This document shows positions 1-64,000 of a stretch of 64,000 nt of DNA, piece by piece. This DNA is from an uncultured Acidobacteriota bacterium. Lineage in GTDB: Bacteria; Acidobacteriota; Thermoanaerobaculia; Gp7-AA8. The notes beneath the pieces are model-generated. The model did not search any database, was not told the origin of the DNA, and saw nothing but the letters and a program-made list of their open reading frames with translations. Every line of letters starts with the position of its first letter. The first letter of the stretch is position 1. The position numbers and the translations under genes were made by a program. The stretch spans positions 1,376,001 through 1,440,000 of the forward strand of contig CAWGHO010000002.1 of assembly GCA_963822445.1 (NCBI GenBank). Direction: 5' to 3'.

Positions 1-73
1 CCTGCAGACGCTGAAGGATGTCCTTGATCTGCTGGTACTCCTCCTCGTACATCACGAGATCAGGAGCGGCCAT
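1..73 (-). CDS. mglB: MglB-like roadblock/LC7 protein, 5' part (runs off window)
   Basis: Minus-strand translation from ATG at 73: MAAPDLVMYEEEYQQIKDILQRLQ, close to the Myxococcus MglB N-terminus (MGTQLVMYEEEF...); lies downstream of recR. Confidence 0.75.
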   Translation of the reverse strand, partial: MAAPDLVMYEEEYQQIKDILQRLQ

Positions 74-142
74 TCATTTTCACCGTTTTCCGCGTGCGGA
101 TTGGGACGGAAATGTATAGCACACGAAGCACTTACGAGGCGA

Positions 143-736
143 CTAAATCTCTCGGCGTCCTTCGAGAGCCTTGGCCATCGTGACCTGATCCGCGTACTCG
201 AGATCGCCGCCGACGGGCAGGCCGAAGGCGAGCCTGGTGGTGCGGACGCCGGTCTGCCGTAACTGCTGGGCGATGTAAAGGGCCGTGGCCTCGCCTTCGA
301 CGTTCGGGTTCGTGGCGACGATGACCTCGCGGATGGTTTCCGCGTTCACGCGCTTGAGCAGACCGCCGACGTCGATGTCCTGCGGGCCAATGCCTTTGAG
401 CGGCGAGAGCGCGCCGAGGAGGACGTGGTAGACGCCCTTGAAGTCGCGGGTGGACTCGATCGTCTGGATGTTGAACGCCTCTTCGACGACGCAGATCAGA
501 CCTGGGTCGCGGCGGGGATCGGAGCAGATCGCGCAGGGCTCGACGTCCGTCATGTTGTTGCAGATCGAGCAGCGGAAGATCTTCGACTTCACCTCGAGGA
601 TCGCCTGCGCCAGCGACTCGGCCTCGCCGGCCGGCCTTTTGAGGATGTGATACGCGAGCCGCGCCGCGGACTTGCCGCCGACGCCGGGGAGCTTGGTGAG
701 CTCGTTGATGAGGTTCGCGAGTGGAGGGGCGGTCAA
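143..736 (-). CDS. recR: Recombination mediator RecR
   Basis: LPGVGGKSAARLAYHIL HhH, C4 zinc finger (CSIC...CAIC), Toprim ATNPNVEGEATA, GGDLEYAD. Confidence 0.97.
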   Translation of the reverse strand: MTAPPLANLINELTKLPGVGGKSAARLAYHILKRPAGEAESLAQAILEVKSKIFRCSICNNMTDVEPCAICSDPRRDPGLICVVEEAFNIQTIESTRDFKGVYHVLLGALSPLKGIGPQDIDVGGLLKRVNAETIREVIVATNPNVEGEATALYIAQQLRQTGVRTTRLAFGLPVGGDLEYADQVTMAKALEGRREI

Positions 737-738
737 AT

Positions 739-1035
739 CTAGAACCCGGGAATCTTCATCCCGCCGGTCATCGAGCCGACCGACGACTGCATTTCCTCGT
801 CGACCTTGCGCACGGCCTCGTTGACCGCGGCTTTGACCAGGTCCTGGAGCATGTCTACGTCATTCGGGTCGACGGCTTCCTTGTCGATGACCACGGAGAC
901 GATCTCCTTGTTGCCGGTCATCTCCACTTTCACCATGCCCCCGCCGGACGTGCCTTCGACTTTGAGGCTGGCCATCTGGCGCTGCATCTGATCCTGGAGC
1001 TGCTGCGCCTGTTTCATGAGCTGCTTGATGTTCAT
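739..1035 (-). CDS. ybaB: YbaB/EbfC nucleoid-associated protein
   Basis: MKQAQQLQ...GGGMVKV...[14 protein letters not shown]; between dnaX and recR. Confidence 0.95.
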
Positions 1036-2546
1036 TTGTTCTCCTTCACGAGCTCACCGCCGAGGTGCTTGCGGAATGCGCTGAGGACAGGGTCGTCGCG
1101 GAGCGAGGAGGGCTTGTCTTCCGCTCGCCGCGTAGCATCCGGAGCGTCGGGTTGCTGGATCTTGATGTCGACCGTCGTCTTCTCGCCGTATACCTGCGCG
1201 GCGACTTCTTCGAGGGAGTCCTTCGCGTCACCAACCGTGTCGGCCGCGAATTTGTCGGCGAACGAGAGGGTGATGCGATTGCCGTTTTTCTGCACGATCG
1301 CGGACTCGAGATAGGGGCCGAGCAGCGGGCGCTTCTTCTTGAAGGCGGTGACGAAGTCGTCGGAGGCTGCTTGAACCTTCGGAACTGCTGCTGCTTTAGG
1401 CAGAGATCTCTCAACCTTTTCCCCGCCCCCACCCGCAAGCACCTGCTCCACGCTCTTCAATCGCGGGAACGTCGCCGCTTTCAGCAGCGCGATCTCCACC
1501 GCCAGCCGCTGATGTTCCGCGCGATTCACGGTCTCGTCATCGCGCAGCAGGAGATTGGCGATGCGCAGCAGCTCCGTGTACGAGAACTGCCCCGCCAGCG
1601 AGCGGATGGCCGGCAGATCTTCCGGCGACAGGGCGAGCATGTTCTCGTTCGCGCCGCCCGCGAGAAGCAGCAGATTGCGCACGAAGTTGAGCAGATCGCG
1701 ATAGAGCATCTTGAAATCGCGGCCGCTGTTCGAGGCTTCCTCGAGCGCTTCCAGGATTCCGCCGTGATCCCCTTCGCCGATGAGGGTGATCACCCGGCCG
1801 AAGAAGGTCGTGTCGGAGAGGCCGAGGATCGTGGCGACGTTCTCGACGGTGATGGAGCGGCCGCCGAAGGCGATGATCTGGTCGAGCAGCGACAACGAAT
1901 CGCGCACGCTGCCTTCACCGCGGCGGGCCACGATCTCCAGCGCCGTGCGCTCGGCCTTGATGCCTTCCATGTCGCACACCTGCTGCAGACGGCCGATCAG
2001 ATCCTCGAGCGTGATCTTGCGCAGGATGACCTTCTGCACGCGGGAGATGATCGTCTGCGGAACCTTCTGCATCTCCGTCGTCGCGAACATGAACATCACG
2101 TGCGGCGGCGGCTCCTCGATCAGCTTGAGGAGCGCGTTCCACGAGGCGGTGGAGAGCATGTGCGCCTCGTCGATGATGAAGATGCGGTAGCGGTCACGCG
2201 CGGGCTGGAACTGGGAGACGTCGCGCAGCTCGCGGACGTTGTCGACGCCGGTGTACGTTGCCGCGTCGATCTCCCGCACGTCCATGTCGATGCCTTCGGT
2301 GATCTCCCGGCAGACCGTGCACTCGTTGCACGGCTCGCCGGCGGGCCCCTTCACGCAATTGAGGGCCTTCGAGAGGATGCGCGCGAGGGTCGTTTTGCCG
2401 ACGCCGCGGACTCCGGAGAAGAGGTAGGCGTGATGGATCCGCTCGTCGCGGATGGCGTTCTGGAGGGTCTGGACGACAGTCCCCTGGCCGACGGTGTCTG
2501 CGAAGGATTGCGGCCGGTATTTGCGGGCCAGGGCCTGGTAGGACAT
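1032..2546 (-). CDS. dnaX: DNA polymerase III subunit gamma/tau
   Basis: [15 protein letters not shown] start at ATG 2546, Walker [29 protein letters not shown]; longer ORF start overlaps the SRP RNA. Confidence 0.97.
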
Positions 2547-2566
2547 GGGGAGCGAGTGTATATAAC

Positions 2567-2694
2567 AAACCCGCTCAGAAGAGCCCAGGCCTGACTGTGT
2601 CACGCAGGGTAGGCACCTTATCGCTGCTTCCTTCCGGACCTGACGAGGTTCGATGCTCCTGCTGCACAGGACCCGAGCTCACCTGAACGGGCTT
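2567..2694 (-). ncRNA. ffs: Signal recognition particle RNA
   Basis: Minus strand has the conserved TCAGGTCCGGAAGGAAGCAGC motif (2623-2643) in a long stem; canonical position upstream of dnaX; ends approximate. Confidence 0.9.
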
Positions 2695-2745
2695 GCCGGT
2701 GTTCCTTGCATTTACGAATCAATCCACGCAGCGGCGCGTCGCCGC

Positions 2746-2836
2746 TGGCGGAGAGAGTGGGATTCGAACCCACGGTACGCGATTAACGTACACACGCTTT
2801 CCAAGCGTGCGCCTTAAGCCACTCGGCCATCTCTCC
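2746..2836 (-). tRNA. tRNA-Ser(GGA)
   Basis: GGAGAGATGGCCGAGTGG...CACGC-TTGGAAA-GCGTG, long variable arm, GGTTCGAATCC, encoded CCA. Confidence 0.96.
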
Positions 2837-2947
2837 GTGCTGCGCACGCAAAATTGAAAATTGAAAATTGAGAATTGAAAATGATGATGAAATTACCGCA
2901 CAGTTTCAATTTTCAATTTTACATTTTCAATTTCATGCGCGCAGCGC
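2837..2947. repeat. Inverted heptamer-array hairpin (AAAATTG)n...(CAATTTT)n
   Basis: Left arm 2850-2880, right arm 2904-2933, closed by a GC outer stem; spacer between two tRNA-Ser genes. Confidence 0.85.
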
Positions 2948-2954
2948 GTGACCA

Positions 2955-3024
<70 letters not shown>

Positions 3025-3046
<22 letters not shown>

Positions 3047-3504
3047 GTTCGATCACGCTGGCGCAGCTGGCGGAAGAAATCCTGGAGCAGCAGACGTGCC
3101 CGCTCTTCCATGAAGCCTCCTTCCACTTCGAGGCGATGGTTGAGCCGCGCGTCCTGCACCAGGTTGCCGAGGGAGCCGCAAAATCCGGCTTTCGGGTCGA
3201 AGGCCGCGAAGACCAGACGGTCCACGCGCGCGTTCACGAGCGCTCCCGCACACATCGCGCACGGTTCGAGCGTCACGAACATCGTCGTCCCCTCCAGCCG
3301 CCAGTCGCCGATCGTTCGCGCTGCTTCCGCGATCGCGTAGATCTCCGCATGGCCGAGGGGGTCGCCTGATTCCCGGCGGTTGCGGCCGCGGCCGATGACG
3401 GTTCCGTCCCGGCTCACGATCACGGCTCCGACGGGGATCTCTCCGTCCGCTCCGGCCTCGTGAGCCAAAGCAAACGCTTCCTCCATCCACTGCACCTGAT
3501 TCAT
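3025..3504 (-). CDS. tadA: tRNA adenosine(34) deaminase
   Basis: EIPVGAVIV, HAE, TLEPCAMCAGA, DPKAG, LNHR motifs. Confidence 0.95.
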
Positions 3505-3519
3505 CTGTCAAAGAGTACG

Positions 3520-3543
3520 ACGGCGGGCATCAGTGCCCGCCGT
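3520..3543. terminator. GC hairpin between tRNA-Arg and tadA (processing site or weak terminator)
   Basis: ACGGCGGGCA-TCAG-TGCCCGCCGT perfect 10-bp stem; weak U-tract. Confidence 0.4.
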
Positions 3544-3560
3544 GAGGGTTGGATTCGGAT

Positions 3561-3637
3561 TGGTGCACCCATGAGGACTCGAACCTCAAACCTTCTGATC
3601 CGTAGTCAGATGCTCTATCCAATTGAGCTATGGGTGC
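3561..3637 (-). tRNA. tRNA-Arg(ACG)
   Basis: GCACCCATAGCTCAATTGGATAGAGC...TCTGA-CTACGGA-TCAGA...GGTTCGAGTCC...CCA. Confidence 0.96.
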
Positions 3638-3738
3638 GAGCACGGAAAGCTAACCACCTCAGCGGGATCTGCATTCCGCAGCGGCGGCGCATTGTATGCG
3701 GCGCTACCCGGCCTAGCAAGCGGCCGTTTCTTGCGTGG

Positions 3739-3754
3739 CGGCACATCACTTGCG
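3739..3754 (+). promoter_or_regulatory. Sigma54-type -24/-12 promoter
   Basis: CGGCACATCACTTGCG = GG-N10-GC with GGCAC and TTGC cores. Confidence 0.6.
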
Positions 3755-3788
3755 GTATCCTTGTCGCTCCTGGAGCTGCAGCAAGCTT

Positions 3789-3859
3789 TCACGGCCTCTA
3801 CGGTTGGCGAACTGCCTGTCCCACCCTTCCCCAGCCAACCGTGGAGGGCGTGATTTTTT
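3789..3859 (+). terminator. Long hairpin with C-rich loop followed by T6 (intrinsic terminator of a candidate sRNA or leader)
   Basis: Arms 3789-3808 and 3834-3853 pair at 19/20 including one G-U; TTTTTT at 3854-3859. Confidence 0.6.
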
Positions 3860-4300
3860 ATGCGCAAGGAAGACTTCTACGCGCGGACCATGCACACCCC
3901 GGACGACCCCGCGCGTGCCGCGCAACGGGCTGCCCTCCGGGATCTCTGGAAGCAGCTTCTGCCGTTGCACCGCGCGCTGATCGACTCCGCCAAGGCCGAA
4001 TACACCGCCTCGATCGCCCCCGTCGGCGGCCCCACCCACCTGCTCCAGCTGATCAATGACGATCCCTTTTTCGGCTGGCTCAAGCCCCTGACCGCCGTGA
4101 TCGTCGAGATCGACGAAATGTCCCGCACCGACTTCGACAAGGCCCAGGTCGACGCCCTCCTCGGCCGCGTCCGCGCCGTTTTCGGCGGCGACGCCGCCTC
4201 CGCCTTCGGCTCGCGCTACCTCCCGCTCCTCCAGCGGGACGTGGACGTCGCTATTGCTCACGCCGCCATCCGCCAGATTCTGGCGCGACTGGACGGATAA
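3860..4300 (+). CDS. Hypothetical helical protein
   Basis: Open frame with high-GC3 codon usage; LLQLINDDPFFGWLKPLTAVIVEIDE; start may be ATG 3890. Confidence 0.7.
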   Translation: MRKEDFYARTMHTPDDPARAAQRAALRDLWKQLLPLHRALIDSAKAEYTASIAPVGGPTHLLQLINDDPFFGWLKPLTAVIVEIDEMSRTDFDKAQVDALLGRVRAVFGGDAASAFGSRYLPLLQRDVDVAIAHAAIRQILARLDG

Positions 4301-4349
4301 ACACCCGCTCCGTCCCTCCACAGTTGCAGTAAAGTAGAAGTTCTCCCAA

Positions 4350-4880
4350 ATGGAACTATTTGCGTTCGACGACGACTACGTGCGGCGTCTGCGGATGCGC
4401 GACCGCGATACCGTCGCTCACTTCGAGCCGTACATCCGCGACCTCATGCGGATCAAGTTTCACAGGAAGCTCCGCACCGCCGAGGATGTCGAAGATGTGC
4501 TGCAGGAGACTCTCAAGCGCGTCTTCGACGCGCTCGATCAGGTCCAGGACGGGCACAAGCTCGGTGCGTTCGTCAACACGATCGCCAACCACGTCTACCA
4601 GGAGAAGGTCCGCGAGGATCTCCGCTCGAAGCGGCCGGACGGCGTGCTTCCGCCAAATGACGACAAGAGCACGCTCGACGCCCTGATCGACGAGGAGACC
4701 CGCCGGCGGGTCCGCGCCGTCATCGCCCAGCTCGAGCCGCGCGACCGCGAGATCCTCACGGCGATTTTTCTCGAGGAGGAAGACAAAGACGCAATCTGCG
4801 CCCGTATGCGCATCTCCCGCGAGTACCTCCGCGTCCTGCAGCACCGGGCCGCGGACAAGTTCCGGAAATGGTTCATGTAA
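4350..4880 (+). CDS. ECF-family RNA polymerase sigma factor
   Basis: Region 2 EDVEDVLQETLKRV and region 4 LEPRDREILTAIFL...ISREYLRVLQHRA. Confidence 0.9.
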   Translation: MELFAFDDDYVRRLRMRDRDTVAHFEPYIRDLMRIKFHRKLRTAEDVEDVLQETLKRVFDALDQVQDGHKLGAFVNTIANHVYQEKVREDLRSKRPDGVLPPNDDKSTLDALIDEETRRRVRAVIAQLEPRDREILTAIFLEEEDKDAICARMRISREYLRVLQHRAADKFRKWFM

Positions 4881-4920
4881 CGACCGCGCCGCGATCGTCA
4901 CTATCTGGTCTGAGAACGCG

Positions 4921-5589
4921 ATGAAACACGAGCAGCTACAGGAACATGCGACCCAGCGGTACTTCCTCGATGAGATGTCCGAGGCGGAGCGCAACGAGTT
5001 CGAAGAGCATTACTTCGATTGCGCGATCTGCGCGGCCGAGGTCAGGGATGCCGCGAGGCTGCTCGCCGTGGGACGCGAGATCGCCCGGGAGCAACAGGCG
5101 GCCCCAGCACCCGTAACCGAAATCCGCAAGTTCCGGCCGTGGGTCACCTGGTATCCCCGTCTTGCCACTGCCGCCGCGGCGGTCTTCGCGATCGTCATCG
5201 GCTGGCAGACAGTGACCATTCAGAGCCTGCGTACGCTGGCGCCGCGCGGCGGTGTGAGCACGCGCTACGAAGTCACCACGAGCAAGACTCGAGGGATTGT
5301 CGGCGCGTCGCCTCTTCAGACCATTCGAGTAGGCGAGATCGCGACGGTCGAGGTGGAGATCCTCCCGCCGCCGGAAAGACCGGCCAGCTACGTCATCAGC
5401 ATCCGCGATGGCGCCGGCCGGGTGAAGCAATCCGACGACGTCAGTTTGGAACAGGCAGAAGAGTCGGTTCCGGTAGTGCTCCCCGCGTTGCCCCGGGGGA
5501 GCTATCAGTTGGTGATCGAGGGTGTCCGCAAGGATGGCAACCGCTTCGAGATCACCCGTCATGGTTTCGAGGTGGTTTCAGAGAGATGA
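4921..5589 (+). CDS. zf-HC2 zinc-finger transmembrane anti-sigma factor
   Basis: FEEHYFDCAIC (HxxxCxxC), one TM segment (LATAAAAVFAIVIGW), C-terminal beta-rich domain; follows ECF sigma. Confidence 0.88.
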   Translation: MKHEQLQEHATQRYFLDEMSEAERNEFEEHYFDCAICAAEVRDAARLLAVGREIAREQQAAPAPVTEIRKFRPWVTWYPRLATAAAAVFAIVIGWQTVTIQSLRTLAPRGGVSTRYEVTTSKTRGIVGASPLQTIRVGEIATVEVEILPPPERPASYVISIRDGAGRVKQSDDVSLEQAEESVPVVLPALPRGSYQLVIEGVRKDGNRFEITRHGFEVVSER

Positions 5590-5614
5590 GGACGAGGAAA
5601 AAAGGAGGCAGTCC

Positions 5615-6490
5615 ATGCCAAGTTATGCGTACAACGCGAGCGCCATCGGTCTCGGCGGAGTGATCCGGCGAGGTGACATTTCCACGGTCGTACCGACCGT
5701 CGCATCGGTCTGCCTGGCACCCGCCGGCGGCGAGGCGTCGATCAGCTACGAGAACTACAACCGCCACGACATTTCCTTCACCAAAGCCCAGGCCCGCGTC
5801 GGCGGGTACGAGGCGCCGGCCGTCAACGGCGGCCTTCGCCGTCACATCACCTACGCCGACATCTACCTGAGCAACCTGAAGATCTTCGATCGCCTGAAGA
5901 TCACCTTCATGCAGGCGACCATCACCTCGTCACGCGAGGTGGGCAACGAGCGTCCGCCGCAGGAGCTCGAGCACGATCTCACTGAATTCGAGATCAACGT
6001 CCTCTATCGGGGCGTTGTGATCGACGGCGTCGAGGTCTTTCCGGACGTCGACGCCAACCTCTGCGGGGCGAAGAAGTACGGGGCGTTCGCCGACCTGATG
6101 GCGCAGCGGCAGGATCTGCTGCTCAGCGATGAGGCAGGGATCACCCCCGCGGAGCTCGCCGAGCTGAAACGCGACCGAAAGCCCTTCAACGGTTCGTTGA
6201 TCAGGAAGATCGAGAACGCGCCCTCGAGCAAGGGCCACAAGGTCCCGCTCAGGCAGTTCGGCAACGCCAAATTCGCCGAGCTGCTCGTGAAACCGGATCG
6301 CCAGCGTTTCAGCCTGCTGCGTCTCGACCTCAACTCCGACTGGAGCACCGTTCGCCCCCAGAACGACGGCCCCATGTTCGCGGCATCCGCCGATGGCGAG
6401 ATCCTCGCGAATGCCGCCGGCGACGACGGCCAGGGCGGAGCGTTGAGCGGAGGAGGCGGCGGCAGCAATGGTGTCCCCATCTGGCCGTAG
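5615..6490 (+). CDS. Hypothetical beta-rich protein with Gly-rich C-terminus
   Basis: Strong RBS AAGGAGG (5602-5608) before ATG 5615; ends GGALSGGGGGSNGVPIWP; no signal peptide. Confidence 0.8.
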   Translation: MPSYAYNASAIGLGGVIRRGDISTVVPTVASVCLAPAGGEASISYENYNRHDISFTKAQARVGGYEAPAVNGGLRRHITYADIYLSNLKIFDRLKITFMQATITSSREVGNERPPQELEHDLTEFEINVLYRGVVIDGVEVFPDVDANLCGAKKYGAFADLMAQRQDLLLSDEAGITPAELAELKRDRKPFNGSLIRKIENAPSSKGHKVPLRQFGNAKFAELLVKPDRQRFSLLRLDLNSDWSTVRPQNDGPMFAASADGEILANAAGDDGQGGALSGGGGGSNGVPIWP

Positions 6491-8900
6491 CAGCAGATTC
6501 CGTAGATTCGTGCCGCTGCTGTTCGCGCTGGTCTTCGTCGGCGCGAAGGCAGCGGCACCACCGTCTTACGAGTCCGTGTGGCGGGATGCGCGGCGTCTGT
6601 CCGACGGCGGTGACCTCGTTGCCGCGGCTCGAATCGTCGACGCGGCCCTTCTTGGAGCCGGCGCGAGCGACGAGGAGTCGGTCTGGGCGCTGCGGGTCAT
6701 GCGCGCCGAGCTGCTGATCCTTCAAGGCGATGCCGTGGGGGCGCGCGCTGCGATCAGGAAACCGCTTCCGCGAAACCTGCAAGCCACCGAAACAGCGGCA
6801 CGCCGGCTCGTTCTGCTGGGGATGATGGACTGGTACACCGACGACCATGACAACGCCGTAGAGCTGATCGAGCAGGCCTTGTCGATCTCGGCTCGCGTCG
6901 CGCCCGGCTATCACGCGGAGATCCTCGCTCTTCGCGCATACCTCAGTTGGAGCGAGACCGATGCGCGGGAGGCCGTACGGCTCGCCAGAAAGAGCGGCGA
7001 CGCGCGCACGATCGCCAAGGTCGGGGCGAACGTCGCGCTCCATCACGTTCGAGCCGGCCGGTTCGTCGAAGGCATCGCCCTCGACTCCTTCGTGCGCCCT
7101 CGGCTCGAAGCGCTCGGGATGCGGCGGACACTCAAGACCCATCTCGGCAACATCGGCTGGGCCTATCTCGAGCTCGGCGATTACGACCAGGCCATGGAGC
7201 GTCTGGCTGCCGCCGAGCGCGAGGCCGCGAGGATCGGCGACGTCAATGAGCGCATGGTCTGGCTCAATCACATCGGCAACATCCATCATGCCCGTCGTGA
7301 TTGGGCCGCGGCCATGCAGGCCTACACGACCGTCCTGCGCACGGCGCCGAAAGACCACCGCGAGCATGGTCATGCTCTGGCCAATCTCGCGCGCGTAGCC
7401 ATCGACTCCGGAAACCTCGGCGAGGCTGGCAATGCGATCCGTGACGCGCTCGCATTCGAGCGACGCAGCGAAGACGTCGAGGACGAACAGATCGCGCTCA
7501 TTCTTCAGTCGCGCGTCGATGCAGCGGCCGGCAGAGCGGCCGCGTCCGAAAAGACTCTGCGCGCTGTGATGGCAAAGGCTGAGAATCCGGTCACGCGGAT
7601 CGAAGCGAATGCCCGTCTCGCGCAGTTGCTCGCTTCCACCGGTCGCACCAACCTGGCTGACAACGCATTCAAACGCGCCGTCGATCTCGTGCGCACCGCG
7701 CGGGAGTCGATCGACAACCCCGAGCTGCGCATCGCCTACTTCAACACCTCCTCCGAGCTCTTCGACGACTACATCGATTTCCTCGTCGCCACGAAACGCC
7801 CCGAGGAAGCGTTGCGGGTGACGGAGATCAGCCGCGCGCAGACGCTGGCCGAGGGGCTGGTCACCGCGCAGGCGAAACTCGTTCCGCGCGCAATCGCCAA
7901 AGCGCGCGACGCCACCATCCTTTGCTACTGGCTCGGACACGACCGCTCCTGGGTCTGGACGATCACCGGAAATGCGATCACCGTCGCGCCGCTTCCTGCC
8001 GATCACGTCATCGAGGCCGAAGTCGATCGGTACAGCAAGGTCCTGCTCACCGCGGCGGGCACGCTCGATCGCAGCGGAGCCCGCGGGCAGCGGTTGTACA
8101 ACATGCTCGTCGCGCCGGCGGTTCGCGCTCTGCCCCAAAACGCGCGGGTCATCGTCGTCGCCGACGGCAAACTGCACACGCTCAACTTCGAAACGCTCGT
8201 CGTTCCCGCGGCGCCGCAGCGTTACTGGATCAACGACGTCGTCCTCACCAACGCCAGCTCGCTGCAGCTCCTCGCGCCGGGCGCGCCGCGGCCACGGGCG
8301 TCGTTGCCGATGTTGCTCGTCGGCAATCCGCCGGTGGTCGACGCCGCGTTCCCGCCGCTCCGGCAGGCTCCTGTCGAGATCGCGCGCGTCGCTGCACGGT
8401 TCGCCGGCGCAACCGTCCTTCAAGGCGCGAAAGCGACACCGGCCGGATACTCGGCTGCGAAACCGCAGCGCTTCGATCTCGTCCACTTCGTCGCCCACGG
8501 CGTGGCCGCCCGGCGGCGCCCACTCGACTCCGCGGTCATCCTCGGCCTCGACGCAAAGAAGTCCTATCGCCTCCTCGCTCGCGATGTCGCCGGGCAGCCG
8601 CTCTCGGCGCGACTAGTGACCATCTCCAGCTGCGAAGGTGCGGGTTACGCGACCTACACCGGCGAGGGGCTCGTCGGCCTGGCCTGGGCATTCCGCCGCG
8701 CCGGCGCAGAGCAGGTGGTCGCGGCGCTCTGGCGCGTGGACGACATGGCCACGCTCGAGCTGATGGACAAAATGTACGCGGGCATCAGCGCGAAACGTCA
8801 TCCGGCCGTCGCCCTGCGCGATGCGAAGCTCGCTCTGCTCCGCTCGGGAACGGCCTTCAAACAGCCGAAACACTGGGCGCCGTTCATCAACTACGTCTGA
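6468..8900 (+). CDS. Secreted TPR-CHAT domain (caspase-like) protease
   Basis: TPR repeats (GNIGWAYLELGDYDQA), CHAT motifs ADGKLHTLNFETL, HFVAHG (His), TISSCEG (Cys), AALWRVDD, HWAPF; hydrophobic leader, likely start GTG 6510. Confidence 0.92.
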   Translation: MVSPSGRSSRFRRFVPLLFALVFVGAKAAAPPSYESVWRDARRLSDGGDLVAAARIVDAALLGAGASDEESVWALRVMRAELLILQGDAVGARAAIRKPLPRNLQATETAARRLVLLGMMDWYTDDHDNAVELIEQALSISARVAPGYHAEILALRAYLSWSETDAREAVRLARKSGDARTIAKVGANVALHHVRAGRFVEGIALDSFVRPRLEALGMRRTLKTHLGNIGWAYLELGDYDQAMERLAAAEREAARIGDVNERMVWLNHIGNIHHARRDWAAAMQAYTTVLRTAPKDHREHGHALANLARVAIDSGNLGEAGNAIRDALAFERRSEDVEDEQIALILQSRVDAAAGRAAASEKTLRAVMAKAENPVTRIEANARLAQLLASTGRTNLADNAFKRAVDLVRTARESIDNPELRIAYFNTSSELFDDYIDFLVATKRPEEALRVTEISRAQTLAEGLVTAQAKLVPRAIAKARDATILCYWLGHDRSWVWTITGNAITVAPLPADHVIEAEVDRYSKVLLTAAGTLDRSGARGQRLYNMLVAPAVRALPQNARVIVVADGKLHTLNFETLVVPAAPQRYWINDVVLTNASSLQLLAPGAPRPRASLPMLLVGNPPVVDAAFPPLRQAPVEIARVAARFAGATVLQGAKATPAGYSAAKPQRFDLVHFVAHGVAARRRPLDSAVILGLDAKKSYRLLARDVAGQPLSARLVTISSCEGAGYATYTGEGLVGLAWAFRRAGAEQVVAALWRVDDMATLELMDKMYAGISAKRHPAVALRDAKLALLRSGTAFKQPKHWAPFINYV

Positions 8901-8913
8901 TTCCGGTTTCTGC

Positions 8914-8943
8914 TGGACAAGTGTATTAGCCACTTAGTACACT
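8914..8943 (+). promoter_or_regulatory. Sigma70-like promoter overlapped by a YtrA/GntR-type palindromic operator
   Basis: TGGACA (8914-8919) N18 TACACT (8938-8943); palindrome AGTGTATTA-GCCACT-TAGTACACT (8920-8943). Confidence 0.7.
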
Positions 8944-8959
8944 GTGGCACCTCCGGCAC

Positions 8960-9703
8960 ATGATCGAGCTACACGGCCTCACCAAGACCTATTCGGACGG
9001 GCATCAGGCCCTCCGCGGCGTCGACCTGACCCTGGGCGAAGGCATGTTCGGACTGCTGGGGCCGAACGGCGCCGGAAAGACGACGCTGCTCTCGATTCTC
9101 GTGCTGGCGGTCGAGCCGACCTCGGGACGCCGGATCTACGACGGTCTCGATGCCGCGCGCGCATCGAACCGCGCGGCGATCCGCAGAACGATCGGCTACC
9201 TCCCCCAGGACTTCCAGCCGATCCGCCATCTGACCGGATTCGAGTACCTCGTGCACTGCGCCCGGCTCCGGGGCACCGATCTGTCGCGGAAGGAAATCGA
9301 TCGTCGCGCGCGGCAACTGCTCGAAGCGGTCGACCTGCAGGACGCCGCGTCGCGCGCATCGGGCGAGTACTCCGGCGGCATGCGCCGTCGCCTCGGCATC
9401 GCCCAGGCGCTGATCCACAGCCCGAAGCTGCTCGTGATCGACGAGCCGACGGCGGGGCTCGATCCCGAAGAGCGGATCCGCTTCCGCAATCTCATCGCCG
9501 AGGTTTCGGATCACGTGGCCGTGCTGCTGTCCACGCACATCTGCGAAGACATCGAAGCGACCTGCGATCGCGTGGGCGTGCTCGTCGGCGGCCGGATCAT
9601 CTTCGACGGCGCGCCGGGCGAGCTGTTCACGCGCCACGACGCGGACACGCTCGAGGATGCGTATGCGCGCGAGCTCGACGCGGCCGGCGAGGTGGCGGCG
9701 TGA
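8960..9703 (+). CDS. ABC transporter ATP-binding protein
   Basis: GPNGAGKTT, YLPQD, YSGGMRRR, LLVIDEPTAGLD, STH. Confidence 0.96.
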   Translation: MIELHGLTKTYSDGHQALRGVDLTLGEGMFGLLGPNGAGKTTLLSILVLAVEPTSGRRIYDGLDAARASNRAAIRRTIGYLPQDFQPIRHLTGFEYLVHCARLRGTDLSRKEIDRRARQLLEAVDLQDAASRASGEYSGGMRRRLGIAQALIHSPKLLVIDEPTAGLDPEERIRFRNLIAEVSDHVAVLLSTHICEDIEATCDRVGVLVGGRIIFDGAPGELFTRHDADTLEDAYARELDAAGEVAA

Positions 9704-12387
9704 AAGTGCTCGCCGCGTTCATCTCGCACGAGGTCACGACGCAGGTTCGTTCCGCGCGTTTCAAGATCCTCGCGCTTGCGTACGTCGTCCTCGCCTCCGC
9801 GCCCGCGGTCGCGATCTACCTCGCCTCGCGCAAGCTCGGATATGTCCTCGACGGCGGCGCGTACGCTTGGGCCCTGCGGCTGCTCCAGCCGACGCTCACG
9901 GCACTCTTTGCGACGGTCCTGGCAGTCGACGCGATCATCCGCGAGCGTGAAGAAGGCTCGTTCAGCGTGATCTCGCTCGCGCCGCTCAGCGCGTCGGGCT
10001 ATGTGTTCCGCCGCTGGATCGCGCTGCTGGCCATTGCGGTTCCCATCACCATTCTTCCGGCGCTGATCGGCGGCGGACTCGTCGCCCATGCCGAGCGCAG
10101 CATGCCGTCGGTCGCGCCGCTCGCGTGGGAGTGGCTGCTTCATGTCGTGCCGCCGCTGCTCGTGATGTCGGCGCTGATGCTCGCGCTGGGAACGATCACC
10201 GGCCGCACCATCCTGGCCATCCTCGCGTTCGGCGCGGCCATGACCTTCGGCCTCGGATTTCTGCAGGACGGCCTCTCCTACGCGCATCGTCATCTCGAAG
10301 GCCCAGGCGACCTGATCGGCTTCGATCCGATGATCCTTCAGCGCATGGTGTGGACCGTGCGCGGCTGGTGGCACTTCGATCCGCCGACGGCCGCCGGCTA
10401 TCCGATCGAAGAAGAGCTCGACGTTCTGCTGCCCCGGAGCGCGCTCATCGTCGCGTTCACGATTTTCTTCTTGTGCATCGCGCCAGCGTTTTTGCGACGC
10501 ACGCGGCCCGACATAAAGCCGTGGCGGATCCGCGACGATCATCCGCTGCGGACGATGCTCCGCGGCCTCAATCGCATTCGCGAGAACTACCGGCCGGACG
10601 TCGGACTGCAGCCCTCCGATCGCGCGGTGATGATCTTCGGCGTTCTCGCGGCGATCGGCTGCATCGCACTTCTTTTGAACCGCGAGTCGCGCTACATCGC
10701 GCTGGCCAGCGAGCGATATGTCGCCGAGTCCGCGAAAGAGCCGCGCCAGATGAGCGTGACGCTCGTGCCGCGCTCGATCCGCGTCGAAGGCGATGCCGGG
10801 CGCACGTTCCGGACGAGAACGACATTCGCGATCGAGAATCGCGGCTCGCGTCCCGAGCATCATCTCGGCTTCGCGCTGCACCGCGGCCTGGAGATCCGGA
10901 ACGTCACCGCGACGTGCGGCAGGACGAGCATCACCCGAAAGTGGGAGCGGGTCGGCATCGACCTCGAGTCGCCGATCGCGCCGAATGGCACCTGCACCGT
11001 GACCATCGACGTGGAGGGGCAGCCCGACGCGATCGTGTTCAATCTCCGCGGCAGGGGGCGCTTCGGTTCCCGCTATCGCCGCTGGGAGCGCGCCACGACG
11101 GCGATGGATCTCAGCGATCTCTCAAGGTCGACGTTTACACCGGCAGCGACGCGCCAGCGCCTCGTGCTCGCCGCGTCGGACTTTGCGCCCGTGCCGCGGT
11201 ACACACCGTGGAGACTCGATCCCACGCACGTCAGTGCGGAGCGGGACACGAACAGTTTCATCGCCGAAGGCGTGGCCACGGTGAGTGACATCCACCTTTC
11301 GCTGCGGTTGCCGGAAGGATTCACCGCTGTCGATTCCTGCGGCGCGGTGAGCACGAAGCGCATCGAGAGCCGCTGCCGATTCGCGTTCACCGATCTGCGC
11401 ATCACCGCGGCGCGATTCAAGACAATGCCTGTCGGACGAGCAACGCTGGTCCACCTGCAGCCGCACGACGAGCTGGCGCGGATTCACGGACCGGCGATGG
11501 CCGAGGCGCTGGCGATCGCGGAACGGGCCTGGCCGGGGTTGAACATTTCCGCCAACGCGGTCTTCGTCGAGAAACCGATCACCGCCGACGGCGATCGCCC
11601 GTCGTACTACCAGCCGCTCCACGGCGGCCCGATCGAAGCCTCGGGCGCGATGTATTCGATCGCCGAATGGCTCTTCATCCGCCGGGAACCGCTCAAGCCG
11701 ACGCTGATCGGCGGCGCCATCATCACCAGCAATCTGCGCAGCCGCCGCCTGGTCGATCCGAAGGAGCGGGCCTTCTTCATGGCGTTCTTCGGCGAGGTCG
11801 CGCGTTCCAGACTCGGCGCCGGAGAGACCCGCACGGCGACCGCGGGCGGAAAAGGCCCGCGCCCTTCAACCGATCCGCTGCGCCATCTCTATCGGCCGAC
11901 CGAGGCGCTGGACCGGTTGCGCGGCGTGGTCGTCGACCTCGAGTATCGCGTCGGCGCCGATCGCATCGTCGAAGGCGTGAACGAGTTCGTGGCCGCGGGC
12001 GGCACCGGCACGGCCAAAGAGCTGCTCGACATCATCGGTCGCCACGCGAACGTGAATCTCGACAACATGTATCGCGATTACTTCGCCGGCGAGGCCTTGC
12101 CGAAGCTCACCATCGAAGACGCGACGTTCGTCCGTGACGGCAAGCGCTGGACGGTGCGCGGGTTCGTGCACAACCTCGCGACGGGGGAAGCGCTCTGTCC
12201 CGTCGTGCTGCGCACGCAGTTCGGTTCCGCGCGCCAGACCATCCTCGTCGGCGCGAACGAGCGCGTCCCGTTCACGCTCACCACGGAGTACGAGCCGCGA
12301 ACGCTGCAGCTCGACCCGGACAAGGTCGTGTACCGCCACGCCGCGGTCGGCACCGTCGACTCGATCGACTACGAAGGCGAGTCATGA
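9700..12387 (+). CDS. ABC-2-type permease fused to a degenerate M1-aminopeptidase-like domain
   Basis: GTG 9700 overlaps ATPase stop; N-terminal TMs with IIREREEGS...LAPLS permease motif; C-terminal M1-like segment (RVGADRIVEGVNEF...NLDNMYRDYFAGEALP) without HEXXH. Confidence 0.75.
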   Translation: MKVLAAFISHEVTTQVRSARFKILALAYVVLASAPAVAIYLASRKLGYVLDGGAYAWALRLLQPTLTALFATVLAVDAIIREREEGSFSVISLAPLSASGYVFRRWIALLAIAVPITILPALIGGGLVAHAERSMPSVAPLAWEWLLHVVPPLLVMSALMLALGTITGRTILAILAFGAAMTFGLGFLQDGLSYAHRHLEGPGDLIGFDPMILQRMVWTVRGWWHFDPPTAAGYPIEEELDVLLPRSALIVAFTIFFLCIAPAFLRRTRPDIKPWRIRDDHPLRTMLRGLNRIRENYRPDVGLQPSDRAVMIFGVLAAIGCIALLLNRESRYIALASERYVAESAKEPRQMSVTLVPRSIRVEGDAGRTFRTRTTFAIENRGSRPEHHLGFALHRGLEIRNVTATCGRTSITRKWERVGIDLESPIAPNGTCTVTIDVEGQPDAIVFNLRGRGRFGSRYRRWERATTAMDLSDLSRSTFTPAATRQRLVLAASDFAPVPRYTPWRLDPTHVSAERDTNSFIAEGVATVSDIHLSLRLPEGFTAVDSCGAVSTKRIESRCRFAFTDLRITAARFKTMPVGRATLVHLQPHDELARIHGPAMAEALAIAERAWPGLNISANAVFVEKPITADGDRPSYYQPLHGGPIEASGAMYSIAEWLFIRREPLKPTLIGGAIITSNLRSRRLVDPKERAFFMAFFGEVARSRLGAGETRTATAGGKGPRPSTDPLRHLYRPTEALDRLRGVVVDLEYRVGADRIVEGVNEFVAAGGTGTAKELLDIIGRHANVNLDNMYRDYFAGEALPKLTIEDATFVRDGKRWTVRGFVHNLATGEALCPVVLRTQFGSARQTILVGANERVPFTLTTEYEPRTLQLDPDKVVYRHAAVGTVDSIDYEGES

Positions 12388-13067
12388 CGGTCTGGAATGC
12401 ACCCGCTGTCACCCGCGTGCGCGTCTCGCTCGCGCTTCTCACCGAGCGTCGCGTCGCGCTGTTCCTCGCCGTCGACGGCTTCTTTCTCTTCGCGGGGATG
12501 CTCATGTCCTTCGGCGGAAACGGAAGCGTGCGCGATTACTGGCTGCCGATGTTCCTGCTGCCGTCGATCTTCCTGGCCGTGCCGATCATGGCCGACGCGG
12601 TCGCGGTGGAGCGCCGCTCGGGCACGCTCGACCTCGCGCTCACGTCACCCGGTGCGCGTTTTTACTTCGAGCGGCGCGTGCTCGCGGTTGCGGCGTTGAT
12701 GATCGTGCAGGGCTGGCTGGTCATCTTCCTCGCGCGGGCGATGAACGCCGCCTACTTTCCGCTGTCCGGACCGCTCGTGCAGATCGTGATCGTGGCCATC
12801 TTCATCACGGCCATCACGCTGAACTGGTCGCTGCGGCTCAAGACCGCGGGCGCGGTCATCTTCGCCACGTACATCACGCTGCTGCTCTTCGCGCCGTGGG
12901 TCTTCTCGAATCCCATTCATCCGCCGGCGGAGATGCCCAACGGCACGATGAAGCTCGAAGACTACGTGGACTACTTCCAGCAGAACCTCGTCCTGTTCTC
13001 CGCAGCGATCGTCTTCTACCTCTACGCGCTGCAGCGGCTCTCCCGACCCGAATCGATCATCCAGTGA
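12384..13067 (+). CDS. ABC-2-type permease, small subunit
   Basis: About six TMs; AVERRSGTLDLALTSP motif; ATGA coupling. Confidence 0.8.
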   Translation: MTVWNAPAVTRVRVSLALLTERRVALFLAVDGFFLFAGMLMSFGGNGSVRDYWLPMFLLPSIFLAVPIMADAVAVERRSGTLDLALTSPGARFYFERRVLAVAALMIVQGWLVIFLARAMNAAYFPLSGPLVQIVIVAIFITAITLNWSLRLKTAGAVIFATYITLLLFAPWVFSNPIHPPAEMPNGTMKLEDYVDYFQQNLVLFSAAIVFYLYALQRLSRPESIIQ

Positions 13068-13075
13068 GGAACACC

Positions 13076-14116
13076 ATGCGCCGAATGTTCGCAGTCTCTC
13101 TTCTTGTTCTCGCCGCCTGCCAGCAGGAGCGGGACGTCATAAGCTCCGCGACTCCGGTGCGGATGGAAGTGCTCAAGCGCACCGAGTTCGCGCCCTCGCT
13201 CACGCTGGCCGGAGTCGTTCGCGCGTCGAAAACGATTCCGCTCACGGCGACGCAGCGCGGCACGCTGGTGCTCGCGCCGCGATTCCGCGACGGCCTGCGC
13301 ACGGGCGAAGCGGTGAAGCGCGGTGAGCTCGTCGCCGAGGTGCGGAACGACCAGGTCGTGTTCTCGCGGACGCAGGCTCGCCTGCAGATGGAGGCCGCGC
13401 AGGCGGATCACGAGCGGATGGAGCGCAGCCATCGCGAAGGCCTCGTTTCCAGCGCGGAGTATTCAGCGTCTGCATTGCGCGCGCGGCTGGCCAAGGAAAC
13501 GTACGCCGCGATGCAGCGCGATGTCGCGACGCTCCGCATCGTTGCGCCAGCATCCGGTCATCTCGTCGTCACGAAGCAGATCGCCACCGGCGCGATCATC
13601 GACGCCGGAACGGTGCTGGCCGAGGTTGCTGGGGAGGGTGTGCCGCTCGTGGAGAGCGCGGTGGCCGCGTCGGAACGCGCGTTGATCCGGCCCGGACTGA
13701 ACGTGCAGTTCAGCGGGCCGGGCGGGTGGACGGGCGCGGGGAAGATCACCGAGGTGGCGAGTGTGATCGATGCGGCGGGAACGGCGCGCGTCGTCGCGGA
13801 GCTCGCGAACAACGTGACGATGCCCGCGCCGGGAACGGGGCTGGAGTTGCGGGTCGAGCTCGATCGCCGTCCGGACGTGCTCACCGTTCCCGATGACGCA
13901 ATCGTCGCCGGCAGTGAAGGACCGGCGGTTTACGTCGCGGCGATGGGCGATGGGATCGAGCGCGGGTTCCGCGTCAGGCGCGTCGATGTTGCGACCGGTG
14001 GTCGGGCCGCGGGCCGCGTGGAAGTGACCAGCGGCGTGCGCGACGGCGATCGCGTGGTCGTATCCGGCGCCGATGCGCTGACCGACGACGCGGTGGTCAT
14101 GGAGTCGAAGCCGTGA
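13076..14116 (+). CDS. RND efflux periplasmic adaptor (MFP), lipoprotein
   Basis: RBS GAGGA; MRRMFAVSLLVLAAC lipobox; GEAVKRGELVAE, helical hairpin, IVAPASG, VPDDAIV, EVTSGVRDGDRVVVSG. Confidence 0.92.
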   Translation: MRRMFAVSLLVLAACQQERDVISSATPVRMEVLKRTEFAPSLTLAGVVRASKTIPLTATQRGTLVLAPRFRDGLRTGEAVKRGELVAEVRNDQVVFSRTQARLQMEAAQADHERMERSHREGLVSSAEYSASALRARLAKETYAAMQRDVATLRIVAPASGHLVVTKQIATGAIIDAGTVLAEVAGEGVPLVESAVAASERALIRPGLNVQFSGPGGWTGAGKITEVASVIDAAGTARVVAELANNVTMPAPGTGLELRVELDRRPDVLTVPDDAIVAGSEGPAVYVAAMGDGIERGFRVRRVDVATGGRAAGRVEVTSGVRDGDRVVVSGADALTDDAVVMESKP

Positions 14117-16966
14117 TCGAGCAGATCCTGCGGCGCCCCGTCTCCGTGGCCGTAGCCACGCTGGCGATGTGCGCCCTCGGCGTCTTCTCGCTGCTCGAGC
14201 TGCCGCTCTCGCTGCTGCCGTCGATCGAGCGGCCGAAGCTCGTGGTCGAAGCGCGCGCCGATGCGAGCTCGCGCGACGAGCTGCTCCACGAAGTCACGGG
14301 ACCGATCGAACGGAGGCTTTCCTCCGTTCCCGGCATCACCTCGATCGAGAGCGAAACGAGCGACGGACTGTCGCGGATCGAGATCGGTTCGGCGTGGCAG
14401 ACCGATCCCGACCGGCTGCGCATCGACGTCGCACGCCGCATCGAAGGAGCCACGACGTTGCCGCTCGACGATCTGACCATCGACGTTGCCGGGAACGATG
14501 TCTCGCCGGTGATCGAAGTCGCGGTGAGCGGCGCGTCGGGCTCGACGCGGACGCGGATCGCGGAGCGCGTGGTTCTGCCGGAGCTCGCGCGAATCGAAGG
14601 CGCGGGGAAGGTCGACGTGATCGGCGCGCGGCCTCTGCGCGTCGTCGTGCAGCCGCGGGCAGCATCGCTGATCGCGCGGGGATTGACCGCGCTCGATGTC
14701 GAAGAGCGCTTGCGCGTCGCGGGATCAGCGGTTGCTGCCGGGCGGGTGCGGGAGGGGGCGTCGGTGCGGCCGCTGGTCGTCACGCAGCCGATCCTCTCGC
14801 TCGAAGATCTTCGCGCGTTGCGGGTGAAGGGCGTGCCGCTCGGGGAGATTGCCGAGGTATCGCTGCGTGAGGTCGCTGACGATAGTTTGTTTCGTACGCG
14901 CCACGGGGAGGCTGTTCTCCTCCAGGTTCACCGCGCACCGAACGCGAACGCTGTCTCCCTCGCACGCGAAGTCCGCAAACGCGTTGGCGAGCTGTCCGGT
15001 CGCGCGGCCGGCGTGCGCATCGCCGTGGTCAACGATCGCAGCGAGGAAGTCACGCGCGCCCTGTTCGAGCTCGGCATCGCCGCGCTTCTCGGCGTCCTCC
15101 TCGGCACGCTCGTTCTGCGCTACATGCTCGGCGTGTGGCGGCCGACGCTCGCGCTGGCGATCGTCGTGCCCGCGGCGCTGCTGGCGTCGTTCAGCGCGTT
15201 TTACTTCGCCGGCATTCAACTCGACGTCATCTCGCTGGCCGGCCTCGCTTTGGCGACAGGGCTGCTGGTCGACAACTCCATCGTCGTGCTCGAGTCGGTC
15301 GAAAGCGCACGCGCCGCGGGGAAACCGAACGCGGTCGCGGCAGGCACGCGGCAGATCGTCCTCGCGGTCGTGGCCAGCTCCATCACGCTGATGATCGTCT
15401 TCGCGCCGCTGCTTTATCTCCGCGGTCTGGCCCGTGCGCTCTTCGGCGAGCAGGCGGTCGCGGTCGTGGCATCTGTCGCGGCGTCGCTCGTGCTGTCGCT
15501 CACGCTCACGCCGGTGCTCGCGCAACGCGACGACGTTCCGACGCGTCCGCGCAGCCCCGGCCTCGCGTCCTACCTGCGCATGCTCGGTCGCGTGACGGAG
15601 AACCCTGCACGCGCACTCACCGCGGCCATCGCGATCATGGTCCTGTCGTTCGCACTCGGCGGACTGCTCCCGCGAGAACTGTTCGCACGCGGCTCGGACG
15701 ATCGAACCGTCATCGAAGCCCGTCTCGCGCCGGACCTCGATCCTGCCGCTTCGCGCGCGCTCGGCAATGAGCTCTGGAACGCCATCGCCGCGAACGACAA
15801 GCGGATGATCCAGCGCGGCAATCGCATCACCATCGAGCTGGCCGGTCCTCTCGAGACGGTGCCGGCCATCGCCGGAATCCGCACGACCATCCGCCAGAAA
15901 CCGAGCGCGTTCATCGAGGCCATCAGCGGTGACGCCGATCGCGTCGAGCTGATTGCGTCAGCTGCTTCCGAGGGCGAGGCCGCGGCGCTGGCGGGGCGAA
16001 TCGAAGAGCGGATGAAGAAGGCCGGATTCGCGCGCGTCGATGACGACCTGACCCGCGGACGCGCGGCGATGCTGCTGCGCTGGAACGAGACGCTCATGGG
16101 TCCGGATCGCCGCGCGGTCGAACGGCAGGTGCGCGCGGCTCTGGGAACGGTCGATATCGGACAAACTGAGATCGCGCGCGCCGAGCCTGCGATTCTGCTG
16201 CAGCCGACGACACCGCACGAGTTGTCGCTGGTCCCCGTTCGCAGCGGCGATCACGTCGTGCCGCTGTCGGCGCTTTCCGGCGCGCGACTCGCGCAGCGCA
16301 CACCGGTCGCCGTGCGCGATCAGGGACGGCCCGCGCACCGGCTCGTGTTCGAAGGCAACGCGGCCATGCCCGTGCTCGCGCAACAGGGCACCGAGCGGAT
16401 TCGCGTGGCCGGCCATGCGCGCGAGCTGGCGGATGCGTTCGCACAGATGCGCGTCGCGTTCATCCTCGCCGCGATCCTCCTCTATCTGACCGTCGCCGCG
16501 TTTTACGAATCGCTCGTTCTGCCGCTGCTGGTGATGAGCGCATTGCCGTTCGCTGGTGCGGGCGCGCTGGTCGCGCTCGTCGCAACCGGCCAATCACTCA
16601 ACGTGATGTCGCTCATCGGCCTGGTCTTCCTCGGCGGCGTGGTCGTGAATCACACCGTCGTCCTGATCGATCGCGCCGAACAACTGCGCAAGACCGGCGT
16701 GCCCGCGATCGCCGCGATCCGCCAAGCCGCTGCCGATCGCTATCGCCCGGTGATCATGACCACCGTCACCGCGCTGCTGGGCATGCTGCCGTTGGCGATT
16801 CTTGGCGGACCGGGTGTCGAGCTGCGCCGCGCGGTTGCTGTTGCCGTGACCGGAGGATTGATCACGGCGACGCTCGGCACGTTGTTCGTCGTGCCGCTGC
16901 TGTATCGCTTCCTCGATCGCGGCGCGAAATCGGGCGAAGTCGAAGAAGAAGGGGTCGCGCTGGCGC

Positions 16967-16974
<8 letters not shown>
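14113..16974 (+). CDS. RND permease subunit (AcrB/AcrD/AcrF family)
   Basis: ILRRPVSV, LPLSLLPSIERP, TM4 GLLVDNSIVVLE, GVVVNHTVVLID, RYRPVIMTT, GGLITATLGTLFVVP. Confidence 0.93.
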
Positions 16975-20707
<3,733 letters not shown>

Positions 20708-20714
20708 GCGCCGG

Positions 20715-20791
20715 TGGCGTCCCCGGCAGGGCTCGAACCTGCGACCCACAGCTTAGAAGGCTGTTGCTCTGTCCAGCTGAGCTACGGGGAC
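20715..20791 (-). tRNA. tRNA-Arg(TCT)
   Basis: GTCCCCGTAGCTCAGCTGGACAGAGC...ACAGC-CTTCTAA-GCTGT...GGTTCGAGCCC...CCA. Confidence 0.96.
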
Positions 20792-20810
20792 GTGAGACGG
20801 CGCTGCGCGC

Positions 20811-20907
20811 CGAATGCAAAAGGCAGAATGCAGAATGCAGAAAAGTCCGGGATTGCGCACGGGCCGCGTTCTCTTTTCTGCATTTTGCATTCTGCATTCT
20901 GCATTCG
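20811..20907. repeat. Inverted heptamer-array hairpin (GAATGCA)n...(TGCATTC)n
   Basis: About four units per arm; between tRNA-Pro and tRNA-Arg. Confidence 0.88.
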
Positions 20908-20925
20908 CGGCCGCAAGGCCGCGTT

Positions 20926-21002
<77 letters not shown>

Positions 21003-21142
21003 ACGTATTTGTGGTTGGCGGCCGCCGCACTGCCAACCCGCGGCGGCTGGACGCCATTCCGAGATTGTGGCACACGCAAGTCGTGGCGGCAGGTGACGCT
21101 CGTGCCCCAGCCTTGGGCAACAAGCGCAGCCGGCCGTGCCGG

Positions 21143-21574
21143 CTAGACGGCCTGAGCGGTCGCGGGCTCGCCCATTCTGCGGGCGGGTAGGGCCGCGGTC
21201 CACTTCGCCACATCCGCCTTGGTCAGAATGAACTCGAATGCCGCGCCGTGACAGCGGAGGCGCATGACCCGGCAGTCGTCGTCGACCGTCTTGCCGATGG
21301 CCAGCTCGTCGTCGTATTCGATCTCATCCACGCGGGCCAGCTCGAACGACGCTTCGAGGTCGGGGTTCTCGTAATAGAACGTGTCGGCGGTGAGGGCCAG
21401 GGCCACGGGGATCCTCTCCATCCCCTCCACGTACTCGGCCCGGCTCACCACTTTTGACGTCGGCTGGCGTTTCTTGATCAACACATCCAGGTGATCGCGC
21501 TGCCGCATCTTCAGGAACATCGCGACCAGGCCAACCACTACCAGCACCAGAATCACCGACGGGATGAACGTCAT
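21143..21574 (-). CDS. Hypothetical membrane-anchored protein
   Basis: RBS GGAGG, N-terminal TM (VILVLVVVGLVAMFL), small beta-rich soluble domain. Confidence 0.75.
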   Translation of the reverse strand: MTFIPSVILVLVVVGLVAMFLKMRQRDHLDVLIKKRQPTSKVVSRAEYVEGMERIPVALALTADTFYYENPDLEASFELARVDEIEYDDELAIGKTVDDDCRVMRLRCHGAAFEFILTKADVAKWTAALPARRMGEPATAQAV

Positions 21575-21714
21575 TGCCCAGTTCCTCCAGTGTTCGTGAC
21601 GTCAGAAATTGCGAGTGCGAAAAATGTACGCCTTTTGCGGCCGAACAACCAGCAAAATCGGATACGCAGCGGCCGCGGCGGTGGCCGCCGTCGGATCGCC
21701 TACAATGACCGCGC

Positions 21715-22188
21715 ATGGCGGGAGCGAGGAAGAGGACGCGGCAAGAGCACTCTTCAGGCGGCGCTGTAGTGGCCATCCGGAACGGGCAGCCGCACGTCGC
21801 GCTCATCGCCACACGCGGCAAAACACGCTGGGGGCTTCCCAAGGGCGCCGTCAGCCAGGGGGAGACGTCCGAGGCCGCCGCGTTGCGCGAAGTGCTCGAG
21901 GAAACGGGCATCACCGCGAAGATCGTCAAGCCCCTCGACACCATCGAATACTTCTTCCGCGCCGGGGACACGCTCATTCAGAAACGCGTCGACTTCTACC
22001 TGATGGAGTACCTCGGCGGCGACATCGTCCCCCAGCTCAGCGAGGTTGACGACGTGGAGTGGGTCGAGCTTTCGACGGCGATCCGGCGCGCGAGCTTCGA
22101 GTCCGAGCGGAAGCTTTTGGAGATGGCCCTGCAGGACCTTTCTTCGAGCCCTTCCGCGCCGTCGGCTTCTTCGCCACAGCCTTCTTAG
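21715..22188 (+). CDS. NUDIX hydrolase
   Basis: Nudix box WGLPKGAVSQGETSEAAALREVLEETG. Confidence 0.93.
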   Translation: MAGARKRTRQEHSSGGAVVAIRNGQPHVALIATRGKTRWGLPKGAVSQGETSEAAALREVLEETGITAKIVKPLDTIEYFFRAGDTLIQKRVDFYLMEYLGGDIVPQLSEVDDVEWVELSTAIRRASFESERKLLEMALQDLSSSPSAPSASSPQPS

Positions 22189-22867
22189 AGGCGGCCTTTT
22201 TCGTCGAGGCCTTCTTCTCCGCCATCAGCCGCGTGGCCATCGTCGGCGCTTTCCGCCCTGCCGCCTGGCGGTTGCTGATCCAGACATTCTCCGGATCAAC
22301 TTCTTCAACCGTGCGGCCCGACACCACCGATTGCGGCGCGACCTCGGTCACGTCCACTTTTTCACTCGCGAACTGATCGCGATGCTTCAGCAGCAGCCAC
22401 TCGTTGCCCTTGTCCGACTTCGAGCGCCCGCCGATTTTCACCAGCGCCCACTCGCCGAACATCTTCTTCCCGAACATCCTGAAGGTCAGCTTGCCTGACT
22501 TCACCGCCTTCACCGGATCATCGCCGGGCTCGATGAACTCCCACGTGCCGTTGTCCCAGATGATCACGTTCCCCGCGCCGTAATTGCCCGCCGGGATCAC
22601 CCCTTCGAAAGCCGCGTAATCGTACGGATGATCCTCGGTCATCATCGCCAGCCGCTTCGTGCCCGGGTCGTACGACGGCCCTTTCGGAACGGCCCACGAC
22701 TTGAGCACGCCCTCCATCTCCAGGCGAAAGTCGTAGTGAAGATGCGAAGCCTGATGCTTCTGAATGACGAAGATCGGCAGCTTCGTTTTCTTCGGCTTGC
22801 CGCCTGACGGCTCCGGCGTATCGCCGAAGTCGCGCATCTCCTTGTACTTCTTCAGCAGGTCGGGCAT
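22037..22867 (-). CDS. Stand-alone LigD 3'-phosphoesterase domain protein with Lys/Ala-rich tail
   Basis: FVIQKHQASHLHYDFRLE, LKSWAVPKGPS, TEDHPYDY, FEGVIPAGNYGAG; no ligase or polymerase domain. Confidence 0.92.
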   Translation of the reverse strand: MPDLLKKYKEMRDFGDTPEPSGGKPKKTKLPIFVIQKHQASHLHYDFRLEMEGVLKSWAVPKGPSYDPGTKRLAMMTEDHPYDYAAFEGVIPAGNYGAGNVIIWDNGTWEFIEPGDDPVKAVKSGKLTFRMFGKKMFGEWALVKIGGRSKSDKGNEWLLLKHRDQFASEKVDVTEVAPQSVVSGRTVEEVDPENVWISNRQAAGRKAPTMATRLMAEKKASTKKAASKKAVAKKPTARKGSKKGPAGPSPKASARTRSSRAGSPSKARPTPRRQPR

Positions 22868-22873
22868 GTCGCG

Positions 22874-23734
22874 TTACGACGCTTTCCGTTTCTTCGGCGC
22901 GGTCTTCGCGGCCGGTTTGGCCGGCGCACGTTTCGCTGGTGCGCGCTTCTTCGCGCCGGCTCCGCCACCTTCGAGACTGCGGCGCAGCGCTTCCATGATG
23001 TCGACGACTTCCGCGGCCTTGTCTTCGTCGGGAGCGCTCCAAATGATCGTCTCGCCTTCCGACTTCGCGCGGATCCTGTCCATCAGCCGCTCGCGATACT
23101 GATCCTTGTAAGCCAGCGGATCGAACTCCTCGACGGACAGCTCGCTGATCAACATCTCCGCGAGCGCGATCTCCTTGTCCTTGAGCTGCGAGTCCTCGCG
23201 ATCGATCGCGGCGAAGTCGCGCACCTCGTCGGCGTAATACATCGTGTGCAGGATCAGACCGTCCTCGTACGGACGGAGCACGACGAGATGCTCGCGGTTT
23301 CCGCTGACCCAGCGGGCCACGGCCACCTTCCCCTGTTTCTTCATCGCCTGGGCGAGGAGGTTGTAGGTCTTGCTGCCGCCCGGCGAGGGCCCGAGGTAGT
23401 AGGCCTTTTCGAAGAAGACCGGGTCGATCTGGTCGAGGTCGACGAACTCGGTGATCTCCAGCGCGCGGTTGTCGTCGCTCTCCAACGCGTTGATCTCTTC
23501 ATCGGAGAAAGTGACGTAGCGGTTCTTCGCGATCTGGTACGCGCGGACCATGTCCCCCATCTCGATCATCTCTTCGTGCTGCGGGCACCACCACTTGCGA
23601 TTCACCCGCGAGCCGCACGAGCCGTGGAGGAGATTGAAGCTGACGTCCTCCGACTTCGTGGCCGTGTAGAAGCGGACGGGGATGTTCACCAGTCCGAACG
23701 AGATGCTGGCGTTGCGCAGAGGGCGTAAAGCCAT
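22874..23734 (-). CDS. ku: Non-homologous end-joining protein Ku
   Basis: ISFGLVNIPVRFY, IDPVFFEKAYYLGP, YADEVR, VVDIMEALRRSL, basic tail; RBS AGGAGG. Confidence 0.96.
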   Translation of the reverse strand: MALRPLRNASISFGLVNIPVRFYTATKSEDVSFNLLHGSCGSRVNRKWWCPQHEEMIEMGDMVRAYQIAKNRYVTFSDEEINALESDDNRALEITEFVDLDQIDPVFFEKAYYLGPSPGGSKTYNLLAQAMKKQGKVAVARWVSGNREHLVVLRPYEDGLILHTMYYADEVRDFAAIDREDSQLKDKEIALAEMLISELSVEEFDPLAYKDQYRERLMDRIRAKSEGETIIWSAPDEDKAAEVVDIMEALRRSLEGGGAGAKKRAPAKRAPAKPAAKTAPKKRKAS

Positions 23735-23848
23735 GAGGTTGCCTCCTGCGGGGTACTTTGCATACGCTGTTCCTGCCGGAACTAGCTGTGTTTCGTAGAA
23801 TTTAGCTCGTCACCGGCGTCGTTTTTGCAACAGAGGCGCCCGGCATCG

Positions 23849-26152
23849 ATGTCCCCATCAATTCGGCGAATGGTGTGGGTGGTCTTCATTGGACTCACCC
23901 TTCTGACTGCGGCTGGCGTCGCTTTGACGATCTCCGTCCTGCGGATGGAGCAGCGCACCGAGCACCGGATCGTCGAGGAATCCCGCCCGCTGCTGGACGC
24001 CGTCCGCACGATGGACGAGTCGCTGATCACGATGGTCTCCGCGTCGCGCGGCTTCGTCGTGACCGAAGAGACGGCGTTCGCCCAGCAGTATGACGACGCC
24101 ATTCGCGAGTTCGAGCGCGCGGCCGAACAGGCCACCGAGCTGGCCACCGAACCGCGTCACGTGAAGTCGGTCAAAGGATTCCGGGACCATTTCAAGGAGA
24201 TCAAGGGGCTTACTGATCAGCAGATCAGGGACGGCCAGAGCGGCAACTGGAGAGTCTTGATGGTCGAGATCGCCCGAAGCCGGCGTCTCGCACCTGATTA
24301 CGCCGGCCTGCTGCACGACCAGATCCGCACCGAGCAGCGCTCCGATCTCGATCGCATCAGCGCCGCCCGCCAGTGGGTGATGATGGGCATGGTCTTCCTC
24401 GGCCTCGCCGTCATCGGCCTGGCCGCGGTTTACGCCTGGAGGATCGAGCGCCAGCTCGGCGAGTCGATCACCAAACAGGTCAGGCGCACCGAGGCGATGA
24501 TCGCGGGCATGGCCGACGGCGTGATGCTCGTCGACCAGGACGGCAAGACCGTCTTCATCAATCCCGCGGGGCAGAGACTCCTCGGCAAGGCCGCGGTCGG
24601 CGTTCCGATCTTCCGGCATTCCGAGGTTTACCGCCTGCGTGATGCCGCGGGCCGCATTCTCGATGCCCAGGAACTGCCGGCCGCGCAGGCGCTCTCCACC
24701 GGCCGCGCGGTGCAGGACGTCACCGTTCTCATCGCCCGCGATCAGGATCGCGTCGCCGTCTCCATGAGCGCCACGCCGCTGCATGAAGAAGGGCGCACCA
24801 CCGGCGTCGTCGTCACCTTCCGCGACATCACCGAGCGCCGCGCGCTCGAGGAGCAGATGCAGTTGCAGGCCGAGCGCGCGCAGATCCTTGCGGACGCCGG
24901 TGCGTTCTTCGCCAGCAACATCGATCCGAACTGGGTGACCCAGGCCATCGCCGAGCGCGTGGCCGAGGTGCTCGGCGACTGGTCGGCGGTGATCCTGCGG
25001 GCCGCGGACGCGAAGGAGCTCAACGTCGCCGCGATCTATCACCGCGACATGGCCTCCCTCGGACTGGCCTGGTCCTACATCTATCGCCAGCCGCTCGTCG
25101 TCGGCGAAGGATTGATCGGACAGGTGGTCGCGACCGGTTACCCGTCGCTGACCACGAATGTGCGCGGCATCGCCGACGTGACCAACCCCGGCACGTATCA
25201 CCCGTCGCCGGTGAAGCTCGCGTCGCTGCTCATCCTTCCGCTGCGCACGCGCCGCGAAATGATCGGCGCGCTGATCATCGCCGCGAACGATCCCGATCGC
25301 GCAATGACCGACGACAAGCTGCCGCTCGCCGAGCTTCTCGCCGAGCGCGCCGCGCTGGCGATCGAGAATGCCGCGCTGTACACCGAGCAGGTCGAAGCAC
25401 GCCGCAAGGTGGAAGACCTGTCGCGGCTCAAAGACGAATTCCTCTCCATCGCTTCGCATGAGCTACGCACGCCGGTCACGTCGATCAAGGGCTACACGCA
25501 GCTCGCGAAGATGCTCATCAAGGAAGGGGACCTCAATACTTCCGAGGAGTATCTCGATATCGCGCTGGACCAGATCGATCGCATGTCGCGGTTGATCCTC
25601 GAGCTGCTCGACGTGTCCCGCATCGAGACGGGCAGGCTGGAGATCCGCCGCGAGCCGATCGCCTGGGCGCATTTCGTTCGGGACGTCGTCCATCGCCATC
25701 ACACCGCGGTCAGCGATCGCCGCTTCCACGTGAGCGTTCCCGACGACGCCAAGATCGTCACCGGCGATCGCGATCGTCTCGAGCAGGTCCTCGGCAATCT
25801 CCTCGAGAACGCGGTCAAGTACTCGCCTGACGGAAGCGACATCACCGTGACCGTCGACAATCGCGGCGAGTCGTTCGTGACCGCCGTGTGCGACCGCGGC
25901 ATCGGCATTCCCGCCGACGAGTTGGGTCAAGTTTTCGAGCGCTTCCACCGCGGCCGGCAGGTCTCCTCGACCAACTACGGCGGCCTCGGACTCGGTCTCT
26001 ACATCACCAAACAGATCATCGAGCGCCATGGCGGCTCGATCTGGGTGGAGAGCAAGGAAGGGCAGGGCACGACGTTCTACTTCTCGCTGCCCGTCGCGGA
26101 TTCCGCGGCCATCGCCGCGCTGCCCCCAGCGCAAGCGGTCGGCGCTTCGTAA
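23849..26152 (+). CDS. Membrane sensor histidine kinase (periplasmic sensor, PAS, GAF, HisKA, HATPase)
   Basis: Two TMs, PAS ending FRDITERR, GAF, ASHELRTPVTSIKG, NLLENAVKYS, DRGIGI, GLGLGL. Confidence 0.93.
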   Translation: MSPSIRRMVWVVFIGLTLLTAAGVALTISVLRMEQRTEHRIVEESRPLLDAVRTMDESLITMVSASRGFVVTEETAFAQQYDDAIREFERAAEQATELATEPRHVKSVKGFRDHFKEIKGLTDQQIRDGQSGNWRVLMVEIARSRRLAPDYAGLLHDQIRTEQRSDLDRISAARQWVMMGMVFLGLAVIGLAAVYAWRIERQLGESITKQVRRTEAMIAGMADGVMLVDQDGKTVFINPAGQRLLGKAAVGVPIFRHSEVYRLRDAAGRILDAQELPAAQALSTGRAVQDVTVLIARDQDRVAVSMSATPLHEEGRTTGVVVTFRDITERRALEEQMQLQAERAQILADAGAFFASNIDPNWVTQAIAERVAEVLGDWSAVILRAADAKELNVAAIYHRDMASLGLAWSYIYRQPLVVGEGLIGQVVATGYPSLTTNVRGIADVTNPGTYHPSPVKLASLLILPLRTRREMIGALIIAANDPDRAMTDDKLPLAELLAERAALAIENAALYTEQVEARRKVEDLSRLKDEFLSIASHELRTPVTSIKGYTQLAKMLIKEGDLNTSEEYLDIALDQIDRMSRLILELLDVSRIETGRLEIRREPIAWAHFVRDVVHRHHTAVSDRRFHVSVPDDAKIVTGDRDRLEQVLGNLLENAVKYSPDGSDITVTVDNRGESFVTAVCDRGIGIPADELGQVFERFHRGRQVSSTNYGGLGLGLYITKQIIERHGGSIWVESKEGQGTTFYFSLPVADSAAIAALPPAQAVGAS

Positions 26153-26161
26153 CTACCTTCG

Positions 26162-28963
26162 ATGCGTCTCGCGCTCCTGCTTTTTGTTGCGCTCACCTCG
26201 AGCGGCGAGACGTTGATCCGCGAGTCGCTCATCGGAACGCACGTGCGCGAGGTCCGGACGCCCGAGTGTGTGGTGTTCGAGGATCCGCTCCGGCCGTTTG
26301 CGTACGAGTACGACGCTGCGGGGCGGCTGATCCGGCGCACGCCGCTCTTTTTCAACAGTGCCCAGCCGGCGCGCGTGTTCGATCCCAATCCCGTCGCGGC
26401 GATCAACGATCCGTCGCTGCGCGATGACAACGACTCGCCGTTCGCCGTGCCGCAGCACGCCTACTCGAATGCAACCGTCGACCTTCTCGGTCCGCACGTG
26501 CGCGTCGTCGAGCAGCGGCCTCCGGCGACCACGCAACCCGATCCGAATGCGCCGCTGATGTTCGACCGCGGCGACGATCGTTTCGAGCCGGTCAACGCCG
26601 CCTTTCACATCGATCGCACCCAGCGCCATCTTCAGGACCTCGGCTATCGAGGCGCGCGGCAGCTCGTGCCGTATGCGATTGAAGTCGATGCGCTGGCGGC
26701 GACCGGTGCCGACACGTCGTTCTTCGTTCCGTCGTTCACCGAGCCGGGTCGCGGATCGCTGCACTACGGCATCGCCGGAACCGACGACGCCGAAGACGGC
26801 GATCTCGTCGTGCACGAGTACGGTCACGCGATTCTCGAATGGATCGCGCCGGGCACGTTCGGCGGATCGTTCTTCAGCGAATCGCGAGCGTTCAGCGAGG
26901 CTTTCTGCGATTACCTCGCGTTTTCGGCGCATTACGAACAGCGCATTGAATCGGGTCGCGATCCGTTCTGCTTCGCCGACTGGGATGCACGCTGCTGGAC
27001 CGATGCGACGTCGGAAGGCTGCGGCTATCCGGCCGGATCCGATTGCCTGCGCCGCCTGGACGGCACGCGAACCATGGCCGACTACGAGCGTCTCGACTCA
27101 TCCGGCGTGGAGCATCGCAACTCGCAGATCCTCTCGCCTGCATTTCGCGAGATCTTCCTGAAGCTCGGCCGCACGGCGACGGACGTGATCCTGATCGAGT
27201 CGCTGTTCGACGCGCCGCCGCATCCGACGTTCGCGATCATGGCCCGGCGGATCATCGAAGCCGACCGGCAGCTTTTCGGCGGCGTTCATCGCGACACGAT
27301 CTGCGCGGCGATGACCGCGCGGGGCATCGCGGTGTCGTGCGACGGAACGCCGCGCGGCGAGCTGACGATCGTGCAGAGCGCCGACCGCTCGATTCCCATT
27401 CCGGAGCGCGATCCCAATGGCATCGTCTCGCGGATCGTGGTCAGCGACCCGCGCACGATCGAGCGGATCGCCGTCCGCGTCGACATCGAGCACACCTTGC
27501 GCGGCGATCTGCGCATCGAGCTCGTCGCGCCGGATGGGACGAGAGTCCTGCTGAAGAACATCTCCTTCGAGCGCACTCCCGACATTCACGCGACGTTCGG
27601 CATCGACGCCCAATCCGTCGAATCGCTGGATGTTCTGCGCGGGAAACCGGCCGCGGGAACGTGGGAGCTGCGCATCGCCGACCTGAGCCTGCTCGACGTC
27701 GGCACGCTGCAGTCGTGGGGCCTGGTCATTCAGTTCGCGGGCGAGGAGCCGCTCGCGACGCGGCCGCGGTCGGCGAAGACGCAGATGATCCCCGTCGTCA
27801 CGCATCTTTACGGCGAGGGCGTCACGCCGTGGGCGAGCGACGTGCGCGTGGCGAACATCACTGATGTTCCGCGGACGGCCACGCTCATCTTCACGCGGAG
27901 CGGTGACGATGGAACGGCCAGCTTCAGCGCCGTCGACGTGTTCCTCGAAGCAGGAGCGACCGCGTCCTTCAACGACGTCGTCTCCACGCTTTTTCAGACG
28001 ACCGGCAGCGGCTCGCTGGAGGTGCTCGGCGATGTGCTCGTGACCAGCAGGACGTACACGACGCTGGCGAATGGCGGACAGCTCGGACAGGAGGTTCCGG
28101 CCACGACGGGAGCGGCCACGCTGTATGTCGCCGGCCTGGCCACGACCTTCACCCGCTACAACCTCGGCATCATCGAGACGTCCGGCAATCGGACGCGTGT
28201 CGTCATGACGACGCCTGCCGAGACGCGCGAGCTCGTGCTCGAGCCGTTCAGTCACGTGCAGATTGCGGGGATTTCATCCGCTCACCTCAGAGCGGAAGAA
28301 GGGCGGATTGCCGCGTACATCTCTCAGATCCATCGCTTCGAGGGGGATGATCCGCTCTTCGTTCCCGCGCAGCAGTGGCCGCGCGAAACGGTCCTCGAGA
28401 TCGCGCCGGCGATTTACGCCGACGGCGTGAACCGCACCGTGTGGCGCACGGATCTCTGGGTCGCCGATCCGGACAGCACGGAGCCCTTCGAAGCGCGTTA
28501 CCGGGGATTCGAGGTCACGCGCGATCCCGGGGTCTACATCGACGCGGTTCGGGAAACCTTCGGCTATCCGGGCACTTCCGGCCCGCTCTTCGTCGAATCG
28601 AGCAGTTTCGCCGCGACGAGGATCTTCAACGGCCGGTCCTCGCAATTCGTCCCGCTGCGCGCCCTCGATGACCGCCGCGAACAGCACCTCATCGGCATCG
28701 ACAACAACGCCACGCAGCGGGCGAATATCGGAATCGTCTCGGATGGCTCTGCCTCCGCCCAGGTGCTGGTTTACGACGCGGGCGGGAAGCTGGTCGATTC
28801 GTTCACGCTGTTCGCGCCGGCCGGCCTGGCCCAGGGCGGAGTCGCCGCGAATGTGACCGGCGGCCGGGCCGTGGTCCGCCACGTGGCCGGAGGCCGCATC
28901 CGCGCCTACGCCTCGGTGATCGACAACCGGAGCCGTGACGCGGCCTTCGTCGACGGGCAGTAG
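26162..28963 (+). CDS. Secreted M36/M4-like metallopeptidase with proprotein-convertase P-domain and repeated C-terminal domains
   Basis: Signal peptide, VVHEYGH, AFSEAFCDY, P-domain (IEHTLRGDLRIELVAPDG...GTWELRIAD...GTLQSWGL). Confidence 0.85.
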   Translation: MRLALLLFVALTSSGETLIRESLIGTHVREVRTPECVVFEDPLRPFAYEYDAAGRLIRRTPLFFNSAQPARVFDPNPVAAINDPSLRDDNDSPFAVPQHAYSNATVDLLGPHVRVVEQRPPATTQPDPNAPLMFDRGDDRFEPVNAAFHIDRTQRHLQDLGYRGARQLVPYAIEVDALAATGADTSFFVPSFTEPGRGSLHYGIAGTDDAEDGDLVVHEYGHAILEWIAPGTFGGSFFSESRAFSEAFCDYLAFSAHYEQRIESGRDPFCFADWDARCWTDATSEGCGYPAGSDCLRRLDGTRTMADYERLDSSGVEHRNSQILSPAFREIFLKLGRTATDVILIESLFDAPPHPTFAIMARRIIEADRQLFGGVHRDTICAAMTARGIAVSCDGTPRGELTIVQSADRSIPIPERDPNGIVSRIVVSDPRTIERIAVRVDIEHTLRGDLRIELVAPDGTRVLLKNISFERTPDIHATFGIDAQSVESLDVLRGKPAAGTWELRIADLSLLDVGTLQSWGLVIQFAGEEPLATRPRSAKTQMIPVVTHLYGEGVTPWASDVRVANITDVPRTATLIFTRSGDDGTASFSAVDVFLEAGATASFNDVVSTLFQTTGSGSLEVLGDVLVTSRTYTTLANGGQLGQEVPATTGAATLYVAGLATTFTRYNLGIIETSGNRTRVVMTTPAETRELVLEPFSHVQIAGISSAHLRAEEGRIAAYISQIHRFEGDDPLFVPAQQWPRETVLEIAPAIYADGVNRTVWRTDLWVADPDSTEPFEARYRGFEVTRDPGVYIDAVRETFGYPGTSGPLFVESSSFAATRIFNGRSSQFVPLRALDDRREQHLIGIDNNATQRANIGIVSDGSASAQVLVYDAGGKLVDSFTLFAPAGLAQGGVAANVTGGRAVVRHVAGGRIRAYASVIDNRSRDAAFVDGQ

Positions 28964-29062
28964 GGTGCGCCTGCAGGGACGCAGCTAAAGGCAGCCGCAC
29001 GTGCACCGGCGCAGCAACCCACGCGGCGGCCCGTGGCCGCACTGATGTATTCTCCCGCCGCC

Positions 29063-29695
29063 ATGTCCGAAAACCCGCAGCGCCAGACGCTGCCGGAGCC
29101 ACAGACGCTGGCGCAGCTCCCGTTTCCCATCCTCGAGGAAGTGATCCGGCAGTTGCGCTCCACGCGCAACGACATCATCCGCTTCGGCGTCTGGAACATC
29201 CGCAATCTCAACGACGACGAATTCAACAAGACCGACGACCGCAAGCTCCTCGGCTACTTCCGCCAGGACCTGCTCGAGACCCGCTTCCTGTCCAAGGGCC
29301 GGCGCATCGATCTCATTCAGCTCTGGCACTGGTATGACGACCAGATGAGCGGCATCGAGCCGCTGCTGATCGACGGCCGGGAAGTCCTGCTCAACATCCA
29401 GGACAAAGACCTCGACAAGGTCCGCAAGCGCATCGCCGAGATCCAGTCCTTCTTCCCGAACCTGCGCGGCGACGATCTCGATGCCTTCCGCCGGGTCAAG
29501 TACAAGCTCCGCCGGACGGTGATGCGGCTGACCTACGACCTCCATCACCTCTTCAAACGGCTGGAGAAGTACCGGAAGAACCTCTACATCGGCAGCGGCG
29601 CGCCGCCGCGCCCCGAGCGGGAACGGGTCCCGCTCGAGGCCGTGGCCGAGATCCCCGAGCCGACACTCGTCGGGGACGACGGAATTGAGGATTGA
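29063..29695 (+). CDS. Hypothetical protein
   Basis: Strongly C/G-ending codons; helical, charged; no recognised motif; stop codon lies inside the repeat element. Confidence 0.75.
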   Translation: MSENPQRQTLPEPQTLAQLPFPILEEVIRQLRSTRNDIIRFGVWNIRNLNDDEFNKTDDRKLLGYFRQDLLETRFLSKGRRIDLIQLWHWYDDQMSGIEPLLIDGREVLLNIQDKDLDKVRKRIAEIQSFFPNLRGDDLDAFRRVKYKLRRTVMRLTYDLHHLFKRLEKYRKNLYIGSGAPPRPERERVPLEAVAEIPEPTLVGDDGIED

Positions 29696-29753
29696 GAATT
29701 GAGAATTGAGGATGAACCGAATCCTCAATCCTCAATCCTTCAATCCTCAATCC
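29681..29753. repeat. Inverted heptamer-array hairpin (GAGRATT)n...(AATCCTC)n
   Basis: Between convergent genes; about four units per arm, short loop. Confidence 0.85.
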
Positions 29754-29755
29754 GG

Positions 29756-32700
29756 TCAGACGTCGACGTCGATCACGCCGCCTTCCGTCACCACCACCGG
29801 CACCGACCTCACCACCGTCGTGTCGTTGTTGGTCAGCACCTGGATGGTGTAACTCCCCGGTGCCACGTGGTCGACGGGCAGCGTCGCCGGGCTGGCGGCG
29901 AGATCGCGGACCGGGTTCGGGTTCGTCGTTCGCGGGTACACGACGCCGCGCGCGTCGACGAGTCGAACGCGCTGGCGGTCCGATCGCGTGGAGTGCAACA
30001 TGATCTTGCCGCCGCGCGACAGCCCCACCGTCTGCGTGCCCGGTGAGGTGAGGTTGACCGTCACCGGCGCGTAATCCATCGACGTGACCGTGGCCACGTA
30101 CTCGCCCGGCGGAAGCGTGAGCTTGATGTCCGACGGCGACTCGCCGAAGCGCATGCCCGAGTCCTGCACGATGCGGCCGGCCTGGTCGAACACCCAGACG
30201 AACGCGTTGATGGCCTGGCCGTTCCGGGCATCGACCACCTTCAGCGTCACGCCGTCGTTCTTCGACAGCCTGAATTCGAGATCGGCCGGCTGCCGGTCGG
30301 TGATCACGAGCTCCTTCGGCTCCTGGGCGAAGCCGGTCTTGTCCGCGCTCACCGTGTACGTGCCCGGCGCGACGAAGTCGATCGTGAAATTGCCGTTGAC
30401 GTCCGTCGCCGCGCCCATCTCGCCGCGGAACGGCACATCGGTCGTCGTGGCGCGCAGGCGCACGCGGGCGTCGTTGATCGGATCGCCCGTGGCCGCGTCG
30501 ACCACCCGGCCGCGCAACGCGCTGGCGTTGTAATCGATGTCGAACGTGCTCGAGCCGCTCACGTCGTACGTCGTCTGGTAGGGGCTGAAGCGCTGCATGT
30601 CCATGACGAAGACCGAGTATTCGCCGGCTTCGAGACCGCTCACCGAGTAATTGCCCTGCTGGTCCGTCGTCGCCGAGCTCGAGGTCTGCGAGCTCGCACC
30701 GCGGCGCGGGGTGAAGCTCACGTTCGCGCTGGCCAGCGGCTTTCCGTTTCGCGTCACGCGGCCGGTGATGACCGTGTCCGAGCGGAACTCCAGATCGACC
30801 TGCCGCGATTCGCCGGCGGCAACGGTCACCGTCTGCGGCTGCGAGCTCTTGCGGGTCGAGAAGTTACGCGACACGACTCCGGCCACGCGAACCGTGCCGA
30901 TCGGCGCGCCTTCGAGCCGGTAATTGCCGGTGGAGTCGACCGACGTGCTCGCGAACGTCTCGCCCCGGAACTCCACCATCGCGCTCTGCAGCTCGTCCGG
31001 CGTGAGTCCGCGGACCTGGCCGTAGATCGTGGCGCCGCTCTTCATCACCAGCCGGACCGGCGCGCCCGCGCTGACGTCGACGTCATCGACGGTCGCTTCG
31101 GCGAATCCACGTTTGCTCGCCGAGAAACGGTAGCGAGCCGGCGACAGCGATTCGAAAGCGAACGTGCCATTCGCATCCGTCCTCGCGGTGCGGAACGCGC
31201 CCGCGCCGGCCATGGCCGCGACCTCGGCATCGGGAACCGGTGCGCCCGATTCCGTGACCACTACGCCGGTGATCCGCTGTCCGGCCGAGAGCTGGACGTC
31301 GAGACGCACCTCGGTGCCCTTGACGGTGATCTCCTTGCGCGTGCCGACGTACTTCTGATGTGAGAACTCGATGTTCGTGTCGGTCGGCTCGAGCGCGTCC
31401 AGCGTGTACTCGCCGTTCGAGTCGGTCACGGTGATCTTGCGCTCCATGCTGAACGTTCCGGAGCCCGATTGCGCCGCGACGCGCACCGTTGCGCCGCTGA
31501 GCGCCGCGCCATCCGGGCCGGTGACCTTGCCCACCAGCTTCGTGCCGGGATCGACCTCGATCTCGATCCCAGTGAGCGGCTTCCCTTCCTCCAGGGTCAG
31601 ATTCATGCGCGCCTGGGCGTAGCCGGGCGCGGTGGCGATGAGGTTCACCGCGCCGGTGGGGATGTTCTCCAGCGTGAACGTGCCGTCGTCACTGGTGAAT
31701 GCGCGCAGTTGCGGCGGGGCCATCATCACCATGCCGCCGCCGCCGCGGGAGACCGACACGCCGGCCTGGAAGGAAGGCAGCGGCTTGCGCGTCGCTTTGT
31801 CGATCACCCGTCCGCTCACGCGAGTGCCGGTCGGCAGCTCGATGAGCACGTCGCGGCCCGGCGCGGTGAGTGTGCGCATCTCCTGGATGAAGTCCGTTTC
31901 CTTGCGCATCGACGCCCGCAGCTCGCCGGGCGACAGACCGGAGAGCACGAACGAGCCATCGGGACCGGTCGTCGTAGTCGCGCCCGAGCCCATCTCCGAG
32001 AAAGTGTTGATCATCACGCCGTCCACGCCCACGCCGTTGCGGACGATGCGGCCGGTGATCTCGACGGCAGGTTCGAGCGATGCTTCGAGCGGCGCGTTCG
32101 AGGTCACCGTGATGGACTGACCGCGCAGCGTCTTCGCGGCGAACCCTTCGCGGCGGAACACGAAGTCGTACGTCCCTTCCTTCACGCGCAGGGTGAAGAG
32201 GCCGTCCGTGCCGGTCTTGACGTTGTCTTCCTCCGCTCCGGCTCCGCCGAGCATGACGATGTTGCGGATCATGCCGCCGCGCGGTCCGCCGGCGACTTCG
32301 TTCGCGGCGACGGTGACGCCCGACAGCGGATTGCCGTCGCGATCGGTCACCTTGCCGGTCACGGCGATGCCGCTGGGGATGGTGACCACGATGCCGGATT
32401 TGCGATCGCCCGGCGCGATGCGGAACGTGTCGCTCTTGGCCGGCGGCAGACCGCGGCGCGACGCTCTGACGCGCATGTCGCTGTCGCCCTGCACGCGCGT
32501 GCTGAAGCGGCCGTCGGGACCGGACACCGCGGTGCTGTCGCGCATCATCCGCATCGGCGACATCGAAAACGTCTCCGACCCACCAGCCTCCTCGGCCACG
32601 ACCGTCGCCGCGGCCACGGGCTTGCGGTCCTCGTTGACGACGGTGCCGCTCACGCGCGCCAGCGGGATGGCGGGCAGATCGCGCGATTGCGTCTGGCCGG

Positions 32701-33724
32701 CGCTCACGCTCAGGTCCGTCGGGCGCAGGTCATAAGCGGGATGGATGGCCGCGACCATGTACGCCCCTGGCGGCACGGTCATCGAGAAATTGCCCTTGGC
32801 GTCGGTGAAGGCCGCTGCCGTGGGCGCGCTCGTCATCCGCCCCATGCGCTGGCCGACCTGGATCGCCGCCCCGGGGACGGGCAACTTGGTCTTCGTGTCA
32901 GTCACGCGGCCGGTGAACGTGCCCGCTTTGGCCAGTTTCAGCGAGAGCGACTTCTCATTCGACTGCGCACGCATCGCGGCGAGCGATCCAATCTGCGCGG
33001 TCACCACCGACCATTTCGAAGGCGCGTGCGCGATGGTGAAGGACCCGTCGTCGCCGCTGACGGCCAGCGGCCATCCATCGACCATGACCGGCACTTTCGC
33101 GGCGGGGTTTCCGTCTGTGCCGAGGACTTTGCCGGTGATGGTTGTGCCGGGGGTGAGCGTGCGATTGAGCGCGCTCGCCGCGGCGGTGCTCATGAACATC
33201 TCCTCTTCGATCGCCCAGTCCGGATGAATGACGTTGATGGTCCGGGCGCGCCTCGGATCGGGCGCGTCGTACTTGCCCTGCTCGTCAGTCCTGGCGATGT
33301 ACTCCGCGCCGCCGTAGCTGATGACCACCGTCGCACCGGCGACAGGCTTTCCGCCGCCCTTGATCGTCCCGCTCTTCATCTCCGATTTCACCAGCACCAC
33401 CGCGCCGGTTTCCTCATCGCGCTCGATGCGCCGCTGCAGCGGATCGAATCCATTCGCGTTGATGCGGAGATCGACGACCGGTTCTTTCGGCGATTCGAGC
33501 GACCAGTTGCCGTTCTTGTCGGTCTGCGTCGAAAGGAGCGGCACCGAATGTGGCGAGGCGGACAGCCATCGCGCGCGCCGGGCGTCCGGCGTTTCGACGG
33601 CGTGAACGGAGACGCGCGCGTTCGCGATCGGCGCGCCGTCACTGGTCATGACCGTGCCGGTGATCGCGGCGAAACAGGGAACGGCGAGGAGAGCGAGCAG
33701 AACTGCAGCGGCTGTGCGGTGCAT
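29756..33724 (-). CDS. Large secreted protein of tandem carboxypeptidase-regulatory-like (prealbumin-fold) domains
   Basis: Signal peptide; more than ten repeats of ITG.V....G.P..GA.V....T..DG.F. Confidence 0.88.
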   Translation of the reverse strand: MHRTAAAVLLALLAVPCFAAITGTVMTSDGAPIANARVSVHAVETPDARRARWLSASPHSVPLLSTQTDKNGNWSLESPKEPVVDLRINANGFDPLQRRIERDEETGAVVLVKSEMKSGTIKGGGKPVAGATVVISYGGAEYIARTDEQGKYDAPDPRRARTINVIHPDWAIEEEMFMSTAAASALNRTLTPGTTITGKVLGTDGNPAAKVPVMVDGWPLAVSGDDGSFTIAHAPSKWSVVTAQIGSLAAMRAQSNEKSLSLKLAKAGTFTGRVTDTKTKLPVPGAAIQVGQRMGRMTSAPTAAAFTDAKGNFSMTVPPGAYMVAAIHPAYDLRPTDLSVSAGQTQSRDLPAIPLARVSGTVVNEDRKPVAAATVVAEEAGGSETFSMSPMRMMRDSTAVSGPDGRFSTRVQGDSDMRVRASRRGLPPAKSDTFRIAPGDRKSGIVVTIPSGIAVTGKVTDRDGNPLSGVTVAANEVAGGPRGGMIRNIVMLGGAGAEEDNVKTGTDGLFTLRVKEGTYDFVFRREGFAAKTLRGQSITVTSNAPLEASLEPAVEITGRIVRNGVGVDGVMINTFSEMGSGATTTTGPDGSFVLSGLSPGELRASMRKETDFIQEMRTLTAPGRDVLIELPTGTRVSGRVIDKATRKPLPSFQAGVSVSRGGGGMVMMAPPQLRAFTSDDGTFTLENIPTGAVNLIATAPGYAQARMNLTLEEGKPLTGIEIEVDPGTKLVGKVTGPDGAALSGATVRVAAQSGSGTFSMERKITVTDSNGEYTLDALEPTDTNIEFSHQKYVGTRKEITVKGTEVRLDVQLSAGQRITGVVVTESGAPVPDAEVAAMAGAGAFRTARTDANGTFAFESLSPARYRFSASKRGFAEATVDDVDVSAGAPVRLVMKSGATIYGQVRGLTPDELQSAMVEFRGETFASTSVDSTGNYRLEGAPIGTVRVAGVVSRNFSTRKSSQPQTVTVAAGESRQVDLEFRSDTVITGRVTRNGKPLASANVSFTPRRGASSQTSSSATTDQQGNYSVSGLEAGEYSVFVMDMQRFSPYQTTYDVSGSSTFDIDYNASALRGRVVDAATGDPINDARVRLRATTTDVPFRGEMGAATDVNGNFTIDFVAPGTYTVSADKTGFAQEPKELVITDRQPADLEFRLSKNDGVTLKVVDARNGQAINAFVWVFDQAGRIVQDSGMRFGESPSDIKLTLPPGEYVATVTSMDYAPVTVNLTSPGTQTVGLSRGGKIMLHSTRSDRQRVRLVDARGVVYPRTTNPNPVRDLAASPATLPVDHVAPGSYTIQVLTNNDTTVVRSVPVVVTEGGVIDVDV

Positions 33725-33772
33725 AGTGAAAAGTATGACGCTGCAATGCTCCTCCGGTTCCCGGTGTTCGAG

Positions 33773-33860
33773 GAATGCAGAATGCAGAATGCAGAATGCA
33801 GAAAACCGCCGCGCTCACGGCATAACCCCGTTCTGCATTCTGCATTCTGCATTCTGCATT
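33773..33860. repeat. Inverted heptamer-array hairpin (GAATGCA)4...(TTCTGCA)4
   Basis: Perfect units at 33773-33800 and 33831-33858. Confidence 0.92.
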
Positions 33861-34267
33861 TCCTTCTAATCCTCGGATGCGCCACGGACTCGATCGGAGG
33901 AGATGTGGAAATGCGCTCGCTCACCACCGGCTCGTACGCCGCCGCCCAGCCGGAGCAGCCCCAGGCCATTCAGATCGTCTCTGCCGGCGATTACGCGCGG
34001 ATCTGGGACGAGACCATCGGCAGCGGAGAGCGCCCGCAGGTCGACTTTGCTACGGAGTCGGTGGTCATCCTGCTGGCTGGTGCGAAACCCACCGGCGGCT
34101 GGAGCGTCGAGCCACGGGGCGTGCGCCTCGAAGGCCGCGTACTCGTCGTCGACGCGGTCGTGAACCGCCCGCCGTCCAATGCGATCGTCACCCAGGCCTT
34201 CACCTCGCCTTTCGCCGTGATCGCCGTCAAGACCAAGGCGCTGGACAGCGTCCGCTGGAATCCGTGA
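33782..34267 (+). CDS. Lipoprotein with PrcB C-terminal-like domain
   Basis: GAGGA 7 nt before ATG 33782; FLLILGC lipobox; VDFATESVVILLAGAKPTGGWSV...VTQAFTSPFAVI. Confidence 0.8.
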   Translation: MQNAECRKPPRSRHNPVLHSAFCILHFLLILGCATDSIGGDVEMRSLTTGSYAAAQPEQPQAIQIVSAGDYARIWDETIGSGERPQVDFATESVVILLAGAKPTGGWSVEPRGVRLEGRVLVVDAVVNRPPSNAIVTQAFTSPFAVIAVKTKALDSVRWNP

Positions 34268-35106
34268 GACGCCGCAAGCCGGTCACCGGTGCGCTGCTGA
34301 AGGCGCGGCTCGACACGCTGGTCGAGACCTTCGACGTCACGACCATCGAGCCCGATCCGCTGCAACTCGTCCTGCGCTACGACGATCCGCGCGACCAGGA
34401 AGTGGTGGGTCTGATTGCCGCCGCGTTTGCGTACGGCCGCGCGGACATCATCGTGAAGAACATCGGCGCCGTCCTCGACAAGATGACGCCGTCGCCGTAT
34501 CGCTATCTCCGCACCTTCAACGCGCGCGAAGCAACGAAACGCTTCGCCGGCTTCGCCCACCGCTTCCACAAAGCCCCGGACCTGGTCGCCTTCCTCGGCT
34601 GCATCGCCAAACATGAATCCCTCGGCGCTCTTTTCCAGGAGTGCTACGACGAACGCGATCCCGATATCGGCCCAGCTCTAACTCGCTTTGTCCACCGCCT
34701 ACTGCCTACCGCCAACCGCCTACCAGCCGTGAGCTACTTGCTCACGGCGCCTGAAGACGGTTCCGCCTGCAAACGCATGAACCTCTTCCTCCGCTGGATG
34801 GTCCGCCGCACCCCGCCCGACCTCGGCCTCTGGACCTTCGTCGATCCGGCCAAGCTGGTCATGCCCCTCGACACGCACATCCACCGCATCTCCACCTTCC
34901 TCGGATTGAGCGAGCGGAAAAGCGCGGACTGGAAAGCGGCGCGGGCGATCACCGACCGGCTGGCGGTCTTCGATGCGGCCGATCCGGTGCGCTACGACTT
35001 CGCCCTCTGCCGCCTTGGGATTCTCGATTTGTGCAGCCGGAAGCGCCACAAAGAGAACTGCGATGTCTGTTTGTTGAGAGACGTTTGCCGCTTTCCGGTG
35101 CTTTGA
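34264..35106 (+). CDS. TIGR02757 family (HhH-GPD-like) protein
   Basis: DPLQLV...EVVGLIAAAFAYG, SACKRMNLFLRWMVR, PLDTH, DPVRYDFAL, C-terminal Cys cluster. Confidence 0.9.
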   Translation: MRRRKPVTGALLKARLDTLVETFDVTTIEPDPLQLVLRYDDPRDQEVVGLIAAAFAYGRADIIVKNIGAVLDKMTPSPYRYLRTFNAREATKRFAGFAHRFHKAPDLVAFLGCIAKHESLGALFQECYDERDPDIGPALTRFVHRLLPTANRLPAVSYLLTAPEDGSACKRMNLFLRWMVRRTPPDLGLWTFVDPAKLVMPLDTHIHRISTFLGLSERKSADWKAARAITDRLAVFDAADPVRYDFALCRLGILDLCSRKRHKENCDVCLLRDVCRFPVL

Positions 35107-35130
35107 CGTACAAAAAACCGGGGCGACAAA

Positions 35131-35235
35131 TCCAACCGTTTGGACCGGACAACCCCTCATTCAAAAACCTGTTGCCCCATTCAACGTTATGGATCAACGG
35201 GTTAGCCGAGGTTCAGGCGCGGCACCCGCATTGAA
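35131..35235 (+). promoter_or_regulatory. Candidate sigma54 promoter region (enhancer palindrome, IHF site, -24/-12 variant)
   Basis: TCCAA-CCGT-TTGGA (35131-35144); GATCAACGGGTTA IHF-like (35192-35204); GGCAC-CCGCA-TTGAA (35221-35235). Confidence 0.5.
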
Positions 35236-35252
35236 ACGGATTTGCTCCCCGC

Positions 35253-38015
35253 ATGCGTAAATCGGTCGTGGTGAATGCGTTGATTGCCGTCCTCACGGTC
35301 GGCATCGTCATCGGCGCGTTCGTCTCCTTCCAGCGCAAGCGCTCCTCCTTCGAAAGGATCGACTTCACCTTTCAGCGCCAGGAAGGCTCGATCATCGTCA
35401 AAGGCGTCGACCCCGGAAGCGGTGCCGAGCGCGCCGGTCTGCGCCCCGGCGATCACATCCTGCTGATCGCCGACGCGCCGACGAGTGAGGTCGAGCGCCT
35501 CCAGAAAACGCTCCGTCGCATCGGCAGCACCGTCACGATGGTCGTGAACCGGCCCGGCCGGGGAATGCTCACCGTCAAATACAGCCCACCCGAGCTGAAG
35601 GTCGATTACCCCTACCTCATCCTCAGCTTCATCGGCTTCCTCTACCTGGCCATCGGTCTGTTCACGCTTTTCCGAGGAGAGACGCGGGAGAGCCGGCTGT
35701 TCTTTCTGGTGACCCTGCTTTCCTTCATCGTCTATGTCTACACGCCGGCCGGCGACATCGACTGGAGCTTCAAGCTGCTGCAGTCGATCGAAGACATGGC
35801 CACGATCTTCCTGCCGCCGCTCACGCTGAACTTCTTCCTGCTCTTCCCGCGGCCATTGCTGCGCGAGCGGAAGTGGCTGGCGTGGATGTACATCCCGCCG
35901 GTCCTGCTCGCGCTGTGGAACGTGAACCTGATGGTGTTCAGCAACGCGCTGGCGATCACGTCGGCGCGCCGTTCAATGCTGCTCATTCAGCGCTGGCAAT
36001 ACCTCGACTTCGCAATCTACTTCACGCTGGCCGTGGCCGCGCTCGCGTTCACGTATCGCCAGGCCGCGCCCACCGGCAAGAAGCAGATCAAGTGGATCTA
36101 CCTCGGCCTGGCCCTGGGCGTGATCCCCTTCATCGCCACGTACGTCATCCCGTACATCATTTCCGGCAGCGTGCGGCCCGCGTATGCGACGTTGTCGATC
36201 CTGCCGCTGGCTTTCATCCCACTCGCTTTCGCCGTCTCCATCCTCAAATACAGGCTGTGGGACGTCGAAGTCGTCATCAAGGAAGTGCTGGCCTACACGG
36301 TCACCTTCGTCTTCGGCATGATCGCCTTCTCCACGGTGAACCTGCTGCTCTCGCAGGTCATGGACGAGCGCTCGGGGATGGAGCGGAACTTCCTGGCCTT
36401 CACGTCCGGCCTGCTCATCGCCGGCGTATTGATTCCCGTGAAAGGCAAGATCGAGTCGGTCATCGAGATGATCCTGTACCGCGAGAGCTACCGCCATCGC
36501 CGGACGATGACGGACTTCGCGCAGGAGCTGGCCACCTTCCACGACGTGCACGAGCTCATCGCCATGATGCGCGAGCGGATGCGCACCACGCTGCACATCG
36601 ATCGCATGAACCTCTTCATGCGCGAGGCTACGAACTTCGTGATCTACGACTCCGAGCACGGAATCCCGCGGCGGACGGTCGTCGACGACTTCGGATCGAT
36701 TCCGAAAGAAGGTCCGATCGTCCTTACCGCGCCGCGTCTGCCGGATGAAAGCGAATTGCCGTGGAAGCTGCTCGCGGCCGGCTATCGCTATGTCTTCCCG
36801 TTGCGCAATCGCGGCGAGCTGCAGGGTCTGTTGCTCCTCGGAACGCGCCGCGGGGATGAGCCTCTCTCGCGCGACGATCTGCATCTCATCGGCACGCTCA
36901 CCGCGCCGGTGGCACTGGCCATCGAGAACTCACGCCTGTACGGAAAGCTCCGCCGGCAGCTCGAAGAGATCCGCGCGCTCAAGGAGTACAACGAGAACAT
37001 CATCGAGTCCTCGCTCTCCGCGATCGCGGTCGTCTCCAGCGATGGAACGGTGCTCACCGCCAACAAGGCTTTCTGGGAGCTCGTCGGATCCGATCATTCT
37101 CACGAGTCGATTCACGAGCTCTTCCCGCCCTTCGATGAACTGCGCAGCACGGACGCGCAGGCGCTCTCCACGCACTTCATCAACCAGCAGGGTGTCGAAA
37201 AGGAAGTGACCGTGACTTCGAGTCCGCTCGACGCGACCTCGGTCGGCGGCGAGGTCGCGGACGGCGCGCGCGTGCTGGTCATCGGCGACATCACCGACCG
37301 CTCCCGCCTCGAGCGCGAGCTGCAGGACAAAGAACGTCTGGCTTCCCTCGGCCTGCTCGCCGCCGGCGTCGCGCACGAGGTGAACACGCCGCTCACCGGC
37401 ATCTCCTCGTACGCGCAGCTGTTGCTCGCCGAAACCTCGGAAGACGATCCGAAATACAGGCTGCTCAAGAAAATGGAGCAGCAGACCTTCCGCGCCTCGA
37501 GCCTGGTCAACAACCTCCTGGATCTGATCGCCAACCGGCCCCGTTGCCGGGAGATCGTCGCGCTGCCGGAGCTGATCGAGAAGACCGTGGTGCTGCACGA
37601 GGACCTCCTCAAAGCGAAGCGCATTCAGGTCCACGTCGAGCGCGTCCCCGAACTGCGCGTTCGCGGGAACTTCAACGATCTGCAGCAGGTTCTGACCAAC
37701 GTGCTCATCAATGCCCGCGACGCGGTCGACGAAGGTGGAAACGTCTGGATCTCCGTCGGGGAAGAGAATGAGCGGGTGGTGATTCGCGTGCGCGACGACG
37801 GCAAGGGCATCCCGACGGACATCGTCGGCCGCATCTTCGAGCCGCTGGTGACCACCAAACGGGGCCAGGGCGGTACGGGACTTGGACTCGCCATCAGCCG
37901 CCGGATCATTCACGGCTGCGACGGCGAGATCGAGGTGCAGAGCAAGCCCGGCGAGGGAGCCGAGTTCTCGATTACGTTGCCGCGGATGGACAAGAACGCG
38001 GCCATGCTGGCTTGA
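35253..38015 (+). CDS. Multi-TM sensor histidine kinase (PDZ, TMs, GAF, PAS, HisKA, HATPase)
   Basis: PDZ (VDPGSGAERAGLRPGD), LAAGVAHEVNTPL, NVLINARDA, DDGKGI, GTGLGL. Confidence 0.93.
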   Translation: MRKSVVVNALIAVLTVGIVIGAFVSFQRKRSSFERIDFTFQRQEGSIIVKGVDPGSGAERAGLRPGDHILLIADAPTSEVERLQKTLRRIGSTVTMVVNRPGRGMLTVKYSPPELKVDYPYLILSFIGFLYLAIGLFTLFRGETRESRLFFLVTLLSFIVYVYTPAGDIDWSFKLLQSIEDMATIFLPPLTLNFFLLFPRPLLRERKWLAWMYIPPVLLALWNVNLMVFSNALAITSARRSMLLIQRWQYLDFAIYFTLAVAALAFTYRQAAPTGKKQIKWIYLGLALGVIPFIATYVIPYIISGSVRPAYATLSILPLAFIPLAFAVSILKYRLWDVEVVIKEVLAYTVTFVFGMIAFSTVNLLLSQVMDERSGMERNFLAFTSGLLIAGVLIPVKGKIESVIEMILYRESYRHRRTMTDFAQELATFHDVHELIAMMRERMRTTLHIDRMNLFMREATNFVIYDSEHGIPRRTVVDDFGSIPKEGPIVLTAPRLPDESELPWKLLAAGYRYVFPLRNRGELQGLLLLGTRRGDEPLSRDDLHLIGTLTAPVALAIENSRLYGKLRRQLEEIRALKEYNENIIESSLSAIAVVSSDGTVLTANKAFWELVGSDHSHESIHELFPPFDELRSTDAQALSTHFINQQGVEKEVTVTSSPLDATSVGGEVADGARVLVIGDITDRSRLERELQDKERLASLGLLAAGVAHEVNTPLTGISSYAQLLLAETSEDDPKYRLLKKMEQQTFRASSLVNNLLDLIANRPRCREIVALPELIEKTVVLHEDLLKAKRIQVHVERVPELRVRGNFNDLQQVLTNVLINARDAVDEGGNVWISVGEENERVVIRVRDDGKGIPTDIVGRIFEPLVTTKRGQGGTGLGLAISRRIIHGCDGEIEVQSKPGEGAEFSITLPRMDKNAAMLA

Positions 38016-38017
38016 AC

Positions 38018-39427
38018 ATGCGAATTCTGATCGTTGACGACGAAGAAGTCCTGCGAGACGTGCTGGAGGTCGTGCTGCGTCGCGAAGGGTTCGACATCGT
38101 CTCCGCCGCGAGCGGCGAAGAGGCGCTCAGCGTCCTCGATTCGACCGAGGAAATCGACCTGATGATCCTGGATGTGATGCTGCCCGGGATCAGCGGCATC
38201 GACACGCTGCGCTCGGTTCGCATCTCCAATCCCACGCTCCCGGTCATCGTCATCACCGCCTTCTCGTCGATCGACGGCGCGATCGAGGCGATGAAGCACG
38301 GCGCGTTTCACTACATCCCCAAGCCCTTCAAGAACGAAGAAGTGGTGATGACGGTCAACAAGGCCCTCGAGCAGCGGCGCCTTTCGACCGAGAACGAGCG
38401 CCTCAAGTCCGAGCTCTCCGAGAAGTTCTCCTACGCGAACATCATCGGAAAGAGCGAGACCATGCGGAAGGTCTTCGACCTGATCAAGCTCGCCGCGCCG
38501 TCGCGCTCGAACATGCTGATCATGGGCGAGTCGGGCACGGGCAAAGAGCTCGTGGCCAAGGCCATCCATCACGCCAGCCCGCGCGCGCGCAATGCGTTCG
38601 TGACCGTCAACTCCGGATCGCTGCCGCCGGAACTGCTCGAGTCCTCGCTCTTCGGTCACATGAAGGGAGCCTTCACCGGCGCGATCGCCACGAAGCGCGG
38701 TCTGTTCGAAGTGGCGGACGGCGGATCGATCTTCCTCGACGAGATCGGCAATATCAATCTCGAGACCCAGGCCAAGCTCCTCCGCGTCATCCAGGAAAAA
38801 GAGTTCATGCGCCTCGGCTCGGTGGAGACGATCAAAGTCGACGTGCGGATCATCGCCGCGACGAATGCCGACCTCACGCAGCTGATGGCGGAAAAACGCT
38901 TCCGCGAGGATCTGTTCTACCGCCTCAACGTCATCACCATTCAGCTCCCGCCGCTGCGCCGCAAGCGTGAAGACATCCCGCTGCTGGTCCAGCACTTCCT
39001 GGCGAAGTACTCCGAGGAGAACAAGCGGAAGGTCAAAGAGGTGACGCCCGATGCCATGCGCTTGATCATGGAGCACACCTGGCCGGGCAACGTCCGCGAG
39101 CTGGAGAACACCATCGAGCGCGCGGTCGTCCTCTGCACCGGCGATCGCATCACTCCCGAGCTGCTGCCCGACTACCTGCGCTACCCCGTGCGCACCGACC
39201 AGCCGGCGATGGTCGTTCCCGCCGACGGAATCTCGCTCAAAGATGCGGTCTCGAATTACGAGCGGGCGATGATTCTGCAGTCGCTCGAGCTTGCGAACGG
39301 CGTTCAGAAACGCGCCGCGGAACTGCTCCAGCTCAAGCCCTCGACCCTGAACGAGATGATGAAGCGCCTCGGCATCCACGCCAAGTCGAACGCCACAGTC
39401 GAGGACGAGGTCGCGGTCAACGATTAG
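38018..39427 (+). CDS. NtrC-family sigma54-dependent response regulator
   Basis: REC (ILIVDDE, LDVMLPG), AAA+ [30 protein letters not shown], Fis HTH. Confidence 0.96.
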
Positions 39428-39451
39428 CGGACGCGGGCCGTATCAGTTTCC

Positions 39452-40003
39452 GTGCTCACTCTGCTGCTGGCCACGAGGATCTTCTGCGTCATGTCCGGAA
39501 CGACCACCGACGTGGAGGTCGTTTTCACCGGATCCTTTGTCAATGGTGGATCGATCTGGGCGCTGAATCGCCACGTCGCCATCGCGTCCGGATACCTGGC
39601 GCCGGGCAGCTTGCAAACAACCGTCACGGTGGAAGCGATCAGCGCCGGCGAGACGCCGCTCTACTTCGTTTCCCCGATCTATACGACCGCGGGACCGAAG
39701 TATTACCCCGTCCGCATCGGCGAGATCATCGTCGACGACACCCTGGCTTTGACCGTGACCCCGGCGAACCCCGTCGTTGCCGTGGGAGCTCCGGTGAGGC
39801 TGTTCGCGATCACAGCCGGGTCCAACGTCGCCGTCGCCTGGTACGAAGGCGAGAGATACCTCGGCATCGGCAACTCCATCTCCCCGACGCTCGACCGCGG
39901 CGAGCATCGCATCACCGCCCAGGCCTGGAATCGATGCGGAACCGTGACCAGCGAGGCGCTGGTTTCGGTGGTCAAGCCACGCCAGCGCGCTGTCCGTCAC
40001 TGA
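39452..40003 (+). CDS. Hypothetical secreted Ig-like protein ending in RQRAVRH
   Basis: Short hydrophobic leader, beta-rich repeats, basic C-terminal motif; start uncertain. Confidence 0.6.
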   Translation: MLTLLLATRIFCVMSGTTTDVEVVFTGSFVNGGSIWALNRHVAIASGYLAPGSLQTTVTVEAISAGETPLYFVSPIYTTAGPKYYPVRIGEIIVDDTLALTVTPANPVVAVGAPVRLFAITAGSNVAVAWYEGERYLGIGNSISPTLDRGEHRITAQAWNRCGTVTSEALVSVVKPRQRAVRH

Positions 40004-42830
40004 TTGCGCAGCAGACGCGGTTGCGGCCCGTTCGCTTGGCCTCGTACAGCGCTTCGTCGGCCGCGCGCAGCACTTCCGGCCATGTCAGATTGCCGGATGG
40101 AAAAACCGCGACGCCGATCGAGCAGGTGCGGTTGATCACCCTGCCGTCGGGCAGAGTCACGTCGCGTGCTGCGACCGCTGCGCGAACCTTCTCGGCAATT
40201 TCCCCGGCGTCGCGGCGATCGACGAACCGCACCACGGCCAGCATCTCCTCACCGCCCCAGCGGATCGCGTAATCGGACGAGCGCAGGCTCGCGCGCAAAG
40301 TCTCGGCGACGGCGACCAGCACCGCGTCGCCGGCGTCGTGTCCGTATTCGTCGTTCACGCTCTTGAAGTGATCGAGATCGCAGAGCATCACCACCAGGTC
40401 GCCCTGGCCTCGCGAGGCGAGCGCGAGGTCCGACCCGATCACGTTCTCGAGGAAGCGCCGGTTGCGCAGGCCGGTCAGCGGATCGGTGAGGCTGGCCTCC
40501 TCGATGCGCGCGTTCGCGGCGGCGAGATCGGCGGTCCGTTCGGCAACGACGCGCTCCAATGCCGCGGCGCGGCGGTCGAGCTGCCGGACACGCAGGCGGT
40601 ACAGCGCGTACGCAAGGGCAACCGCGATCGCGGCGCTCAGGATGCGGAACCAGAGCGTCTCGTAAAACGCGGGCAGAACGGTGACCGGGAGCCGGAGCTC
40701 GTGCGCGCTCCACGCCCCCGCGCGGTTCGTGCCGCGAACGCGCAGCACATACCGTCCGGGCGCGAGATTCGTGTACGTGAGCGACCGCCGCGACGCATCG
40801 GCGCGGACCCATTCGTCGTCGTATCCCTCCAGCCGGTAGCTGTAGACCGTCCGTTGCGGCGCGGTGAAATCGAGCGCGGCGAAGTCAACGCGGAATCCCT
40901 TCTCCTTCGCGGCGAGGACCAGCGCGCGCGGTACCGCTCGCGTCGTGCCGTCGACCTGCAGCGCCGTTGCGACGACCGGCGGTGCGAATGACCAGGCTCG
41001 CAACTCGGCCGGATTCACCGCCAGCAAGCCTTCCGGCGATCCGAACAGGAGGGTTCCGTCGCTCGTACGCGCGCGGCTGGCAATGAAGAAATTACGAAAC
41101 GCGCATCCGTCCGCGGCGCCGAATTCACGCGCCGTCCACGATCGCGGATCGATGCGCAGCCGCGGTCCGAGCCAGACTTGTCCTTCCGCGTCCTCGATCA
41201 GACTCTCGACCGGGTCGGACGCGACGTTGCGGAACCGCGCCTCGCGTCCGTTCCACGATTCGAGAATGACGGCGCCTGCATGCGTCCCGACCCACAGCCG
41301 GCCGCCGCGATCGACCATCAGGTCCGGAACCCACAGGCTCGGCAGACCCTTTTCAATGCGCGTGGCCTTGCCGGTCGCGCGATCGAAGACGTTCAGCCCG
41401 CGATCGGTTCCCACCCACATCGTGCCATCGGGCGTGAAGGCGATCGCTTCGACCGCCGGGCTCGAAAGCGAGGCCGGATCGTGCCGGTCATGCCGGAACG
41501 CACCCACTCCGCCCTCATCGATCCGCGTCAGCCCCTCGGACGATCCCGCCCAAAGCTCACCATCCGGGCCGAACGTCATCGCCCGGATCGGACCGCCCGC
41601 CAGGCCATCGCCGCGGTCGAACGTCTCGAACGTGCCGCCAGGTCGCAAACGTCGCAACGCGCCGTCGAGCGACGCCACCCAGATCGTCCCGTCGGCGCCT
41701 TGCGCGAGACAGGTGATCGCCGCGCCGTCGAGCCGATGACCGCCAATCCTTCGAAAATCGCGATCGAGAATGTCGATGCCGTTGCCGTTCGTGCCGACCC
41801 AGATCGTGCCGTCGCGCATCTGCATCGCCCGAACCGCGGCGGGATGACTGAGTCCTTCCGCACGGCTCGGGCTGTGACGCACGGTTCGAAATGCGCGCGT
41901 CGTCGGATCATGGCTGGCGATGCCTCCGCCCCAGGTTCCGACCCACATCACACCGCTCTGATCGCGAAGGAGCGCGCCGACGCGATCGCTGCCGATGGTG
42001 TTGGGAAGCGCCGCGTCATGGCGGAGCCGGTCGATGATCTCCAGCGTATTCGCGTCAACGACATCGATGCCGCCGCCGAACGTCGCCAGCCAGATCTCAC
42101 CTGGCGTGGCCTGCGCGATGCCGTAGATCCAGGGATGGCTTCCGCCGCGGATCCGCGTCAACCGTCCGTTCTCCAGCATTGCCGCGCCGCTTTCCGATGT
42201 CCCGATCCAGATCCGGCCGCGATCGTCCTCGACGATCTTCGTGACGAGCTCGTTCGCGAGCTCGGGCACGACGCGTTCGAACCGATCGGACGCCGCTCGA
42301 ATCTGCAAACCTGCGCGCGTGCCGACCCACAGCCGGCCGCTTCGATCGACGAGCAGCCCGCGAACGCGATCGTCGGCAAGCGAATGCGGATTCGCCGCGT
42401 CGTGTCGGAAATGCTCGACCCGTTTCGTGCGCGGATCGATGCGGTTCAACCCCTCCTGCGTCCCCACCCAGACCATCCCATCCCGATCCTCGGCAAGCCC
42501 CTCCACGCGCTGGTGCGACAGCCCATCCGTGACGCGCGTGAAGGAATCGCTCGAGGCGTCGTAAATGAGGAGTCCACCCGCGAACGTGCCCGCCCACACC
42601 CGCCCGTCCGATGTCGCGAGCAGCGTGCGGATGTAGCCGGCGCCGGGCGGCGGAGGAAAAACGCGGAACCGGTCCGCATCCCAGCGCACGATGCCCGACT
42701 GCGTTCCGATCCAGATGAATCCCTGCCGATCCTGCGCGAGCGCAGTACAGAGCGCCGCCGGAACGTCGTCGGACATCTGAAGCGGTCGAAAGGAAATGAC
42801 GGCGAGGAGTAGGACGAGACTCACGCTCAA
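39972..42830 (-). CDS. Diguanylate cyclase with beta-propeller and Y_Y_Y sensor domains
   Basis: Repeated D..G.IWIGT..GL, YSYRLEGYDDEW, TM, DPLTGLRNRR, DLDHFKSVND, RSSD I-site, RWGGEEM. Confidence 0.92.
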   Translation of the reverse strand: MSVSLVLLLAVISFRPLQMSDDVPAALCTALAQDRQGFIWIGTQSGIVRWDADRFRVFPPPPGAGYIRTLLATSDGRVWAGTFAGGLLIYDASSDSFTRVTDGLSHQRVEGLAEDRDGMVWVGTQEGLNRIDPRTKRVEHFRHDAANPHSLADDRVRGLLVDRSGRLWVGTRAGLQIRAASDRFERVVPELANELVTKIVEDDRGRIWIGTSESGAAMLENGRLTRIRGGSHPWIYGIAQATPGEIWLATFGGGIDVVDANTLEIIDRLRHDAALPNTIGSDRVGALLRDQSGVMWVGTWGGGIASHDPTTRAFRTVRHSPSRAEGLSHPAAVRAMQMRDGTIWVGTNGNGIDILDRDFRRIGGHRLDGAAITCLAQGADGTIWVASLDGALRRLRPGGTFETFDRGDGLAGGPIRAMTFGPDGELWAGSSEGLTRIDEGGVGAFRHDRHDPASLSSPAVEAIAFTPDGTMWVGTDRGLNVFDRATGKATRIEKGLPSLWVPDLMVDRGGRLWVGTHAGAVILESWNGREARFRNVASDPVESLIEDAEGQVWLGPRLRIDPRSWTAREFGAADGCAFRNFFIASRARTSDGTLLFGSPEGLLAVNPAELRAWSFAPPVVATALQVDGTTRAVPRALVLAAKEKGFRVDFAALDFTAPQRTVYSYRLEGYDDEWVRADASRRSLTYTNLAPGRYVLRVRGTNRAGAWSAHELRLPVTVLPAFYETLWFRILSAAIAVALAYALYRLRVRQLDRRAAALERVVAERTADLAAANARIEEASLTDPLTGLRNRRFLENVIGSDLALASRGQGDLVVMLCDLDHFKSVNDEYGHDAGDAVLVAVAETLRASLRSSDYAIRWGGEEMLAVVRFVDRRDAGEIAEKVRAAVAARDVTLPDGRVINRTCSIGVAVFPSGNLTWPEVLRAADEALYEAKRTGRNRVCCAISDGQRAGVA

Positions 42831-43072
42831 CGCGCGATTCTACGTCGCATCACTTTGATCAATCCTCCCGCGCTGATGATCGTCCACGCGCCTTCCATGA
42901 TGATCAGGCCGGCCTGACGGGTCGTGATCGCCGCGACGAGCAGCGCCGCACCGCCGATGAGGTTCAGCGTCTGGTATGTGTACGTGTCGTAGCGGAGACG
43001 CTCGATCTGATGCGCGCCGTACGCGGTGAGCACGAAGAGTGCGCCGAGGATCGAAATCACTTGCATCAACAT
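42827..43072 (-). CDS. Small three-TM membrane protein (CBU_0592-like)
   Basis: MLMQVISILGALFVLTAY...YQTLNLIGG...EGAWTIIS; 3' part of the long antisense ORF 42827-44191. Confidence 0.75.
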   Translation of the reverse strand: MLMQVISILGALFVLTAYGAHQIERLRYDTYTYQTLNLIGGAALLVAAITTRQAGLIIMEGAWTIISAGGLIKVMRRRIAR

Positions 43073-43090
43073 CGATAGAATCTCCCGCGC

Positions 43091-45616
43091 ATGAACCGCC
43101 GCGTGTTGGTCACTGCCGTTCTCATTCTCGCCGCGTCCTCCCTCTTCGCGCAGATTCCCACGCCCGAAGAGTTTCTCGGCTACCGCATCGGCGACCGTTT
43201 CACGCCGCATGACCGCATCCTCGACTACTTCAACGAGCTCGCGCGCAAATCGCCGCTCATCACCATCGAACAGATCGGCGAGACCTACGAAAAGCGCCCG
43301 CTGGTTCTGGCGACGATCACCTCGGCGAAGAACCGCGCGGGGCTCGACGCAATCCGCCGCAACGTCAACACGCTCGCTCGCGGCGAAGGTGACGTCGCTG
43401 AAATTGCGAAGAACACGCCCGCGATCGTCTGGCTTGCGTTCGGCGTTCATGGGAACGAGTCCTCGTCCGCCGAGTCTTCGATGATGGTCGCGTCGGCACT
43501 GCTGCGCGATGCCGAGCTCACGAAACTGCTCGAGGACGTCGTGGTGGTCCTCGATCCGCTGGAGAACCCCGACGGCCGCGAGCGATACATCCAGTGGTTC
43601 CATCGCATGCGCGGGGAGAAGCCGAATCCGAATCCCGACTCCTTCGAGCATTACGAGCCGTGGCCGGGCGGACGCTTCAACCACTACATGATCGACATGA
43701 ACCGCGACTGGGCCTGGCAGTCCCAGCGCGAGACCCAGGCGCGCGTTGCGGCGTACCGCACCTGGTCGCCGCAAGTCTTCGTCGACTTCCACGAGATGTT
43801 CTTTCAGTCGACCTACTTTTTCCCGCCGGACGCGAAGCCGATCAACGCCAACGTGCCCGCCGACGCGGAGAAATGGCTCGACGTCTTCGGCCGCGCGAAC
43901 GCCGCCGAGTTCTCGAAACGCGGCTGGCCCTTCTTCGTCGCCGAGCGTTTCGATCTCTTCTATCCCGGCTACGGCGATTCGTGGCCGTCGCTGCACGGCG
44001 CGATCGGCATGACTTACGAGATGGCCGGCAGCTGGCGTGCCGGATCGTCGGTGAAGCGCGAAGACGGCACGATTCTCACCCTGGGCGATCGCGCGACGCG
44101 GCACTTCACGACGGGCATCACCACGGTTCGCACCGCGGCGCAGAATCGGGAGCAGCTGCTGCGCTACACGCACGCGGCGGCGCGCTCGCACATCGACAAC
44201 GCGAAGAACACGTTCCTCATCCTGCCGAGCTCACCCAACTTCGAAGCGCTGATCGAGGTGTTGCGGCGCCAGGACATTCGCGTGGACATGCTCGCCGCGG
44301 CGACGAGCGTGAAAGCGACGCGCCTCGATCGTTCCACCGCGGAAACGCGGACATTTCCCGCCGGCACGGCCGTCGTCTCCACGAAGCAACCGCTCGGCGG
44401 ACTGGCGAACACGCTGCTCGAAAAGCAGCCGGCGTTCAGCACCGGTTTCGTCGAGGAGCAGCGGGCGAAGGCCGAGGCGGATGAGCCGGATGACTTTTAC
44501 GACCTGACGACCTGGTCGCTGCCGCTGGCCATGAACGTCGAGGCCTACGTGACCCAGCTGCCGGTCGCGGGAGTGAAGGAGTATCAGCGCGCGGCGCGGC
44601 CGGCGTTCCGCGCGGCCTCGTACGGATATCTCGTCGACGGACTGGAGCCGAACATCTACCGTTTCGTCGGGAGATTGCTCGAGAGCGGTGTGAAGTTCAG
44701 CGTCAGCGACGGCGAGGTGGCGGTCGGCGATAAGAACTTCGCTCGCGGCACGCTGATCATCCTCAAAGGCAACAACGCCGAGAACCTCGACGCCACGCTC
44801 GAGCGCATCACCCGCGAGGCCGGCATCACCACGGTCGCGCTCGAGTCGGGTTGGATGGGCGGCACCGCGTTCGGATCGGAAAAGCTGCATCACGTGAAGG
44901 ATCCGAAGATCGGCCTGGTGGGCGGTCCGGGGAGCAACGCCACGTCCTTCGGCATGTTGTGGCACACCCTCGACGTCGACACGCCCATTCCTCATTCGAC
45001 ACTGAGCGTGGAGACGCTGCGCAACCTCGACCTCAGCGAGTACGAGGTCCTGGTCCTGCCCGACGGCAGCTTCACCGACCGCCTCGGCAAGCGCGGCATC
45101 GAGAAGATCAAGGCCTGGGTCAACGAAGGCGGCACGATCGTGGCTGTGAAAGGGGGCAGCGCGTTTCTGCGCGAGAAAGACGTCGAGGTCTCCAAGCTGA
45201 AGACGTGGGAGCCTCCAAAGAAGAAGGATGACGACAAGACGCCGCCCGACCAGCGCTACAACGATTTCCGCGTCCCCGGCGCCGCGTTCCGCACGACGAT
45301 GAACAGCCGCTCCTATCTGACGTTCGGCGTGCCGCGCGCGCCGGCGGTGCTGGTCGAAGGCACCGATGCGTTCCTGCCGGTCGCGCACAAGGTCGACAAC
45401 ATCCTCACCATCGAGTCCAAGGATCCGCTGATCTCCGGCGTGGCCTGGCAGGAGTCGATCGATCGATTGAAGGGCTCGGTGTACGTCGTCGCCGAGCCGT
45501 ACGGCCGCGGTCAGGTCATCACATTTGCAGACGACCCCCACTTCCGGCTTTTCTGGCGGGCGACGTTGCCCGTGTTTCTCAACGCTGTCGTTTATTCGCC
45601 GAGCTTCCCGCGATGA
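43091..45616 (+). CDS. M14 family zinc carboxypeptidase
   Basis: Signal peptide, GVHGNE, ENPDG, DMNRDW, DFHEM. Confidence 0.92.
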   Translation: MNRRVLVTAVLILAASSLFAQIPTPEEFLGYRIGDRFTPHDRILDYFNELARKSPLITIEQIGETYEKRPLVLATITSAKNRAGLDAIRRNVNTLARGEGDVAEIAKNTPAIVWLAFGVHGNESSSAESSMMVASALLRDAELTKLLEDVVVVLDPLENPDGRERYIQWFHRMRGEKPNPNPDSFEHYEPWPGGRFNHYMIDMNRDWAWQSQRETQARVAAYRTWSPQVFVDFHEMFFQSTYFFPPDAKPINANVPADAEKWLDVFGRANAAEFSKRGWPFFVAERFDLFYPGYGDSWPSLHGAIGMTYEMAGSWRAGSSVKREDGTILTLGDRATRHFTTGITTVRTAAQNREQLLRYTHAAARSHIDNAKNTFLILPSSPNFEALIEVLRRQDIRVDMLAAATSVKATRLDRSTAETRTFPAGTAVVSTKQPLGGLANTLLEKQPAFSTGFVEEQRAKAEADEPDDFYDLTTWSLPLAMNVEAYVTQLPVAGVKEYQRAARPAFRAASYGYLVDGLEPNIYRFVGRLLESGVKFSVSDGEVAVGDKNFARGTLIILKGNNAENLDATLERITREAGITTVALESGWMGGTAFGSEKLHHVKDPKIGLVGGPGSNATSFGMLWHTLDVDTPIPHSTLSVETLRNLDLSEYEVLVLPDGSFTDRLGKRGIEKIKAWVNEGGTIVAVKGGSAFLREKDVEVSKLKTWEPPKKKDDDKTPPDQRYNDFRVPGAAFRTTMNSRSYLTFGVPRAPAVLVEGTDAFLPVAHKVDNILTIESKDPLISGVAWQESIDRLKGSVYVVAEPYGRGQVITFADDPHFRLFWRATLPVFLNAVVYSPSFPR

Positions 45617-46422
45617 AAATCCGCCCGCCCGCCGTCGCCGGTGCGTTCTACGAGGGAACGCCCGATCGCCTGCGCGCGCAGGTCGACGCCTGCTTCGAGG
45701 CCATTCCGGAGAAGAAAGAGCGATTCATCGGCGCGGTCGTTCCGCACGCCGGGTTGATGTACAGCGGACATGTCGCCGCGGCGTTTTACGGGATGGCCGA
45801 GCTGCCGAAGCGATTCGTGATTCTTTGTCCGAATCACACCGGCGCCGGTCATTTCGCGGCGATCAATCGCGAGGGCGCATGGCGCACTCCGTTCGGCGAT
45901 GCGGCCATCGACTCGCGTCTCGCCGACGCGTTGATGGCGAAGACACAACTGCTCGCCGAGGATGCGCGGGCTCATGCTCGCGAACATTCGCTCGAAGTCC
46001 AGCTGCCCTTCCTCCAGCGCCTCCTGGGCGATGACTTCACCTTCGTCCCGATCTGCCTCGGCGCACACAGGCTCGATTACGCGGAAGAGATCGGCCGCGC
46101 GATTGCCGGCGTTCTGAAAGACGAGCGCGACGTCGCGATTCTGGCCAGCTCCGACCTCAATCACTACGAGGACCAGCAGTCGACGCTGCGCAAGGACCAG
46201 CTCGCGATCGATCAGGTCCTTGCGCGGAATCCGCAAGAGCTCTGGCGCGTGGTCGACGAATACGACGTTTCGATGTGCGGCTTCATCCCGACGACGGCGA
46301 TGCTCGTCGCCGCGAATCAGCTCGGCGCCAGTGACGCGCGGCTCGTCAAGCACGCGACTTCAGGAGACATCAATCGGGATTACTCGCATGTGGTGGGATA
46401 TGCGTCGATCTTGATTGCCTGA
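45613..46422 (+). CDS. AmmeMemoRadiSam protein B (MEMO1 family)
   Basis: RPPAVAGAFY, VPHAGLMYSG, EHSLEVQLPFLQ, SSDLNHY, SMCG, VVGYAS. Confidence 0.93.
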   Translation: MKIRPPAVAGAFYEGTPDRLRAQVDACFEAIPEKKERFIGAVVPHAGLMYSGHVAAAFYGMAELPKRFVILCPNHTGAGHFAAINREGAWRTPFGDAAIDSRLADALMAKTQLLAEDARAHAREHSLEVQLPFLQRLLGDDFTFVPICLGAHRLDYAEEIGRAIAGVLKDERDVAILASSDLNHYEDQQSTLRKDQLAIDQVLARNPQELWRVVDEYDVSMCGFIPTTAMLVAANQLGASDARLVKHATSGDINRDYSHVVGYASILIA

Positions 46423-46429
46423 CCCCGTA

Positions 46430-46536
46430 AGTTTATCCCGCGCGAAGACGCGGGATCTCCGCGTGCACGAGCGCAGAGCATGGCAACTTCTGTGAAGGTG
46501 CACGAAGAGATCCCGCGTCTTCGCGCGGGATAAACT
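46430..46536. repeat. REP-like inverted doublet (REPIN-like)
   Basis: Perfect 30-bp inverted repeat AGTTTATCCCGCGCGAAGACGCGGGATCTC (46430-46459, 46507-46536); each arm is itself palindromic. Confidence 0.85.
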
Positions 46537-46553
46537 CGAGAACTCGAAAACGC

Positions 46554-48017
46554 ATGCGCGTCGTTTTTGCCACAGCCGAGGTTTCACCGATCGCCAAGAC
46601 GGGCGGCCTCGGAGACGTGTGCGGATCGCTGCCGAAGGCGCTGGCGGCGCTCGGCCACGACGTGGTCGTGTTCATGCCCTTCTACCGTCAGGCGCGGCAC
46701 TGGTTCGAGAAGAACCAGATCTCCGTGCATCAGGTGATGCCCACCGCGGTGATCTCCTGGGCGAACTGGGTTGCCGAGGCGACTTTTCTGCGGACGACGC
46801 TCCCGGGGAGCGATGTTCCGCTGATCCTCGTCGCGAACGATTACTTCTTCGAGCGCGAGCAGATCTACTCCGATGCGCCTGACGGCACGCACGACTACCT
46901 GCTGCGCTACGCCTTCTTCAGCCGCGCGGTCATCCGCGGATGCGAGTTGCTCGACATCGCGCCCGACATCCTTCATTGCCATGACTGGCACACGTCGCTG
47001 CTGCCCGTGTATCTCCATTCCGGCCTGCGCGGCCAGCCGCATTTCGGCGGAACGCGATCGGTCTACACGATCCACAACCTAAACTACCAGGGTGTGGCCG
47101 GTTACGACGCGCTCGGACTGACCGGATTGCACAGCCGCTACTGGGCTCCGGACGGCGTCGAGCATTTCGGCACGCTCAATCCGATGAAGGGCGGAATCAT
47201 CTACGCCGATGAGGTCACGACGGTCTCGCCGACGTACGCGGCGGAGATTCGCACGCCGCAGCATGGCGCCGGTCTCGACGGCGTGTTGCGCGCGGTTTCG
47301 TACAAGCTCACCGGAATCCTCAATGGCATCGACGTCGAGGAGTGGGATCCGGCCGCCGATCCGCTACTCAACGCGAACTACGACGCCGACACGTTGAACG
47401 ACAAGACGAAGAACAAGCGCGCGCTGGCGAAAGAGGCGGAGCTCAAGTACTCGCAGAAGACGCCGATCATCGGCGCGGTCTCGCGGCTTGTCGACCAGAA
47501 GGGCTTTCAATACCTGATCCCCATCCTCGGACGCCTCCTGCACGCCGGCGCGCAGGTGGTGATTCTCGGAAGCGGCGAAGCGGAGCTGGAAGCGGCGCTG
47601 TTGCGCATCGCGGCGCAGCATCCCGAACGCTGCCGGGTCTGGATCGGCTTCGATCCGGCGCTCGCCCATCGCATCTACGCCGGCTGCGACATGCTCCTCA
47701 TGCCCTCGGTCTACGAGCCATGCGGCCTCAATCAGATGTACGCCCTTCGGTACGGTACCGTACCAATCGTCCGGATGACCGGCGGGCTCGCCGACACGGT
47801 GATCCCTTTTGATGGCACGAATCTCACTGAGGCGAACGGCTTCGGCTACATCGCCAACCATCCGCTCGATCTGTATCTCGCGACGTGGCTCGGTGTGCTC
47901 AACTACCGCGAGAAGGCGACCTGGAAGTCCTTACAGCAGAACGGGATGGCCAGCGACTTCTCCTGGGACCGCTCGGCGCGGATCTACGACGCCGTCTACC
48001 GCAGGGCGAAGCCGTAG
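46554..48017 (+). CDS. glgA: Glycogen synthase
   Basis: KTGGLGDV, HCHDWHT, TIHNLNYQG, SRLVDQKG, PSVYEPCGLNQMYALRYGT. Confidence 0.96.
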   Translation: MRVVFATAEVSPIAKTGGLGDVCGSLPKALAALGHDVVVFMPFYRQARHWFEKNQISVHQVMPTAVISWANWVAEATFLRTTLPGSDVPLILVANDYFFEREQIYSDAPDGTHDYLLRYAFFSRAVIRGCELLDIAPDILHCHDWHTSLLPVYLHSGLRGQPHFGGTRSVYTIHNLNYQGVAGYDALGLTGLHSRYWAPDGVEHFGTLNPMKGGIIYADEVTTVSPTYAAEIRTPQHGAGLDGVLRAVSYKLTGILNGIDVEEWDPAADPLLNANYDADTLNDKTKNKRALAKEAELKYSQKTPIIGAVSRLVDQKGFQYLIPILGRLLHAGAQVVILGSGEAELEAALLRIAAQHPERCRVWIGFDPALAHRIYAGCDMLLMPSVYEPCGLNQMYALRYGTVPIVRMTGGLADTVIPFDGTNLTEANGFGYIANHPLDLYLATWLGVLNYREKATWKSLQQNGMASDFSWDRSARIYDAVYRRAKP

Positions 48018-48033
48018 TGGCACCTCGGGTGCA
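48018..48033 (+). promoter_or_regulatory. Sigma54-type -24/-12 promoter
   Basis: TGGCACCTCGGGTGCA = GG-N10-GC. Confidence 0.6.
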
Positions 48034-48057
48034 CTAGGAAAGCGCAGGAGGACGGCA

Positions 48058-48165
48058 ATGATCTTGATTCTGATTGGAATCGCCGGAACGCTCCTGCTGA
48101 TCGGGTCCGGCAGCAGGTCGCCCAGGCTGGCGCCGCAGCCGGTTCGCACACCTCGCAAACGTTGA
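48058..48165 (+). CDS. 35-aa single-TM small protein
   Basis: RBS AGGAGG at 48046-48051; MILILIGIAGTLLLIGSGSRSPRLAPQPVRTPRKR. Confidence 0.65.
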   Translation: MILILIGIAGTLLLIGSGSRSPRLAPQPVRTPRKR

Positions 48166-48166
48166 A

Positions 48167-48631
48167 GTGAAATCAACCGCATACGAAGAGTGCTACTCGG
48201 CGATCGTCGCCATCTGGCGTGATGAGGGAGGAGAGACCCTCGACGAGATCGCGTTGATGGCGACGATCAATTCCGTCCTCGCCAACCGCTTCGATTACTA
48301 CTTCTGGACCGGCTTCTACCGCGTCTGCGGCGAGCGTCTCGCCGTCGGCCCGTACATCGGGACCGTGGGCTGTCTGCAGATCGAGTTTGGTCGCGGCGTC
48401 GTCGGCGCGGCGGCGGAGAAGCGGGAAACGATCATCGTCCCGGACGTGAATCAGTTCCCCGGTCACATCGCCTGCGATCCGAACTCGAAGTCAGAGATCG
48501 TCGTTCCGGTCTTTGATCGCGAGCGCAACCTCATCGCCGTGCTCGACGTCGATTCGGACCGGTTGAATGCGTTCGATGAGGAGGACCGGGTGGGGCTGGA
48601 GCGGATCGTGGGGCTATTCGAGCATTCGTAG
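48167..48631 (+). CDS. GAF-domain free methionine-R-sulfoxide reductase (MsrC-like)
   Basis: [38 protein letters not shown]. Confidence 0.85.
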
Positions 48632-48988
48632 GATCGCCGTCAGTTCCTTCTTCACCGTCACCAGCGCCTTCGCCATATCGCTGTTCCGCGCGGGCGGTGG
48701 CGCTTCGGCGACGGCGACCGGTTCGGGCGCATCGCCTTCCTCCAGCTTCTTCTTCGCGCCGGCGATGGTGAAGCCGTCGCGGTAGAGCAGCTCCTTGATG
48801 CGCAGGACGGTGTCGATCTCGCGTCGCGTGTAGAGGCGCTGTCCGCCGCCGCTCTTGTTCGGGGCGAGCTGCGGGAACTCGGTCTCCCAGTAGCGAAGGA
48901 CGTATGGCTGCACGTCGGCGAGCTTGCAGACCTCGCCGATCTTGTACAGCTTGTCGTCTTTTTCGGTGGCTGAAGCGGCGCGGGGCAT
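48614..48988 (-). CDS. MerR family transcriptional regulator
   Basis: LYKIGEV...[20 protein letters not shown]...[11 protein letters not shown]. Confidence 0.92.
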
Positions 48989-49114
48989 CAGTGGATTATA
49001 GAAGCCGCTGGGGCAGAACGAATGCCAGGCGCGTTGCGCCGCCCGAAGCCGCGGTCAGTAAGGCAGCGCGGTCGTGCCGAAGGCGAAGCAACCTGCGCTG
49101 CCGGCCGTGACGGC

Positions 49115-50134
49115 TTATAGGACGCGCTCGACTTCGACTTCCGCCGGCTCGAACAAGCCCACCGCGGCGTTGAACACCTCGTCGACGGTGATGTCGTTCA
49201 TGCACTGATGCGTGCGGAGTGGGCAGTCGCGTTGATAGCAGGGCGTGCACTCGAGCGTCGCGCGCACCACGCGCGTGGCGCCGGCGATGACGGTGCGATC
49301 GGGATCGGTCGGGCCGAAGATGGAGACCGAGGGGACGGACAACGCGGCGGCGACATGGAGCGGACCGCTGTCGTTGGTGATCACCGCCGCGCACTGCGAG
49401 ATCGCTGCTGCGAGCTCGAGGACGTCGCCGTCATGACCGACCATCGGTACGCCGTTGCACGTGGTGGCGATCTTCTGGGCCTGTTCGCGCTCGCGCGGGC
49501 TGGTGAGCAGCACCACGTCGAACCCTTCCAGCCGCAGGCGATTGATGATCTCCACGTAACGCTCGTCGCCCCAATGCTTGGCGCGGCCGAACAGACCGCC
49601 GGCGTGGACACCGAAGACCGGCCGATCGAGATGCAGGCCGATGGAGAGGAGGCGCTGGCGTCCGCGCTCGCGAATCGCTTTGGGAAGCTTGATCGTCGGC
49701 ACGTCGTCGACGACGCGCGGCGCGTTCAGTGCCGCGAGCAGCGCCGTGTAGTCGTCGAGCTGATGACCGCGCGTGCCCGGCCTGGGCACGGCGCGATTGA
49801 GGAAGACGCCGCGCATGTCCGTCGGATATCCCCAGCGCTCGTCGATTCCCGCCGCGAACGTCACCAGCGCAGCTTTGAACGAGTTCGGCAGGATCACCGC
49901 GCGGCGATAGCGCCCGGCGCGAAGCGCGGAAATGCGCTCGGTGGTCGAGCGCGTCCAGGGCACGACCTTCTTGAAGAGTCCCGTGGCCTCGAGCAAGGCC
50001 GTGACGTTGGCCGGCGCGGCGACGGCCAGTCCGCCTTCGCTGCGGAAGCGGTGCGCCAGGGCCTTGTACGTCGGGAGAGCCAGAACGTTGTCGCCGACCC
50101 AGTTGAGTCCGATCGCGATCGTTTCACACGCCAT
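49115..50134 (-). CDS. waaF: Lipopolysaccharide heptosyltransferase II (GT9)
   Basis: NWVGDNVLALP, LPNSFKAAL, AKHW, TNDSGPLHVAAA, IFGPT. Confidence 0.88.
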   Translation of the reverse strand: MACETIAIGLNWVGDNVLALPTYKALAHRFRSEGGLAVAAPANVTALLEATGLFKKVVPWTRSTTERISALRAGRYRRAVILPNSFKAALVTFAAGIDERWGYPTDMRGVFLNRAVPRPGTRGHQLDDYTALLAALNAPRVVDDVPTIKLPKAIRERGRQRLLSIGLHLDRPVFGVHAGGLFGRAKHWGDERYVEIINRLRLEGFDVVLLTSPREREQAQKIATTCNGVPMVGHDGDVLELAAAISQCAAVITNDSGPLHVAAALSVPSVSIFGPTDPDRTVIAGATRVVRATLECTPCYQRDCPLRTHQCMNDITVDEVFNAAVGLFEPAEVEVERVL

Positions 50135-51836
50135 TCGTCGTTTCTCTTTCTCCCGTCCCTTTCCAACGATCGTGCATCCACATGTACAAGTCGGGACGCT
50201 CCAGGATGCGGCGGCCGATGACTTCGTTGATGCGATTGGTCAGGGCCACGGGATCTCGTTCGTCCTCTCTCAACTGGTCAACACGGATCGGCTCATCGAA
50301 CTCGAGACGATGCCTGAGCCCGTCCGGAATGCAAAAAGCGAACACAATGGTCGAGCCGGCCCGGAGAGCCATCTTCGCGGGTGCGGAAGTGGTCCATGCC
50401 GGACGCCCGAGAAACGGACTGAGAATGCCTTCCGCCGGCTGCACGGACTGGTCGGGAAGCATCACCACCACGCCGTTTTCCGACAACGCCTTCAGCAGAC
50501 CGCGCGCCGCCCGCCGGCGATCGACGACGACCGCCTCGGTCTTCTCGCGCAGCCGCTGGAGATCGCGCTCCAGCAGTTCGTTGTCGAGCGGCCGGGCCAC
50601 GTTGTACGTCTTGCCGATCATCGACTGCACCGCCAGGCCCCCTACCTCCCACCCGCCCCAGTGTCCGCTGATGAGCAGCGTGCCTTTGCCGTAGGAGATC
50701 GCATCCCGCAGGTGCTGGGCGTTGACGATCGTGCAGCGCTCGGCGATCTCTTTCATCGACAGGGTCTGCATGTGCATCGAGGTCAGGAACTCGCGGCCGA
50801 AGTGGCGCCAGCATTCATCGAGAATTCGGCGCAGTTCGCGCTGGCTGCGCTCCGGAAAGGTCGCGCGGAGGTTGCGCATGGCCACCTGGTCGCGTCTGCG
50901 GACGACCTTTCCCGACCACGCTCCCAGCCGGGTCCCCCACCGGTAAACAGCCTCCTCGGACATCCCCGCAACCCGTTTCGCCACAGCGTGATAGGCAGCA
51001 TACTCGACCCGTTGCAGGAGCAGATTCTTGCGGCGCTTCTTCCGGCGGCGGTTCGGTGAGGTCGCCACGGCCGCGATCTGCTCGAGCACATCCGGCTCGA
51101 TCACGAATTCAGCGGGAATGGCCACGATGGAGGGGTCGTCGATCTTCACGGCGTCTTTGCCGGTTGTGACGAGCGTCGCCCCCTTCGCGTCTCGGCGCAG
51201 CGATTCGAGATCGCGAGCGGAGTAGCGGTGATGATCGGCAAAGCCGCGCGTGCCGACGACGTTTAGACCGCGCAGCGAATCGAAGAACTGCTGGTTGTTG
51301 GCGAGACCGGCGAAGGCGAAGACGGGGCCTTCGATCGGCGGGAGCGAGACGCGCAGGTTTCTGGGAATGACCACGTCCGCGTATTTCAGCGCGGAACGGC
51401 CTTCCCGAAAGAAGCGGGACGGAGCGTCGATCACCACGTCGAGATCGCGCTGAAGCTGGAGATGCTGGAAGCCGTCGTCGAGCACGAATACATCAGTATC
51501 GATATCGCGCGCATTTTCATAGCGATTAGCGCCAACAATTACGTTTGCTTTCGTGGATCGTTTAATCAGCAATGGTTCATCGCCGATAAATCCAGACTCT
51601 TTATCGCTACCATAACCACGTGTCAATACCGCGACACGCAGTCCGCGGCTCTCAAGAAAGCGGCAGACGGTGATCACCGCCGGTGTCTTGCCGGCCCCGC
51701 CCATGGCGATGTTGCCGATGGAGATCACCGGCTTGTGCACGCGTTTGGCTTTCAGCAATCCCGCGCGATACGCGGCCCGTCGCACGCGGTTGATCGCGCG
51801 ATACACGAGCTCGAATGGTTTGAGGAGCAGGTTCAC
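50124..51836 (-). CDS. lpxK: Fusion of tetraacyldisaccharide 4'-kinase and lipid A acyltransferase (LpxK-LpxL)
   Basis: N-half SIGNIAMGGAGKTP, TRGYG, GDEP, LDDGFQH; C-half GHWGGWE, RPLDN, LPDQ, PDLYMWMHDRWK. Confidence 0.9.
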   Translation of the reverse strand: MNLLLKPFELVYRAINRVRRAAYRAGLLKAKRVHKPVISIGNIAMGGAGKTPAVITVCRFLESRGLRVAVLTRGYGSDKESGFIGDEPLLIKRSTKANVIVGANRYENARDIDTDVFVLDDGFQHLQLQRDLDVVIDAPSRFFREGRSALKYADVVIPRNLRVSLPPIEGPVFAFAGLANNQQFFDSLRGLNVVGTRGFADHHRYSARDLESLRRDAKGATLVTTGKDAVKIDDPSIVAIPAEFVIEPDVLEQIAAVATSPNRRRKKRRKNLLLQRVEYAAYHAVAKRVAGMSEEAVYRWGTRLGAWSGKVVRRRDQVAMRNLRATFPERSQRELRRILDECWRHFGREFLTSMHMQTLSMKEIAERCTIVNAQHLRDAISYGKGTLLISGHWGGWEVGGLAVQSMIGKTYNVARPLDNELLERDLQRLREKTEAVVVDRRRAARGLLKALSENGVVVMLPDQSVQPAEGILSPFLGRPAWTTSAPAKMALRAGSTIVFAFCIPDGLRHRLEFDEPIRVDQLREDERDPVALTNRINEVIGRRILERPDLYMWMHDRWKGTGERETTNGV

Positions 51837-53086
51837 GCCAGCAGCTCGACGATCCGTTGCGCGGTCCGCGCAGACGCGCCCCGGTTCTGCAGCACCGTTT
51901 CCCGCGCTCGCGCGCCCCAGGCCTGTTGCAGCTCGGGCTCTTCAATCATCCGCGCCGCAAACTCCCCGGCCTCCTCCGCCGTCGCGACTTCCTTGGCCGC
52001 TTCGTTCTTCAGAAAGACGCGGGCGATCTCGCGGAAGTTCGACATCGACCGGCCGAAGCAGACCGGCACTCCCGCGGCCGCGGGCTCGATCGGATTGTGC
52101 CCGCCGATCGGCACCAGCGTCCCGCCAATGAACGCCACCGTGGCATACCGATACATCTTCGCCAGCTCGCCGAGCGTGTCGAGCAACAGCACGTCCGCGC
52201 CGCCGTCGAACGCATCGAGCTCGCTGCGTCGCACGAATCGCAACGTGGAGGTCTGCAGCAGCCCCGCTACCAACTCGAACCGCTCCGGCCTACGCGGCGC
52301 GACTACCACAAACGCCTGCTGCGCATTCACCAGCCGCTCGACCTCGGGCAGCAAGGCTTCGTCCTCCCCTTCCATCGTCGATCCGAGGATCACGACCTTG
52401 CGGTTGCCGATCAGAGCCTCGATGCGCGCGGCGTCTTCGAGTGGCGTCTCGTCCGGCTCGTAATCGAACTTGACGTTCCCGGTGACCTCGACGCGATCGG
52501 CGGATGCACCGAGGGTGATGAAGCGATCGCGGTCGGTCGTCTCGCGGGCAAGGATGCGGTCGTACTTGGCGAGGATGTGCCGGATGACGAAACGAAACGC
52601 GCGATACCGCGGCAGGGAACGGTCGGAAATGCGCCCGTTCGCCAGAATCAGGCGAAGGCCGCGCGCTCGCGCAAGGCGCGTCACGTTCGGCCAGATCTCC
52701 GTCTCCATCGTCGCGAACACACGCGGCTGGTGATGCTCCAGAAACCGGCCCACAGCGCGAGCGAAATCGAACGGGAAGTACGTCACCGTCGCGTCGCGAT
52801 ACAGCCGCGCCGCCTGGGCCTGACCGGTAATGGTCGTGGTCGTGAACACGATCGACGTCCCCGGCCGCTGCCGGAGGATCTCGTCGACCACCGCCCTCGC
52901 CGCGAGCGTCTCCCCGACCGACACCGCGTGAATCCAGAGGTCATGCCCCACCGCCCGCCCGCGATAAAACCCGAACCGCGCCCGCGCATTCGCCAGGTAT
53001 TTGCCACGGAGCAGTCCCATCAGGAGAAACCAGGGGAGGCCGAGAACCAGCACGAGGTAGAGAAGTACCTCGTAGAGGACGTACAT
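51833..53086 (-). CDS. waaA: Kdo transferase
   Basis: WIHAVSVGE, YFPFD, ETEIWPN, NGRISDRS, TGNVKFD, GGHNPIEPA. Confidence 0.95.
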   Translation of the reverse strand: MYVLYEVLLYLVLVLGLPWFLLMGLLRGKYLANARARFGFYRGRAVGHDLWIHAVSVGETLAARAVVDEILRQRPGTSIVFTTTTITGQAQAARLYRDATVTYFPFDFARAVGRFLEHHQPRVFATMETEIWPNVTRLARARGLRLILANGRISDRSLPRYRAFRFVIRHILAKYDRILARETTDRDRFITLGASADRVEVTGNVKFDYEPDETPLEDAARIEALIGNRKVVILGSTMEGEDEALLPEVERLVNAQQAFVVVAPRRPERFELVAGLLQTSTLRFVRRSELDAFDGGADVLLLDTLGELAKMYRYATVAFIGGTLVPIGGHNPIEPAAAGVPVCFGRSMSNFREIARVFLKNEAAKEVATAEEAGEFAARMIEEPELQQAWGARARETVLQNRGASARTAQRIVELLA

Positions 53087-53106
53087 GGGCAGGGATCATA
53101 ACGTCA

Positions 53107-53182
53107 CGAGGTTGCGGGGTTTCGGGGTTACGGGGTTCGGATGTGCTTCCTCGGAACCCCGAAACCTCGTAACCTCGTAACC
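53107..53182. repeat. Inverted octamer-array hairpin (CGRGGTTN)n...(AACCYCGW)n
   Basis: Four degenerate units per arm; fills most of the divergent waaA/hflX gap. Confidence 0.85.
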
Positions 53183-53184
53183 AG

Positions 53185-54441
53185 ATGGAAAACGTCATCG
53201 CCGTTGGTCTCATCCTCCCCAAACTTCCCCAGACCGTCGCCGAGGAACATCTCGAAGAACTGACCAAGCTCATTGAGTCGGGTGGCGGCACCGTGATCCG
53301 GAAAATCTTCGCCAAGCGCGGCTCGCCCGACGCCGGCACGTACATCGGCAAGGGGAAGGCCGAGGAAGTGAAGAGCCTGGCCGAGAAGCACGACGTCGCC
53401 CTCATCGTGTTCGATGACGACCTTTCGCCGGCGCAGGTCCGCAATCTGGAAAAGCTGATCGGCAAACGCGTCATCGACCGCAGTGCGCTGATCCTCGACA
53501 TCTTCGTCGGCCGCGCCCGCACCCGCGAAGCGAAGACGCAGGTCGAGCTCGCGCAACTCGAATACATGCTGCCGCGGCTGACGCGGGCCTGGTCCCACCT
53601 TGAGCGTCAGGCCGGCGGCGCGGGCGGCGGTGCAAAGCGCGGCGTCGGTGAGACCCAGCTCGAGCTCGATCGCCGCATCGTCCGCACGCGCATCGCCAAA
53701 CTCAAAGAAGACCTGCAGCGCATCGAAAAGAACCGCGAGACGCAGCGCAAATCGCGCGAGGCCGTCTTCACCGTCGCGCTGGTCGGCTACACCAACGCCG
53801 GCAAGTCGACGCTCTTCAACCGGCTGACCAGCGGCGAAGCCTTCGCCATGGACAAGCTCTTCGCCACGCTCGACGCGAAGACGCAGAAGATCGCCTACGA
53901 CATGCCGCGGAAGACGGTGGTCGTCGACACGGTCGGATTCATCCGCAAGCTGCCCCATCACCTCGTCGCGTCATTCCGCTCGACGATGGAAGAGGCGGTG
54001 GCCGCCGATCTCGTGCTGCACGTCATCGACGCGTCGCATCCGCAATACGACGAGCAGCGCGCCGTCGGCGATCAGGTCCTGGCCGATCTCGGCATCGAGA
54101 ACGACCGCGTCTTCGAGGTCTACAACAAGAGCGATCGCGTCGAAGAACACTTCGACATCCGCCGCCGCAACGCCGTGGTGGTCTCGGCGCTGACCGGGCA
54201 TCACATCGACCGGCTCGTGGAGATGATCCGCGACCGCGAGCGGGAAGGCGGCGAGTTGATGCATCTCGAGATTCCGCATTCCGAGTCGCGGATCACGGCC
54301 CGCCTGCACGAGATTGCCGAGTTGCACGAGCAATCGACGAACGACGATGCGGTGAGCATCACGGCGTGGGTGCCGAGAGATTCCGTGCACGTGTTCAAGC
54401 CATTCGTTGCGCGGGCGGCGCGGCGGAGACGGGCGTCGTGA
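53185..54441 (+). CDS. hflX: GTPase HflX
   Basis: IGKGKAEE, LSPAQVRNLE, QVELAQLEY.LPRL, VGYTNAGKSTLFN, DTVGFI, YNKSD. Confidence 0.97.
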   Translation: MENVIAVGLILPKLPQTVAEEHLEELTKLIESGGGTVIRKIFAKRGSPDAGTYIGKGKAEEVKSLAEKHDVALIVFDDDLSPAQVRNLEKLIGKRVIDRSALILDIFVGRARTREAKTQVELAQLEYMLPRLTRAWSHLERQAGGAGGGAKRGVGETQLELDRRIVRTRIAKLKEDLQRIEKNRETQRKSREAVFTVALVGYTNAGKSTLFNRLTSGEAFAMDKLFATLDAKTQKIAYDMPRKTVVVDTVGFIRKLPHHLVASFRSTMEEAVAADLVLHVIDASHPQYDEQRAVGDQVLADLGIENDRVFEVYNKSDRVEEHFDIRRRNAVVVSALTGHHIDRLVEMIRDREREGGELMHLEIPHSESRITARLHEIAELHEQSTNDDAVSITAWVPRDSVHVFKPFVARAARRRRAS

Positions 54442-54444
54442 AAA

Positions 54445-54555
54445 CTGGGTTGCTGGGTTGCTGGGTTGCTAGGTTGCTGAGTGCTTCGCTGACAGGCATG
54501 ATCGTGCGTCCAGCGGAGCACCCAGCAACCCAGTAACCAAGCAACCCAGCAACCC
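54445..54555. repeat. Inverted octamer-array hairpin (CTGGGTTG)n...(CAACCCAG)n
   Basis: About four units per arm, between hflX and the GNAT gene. Confidence 0.88.
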
Positions 54556-54562
54556 GAGAACA

Positions 54563-55051
54563 ATGAAGATCCGCCCCGCCACGCTCGCCGACCGCACCCG
54601 CATCCACGAGATCCTCACCGCCACGGCGCGGTTCACGGCAAAGGAGATCGGCTGGGCGATGGAGCTCGTCGACCTCGGTCTCGACGGGCGGAAGGAGTAC
54701 GACATCCAGGTCCTCGAAGTCCCGGACAGCGGTCCGAGCCGCGCCATTCAGGGCTACGTCTGCTTCGGGCCAACGCCGAAGTCCGAGGGGGTGTTCGATC
54801 TCTACTGGATCGCTGTCGATCCCCGCGAGCAGGGCCAGGGCTACGGCCAGCTGCTCCTGCGATTCGTGGAAAACGAAGTGCGCAGGCAGAATGGCAGGAT
54901 GTTGCTCATCGAGACCTCCTCGAAGCAGAGCTACGCGCCGACGGTGCGGTTCTACCAGCGCGCGGGGTACGAGGAGATCTCCCGGATCAAGGATTTCTAC
55001 AGAATCGAAGATGACAAGGTAGTGTTCTGCAAGCAACTGCCGCAGCCATGA
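54563..55051 (+). CDS. GNAT family N-acetyltransferase
   Basis: DLYWIAVDPREQGQGYGQLLL, LIETSS, RFYQRAGY. Confidence 0.92.
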   Translation: MKIRPATLADRTRIHEILTATARFTAKEIGWAMELVDLGLDGRKEYDIQVLEVPDSGPSRAIQGYVCFGPTPKSEGVFDLYWIAVDPREQGQGYGQLLLRFVENEVRRQNGRMLLIETSSKQSYAPTVRFYQRAGYEEISRIKDFYRIEDDKVVFCKQLPQP

Positions 55052-55845
55052 CTCCCGGTCCGACGCTTCCGCTTTACATCGCCCTCGCGTTCTACGCCCT
55101 CGGCACACTCGTGGCCTTCACGTCGCTCTTCGCGCGCGAGAAGCGGGTGCAGTACGCCGGGCTGGCGCTGATGATTGCCGGCTTCGTCACGCACACGATC
55201 TGGATCGGCACCATCTGCACGGCCACGGGCCACCCGCCGATCACGAATCTGGCCGAGGTGCTGAGCTTCGTTGCGTGGACCGTGTTTGCGGTGGAGCTGG
55301 GGTTGTGGATCCGCTACCGCGTGTACGCCGCGGTCTTCTTCGTCTATCCGCTCGTGCTGTTGCTGCTGACGCTTTCCGCGATCGCGGGCGAAAGCTTCCG
55401 CGTGCTCGATCCGGAGCTGCGCTCGAACGTTTTCACGACGCATCTGCTGTTGTCGACGGTCGGTGTGGCGGGACTGATGATCGGACTCGCCTTCGGCCTG
55501 CTCGCGTTGCTGCAGGATCGCGCGCTGAAACACAAAACGCGCGGACGGTTGTGGGATTGGATTCCGAGCCTCGACGTCTGCAAGACCGTGAGCTATCGCG
55601 CGCTGGCGATCGGCTTCAGCATCTATACCCTCGGTCTCATCGCCGGCGTGCTCTGGTCGTATCGAACGACCGCCGGATTCATGGATCTGCGCGTGAAGCA
55701 GATCGGCGCCGTGACCGCGTGGATTCTCTTCGCGGTCATCCTGCAGTCGTACGTCAACAACACCTACCGCCGCCGCCGAACACTGTTCGTGGCCGCGGGC
55801 GCGTTCGTGGCCATCGTCGTGGCCATGCTGGGGATTCGAGAGTGA
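55048..55845 (+). CDS. ccsA: Cytochrome c assembly protein (CcsA family)
   Basis: About eight TMs, GHPPITNLAE, conserved His (TTH), IPSLD; directly upstream of hemA. Confidence 0.8.
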   Translation: MTPGPTLPLYIALAFYALGTLVAFTSLFAREKRVQYAGLALMIAGFVTHTIWIGTICTATGHPPITNLAEVLSFVAWTVFAVELGLWIRYRVYAAVFFVYPLVLLLLTLSAIAGESFRVLDPELRSNVFTTHLLLSTVGVAGLMIGLAFGLLALLQDRALKHKTRGRLWDWIPSLDVCKTVSYRALAIGFSIYTLGLIAGVLWSYRTTAGFMDLRVKQIGAVTAWILFAVILQSYVNNTYRRRRTLFVAAGAFVAIVVAMLGIRE

Positions 55846-55852
55846 GAGGCGA

Positions 55853-55940
55853 AATGCAGAATGCAGAATGCAGAATGCAGAAAAGACACGGTCGCTCGTG
55901 CGATGCCGCGTTCTGCATTCTGCATTCTGCCTTCTGCCTT
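55853..55940. repeat. Inverted heptamer-array hairpin (AATGCAG)n...(TTCTGCM)n
   Basis: About four units per arm, between ccsA and hemA. Confidence 0.88.
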
Positions 55941-55960
55941 CCGACGCCGGAGGCGTCGTC

Positions 55961-57220
55961 ATGCTGATCCTGGTCGGCCTCAATCACCGCACCGCGCCCG
56001 TCGACGTGCGAGAGCGTCTCGGCGTTTCGGACGCGAAGCTCGGCGAGACCGTCGCCTCCCTGCGCACGATCGAAGGCGTCAACGGCGCGGCGCTGCTCTC
56101 GACCTGCAATCGCGTCGAAGCGGTCGTCTCGACCAGCAACGAAGACGTGATCGAGCCCGTCGTGGACTGGCTCGCGGTGCAGGGCGGCACGTCGCGCTCT
56201 GAGCTGGAGAAGCATCTCTACATCCTTCGCCACGGCGACGTGCTCCGCCATCTCTTCCGCGTTGCGTCCGGACTCGATTCGATGATCGTGGGCGAGCCTC
56301 AGATCGGCGGTCAGGTGCGCAAGGCCTTCGTCGCGGCGAATGAGCTGGGAACGCTCGACTCGCTGCTCTCGCAGGTCTGCGAGCACACGTTGCGCGTGGC
56401 GAAAAAAGTGCGGACGGAAACGGGAATCGGCGAGCACGCCGTGTCGGTGCCGTACGCCGCGGTCGAGCTGGCGAAGAAGATCTTCGGCGATCTCCGCGGC
56501 CTGCAGGTTCTCCTCCTCGGCGCCGGCGAGATGGGCGAGCTCACGGCGGAGCATCTGCACAATCAGGAAGTGAAGCAGGTCTTCGTCGGCAACCGCTCCT
56601 ACGAGCGCGCCGTCGAGCTGGCCAACCGTTTCGGCGGGCACGCCGTGAATTTCGACAACGTCGACGAGCAGCTCCTGCACTGCGACATCGTCATCGCCTC
56701 CACGGCCGCGCCGCATTTCCTGATCGAGCCGCAGCACGTGACCCGCGCGCTCGAAGTGCGCCGGCATCGCAACCTGTTCCTGATCGATCTCTCCGTGCCG
56801 CGGAACATCAATCCGGCCGTGGCGAAGATCGACGGCGCGTATCTCTACAACGTCGACGATCTGCAGATGGTCGCCGACGCCAATCTCGAGCTGCGGCAGG
56901 AGAAGGCCGCGGACGCCGAGCAGATCGTGATGCGCGAGGTCGAGCAGTTCCGCAAACGCCTCGTGGCCCAGGATGCGGTGCCGACCATCCTCGAATTGCA
57001 GCAGCGCCTGGAAGGCATCCGCGCGGCGGAGCTCGAAAAATGCCTGCGTCACGTCGGCCCGGTCACGCCCGATCAGCGGGACGCCATCGAGATGTTCTCG
57101 ACGCAGCTCGTCAACAAGATCCTCCACTACCCGATCCTTCAATTGAAAGAAGCGTCGGACGAGCCGCAGGAACGGGAGTCGCTGCGGCGCACGATCCGGA
57201 AGATCTTCGGCCTTCGATGA
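55961..57220 (+). CDS. hemA: Glutamyl-tRNA reductase
   Basis: GLNHRTAPVDVRE, LSTCNRVE, SGLDSMIVGEPQI, GAGEM, IDLSVPRNI; RBS GGAGG. Confidence 0.97.
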   Translation: MLILVGLNHRTAPVDVRERLGVSDAKLGETVASLRTIEGVNGAALLSTCNRVEAVVSTSNEDVIEPVVDWLAVQGGTSRSELEKHLYILRHGDVLRHLFRVASGLDSMIVGEPQIGGQVRKAFVAANELGTLDSLLSQVCEHTLRVAKKVRTETGIGEHAVSVPYAAVELAKKIFGDLRGLQVLLLGAGEMGELTAEHLHNQEVKQVFVGNRSYERAVELANRFGGHAVNFDNVDEQLLHCDIVIASTAAPHFLIEPQHVTRALEVRRHRNLFLIDLSVPRNINPAVAKIDGAYLYNVDDLQMVADANLELRQEKAADAEQIVMREVEQFRKRLVAQDAVPTILELQQRLEGIRAAELEKCLRHVGPVTPDQRDAIEMFSTQLVNKILHYPILQLKEASDEPQERESLRRTIRKIFGLR

Positions 57221-58065
57221 CCGGCCGGATTCGCATCGGAACGCGGGGCAGCGCGCTCGCGCTTTGGCAGGCGGAGGAAACTTCGCGTCTGCTGCGCGCC
57301 GCGGGCTACGAGCCGGAACTGGTGATCGTGAAGACGACCGGCGACAAACGAACCGATGTGTCCCTGGCCTCGATCGGCGGCAAGGGGCTGTTCATCAAAG
57401 AGCTGGAGGAATCGCTCGAGCGCGGCGCGATCGACGTCGCCGTACACAGCCTCAAGGACGTGCCGTCGATCATCCCCGACCACTTCGCCCTGGCCGGGTT
57501 TCTCGAGCGCGCCGATCCGCGCGATGTCTGGATCTCCGACCGACCCATCGATCAGCTTCCCGACGACTCGATCGTCGGCAGCAGTTCTCCGCGACGCCGC
57601 GCGCAACTGCTGGAGCTTTTCCCGCGGCTCGACGTTCGCGACATTCGCGGCAACGTCGACACGCGCATCGAGAAAATGCGCCGCGGTGAATACGCCGGCA
57701 TCGTGCTGGCGGCGGCGGGCTTGAAGCGTCTCGGACGCGACAGCGAGGTCCTTTCGTATTTCTCGCTCGATGAGATGGTGCCCGCGGCCGGACAGGGCAT
57801 CGTGGCCATCGAGTGTCTGCGCGACAACGAAGCCGCGAACGCCGCCGCCCGCGCGATCAATCACGAAGTCAGCGAGACCGCGGCACTTCGCGAGCGCGGC
57901 GTGCTGGCAAAGTTCGGCACGCGCCTCGATTGCTACTCCGAGATCGCCGTGCATGCGTCGAACGACGACACCATCCGCGCCTTCTTTCACGGAGTGCGGG
58001 TGAAGTACACAGGCCCGAACGCCGTCGACACGGTTTACGAGGAGCTTTCGTGCGTGAAACCGTAG
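57217..58065 (+). CDS. hemC: Hydroxymethylbilane synthase
   Basis: IGTRGSALALWQ, GKGLFIKELE, VHSLKDVP, RGNVDTR; C-terminal domain shortened. Confidence 0.95.
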   Translation: MTGRIRIGTRGSALALWQAEETSRLLRAAGYEPELVIVKTTGDKRTDVSLASIGGKGLFIKELEESLERGAIDVAVHSLKDVPSIIPDHFALAGFLERADPRDVWISDRPIDQLPDDSIVGSSSPRRRAQLLELFPRLDVRDIRGNVDTRIEKMRRGEYAGIVLAAAGLKRLGRDSEVLSYFSLDEMVPAAGQGIVAIECLRDNEAANAAARAINHEVSETAALRERGVLAKFGTRLDCYSEIAVHASNDDTIRAFFHGVRVKYTGPNAVDTVYEELSCVKP

Positions 58066-59555
58066 GCACGGTCTTCCTCGTCGGCGCCGGTCCCGGCGAC
58101 GCGCGTCTGCTGACGCTCCGCGCGGCGGAGCTGCTCGCGAAAGCGGACGTGGTCGCGCTCGACGCGCTCGTGTCGCGCGACATCGTCGCGATGATTCCGA
58201 AGACCACGGAGATCGTCTACGTCGGCAAACGCGCCGGCGCGCACGCCGTACCGCAAGACAAAACGAACCAGCTGCTGATCGACGAAGCGAAGAAGGGCCG
58301 CATGGTCGTGCGGCTCAAGGGCGGCGATCCGTTCGTGTTCGGCCGCGGTGGCGAGGAAGCCCAGGAGCTCGTCGCGGCCGGTGTGCCCATCGAGATCGTC
58401 CCCGGAATCTCCTCCGCGATCGCCGGCCCCGCCTACGCCGGCATCCCCGTCACCCATCGCGACCATGCAACCTCGGTCACGCTGGTCACGGCGCATGAAT
58501 CCGAGGGATCGACGGGAATCAAGTGGTCCGCTCTGGCGCAACTCGACGGGACGATCGTGTTCATGATGGGCTTCGCCAACCTGCCCACCATCGTGCACAA
58601 ACTGATGGAGCACGGGATGTCGCCGCACCGCGGCTGCGCGGTGATCTCCAAAGCCACCCGCTTCGACCAGCGCAGCATCGCCGGGTCGTTGCGAAACATC
58701 GAGATGATCGTGCGCGAGACGAAGCTGGAGACGCCGGCGCTGATCGTGGTCGGCGACGTCGTCGATCTCCGCGAGAGCATCAACTGGTTCGAATCGAAAC
58801 CGCTCTTCGGCAAGCGCATCGTCGTCACCCGGGCCCGCGACCAGGCCTCGGAGCTCAAGCGCCTCTTCGAAGACTCCGGCGCGCAGGTCCTGCAGTTTCC
58901 GACGATCGAGATCACCGCGCCTGAATCGCTGGACTCGCTCGATCGCGCGATCGACGAGCCGTTCGACTGGCTGATCTTCACCTCGACCAACGGCGTGCAG
59001 TTCTTCTTCGAGCGTCTCTTCGCGAAAGGGAAAGACGTGCGCGCTTTGGGATCGCCGAAGGTCGCCGCCGTGGGCCAAACGACGGCCGAGGAGCTTCGGA
59101 AGCGCGGCATCGCGCCGGACGTGGTTCCGCAGCGATTCATTTCCAGTGAGCTGCTGCCTTTGCTGGCCGAGGATCAGCGCGGGATTCGCACGGCGGTCGT
59201 TCGTGCCGAGGAAGGGCGCGACGAATTGCTCGATGAGCTGCGGCGGCGCGGAGGCGAGGTGCATCTCGCCGTTGCGTATCGAACGATCGCCGCCGATTAC
59301 GATCTGAACGACCTTCGCGAGTCGATCGACTCGATCGACGTCGTGACCTTCACCAGCGCGTCGACGGTCGACAACTTCTACGGCAAGCTCACCGAAGACG
59401 AACGGCGCCGTGTGAACGAGCGGGCGCTGATCGCTTCGATCGGGTCGATGACCACTGACGCTATCCGCCGCTACGGCAAGGATCCCGACGTCGTCGCCGA
59501 GAGCGCCACCATTCAGGCGCTCCACGATGCGGTTACACTCGCCGCGCGTGCGTAA
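58050..59555 (+). CDS. cobA: Uroporphyrinogen-III C-methyltransferase / synthase fusion (CobA-HemD)
   Basis: LVGAGPGD, RLKGGDPFVFGRGGEE, then KPLFGKRIVVTRA, FTSTNGV, FTSASTV; GTG start with GAGGAG RBS. Confidence 0.94.
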   Translation: MRETVGTVFLVGAGPGDARLLTLRAAELLAKADVVALDALVSRDIVAMIPKTTEIVYVGKRAGAHAVPQDKTNQLLIDEAKKGRMVVRLKGGDPFVFGRGGEEAQELVAAGVPIEIVPGISSAIAGPAYAGIPVTHRDHATSVTLVTAHESEGSTGIKWSALAQLDGTIVFMMGFANLPTIVHKLMEHGMSPHRGCAVISKATRFDQRSIAGSLRNIEMIVRETKLETPALIVVGDVVDLRESINWFESKPLFGKRIVVTRARDQASELKRLFEDSGAQVLQFPTIEITAPESLDSLDRAIDEPFDWLIFTSTNGVQFFFERLFAKGKDVRALGSPKVAAVGQTTAEELRKRGIAPDVVPQRFISSELLPLLAEDQRGIRTAVVRAEEGRDELLDELRRRGGEVHLAVAYRTIAADYDLNDLRESIDSIDVVTFTSASTVDNFYGKLTEDERRRVNERALIASIGSMTTDAIRRYGKDPDVVAESATIQALHDAVTLAARA

Positions 59556-62500
59556 ACAGGCGCTTTTCGAGCGAATCAGCACGGCCTTTCTCTGGATCGC
59601 GGCGTTCTGCCTGGCGACCGGCGTCTTCTTTTCGCTCACGCTGCTCTTCAAATACCTGCCGCCGACGGACCCCGTGGCCATCGGCGCGGTCACCATCCAG
59701 CGCTACGCGAAAATCCGCGACTACCTCGGCGCGGCGCTCTTCTTTCTGACTGTTCCGCCGCTGACCATCTGGCTTCGTGGCGTCCTCGGTCGCTACGCGA
59801 AGAAGCAACACTCCGCCGCGGCCCGGCTGCTCTTCACGGTCCCGTACTTTTTCGTTCCGCTGTTCTATCTGACCACCGGCAAGATCGGCTGGATCCTTCT
59901 GCTGCCGATCGTGCTGTCCTTCGCGCTGCCGCAACTGCTGCGATTCGTGCAGACCCGGCGCTGGGTGCGGGCGATCTTCCGGCGCGAGCTCGGCGCGTAC
60001 CACGCGCTCGTTTTCGCGGCAGGACTGGCGTGGATTCTCTTCCGCTACCTGGTTACGCAACGGCGGATCGCGCATTACCCGACGTTGTTTCTGGAAGTCG
60101 TGTTTGTCGCGCTGTTCCTGGCGCTTTTCTGGACGGCGGCGCTGCTGATCGCGCGGCTCGTCGAGATTCAGTTCGCGCGGCCGGTCGAAGAGACGTTCAA
60201 GCGGATCGCTGTCGGTGCGCTGCCGTTGATCGCGCTGCCGTTCATCGCGGTGATGGGCGTGCCGATCATGCATCCGCGAACGATCACCACGTCGCTGGTG
60301 ATCCTGTCCGCGATCATCGCCTGGCGTTTGGGGCGGCCGATGTCCGCGCGCGCCGCGTGGAATCTCAGCGCGTTTCTGATTCTGCCGGCGCTGATCTACC
60401 TGGTCAGTTACGCGTCGACCGCGCAGCTTTCGCAGTGGATCGATCTCTTTCATCGCGGCGAGTCGATCGGTCCGGCCAGCGATTACCTCCGCGGCAAGGT
60501 TCCCTTTCGCGACGTTTTCGCGTTGCACGGCATGCTCGAGGATGGGCAGCTCGACGCCTGGCTGATGCAGATCTTCGGACGCTCGCTCGACGTCGCCATC
60601 GCCCGCACAGTCATCATCGGAGCCTTTCTCGGCGTCTCGATCTGGTTCCTCGGCGTGGTCGTCTTTGAATCGATTCCGCTCGCTCTGGTTTGCGTGGCGA
60701 TGGGTGCGTGGACGACCGCGGAAAACAACCGCACCTTCTTCCAGGTGGCCGCGGTCGCGCTGTTCTGGAATGCGCTGCGGCGACGGAGCCGCGTGTCCGC
60801 GATCTTCAGCGGAGTTTTCGCCGGTGTCGCGGTCTTCTTCAGCTACGAGATCGGGCTGTACACGATCGCGGCTGCCTTCGCGTCGGCGCTGCTGCTGTTC
60901 TTCGCCTCGAAACGCGTCGAATGGACCGGTCTCGCGCCGTCGCAGGCCGCGCTGTTCTTCTCCATCGGCGTCCTTCTCGGCGCGGCGCCGTTCGCGATCT
61001 ACCTCGCCGTGAACGGCGCACTCGACGACTTCTTCGTTGTCTCGTTTGTGACGATCCCGCGGATCATCGACGCGGTCTGGTCGCTGCCGTTCCCCGATCT
61101 GGTCTCGACGTTCCGCGGCGATTTCAATCTGCACAACGTCGCCGAGTTCGTGCTGTTCGAGAAGTTCCATCTCATCGTCAGCCCGCTGGTCATCGCCATC
61201 TCCGCGATCTACTTCATCGCCCGCTGGCTGAAGCGGCGCACGGACATGCTCGATTACGCGCTGCTGGTGATGACGGTCTTCGCGACGATCGCGCAACGGA
61301 CCGCGTTCGGACGCGCGTCGTTCCGCCATCAGTACTTCGCGGCGTTTCTCATCGGTCCGATGCTCGTTTTGCTGGCGGTGGTGCTGATTCGCAATCTGCG
61401 CAGCGTGTGGCGCGATGGCGATCACGGAACGCGCGCGTTTCTGACGGCGATCGGCGTCGGCGCTATTCCGCTGCTGGCGGTTCTCTTCTGGATCCCGGAC
61501 CTCATCAACGCCCGGCTCGATGAGCTGATCGGCTACAACTCGCGGGTGATGCGCGTCCATCGCGATCCGCACGCCGAGGAGGTGGGGTGGCGAATTCACG
61601 ATGTGTCGGCGGCGATCGGCGAGCTGACGAGGAAGAACGAGCCGTTCTTCGATTTCTCGAATCAGCCCGCGTTCTACTTCTTCGCGAATCGACCGAATCC
61701 CACGCGTTTCTACCAGGTGCCGATCCTGTCGCCGCGCGAGTTTCAGGCGGAGACCATTCGCGCGCTGGAGAAGGCGCGGCCGAAACTCATTCTGCGGCGC
61801 TCGCCGGAGCAGTTCGATCAGTTCGATGGCGTAACCAACGATCTGCGCGCGCAGGCGGTGTCGGCGTACATCGACGACGCGTACCGCTTCGATCGTTCCC
61901 TGCGCGGCGTGGAGCTGTGGTCGCGAAGGCGCGACGCGAAACCGCGTGCTGTTGCCGACTACCTGCGCCTGATTCGGCTTCCCGATCAGAAGGAGATGGT
62001 GAACAGCGGCCTGCAGCGCATGGTCTTTCCCGCCGTCGGCAGTCTCGAGGGCATCGGCGGCTCGTACTGGCAGTCCGATCTCACGATGCACAACCCGCTG
62101 CGGACGCCGATCCCGTTGCGCTTGCGTTATGTCGCCGGCGAGGTCAGCGTCGATCGCCGCTTGACGCTGTCGCCGCGGCAAACGGTCAGCCTGCCCAATG
62201 TCGTGCGGACGTTCTTCGGCGCGAGCGGTGCGGTGGGAACGCTCTGGATCGAACATCGCGAAGGTCTTGCGCCGGTCGCGGTGGTGAAGACGGCCGACGT
62301 CGCCCACGGCGGACGCGCGTCGGTCGAGCAACCGCTCACGCGGCGCGATTCAGCGACCGCGGCGACGGAAAGCGCGGAACTGGCGATCGTCGGAATCGCC
62401 ACCGCGCCGCCGACAGGACGGCGCGTGAACATCGGCGTGGTCAACATCGGAACGATCCCCGCGACCTTCCGCGTCTCCGTCCGCGACCGCCACGGCCGCG

Positions 62501-62706
62501 TCCTCGGCAAGAGCGTCGAGTCCGGGGTGCCCGAGGGGCAGGTGTGGTTCGTCAATGGCGTGGAGGATCAGGTCAAGGTGAAGCTCGACCAGACGATGAC
62601 CGTGCGGGTGACGGTGATTGCCGGAACGGGCGTCGGATTCGCGACGGTGATCGATGCCCGCGGCGATTCGGAGTTCATCGCCGCGATTCCGACGCAGCAG
62701 GAGTAG
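59548..62706 (+). CDS. Large polytopic membrane protein (GT-C-glycosyltransferase-like) with C-terminal extracellular domain
   Basis: Many TMs; loop DLFHRGESIGPASDYLRGKVPFRDVFALHG; FYFFANRPNPTRF; start GTG 59548 or ATG 59527. Confidence 0.7.
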   Translation: MRKQALFERISTAFLWIAAFCLATGVFFSLTLLFKYLPPTDPVAIGAVTIQRYAKIRDYLGAALFFLTVPPLTIWLRGVLGRYAKKQHSAAARLLFTVPYFFVPLFYLTTGKIGWILLLPIVLSFALPQLLRFVQTRRWVRAIFRRELGAYHALVFAAGLAWILFRYLVTQRRIAHYPTLFLEVVFVALFLALFWTAALLIARLVEIQFARPVEETFKRIAVGALPLIALPFIAVMGVPIMHPRTITTSLVILSAIIAWRLGRPMSARAAWNLSAFLILPALIYLVSYASTAQLSQWIDLFHRGESIGPASDYLRGKVPFRDVFALHGMLEDGQLDAWLMQIFGRSLDVAIARTVIIGAFLGVSIWFLGVVVFESIPLALVCVAMGAWTTAENNRTFFQVAAVALFWNALRRRSRVSAIFSGVFAGVAVFFSYEIGLYTIAAAFASALLLFFASKRVEWTGLAPSQAALFFSIGVLLGAAPFAIYLAVNGALDDFFVVSFVTIPRIIDAVWSLPFPDLVSTFRGDFNLHNVAEFVLFEKFHLIVSPLVIAISAIYFIARWLKRRTDMLDYALLVMTVFATIAQRTAFGRASFRHQYFAAFLIGPMLVLLAVVLIRNLRSVWRDGDHGTRAFLTAIGVGAIPLLAVLFWIPDLINARLDELIGYNSRVMRVHRDPHAEEVGWRIHDVSAAIGELTRKNEPFFDFSNQPAFYFFANRPNPTRFYQVPILSPREFQAETIRALEKARPKLILRRSPEQFDQFDGVTNDLRAQAVSAYIDDAYRFDRSLRGVELWSRRRDAKPRAVADYLRLIRLPDQKEMVNSGLQRMVFPAVGSLEGIGGSYWQSDLTMHNPLRTPIPLRLRYVAGEVSVDRRLTLSPRQTVSLPNVVRTFFGASGAVGTLWIEHREGLAPVAVVKTADVAHGGRASVEQPLTRRDSATAATESAELAIVGIATAPPTGRRVNIGVVNIGTIPATFRVSVRDRHGRVLGKSVESGVPEGQVWFVNGVEDQVKVKLDQTMTVRVTVIAGTGVGFATVIDARGDSEFIAAIPTQQE

Positions 62707-62709
62707 TGC

Positions 62710-63555
62710 TCAGGCCTTCCACTTCGCGAGCAACGCCTTCGCATCCTCCACCGCCGCCGCCTCCTCCGTCACGAACTCGGGATTGTTCGGCGTCGAGACG
62801 ACTTTGCGCAGCATCTGCACGGCCTGCGGTTTCGTCTTCGCGTCGTGCGAGACCATCGCTTCGGCGAGAAAGACCATGGTGATCTTGCTGGTCGGGTCGA
62901 TCTTCAGCGACTCGTTGAGAAAGCGCACGGCCTCTTTCGATGAGGCCCAGCCGGTGATGAAGGGAATGCGCGGCGTCTGATCGTGGAGGCGGCCGAGGAC
63001 GCGGCCTGGAGCCCCGCCTTCGAGGCGTGGGTCGACGAGGAGAGCGATGGTCGCCCCGCGGCGGATACTGTCCGCGGCTCCTTCGCGTGCCGCGGCCATC
63101 TTTCCATACGAGAGCGCCCATTCGCCCCAGTTGATGGCGTCCCAGAGGAAGACGTCCGCTGCGCCGGGAATCGCGCGTGCGGCTGCCGCGGCCTGCTTTT
63201 CGTTCAACTTCGCGGTGATGCCTTTCGCGGCGAGCACCGCCAGCGCCTTCTGTCCCGCGGTTTTCGCGACGCTGTAGATCTTCTTCTTCTCGTCGGCCGA
63301 TTTGGCGATGTACGCGCCTTTGAAGCGATACGCGCGCAGCAGCCGCGCGTGCGCGACGACGTCGTTCGGGCTCTGCGCGACCGCGCGCTGGTAAGCCGCG
63401 ATCGCGGCATCAACACGGGCCGGACCGTCGTGGCGCGCCGCCCACTGCGCATCGCCGTCCGCGAGCTGTGCGAACGCCGGAAGTGCCGCGAACAGAGCGA
63501 GAAAGAACCAGGCACGGGCGTTGAACGGACAGGAAGACATGAAACGGCTGGTCAT
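62710..63555 (-). CDS. Secreted TPR-like helical protein
   Basis: Signal WFFLALFAALPAFA; helical repeats (AAIAAYQRAV, RVLGRLH, FLAEAM). Confidence 0.75.
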   Translation of the reverse strand: MTSRFMSSCPFNARAWFFLALFAALPAFAQLADGDAQWAARHDGPARVDAAIAAYQRAVAQSPNDVVAHARLLRAYRFKGAYIAKSADEKKKIYSVAKTAGQKALAVLAAKGITAKLNEKQAAAAARAIPGAADVFLWDAINWGEWALSYGKMAAAREGAADSIRRGATIALLVDPRLEGGAPGRVLGRLHDQTPRIPFITGWASSKEAVRFLNESLKIDPTSKITMVFLAEAMVSHDAKTKPQAVQMLRKVVSTPNNPEFVTEEAAAVEDAKALLAKWKA

Positions 63556-63823
63556 GATCGCGATTATCGCCGCTCTCGCCGGATGCCGCGGGGAGCCGGT
63601 CCCTCGCGATTACCAGAACGCACCGCCGGCGATGACCCATCCGCCCGACAACAAAGCGCAGTCGCCTGCCCAGCACGGGATGGGAGAGGCGACTCCGGAG
63701 ACGTCGTCGGGTGCGGAAGGACCGTCATCGACGGGCCAGCCGATTACGCCGTCGGCGACGGGAACGACCGCGACGTCATCGACGAGCGTGCAGAACACGC
63801 CGCCGGTCTCCACTACGACGTAG
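63539..63823 (+). CDS. Small Thr/Ser/Pro-rich lipoprotein
   Basis: MKRLVMIAIIAALAGC lipobox; AGGA upstream. Confidence 0.75.
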   Translation: MKRLVMIAIIAALAGCRGEPVPRDYQNAPPAMTHPPDNKAQSPAQHGMGEATPETSSGAEGPSSTGQPITPSATGTTATSSTSVQNTPPVSTTT

Positions 63824-63928
63824 TCGTTAGTGGTTAGTGATTAGTCGTTAGTAGGCCGCCGCCCGTCCACGTTAGTAGACTCCGCGCGCTTCTAACTACT
63901 AACGACTAATCACTAACCACTAACGACT
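63822..63928. repeat. Inverted heptamer-array hairpin (TAGTSRT)n...(AYSACTA)n
   Basis: 33-bp perfect inverted repeat, 63822-63854 and 63896-63928. Confidence 0.92.
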
Positions 63929-63934
63929 GATCCA

Positions 63935-64000
63935 ATGCGCGTCGCCTTCTTCGGCACTCCCGACTTCGCCGTTCCCATACTCGAGGCGCTCGCGCGTCAT
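63935..64000 (+). CDS. fmt: Methionyl-tRNA formyltransferase, 5' part
   Basis: MRVAFFGTPDFAVPILEALARH. Confidence 0.9.
   Translation, partial: MRVAFFGTPDFAVPILEALARH

Follow-up and report, generated by a model that had tools for sequence, protein, structure and literature searches.

Several systems are known in which short bacterial repeats lie within or next to protein-coding sequence. The CTCTT repeats of the Neisseria opa genes are situated in the leader-peptide coding region and encode the hydrophobic core; phase variation of this type relies on a long, hypermutable tract of direct repeats, typically 6 or more units, with one ON frame. REPINs, the RAYT-mobilised palindromes of the REP/REPIN class, keep a family-specific spacer and head motif. 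Rickettsia palindromic elements (RPEs) are about 150 bp long, lack tandem 7-mers and are reported at internal positions of metabolic genes, not specifically in signal peptides. They are short palindromic repeats, many copies of which are intragenic and in frame, where they encode a conserved peptide while the host protein apparently stays functional (PMC10969869). Xanthomonas genomes carry 70-75 convergent pairs of GGGAATC heptamers each, mostly intergenic and often overlapping a start or stop codon or 0-50 bp away from one (Rehm et al. 2015, PMC4692102). These repeats are G-rich and are discussed as quadruplex formers, and the sections of that paper considered here report no signal-peptide reading frame through them (PMC4692102). 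Palindromic amphipathic repeat coding elements (PARCELs; PMC2996958) consist of palindromic repeats translated into protein and are reported as intragenic tandem repeat domains of surface proteins.

Here we describe a hairpin of tandem heptamers at the 5' end of a PrcB_C gene in a 64,000-nucleotide stretch (the window) of the genome of a soil bacterium, G000; this hairpin probably serves as the coding sequence of a lipoprotein signal peptide. Like the opa repeats, it consists of tandem units, with a length that is not a multiple of 3, within putative signal-peptide coding sequence, where they would encode the hydrophobic core; unlike opa, it has only about 4 units, forms a palindrome, leaves two of three frames open and gives no sign of switching. 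As in REP/REPIN elements, the G000 hairpins are abundant short palindromes located mostly directly past stop codons, but their arms are built from tandem 7-8-mers, with about 40 unit types in all, around unrelated spacers. With the RPEs, as far as they are portrayed above, the G000 family shares the recurrence in frame within protein-coding genes; it differs in its arms of tandem units around a unique spacer, in the position of the copies at the very 5' end of genes for envelope proteins and, for the PrcB_C copy, in the replacement of the native start. Tandem heptamer tracts arranged as inverted pairs are common to Xanthomonas and G000, the unit sequences being unrelated, and PARCELs likewise are palindromic repeat DNA read as protein, although as repeat domains and not as signal-peptide hairpins. 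Full-text literature searches returned nothing on Thermoanaerobaculia tandem-unit hairpins or on palindromic repeats encoding signal peptides.

Results

Architecture of the hairpin and its predicted peptide

The perfect hairpin at 33774-33860 is composed of 30 + 27 + 30 nt, with (AATGCAG)4 and (TTCTGCA)4 arms that are 100% complementary, lie 27 nt apart and comprise 4.3-4.4 tandem 7-mers each (Table 1). It therefore has the form of a tandem-unit palindrome, in which two inverted arms of about 4 tandem 7-9-nt units enclose a unique spacer. A 21-mer of the repeat unit has 13 matches in the window when up to 2 mismatches are allowed, and any match was found in 0 of 100 shuffles. The downstream gene encodes a PrcB_C protein (Pfam PF14343, residues 94-150; 45.6 bits, gathering cutoff 24; E 8.4e-12), and the arrangement with the divergent neighbor is kept in relatives.

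A preliminary description of the locus had proposed that the hairpin provides both the start codon and the signal peptide of this gene. Direct reading of the sequence finds the arms, their ATGs, the TAA at 33823 and the lipobox at the positions given there, and bears out that no in-frame start exists from the left arm to the lipobox, as ATG, GTG and TTG are absent between 33785 and the Cys codon (33878-33880). Together with the preceding GAGGA, the in-frame ATG 33782 gives the translation MQNAECRKPPRSRHNPVLHSAFCILHFLLILGC, in an ORF that ends at 34267. The assignment of the spacer to a basic n-region and of the right arm to most of the h-region also agrees with the predicted peptide, which has a net charge of +3 in its first 17 residues and a best 10-aa Kyte-Doolittle value of 2.91, compared to 2.5-3.15 in native signals. 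Lipoprotein signals combine a basic n-region and a hydrophobic h-region with a Cys about 15-35 residues from the start, within a lipobox of the pattern [LVI][ASTVI..][GAS]C. LILGC fits this pattern at the position of the orthologues' lipobox, and its Cys, which is invariant in the orthologue alignment, would be residue 33 when counted from ATG 33782 and residue 45 from ATG 33746. Pfam recognised no family in the first 50-65 residues of four proteins with hairpin-encoded signals. An Rfam match of the hairpin to a plant miRNA precursor was rejected as a generic long-hairpin artefact, since it remained below threshold (37.3 bits, gathering score 74).

Table 1 Features of the PrcB_C locus (positions within the 64,000-nt window)
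Feature	Position	Strand	Remarks
Divergent gene, 1322-aa secreted protein with CarboxypepD_reg repeats	29756..33724	-	PF13620 at 2.2e-124
Candidate promoter motif GGAAC-N16-CGTC	33737..33761	-	Ahead of the divergent gene; sequence intact in G000, at a distance of 12 nt from the left arm
ATG, in frame, upstream of the stem	33746..33748	+	Unpaired probability 0.87; would give a 45-aa signal peptide
GTG, in frame, directly 5' of the left arm	33764..33766	+	Paired in the extended stem, unpaired probability 0.007
100-nt replacing segment	33769..33868	+	X1 contig joins 33768 to 33869 via 40 other letters
GAGGA, Shine-Dalgarno-like	33770..33774	+	7 nt before ATG 33782; within the inserted segment; unpaired probability 0.002
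Left arm, (AATGCAG)x4.3	33774..33803	+	ATGs 33775, 33782 (in frame), 33789, 33796; in-frame reading of 10 residues
Spacer, 27 nt, unique	33804..33830	+	In-frame reading KPPRSRHNP, the putative basic n-region
Right arm, (TTCTGCA)x4.3	33831..33860	+	Reads (V)LHSAFCILH, most of the putative h-region
Lipobox codons I-L-G-C, native	33869..33880	+	Cys aligns with that of the lipobox in each full-length orthologue seen
Mature PrcB_C-domain protein and stop	33881..34267	+	PF14343
Internal rival start: GGAGGAG (Gly-Gly-Asp codons), GTG 33905, ATG 33911	33897..33913	+	Codon-usage caller picks 33905
DUF2400 gene	34264..35106	+	PF09674 at 3.9e-67; start GTG overlaps the PrcB_C stop (GTGA)

The hairpin has replaced the native start

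A contig of a close relative (run X1, about 90-93% identical) is hairpin-less and has 40 native letters in place of 100 nt in G000. These letters comprise the end of the 5'UTR, the ATG and nine codons (MRAVLAIAFC): the hairpin-less allele reads ATG AGA GCC GTC CTC GCC ATC GCC TTC TGC and then ATC CTC GGA TGC, and its ATG is missing from G000. The 40 native letters in the relative against the 100 nt in G000 therefore indicate that the hairpin replaced the native start. The swap adds 60 nt and keeps the frame of the upstream codons ATG 33746 and GTG 33764. In the mature part, 27 differences from the relatives' contigs are listed, 20 of them at third codon positions; like the persistence of hairpin alleles described below, this is an indirect sign that the protein may still function. 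That the spacer might be native 5' coding sequence with added arms on either side was rejected: its local alignment to the native 21 letters scores only 152nd among 160 spacers, a level that 90% of random genomic 27-mers reach as well.

Full-length PrcB_C orthologues are lipoproteins, some with putative hairpin-encoded N-termini

The orthologue set consisted of all same-genus and same-order loci with the 5' end on the contig, plus database PrcB_C proteins (P-numbers). Without exception, the full-length orthologues seen are lipoproteins; their Cys aligns with that of G000 and terminates a signal of about 10-18 residues. Two database proteins have hairpin-encoded N-termini with the frame kept, namely P0006 (160 aa, 67-68% identical), which carries MQNAKCKKVRRSWRDPFLHSAFCILHLLFLSC, and P0001 (153 aa, 83-86% identical), in which the homologous hairpin-encoded N-terminus comprises a 25-residue stretch. 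Their spacer peptides are homologous as well (RRSWRDPF in P0006, RRQFWRDPF in P0001). Such hairpin-bearing relatives are a biased sample, as only alleles that the gene caller had extended are recognisable, and broken alleles would hide among short calls. In a phylogeny of 67 proteins, the three rows with a hairpin are dispersed over one weakly supported clade of 17 rows, compatible with a single origin of the PrcB hairpin as well as with several. A metagenome scan yielded relatives no more than 63% identical, besides a 71% fragment without the 5' end.

The same design recurs in envelope-protein genes of G000 and its relatives

G000 contains 235 paired arrays of 40 unit types, 188 of which lie between tandem or convergent genes, typically no more than a few nt from the upstream stop. 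The AATGCAG, AAGGCAG or AAAATGC type accounts for 31 hairpins, with unrelated spacers of 10-47 nt and 3.6-5.4 units; 24 of these have left arms with 4.3-4.4 units. Eight of the 31 read in frame into a gene, and all eight genes encode envelope proteins: PrcB_C, a DUF5777 barrel, BatD, SBP_bac_1, TPR, sulfatase, cytochrome c and HlyD. As in RPEs, copies of the family thus sit inside the ORFs of several unrelated genes without breaking the frame. Copies upstream of genes for cytosolic proteins, as judged by eye, do not reach the start codon. In this unit family neither arm contains a stop in any frame; polar or basic residues along with Met (NAECRMQ) come from the purine-rich arm, and the hydrophobic FCILHSA from its complement. 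Across 160 tandem-gene hairpins, read on the sense strand, G.U (127) and A.C (148) mismatches showed no bias that would indicate RNA-level selection (p = 0.23).

The orthologues of SBP, cytochrome c, DUF5777, BatD and TPR in the genomes of congeneric species (G018, G042, G048 and G011) bear an in-frame hairpin of the AATGCAG, AACGCAG or AAGGCAG type, or a solo right arm, at the equivalent spot, so that the design was found in 4 of the 5 relatives checked; G016 has plain signals in the four of these five genes found there. Among orthologous full hairpins, the frame is open in 13 of 14 despite differing unit numbers, which a rough estimate puts at only modest significance; an open frame across a spacer of about 10 codons is no rarity by chance. 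The native start lies directly 5' of the stem in the cytochrome c, DUF5777, TPR and BatD genes, where the hairpin is read through. In five exported-protein genes with the hairpin design other than PrcB_C, there is no downstream start or signal. Sulfatase orthologues in 3 relatives have native signals without a hairpin, and no HlyD orthologue was found at E 1e-30 in 5 relatives. The exact AATGCAG hairpin is absent from 34 other genomes of the genus, many of which are fragmented assemblies.

Candidate starts and the question of switching

The preliminary description had placed the translation start at ATG 33782. This codon is indeed in frame and preceded by a Shine-Dalgarno (SD)-like GAGGA, but it is one of three in-frame options and is disfavoured by its burial in the stem: the predicted fold covers it with 30 bp at -55.9 kcal/mol, leaving an unpaired probability of 0.001, and pairs GAGGA with UCCUC at 33870-33874. 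Initiation at ATG 33782 would need co-transcriptional loading or unwinding. The in-frame codons ATG 33746 and GTG 33764, upstream of the left arm, had not been considered. If translation began at one of these, the left-arm ATG would not have been recruited and the hairpin would be a read-through in-frame insertion; this would be a sub-case of a translated hairpin, yet would contradict the start codon originally proposed. We regard such an upstream start as rather doubtful, even though ATG 33746 is largely unpaired, the net gain of 60 nt preserves its frame and the four read-through genes named above provide a precedent. Moreover, the database calls P0003, P0005 and P0010 begin at its apparent equivalent, judged by peptide similarity (M[LP]xxFPLLR...), and hairpin-less relatives may start there too. 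ATG 33746 lacks an SD, although an SD is present at only 31% of 1093 well-bounded starts in G000. What speaks against it is that more distant orthologues have no ATG at the equivalent position, that the resulting signal would be long for a lipoprotein, and that the codon lies 22 nt from the start codon of the divergent gene, within the spacer of its conserved putative promoter motif, so that the transcript would need a promoter within the neighboring gene. This motif, GGAAC-N16-CGTC, may by its consensus be an ECF-sigma-type promoter, and its letters (GTTCC...GACG) are kept in orthologous intergenic regions; a sigma-70 promoter scan of the locus gave no match. The sole terminator-like site at the locus is a small stem within the spacer, on the minus strand. 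Alternatively, the insertion may have destroyed the signal, the hairpin then being only 5'UTR of a gene that was disabled recently and shows no decay so far, or that starts at ATG 33911 or GTG 33905 and yields a cytoplasmic, non-lipidated PrcB_C protein of 118-120 aa. A strong GGAGGAG (33897-33903) is placed 7 nt ahead of ATG 33911, which has an unpaired probability of 0.57 compared to 0.001 for ATG 33782; the score of the crude codon-usage gene caller used here is maximal from 33905; and 32 of the 67 database rows are short calls (at most 125 aa), most of which begin at, or at most 2 residues from, the aligned Met. This internal Met, however, is Leu in P0005, P0006, P0008 and P0020 and Leu, Ile or Val in many full-length orthologues, all of those seen being lipoproteins, and GGAGG, which derives from conserved Gly-Gly codons, occurs in orthologues with native signals as well. 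P0004, one of the short calls, shows no difference from P0002 over the stretch they share, and the native signal of P0002 is complete, so that at least one short call reflects the gene caller's choice. As open-frame hairpin alleles furthermore persist in lineages that are 67-86% identical, and the design is conserved in five exported-protein genes that offer no downstream start or signal, we consider the loss of the signal unlikely.

The preliminary description had also seen ON/OFF potential in the 7-nt units, which would act as a contingency locus where slippage in the right arm switches the lipoprotein on and off, as in the opa leader repeats. Its arithmetic is correct: the unit is not a multiple of 3, units lie between the candidate start and the lipobox as in opa, and the loss of one right-arm unit would move the gene into the frame of ATGs 33775 and 33796, which is closed by TAA 33823-33825. 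Unit numbers also vary, both among the copies and among orthologous hairpins. The gain of one unit, however, would keep the gene ON via ATG 33789, the frame of which passes spacer and right arm up to TAA 33867-33869 (ORF 33648..33869). With the frames of 33782 and 33789 both open and only 4.3 units per arm, the hairpin has neither the long tract nor the single ON frame of an opa-type switch; the 4.3-4.4 units of 24 of the 31 left arms likewise argue against switching, and the open frames of 13 of 14 orthologous hairpins with different unit numbers point to selection for ON. Contigs from 4 runs, which are relatives' contigs and not reads of this strain, each run covering at most 17% of the words, contained no unit-number variants at the arms. 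The switching reading is without support, and we deem it highly improbable that the hairpin is a dedicated phase switch.

Discussion

On the sequence evidence, we think it probable that the spacer and right arm are translated as a lipoprotein signal peptide. That a repeat element had been exapted into coding sequence in this role was the central proposal of the preliminary description, and it is supported by the orthologues, the hairpin-less allele and the other genes. An 87-nt palindrome of the AATGCAG family, together with 13 flanking letters, has taken the place of the 5'UTR end, the native ATG and the first nine codons. No stop interrupts the frame from a point 5' of the hairpin as far as the conserved lipobox, so that the spacer would be read as the n-region KPPRSRHNP, and the right arm would supply the hydrophobic core LHSAFCILHF, followed by LLILGC, which survives from the native gene. 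Removal of the extension by Lgt and LspA would release the same mature lipoprotein as in the relatives. An in-frame start would have to lie within the left arm or ahead of it, that is, at ATG 33782, which has an SD but is buried in the stem, at GTG 33764, or at ATG 33746, which is accessible but has no SD. The arrangement may work because the unit is stop-free in all frames and a polar arm is followed by its hydrophobic complement; any copy, in either orientation and any frame, would therefore read polar and then hydrophobic, the order found in signal peptides. It may be only in this niche that the element is tolerated and, in effect, recruited.

A broader possibility, which we put forward tentatively and regard as improbable, is that the AANGCAG palindromes form a self-propagating signal-peptide cassette, with a shared control of exported-protein synthesis by stem unwinding. 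Since purine-rich codons for polar or basic residues are the complements of pyrimidine-rich ones for hydrophobic residues, every copy would encode, whatever its orientation and frame, start codons and a polar or basic stretch ahead of a hydrophobic one. Within a genus of Thermoanaerobaculia, such copies would time and again have lengthened envelope-protein signal peptides or taken their place, with solo arms and one- or two-unit footprints (e.g. AFCIL) as intermediates. The 30-bp stem over the start region would make synthesis dependent on unwinding by coupled ribosomes, a helicase or temperature.

Gene callers start many such genes at an internal Met, as the short PrcB_C rows illustrate, and proteins exported by these Acidobacteriota are thus probably under-annotated. 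The suggested rule is that a purine-rich arm and its complement read polar and then hydrophobic, in any frame and either orientation. If the hairpin is translated, a selfish-looking repeat would have supplied a working export signal in at least 8 genes of one genome and in several species, and it would present a concrete, testable case of non-coding repeat DNA becoming functional coding sequence.

The hairpin stands where the native start codon would lie

The window spans positions 1376001-1440000 of contig C2 in the studied genome (6.0 Mb in three contigs, 64.5% G+C). Its PrcB_C hairpin consists of two arms of 30 nt with 100% complementarity, separated by a gap of 27 nt and each built of 4.3-4.4 tandem 7-mers. 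The open reading frame in frame with ATG 33782, which runs to 34267, has a Pfam match to PrcB_C (E 8.4e-12); the GTG start of the DUF2400 gene overlaps its stop codon (GTGA, 34264-67). The four left-arm ATGs, the GAGGA, the TAA and the lipobox codons named in the preliminary description were all found in the sequence, as was the lack of an in-frame start between arm and lipobox: not one ATG, GTG or TTG occurs from 33785 to the Cys codon. That description did not include two more in-frame starts 5′ of the left arm, ATG 33746 and GTG 33764. A few codons past the lipobox, conserved Gly-Gly codons form a GGAGG followed by V-E-(M/L), both here and in orthologues. A very long open frame upstream, from 31469, runs opposite to the coding strand of the neighbouring 1322-aa gene and was discarded as meaningless. 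The window holds seven more tandem-unit hairpins (Table).

Tandem-unit hairpins of the window and elements around the PrcB_C start, with probabilities of being unpaired in the equilibrium RNA fold
Feature	Position	Unit or motif	Probability unpaired	Remark
Hairpin	2850-2933	AAAATTG		
Hairpin	20812-20906	GAATGCA		AATGCAG family
Hairpin	29682-29753	GAATTGA/AATCCTC		
Promoter-like motif	33737-33761	GGAAC-N16-CGTC		minus strand
In-frame start	33746	ATG	0.87	
In-frame start	33764	GTG	0.007	
SD of ATG 33782	33770-74	GAGGA	0.002	
PrcB_C hairpin, left arm	33774-33803	AATGCAG		
Left-arm ATGs	33775, 33789, 33796	ATG		
Left-arm ATG	33782	ATG	0.001	in frame
PrcB_C hairpin, spacer	33804-33830			
Stop codon	33823-25	TAA		
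PrcB_C hairpin, right arm	33831-33860	TTCTGCA		
Lipobox	33869-80	ATC CTC GGA TGC		
Gly-Gly codons to V-E-(M/L)	33897-33913	GGAGG		
Internal start	33911	ATG	0.57	
Hairpin	53106-53182	ACGGGGTT		8-mer unit
Hairpin	54445-54555	CTGGGTTG		8-mer unit
Hairpin	55853-55941	AATGCAG		AATGCAG family
Hairpin	63821-63932	TAGTCGT		

A short lipoprotein signal (for instance MRAALALLFLTC, MRAAFALLFLTC or MKSLLLAVALASSC) opens the PrcB_C gene in all same-genus and same-order loci whose 5′ end lies on the contig and in the inspected JGI metagenome loci, and the Cys of these native signals aligns with that of the studied genome. The hairpin was absent from every same-genus, same-order and JGI metagenome locus inspected. 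The short intergenic region before the gene is conserved as DNA among orthologous loci, and all of them keep on the minus strand the motif GGAAC-N16-CGTC, which by its consensus may be an ECF-sigma-type promoter. It is intact in the studied genome, 13 nt ahead of the divergent 1322-aa CarboxypepD_reg gene (ATG at 33724), which looks as if it were transcribed from an ECF-sigma promoter with almost no leader. In orthologues the native ATG follows a CTGTTG/C motif at a distance of 8-9 nt (about 15 nt in a few of them), and the left arm begins exactly at this position.

Four public sequencing runs were compared as Logan contigs at 80% likeness, no public run exceeding 17% of the words sampled from this stretch. 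A 733-nt contig of run X1, which represents a close relative, differs in 14 of 211 letters on the left side and 34 of 338 on the right, and joins 33768 to 33869 through 40 other letters. In frame, this bridge reads CGG CCG CCG ATG AGA GCC GTC CTC GCC ATC GCC TTC TGC, then ATC CTC GGA TGC, giving the peptide MRAVLAIAFC-ILGC. A 1618-nt contig of run X4 joins 33731 to 33869 through 77 letters. Relative to the X1-type allele, the studied genome carries 100 nt in place of 40, and the native ATG and nine codons are gone; with 60 nt gained on balance, ATG 33746 and GTG 33764 stay in frame. In the mature part, 27 listed differences (82 more lie beyond these) fall at third (20), first (5) and second (2) codon positions, a bias that points to purifying selection on the PrcB_C protein.

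Hairpin-coded N-termini among PrcB_C proteins

A search over 5.8 billion proteins gave 66 relatives. The N-termini of two of them, P0006 (160 aa, 67-68% identity, MQNAKCKKVRRSWRDPFLHSAFCILHLLFLSC) and P0001 (153 aa, 83-86% identity), plainly read as predicted translations of left arm, spacer and right arm. In both, the spacer peptide is homologous to PRSRHNPVLH of the studied genome, so that this hairpin allele has persisted, with its frame kept, over considerable divergence. The internal Met of the studied genome is Leu in P0006. P0002 (88-92% identical) carries the native signal MRAALAIAFCILGC. AFCIL or VFCIL also occurs in P0003, P0005, P0010 (which has AFCLLAFCILGC) and P0013, and in the X1 contig AFCIL is coded by GCC TTC TGC ATC CTC, so that a single TTCTGCA unit lies within. 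A tree of 67 rows places every hairpin and AFCIL row in a single 17-row clade with weak support; the three hairpin rows do not group together within it, and the starred branches require at least two changes. Both a single origin followed by recombination or losses and several independent origins are compatible with this tree.

Short calls (at most 125 aa) make up 32 of the 67 rows, and most begin at or near the internal Met. Since the short call P0004 has the same sequence as the matching part of P0002 with its full native signal, the short calls reflect at least partly a preference of the callers for the GGAGG of the Gly-Gly codons. With starts called at the internal GGAGG/Met, the signal is missing from many annotations of the PrcB_C lipoprotein family, and the recognisable hairpin alleles are thus a sample biased towards open frames.

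In-frame hairpins precede other envelope proteins

In a census of the genome, Tandem Repeats Finder arrays of period 6-9 were paired with an inverted partner at most 200 nt away. This yielded 235 hairpins with 40 unit types; 31 hairpins are of the AATGCAG, AAGGCAG or AAAATGC type. In eight of these 31 AATGCAG-type copies the frame continues into a called gene, and neither another start nor another hydrophobic segment precedes the signal-peptidase or lipobox site. By Pfam, the genes are PrcB_C, DUF5777 beta-barrel, BatD, SBP_bac_1, TPR, sulfatase+TPR, cytochrome c and HlyD/CusB, and all eight encode envelope proteins. Copies upstream of genes for cytosolic proteins, as judged by eye, finish before the start codon.

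Orthologues were looked up in five relatives (G048, G018, G011, G016 and G042). The SBP hairpin sits at the same site in all four relatives with a match; an open frame starts at an ATG of the first unit and reaches a Cys immediately past the right arm, and folding energies are -51 to -73 kcal/mol. The units of both arms are AATGCAG in the studied genome and G018, AACGCAG in G048, and AAGGCAG in G042 and G011, and G018 and G048 have homologous spacers (NSELR vs NDELR). The cytochrome c gene has a plain signal in G016 (MSRGKRLALVLLLVSAAAC), an in-frame hairpin after the native M-x-R-G in G042, G048 and the studied genome, and right-arm units only in G018 (MSRGRFFCLLLSAFCLLPSFGC). For DUF5777, BatD and TPR, the signal is native in G016, the right arm stands alone in G011, and the hairpin is complete in G018 and G042; in G048, BatD has the full hairpin, TPR a native signal, and DUF5777 only a closed frame that extends back into right-arm units. 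The sulfatase gene has a native signal in all three relatives examined, and no HlyD orthologue was found in the five relatives at the threshold used. Across SBP, cytochrome c, DUF5777, BatD and TPR, the open frame is kept in 13 of 14 orthologous full hairpins. In SBP the start codon is at the stem base; in the other four genes it immediately precedes the stem.

The exception, DUF5777 of G048 (locus L125), has two overlapping match pieces and a frame closed 20 codons back, in the hairpin region; either the gene is frameshifted or the repeat was misassembled. Between the SBP 5′ ends (loci L108-L111 vs L103), the third unit letter differs in every unit of both arms, a concerted change. Solo right arms (L121, L126 and L131 of G011, L115 of G018) have a hydrophobic core (TTCTGCC)n read as LLLSAFCLLPSAF at places where other species have a full hairpin; the solo arms may have preceded the full hairpin or be left over from it.

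Start of translation and unit number

The RNA of 33755-33925 folds at -83.7 kcal/mol (z -7.9; the hairpin alone, -55.9 kcal/mol), and GAGGA pairs with UCCUC at 33870-74. With ATG 33782 and its SD buried in this fold, initiation there would require that the ribosome loads ahead of right-arm transcription or that the stem is actively unwound. Most genes of this genome do not need an SD; a 4-mer SD core stands ahead of 31% of 1093 well-bounded ATG starts vs 11% in a control window. ATG 33782 itself, proposed as the start in the preliminary description, is a possible but rather doubtful choice. Starts at 33746, 33764 or 33782 all give the same mature lipoprotein, and spacer and right arm are probably translated.

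It had also been proposed that changes in unit number might switch the gene ON and OFF. The arithmetic behind this proposal holds, but the gene goes OFF only by the loss of a unit and stays ON after a gain. Such a phase switch of PrcB_C is in our view very improbable: the tracts are short, most left arms (24 of 31) have 4.3-4.4 units, and the frame stays open in orthologous hairpins that differ in unit number.

Hairpins across the genome

A crude codon-usage gene caller built for this genome (5117 genes) places 160 of the 235 hairpins between genes in tandem, 28 between convergent and 41 between divergent genes, the PrcB_C hairpin among these last, and 6 inside genes. The 188 tandem or convergent hairpins typically start -2 to +7 nt from the stop codon of the upstream gene, which suggests targeting to gene ends, selection at gene ends, or translational coupling. 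In AATGCAG-family copies at gene ends, the upstream stop is often the TGA of TGAATGCAG.

The arms of AATGCAG-type copies are near-identical, and their spacers (10-47 nt) are unrelated in sequence. Arm mismatches show no G.U preference on the sense strand (127 G.U vs 148 A.C), so that complementarity looks to be kept at the DNA level; a selfish or template-switch-homogenised palindrome seems to fit the arms better than a selected RNA structure. Scans for Rfam families, promoters and terminators gave no further information. In the cytochrome c gene of the studied genome (L106 293-383), the left arm (GAATGCA)4 and right arm (TTTTGCA)5 pair only via G.U on the sense RNA and would be mismatched as DNA, a bias not seen genome-wide. 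Several AATGCAG copies on contigs C2 and C3 (C2:145946, C3:1411975, C3:1700487) share a variant unit, AATGCAA on the left and TTTTGCA on the right, whose variant letters pair only with the arms slid one unit from the outermost register; this is a subfamily signature that a simple palindrome does not explain.

Two hairpins of other families on the minus strand, C3:1591135-1591232 (ACTCTGCG units) and C2:1183548-1183615 (AATCATC units), stand immediately before an h-region and Cys of lipoprotein type, and no start separates hairpin and Cys (…RLGAAALLILLTTAC and …KRLLALLFVATLFC, respectively).

The evidence throughout is comparative and computational. Among known systems, the opa CTCTT repeats are the nearest case of repeats inside a leader peptide. 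The closest analogue of coding palindromes is the Rickettsia palindromic elements (RPE; PMC10969869), and the closest repeat architecture is that of the convergent GGGAATC heptamer pairs of Xanthomonas (PMC4692102). Three hairpins of other unit families resemble RPE internal insertions: C2:821007-821090, C3:1109141-1109241 and C2:2261574-2261657 lie deep in called genes with the frame open, the called starts being 1827, 1025 and 496 nt, respectively, before the hairpin ends. The literature searched held no report of such tandem-unit hairpins in Thermoanaerobaculia or of palindromic repeats encoding signal peptides.

Why the AATGCAG unit family

Because a 7-mer repeat cycles through the three frames, the heptapeptide cycle is the same whichever frame is used. 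It is NAECRMQ for AATGCAG and LHSAFCI for its complement, both arms being stop-free in all frames; AAGGCAG gives KAEGRRQ and LPSAFCL. Unit types open on both arms occur in 90 of the 235 hairpins, among which only the AATGCAG group pairs an arm with Met and basic residues with a strongly hydrophobic one; the element being a palindrome, the reading is the same on either strand. Over its first 17 residues the hairpin-coded PrcB signal carries a charge of +3; its best 10-aa hydropathy is 2.91 (vs 2.52-3.15 in native signals), and, counted from ATG 33782, it fits a PROSITE-type lipoprotein rule. A signal peptide is removed after export and needs only a polar-hydrophobic layout. We infer that the polar-then-hydrophobic order, present in every copy, explains why copies would be tolerated in signal peptides and may even substitute for them.
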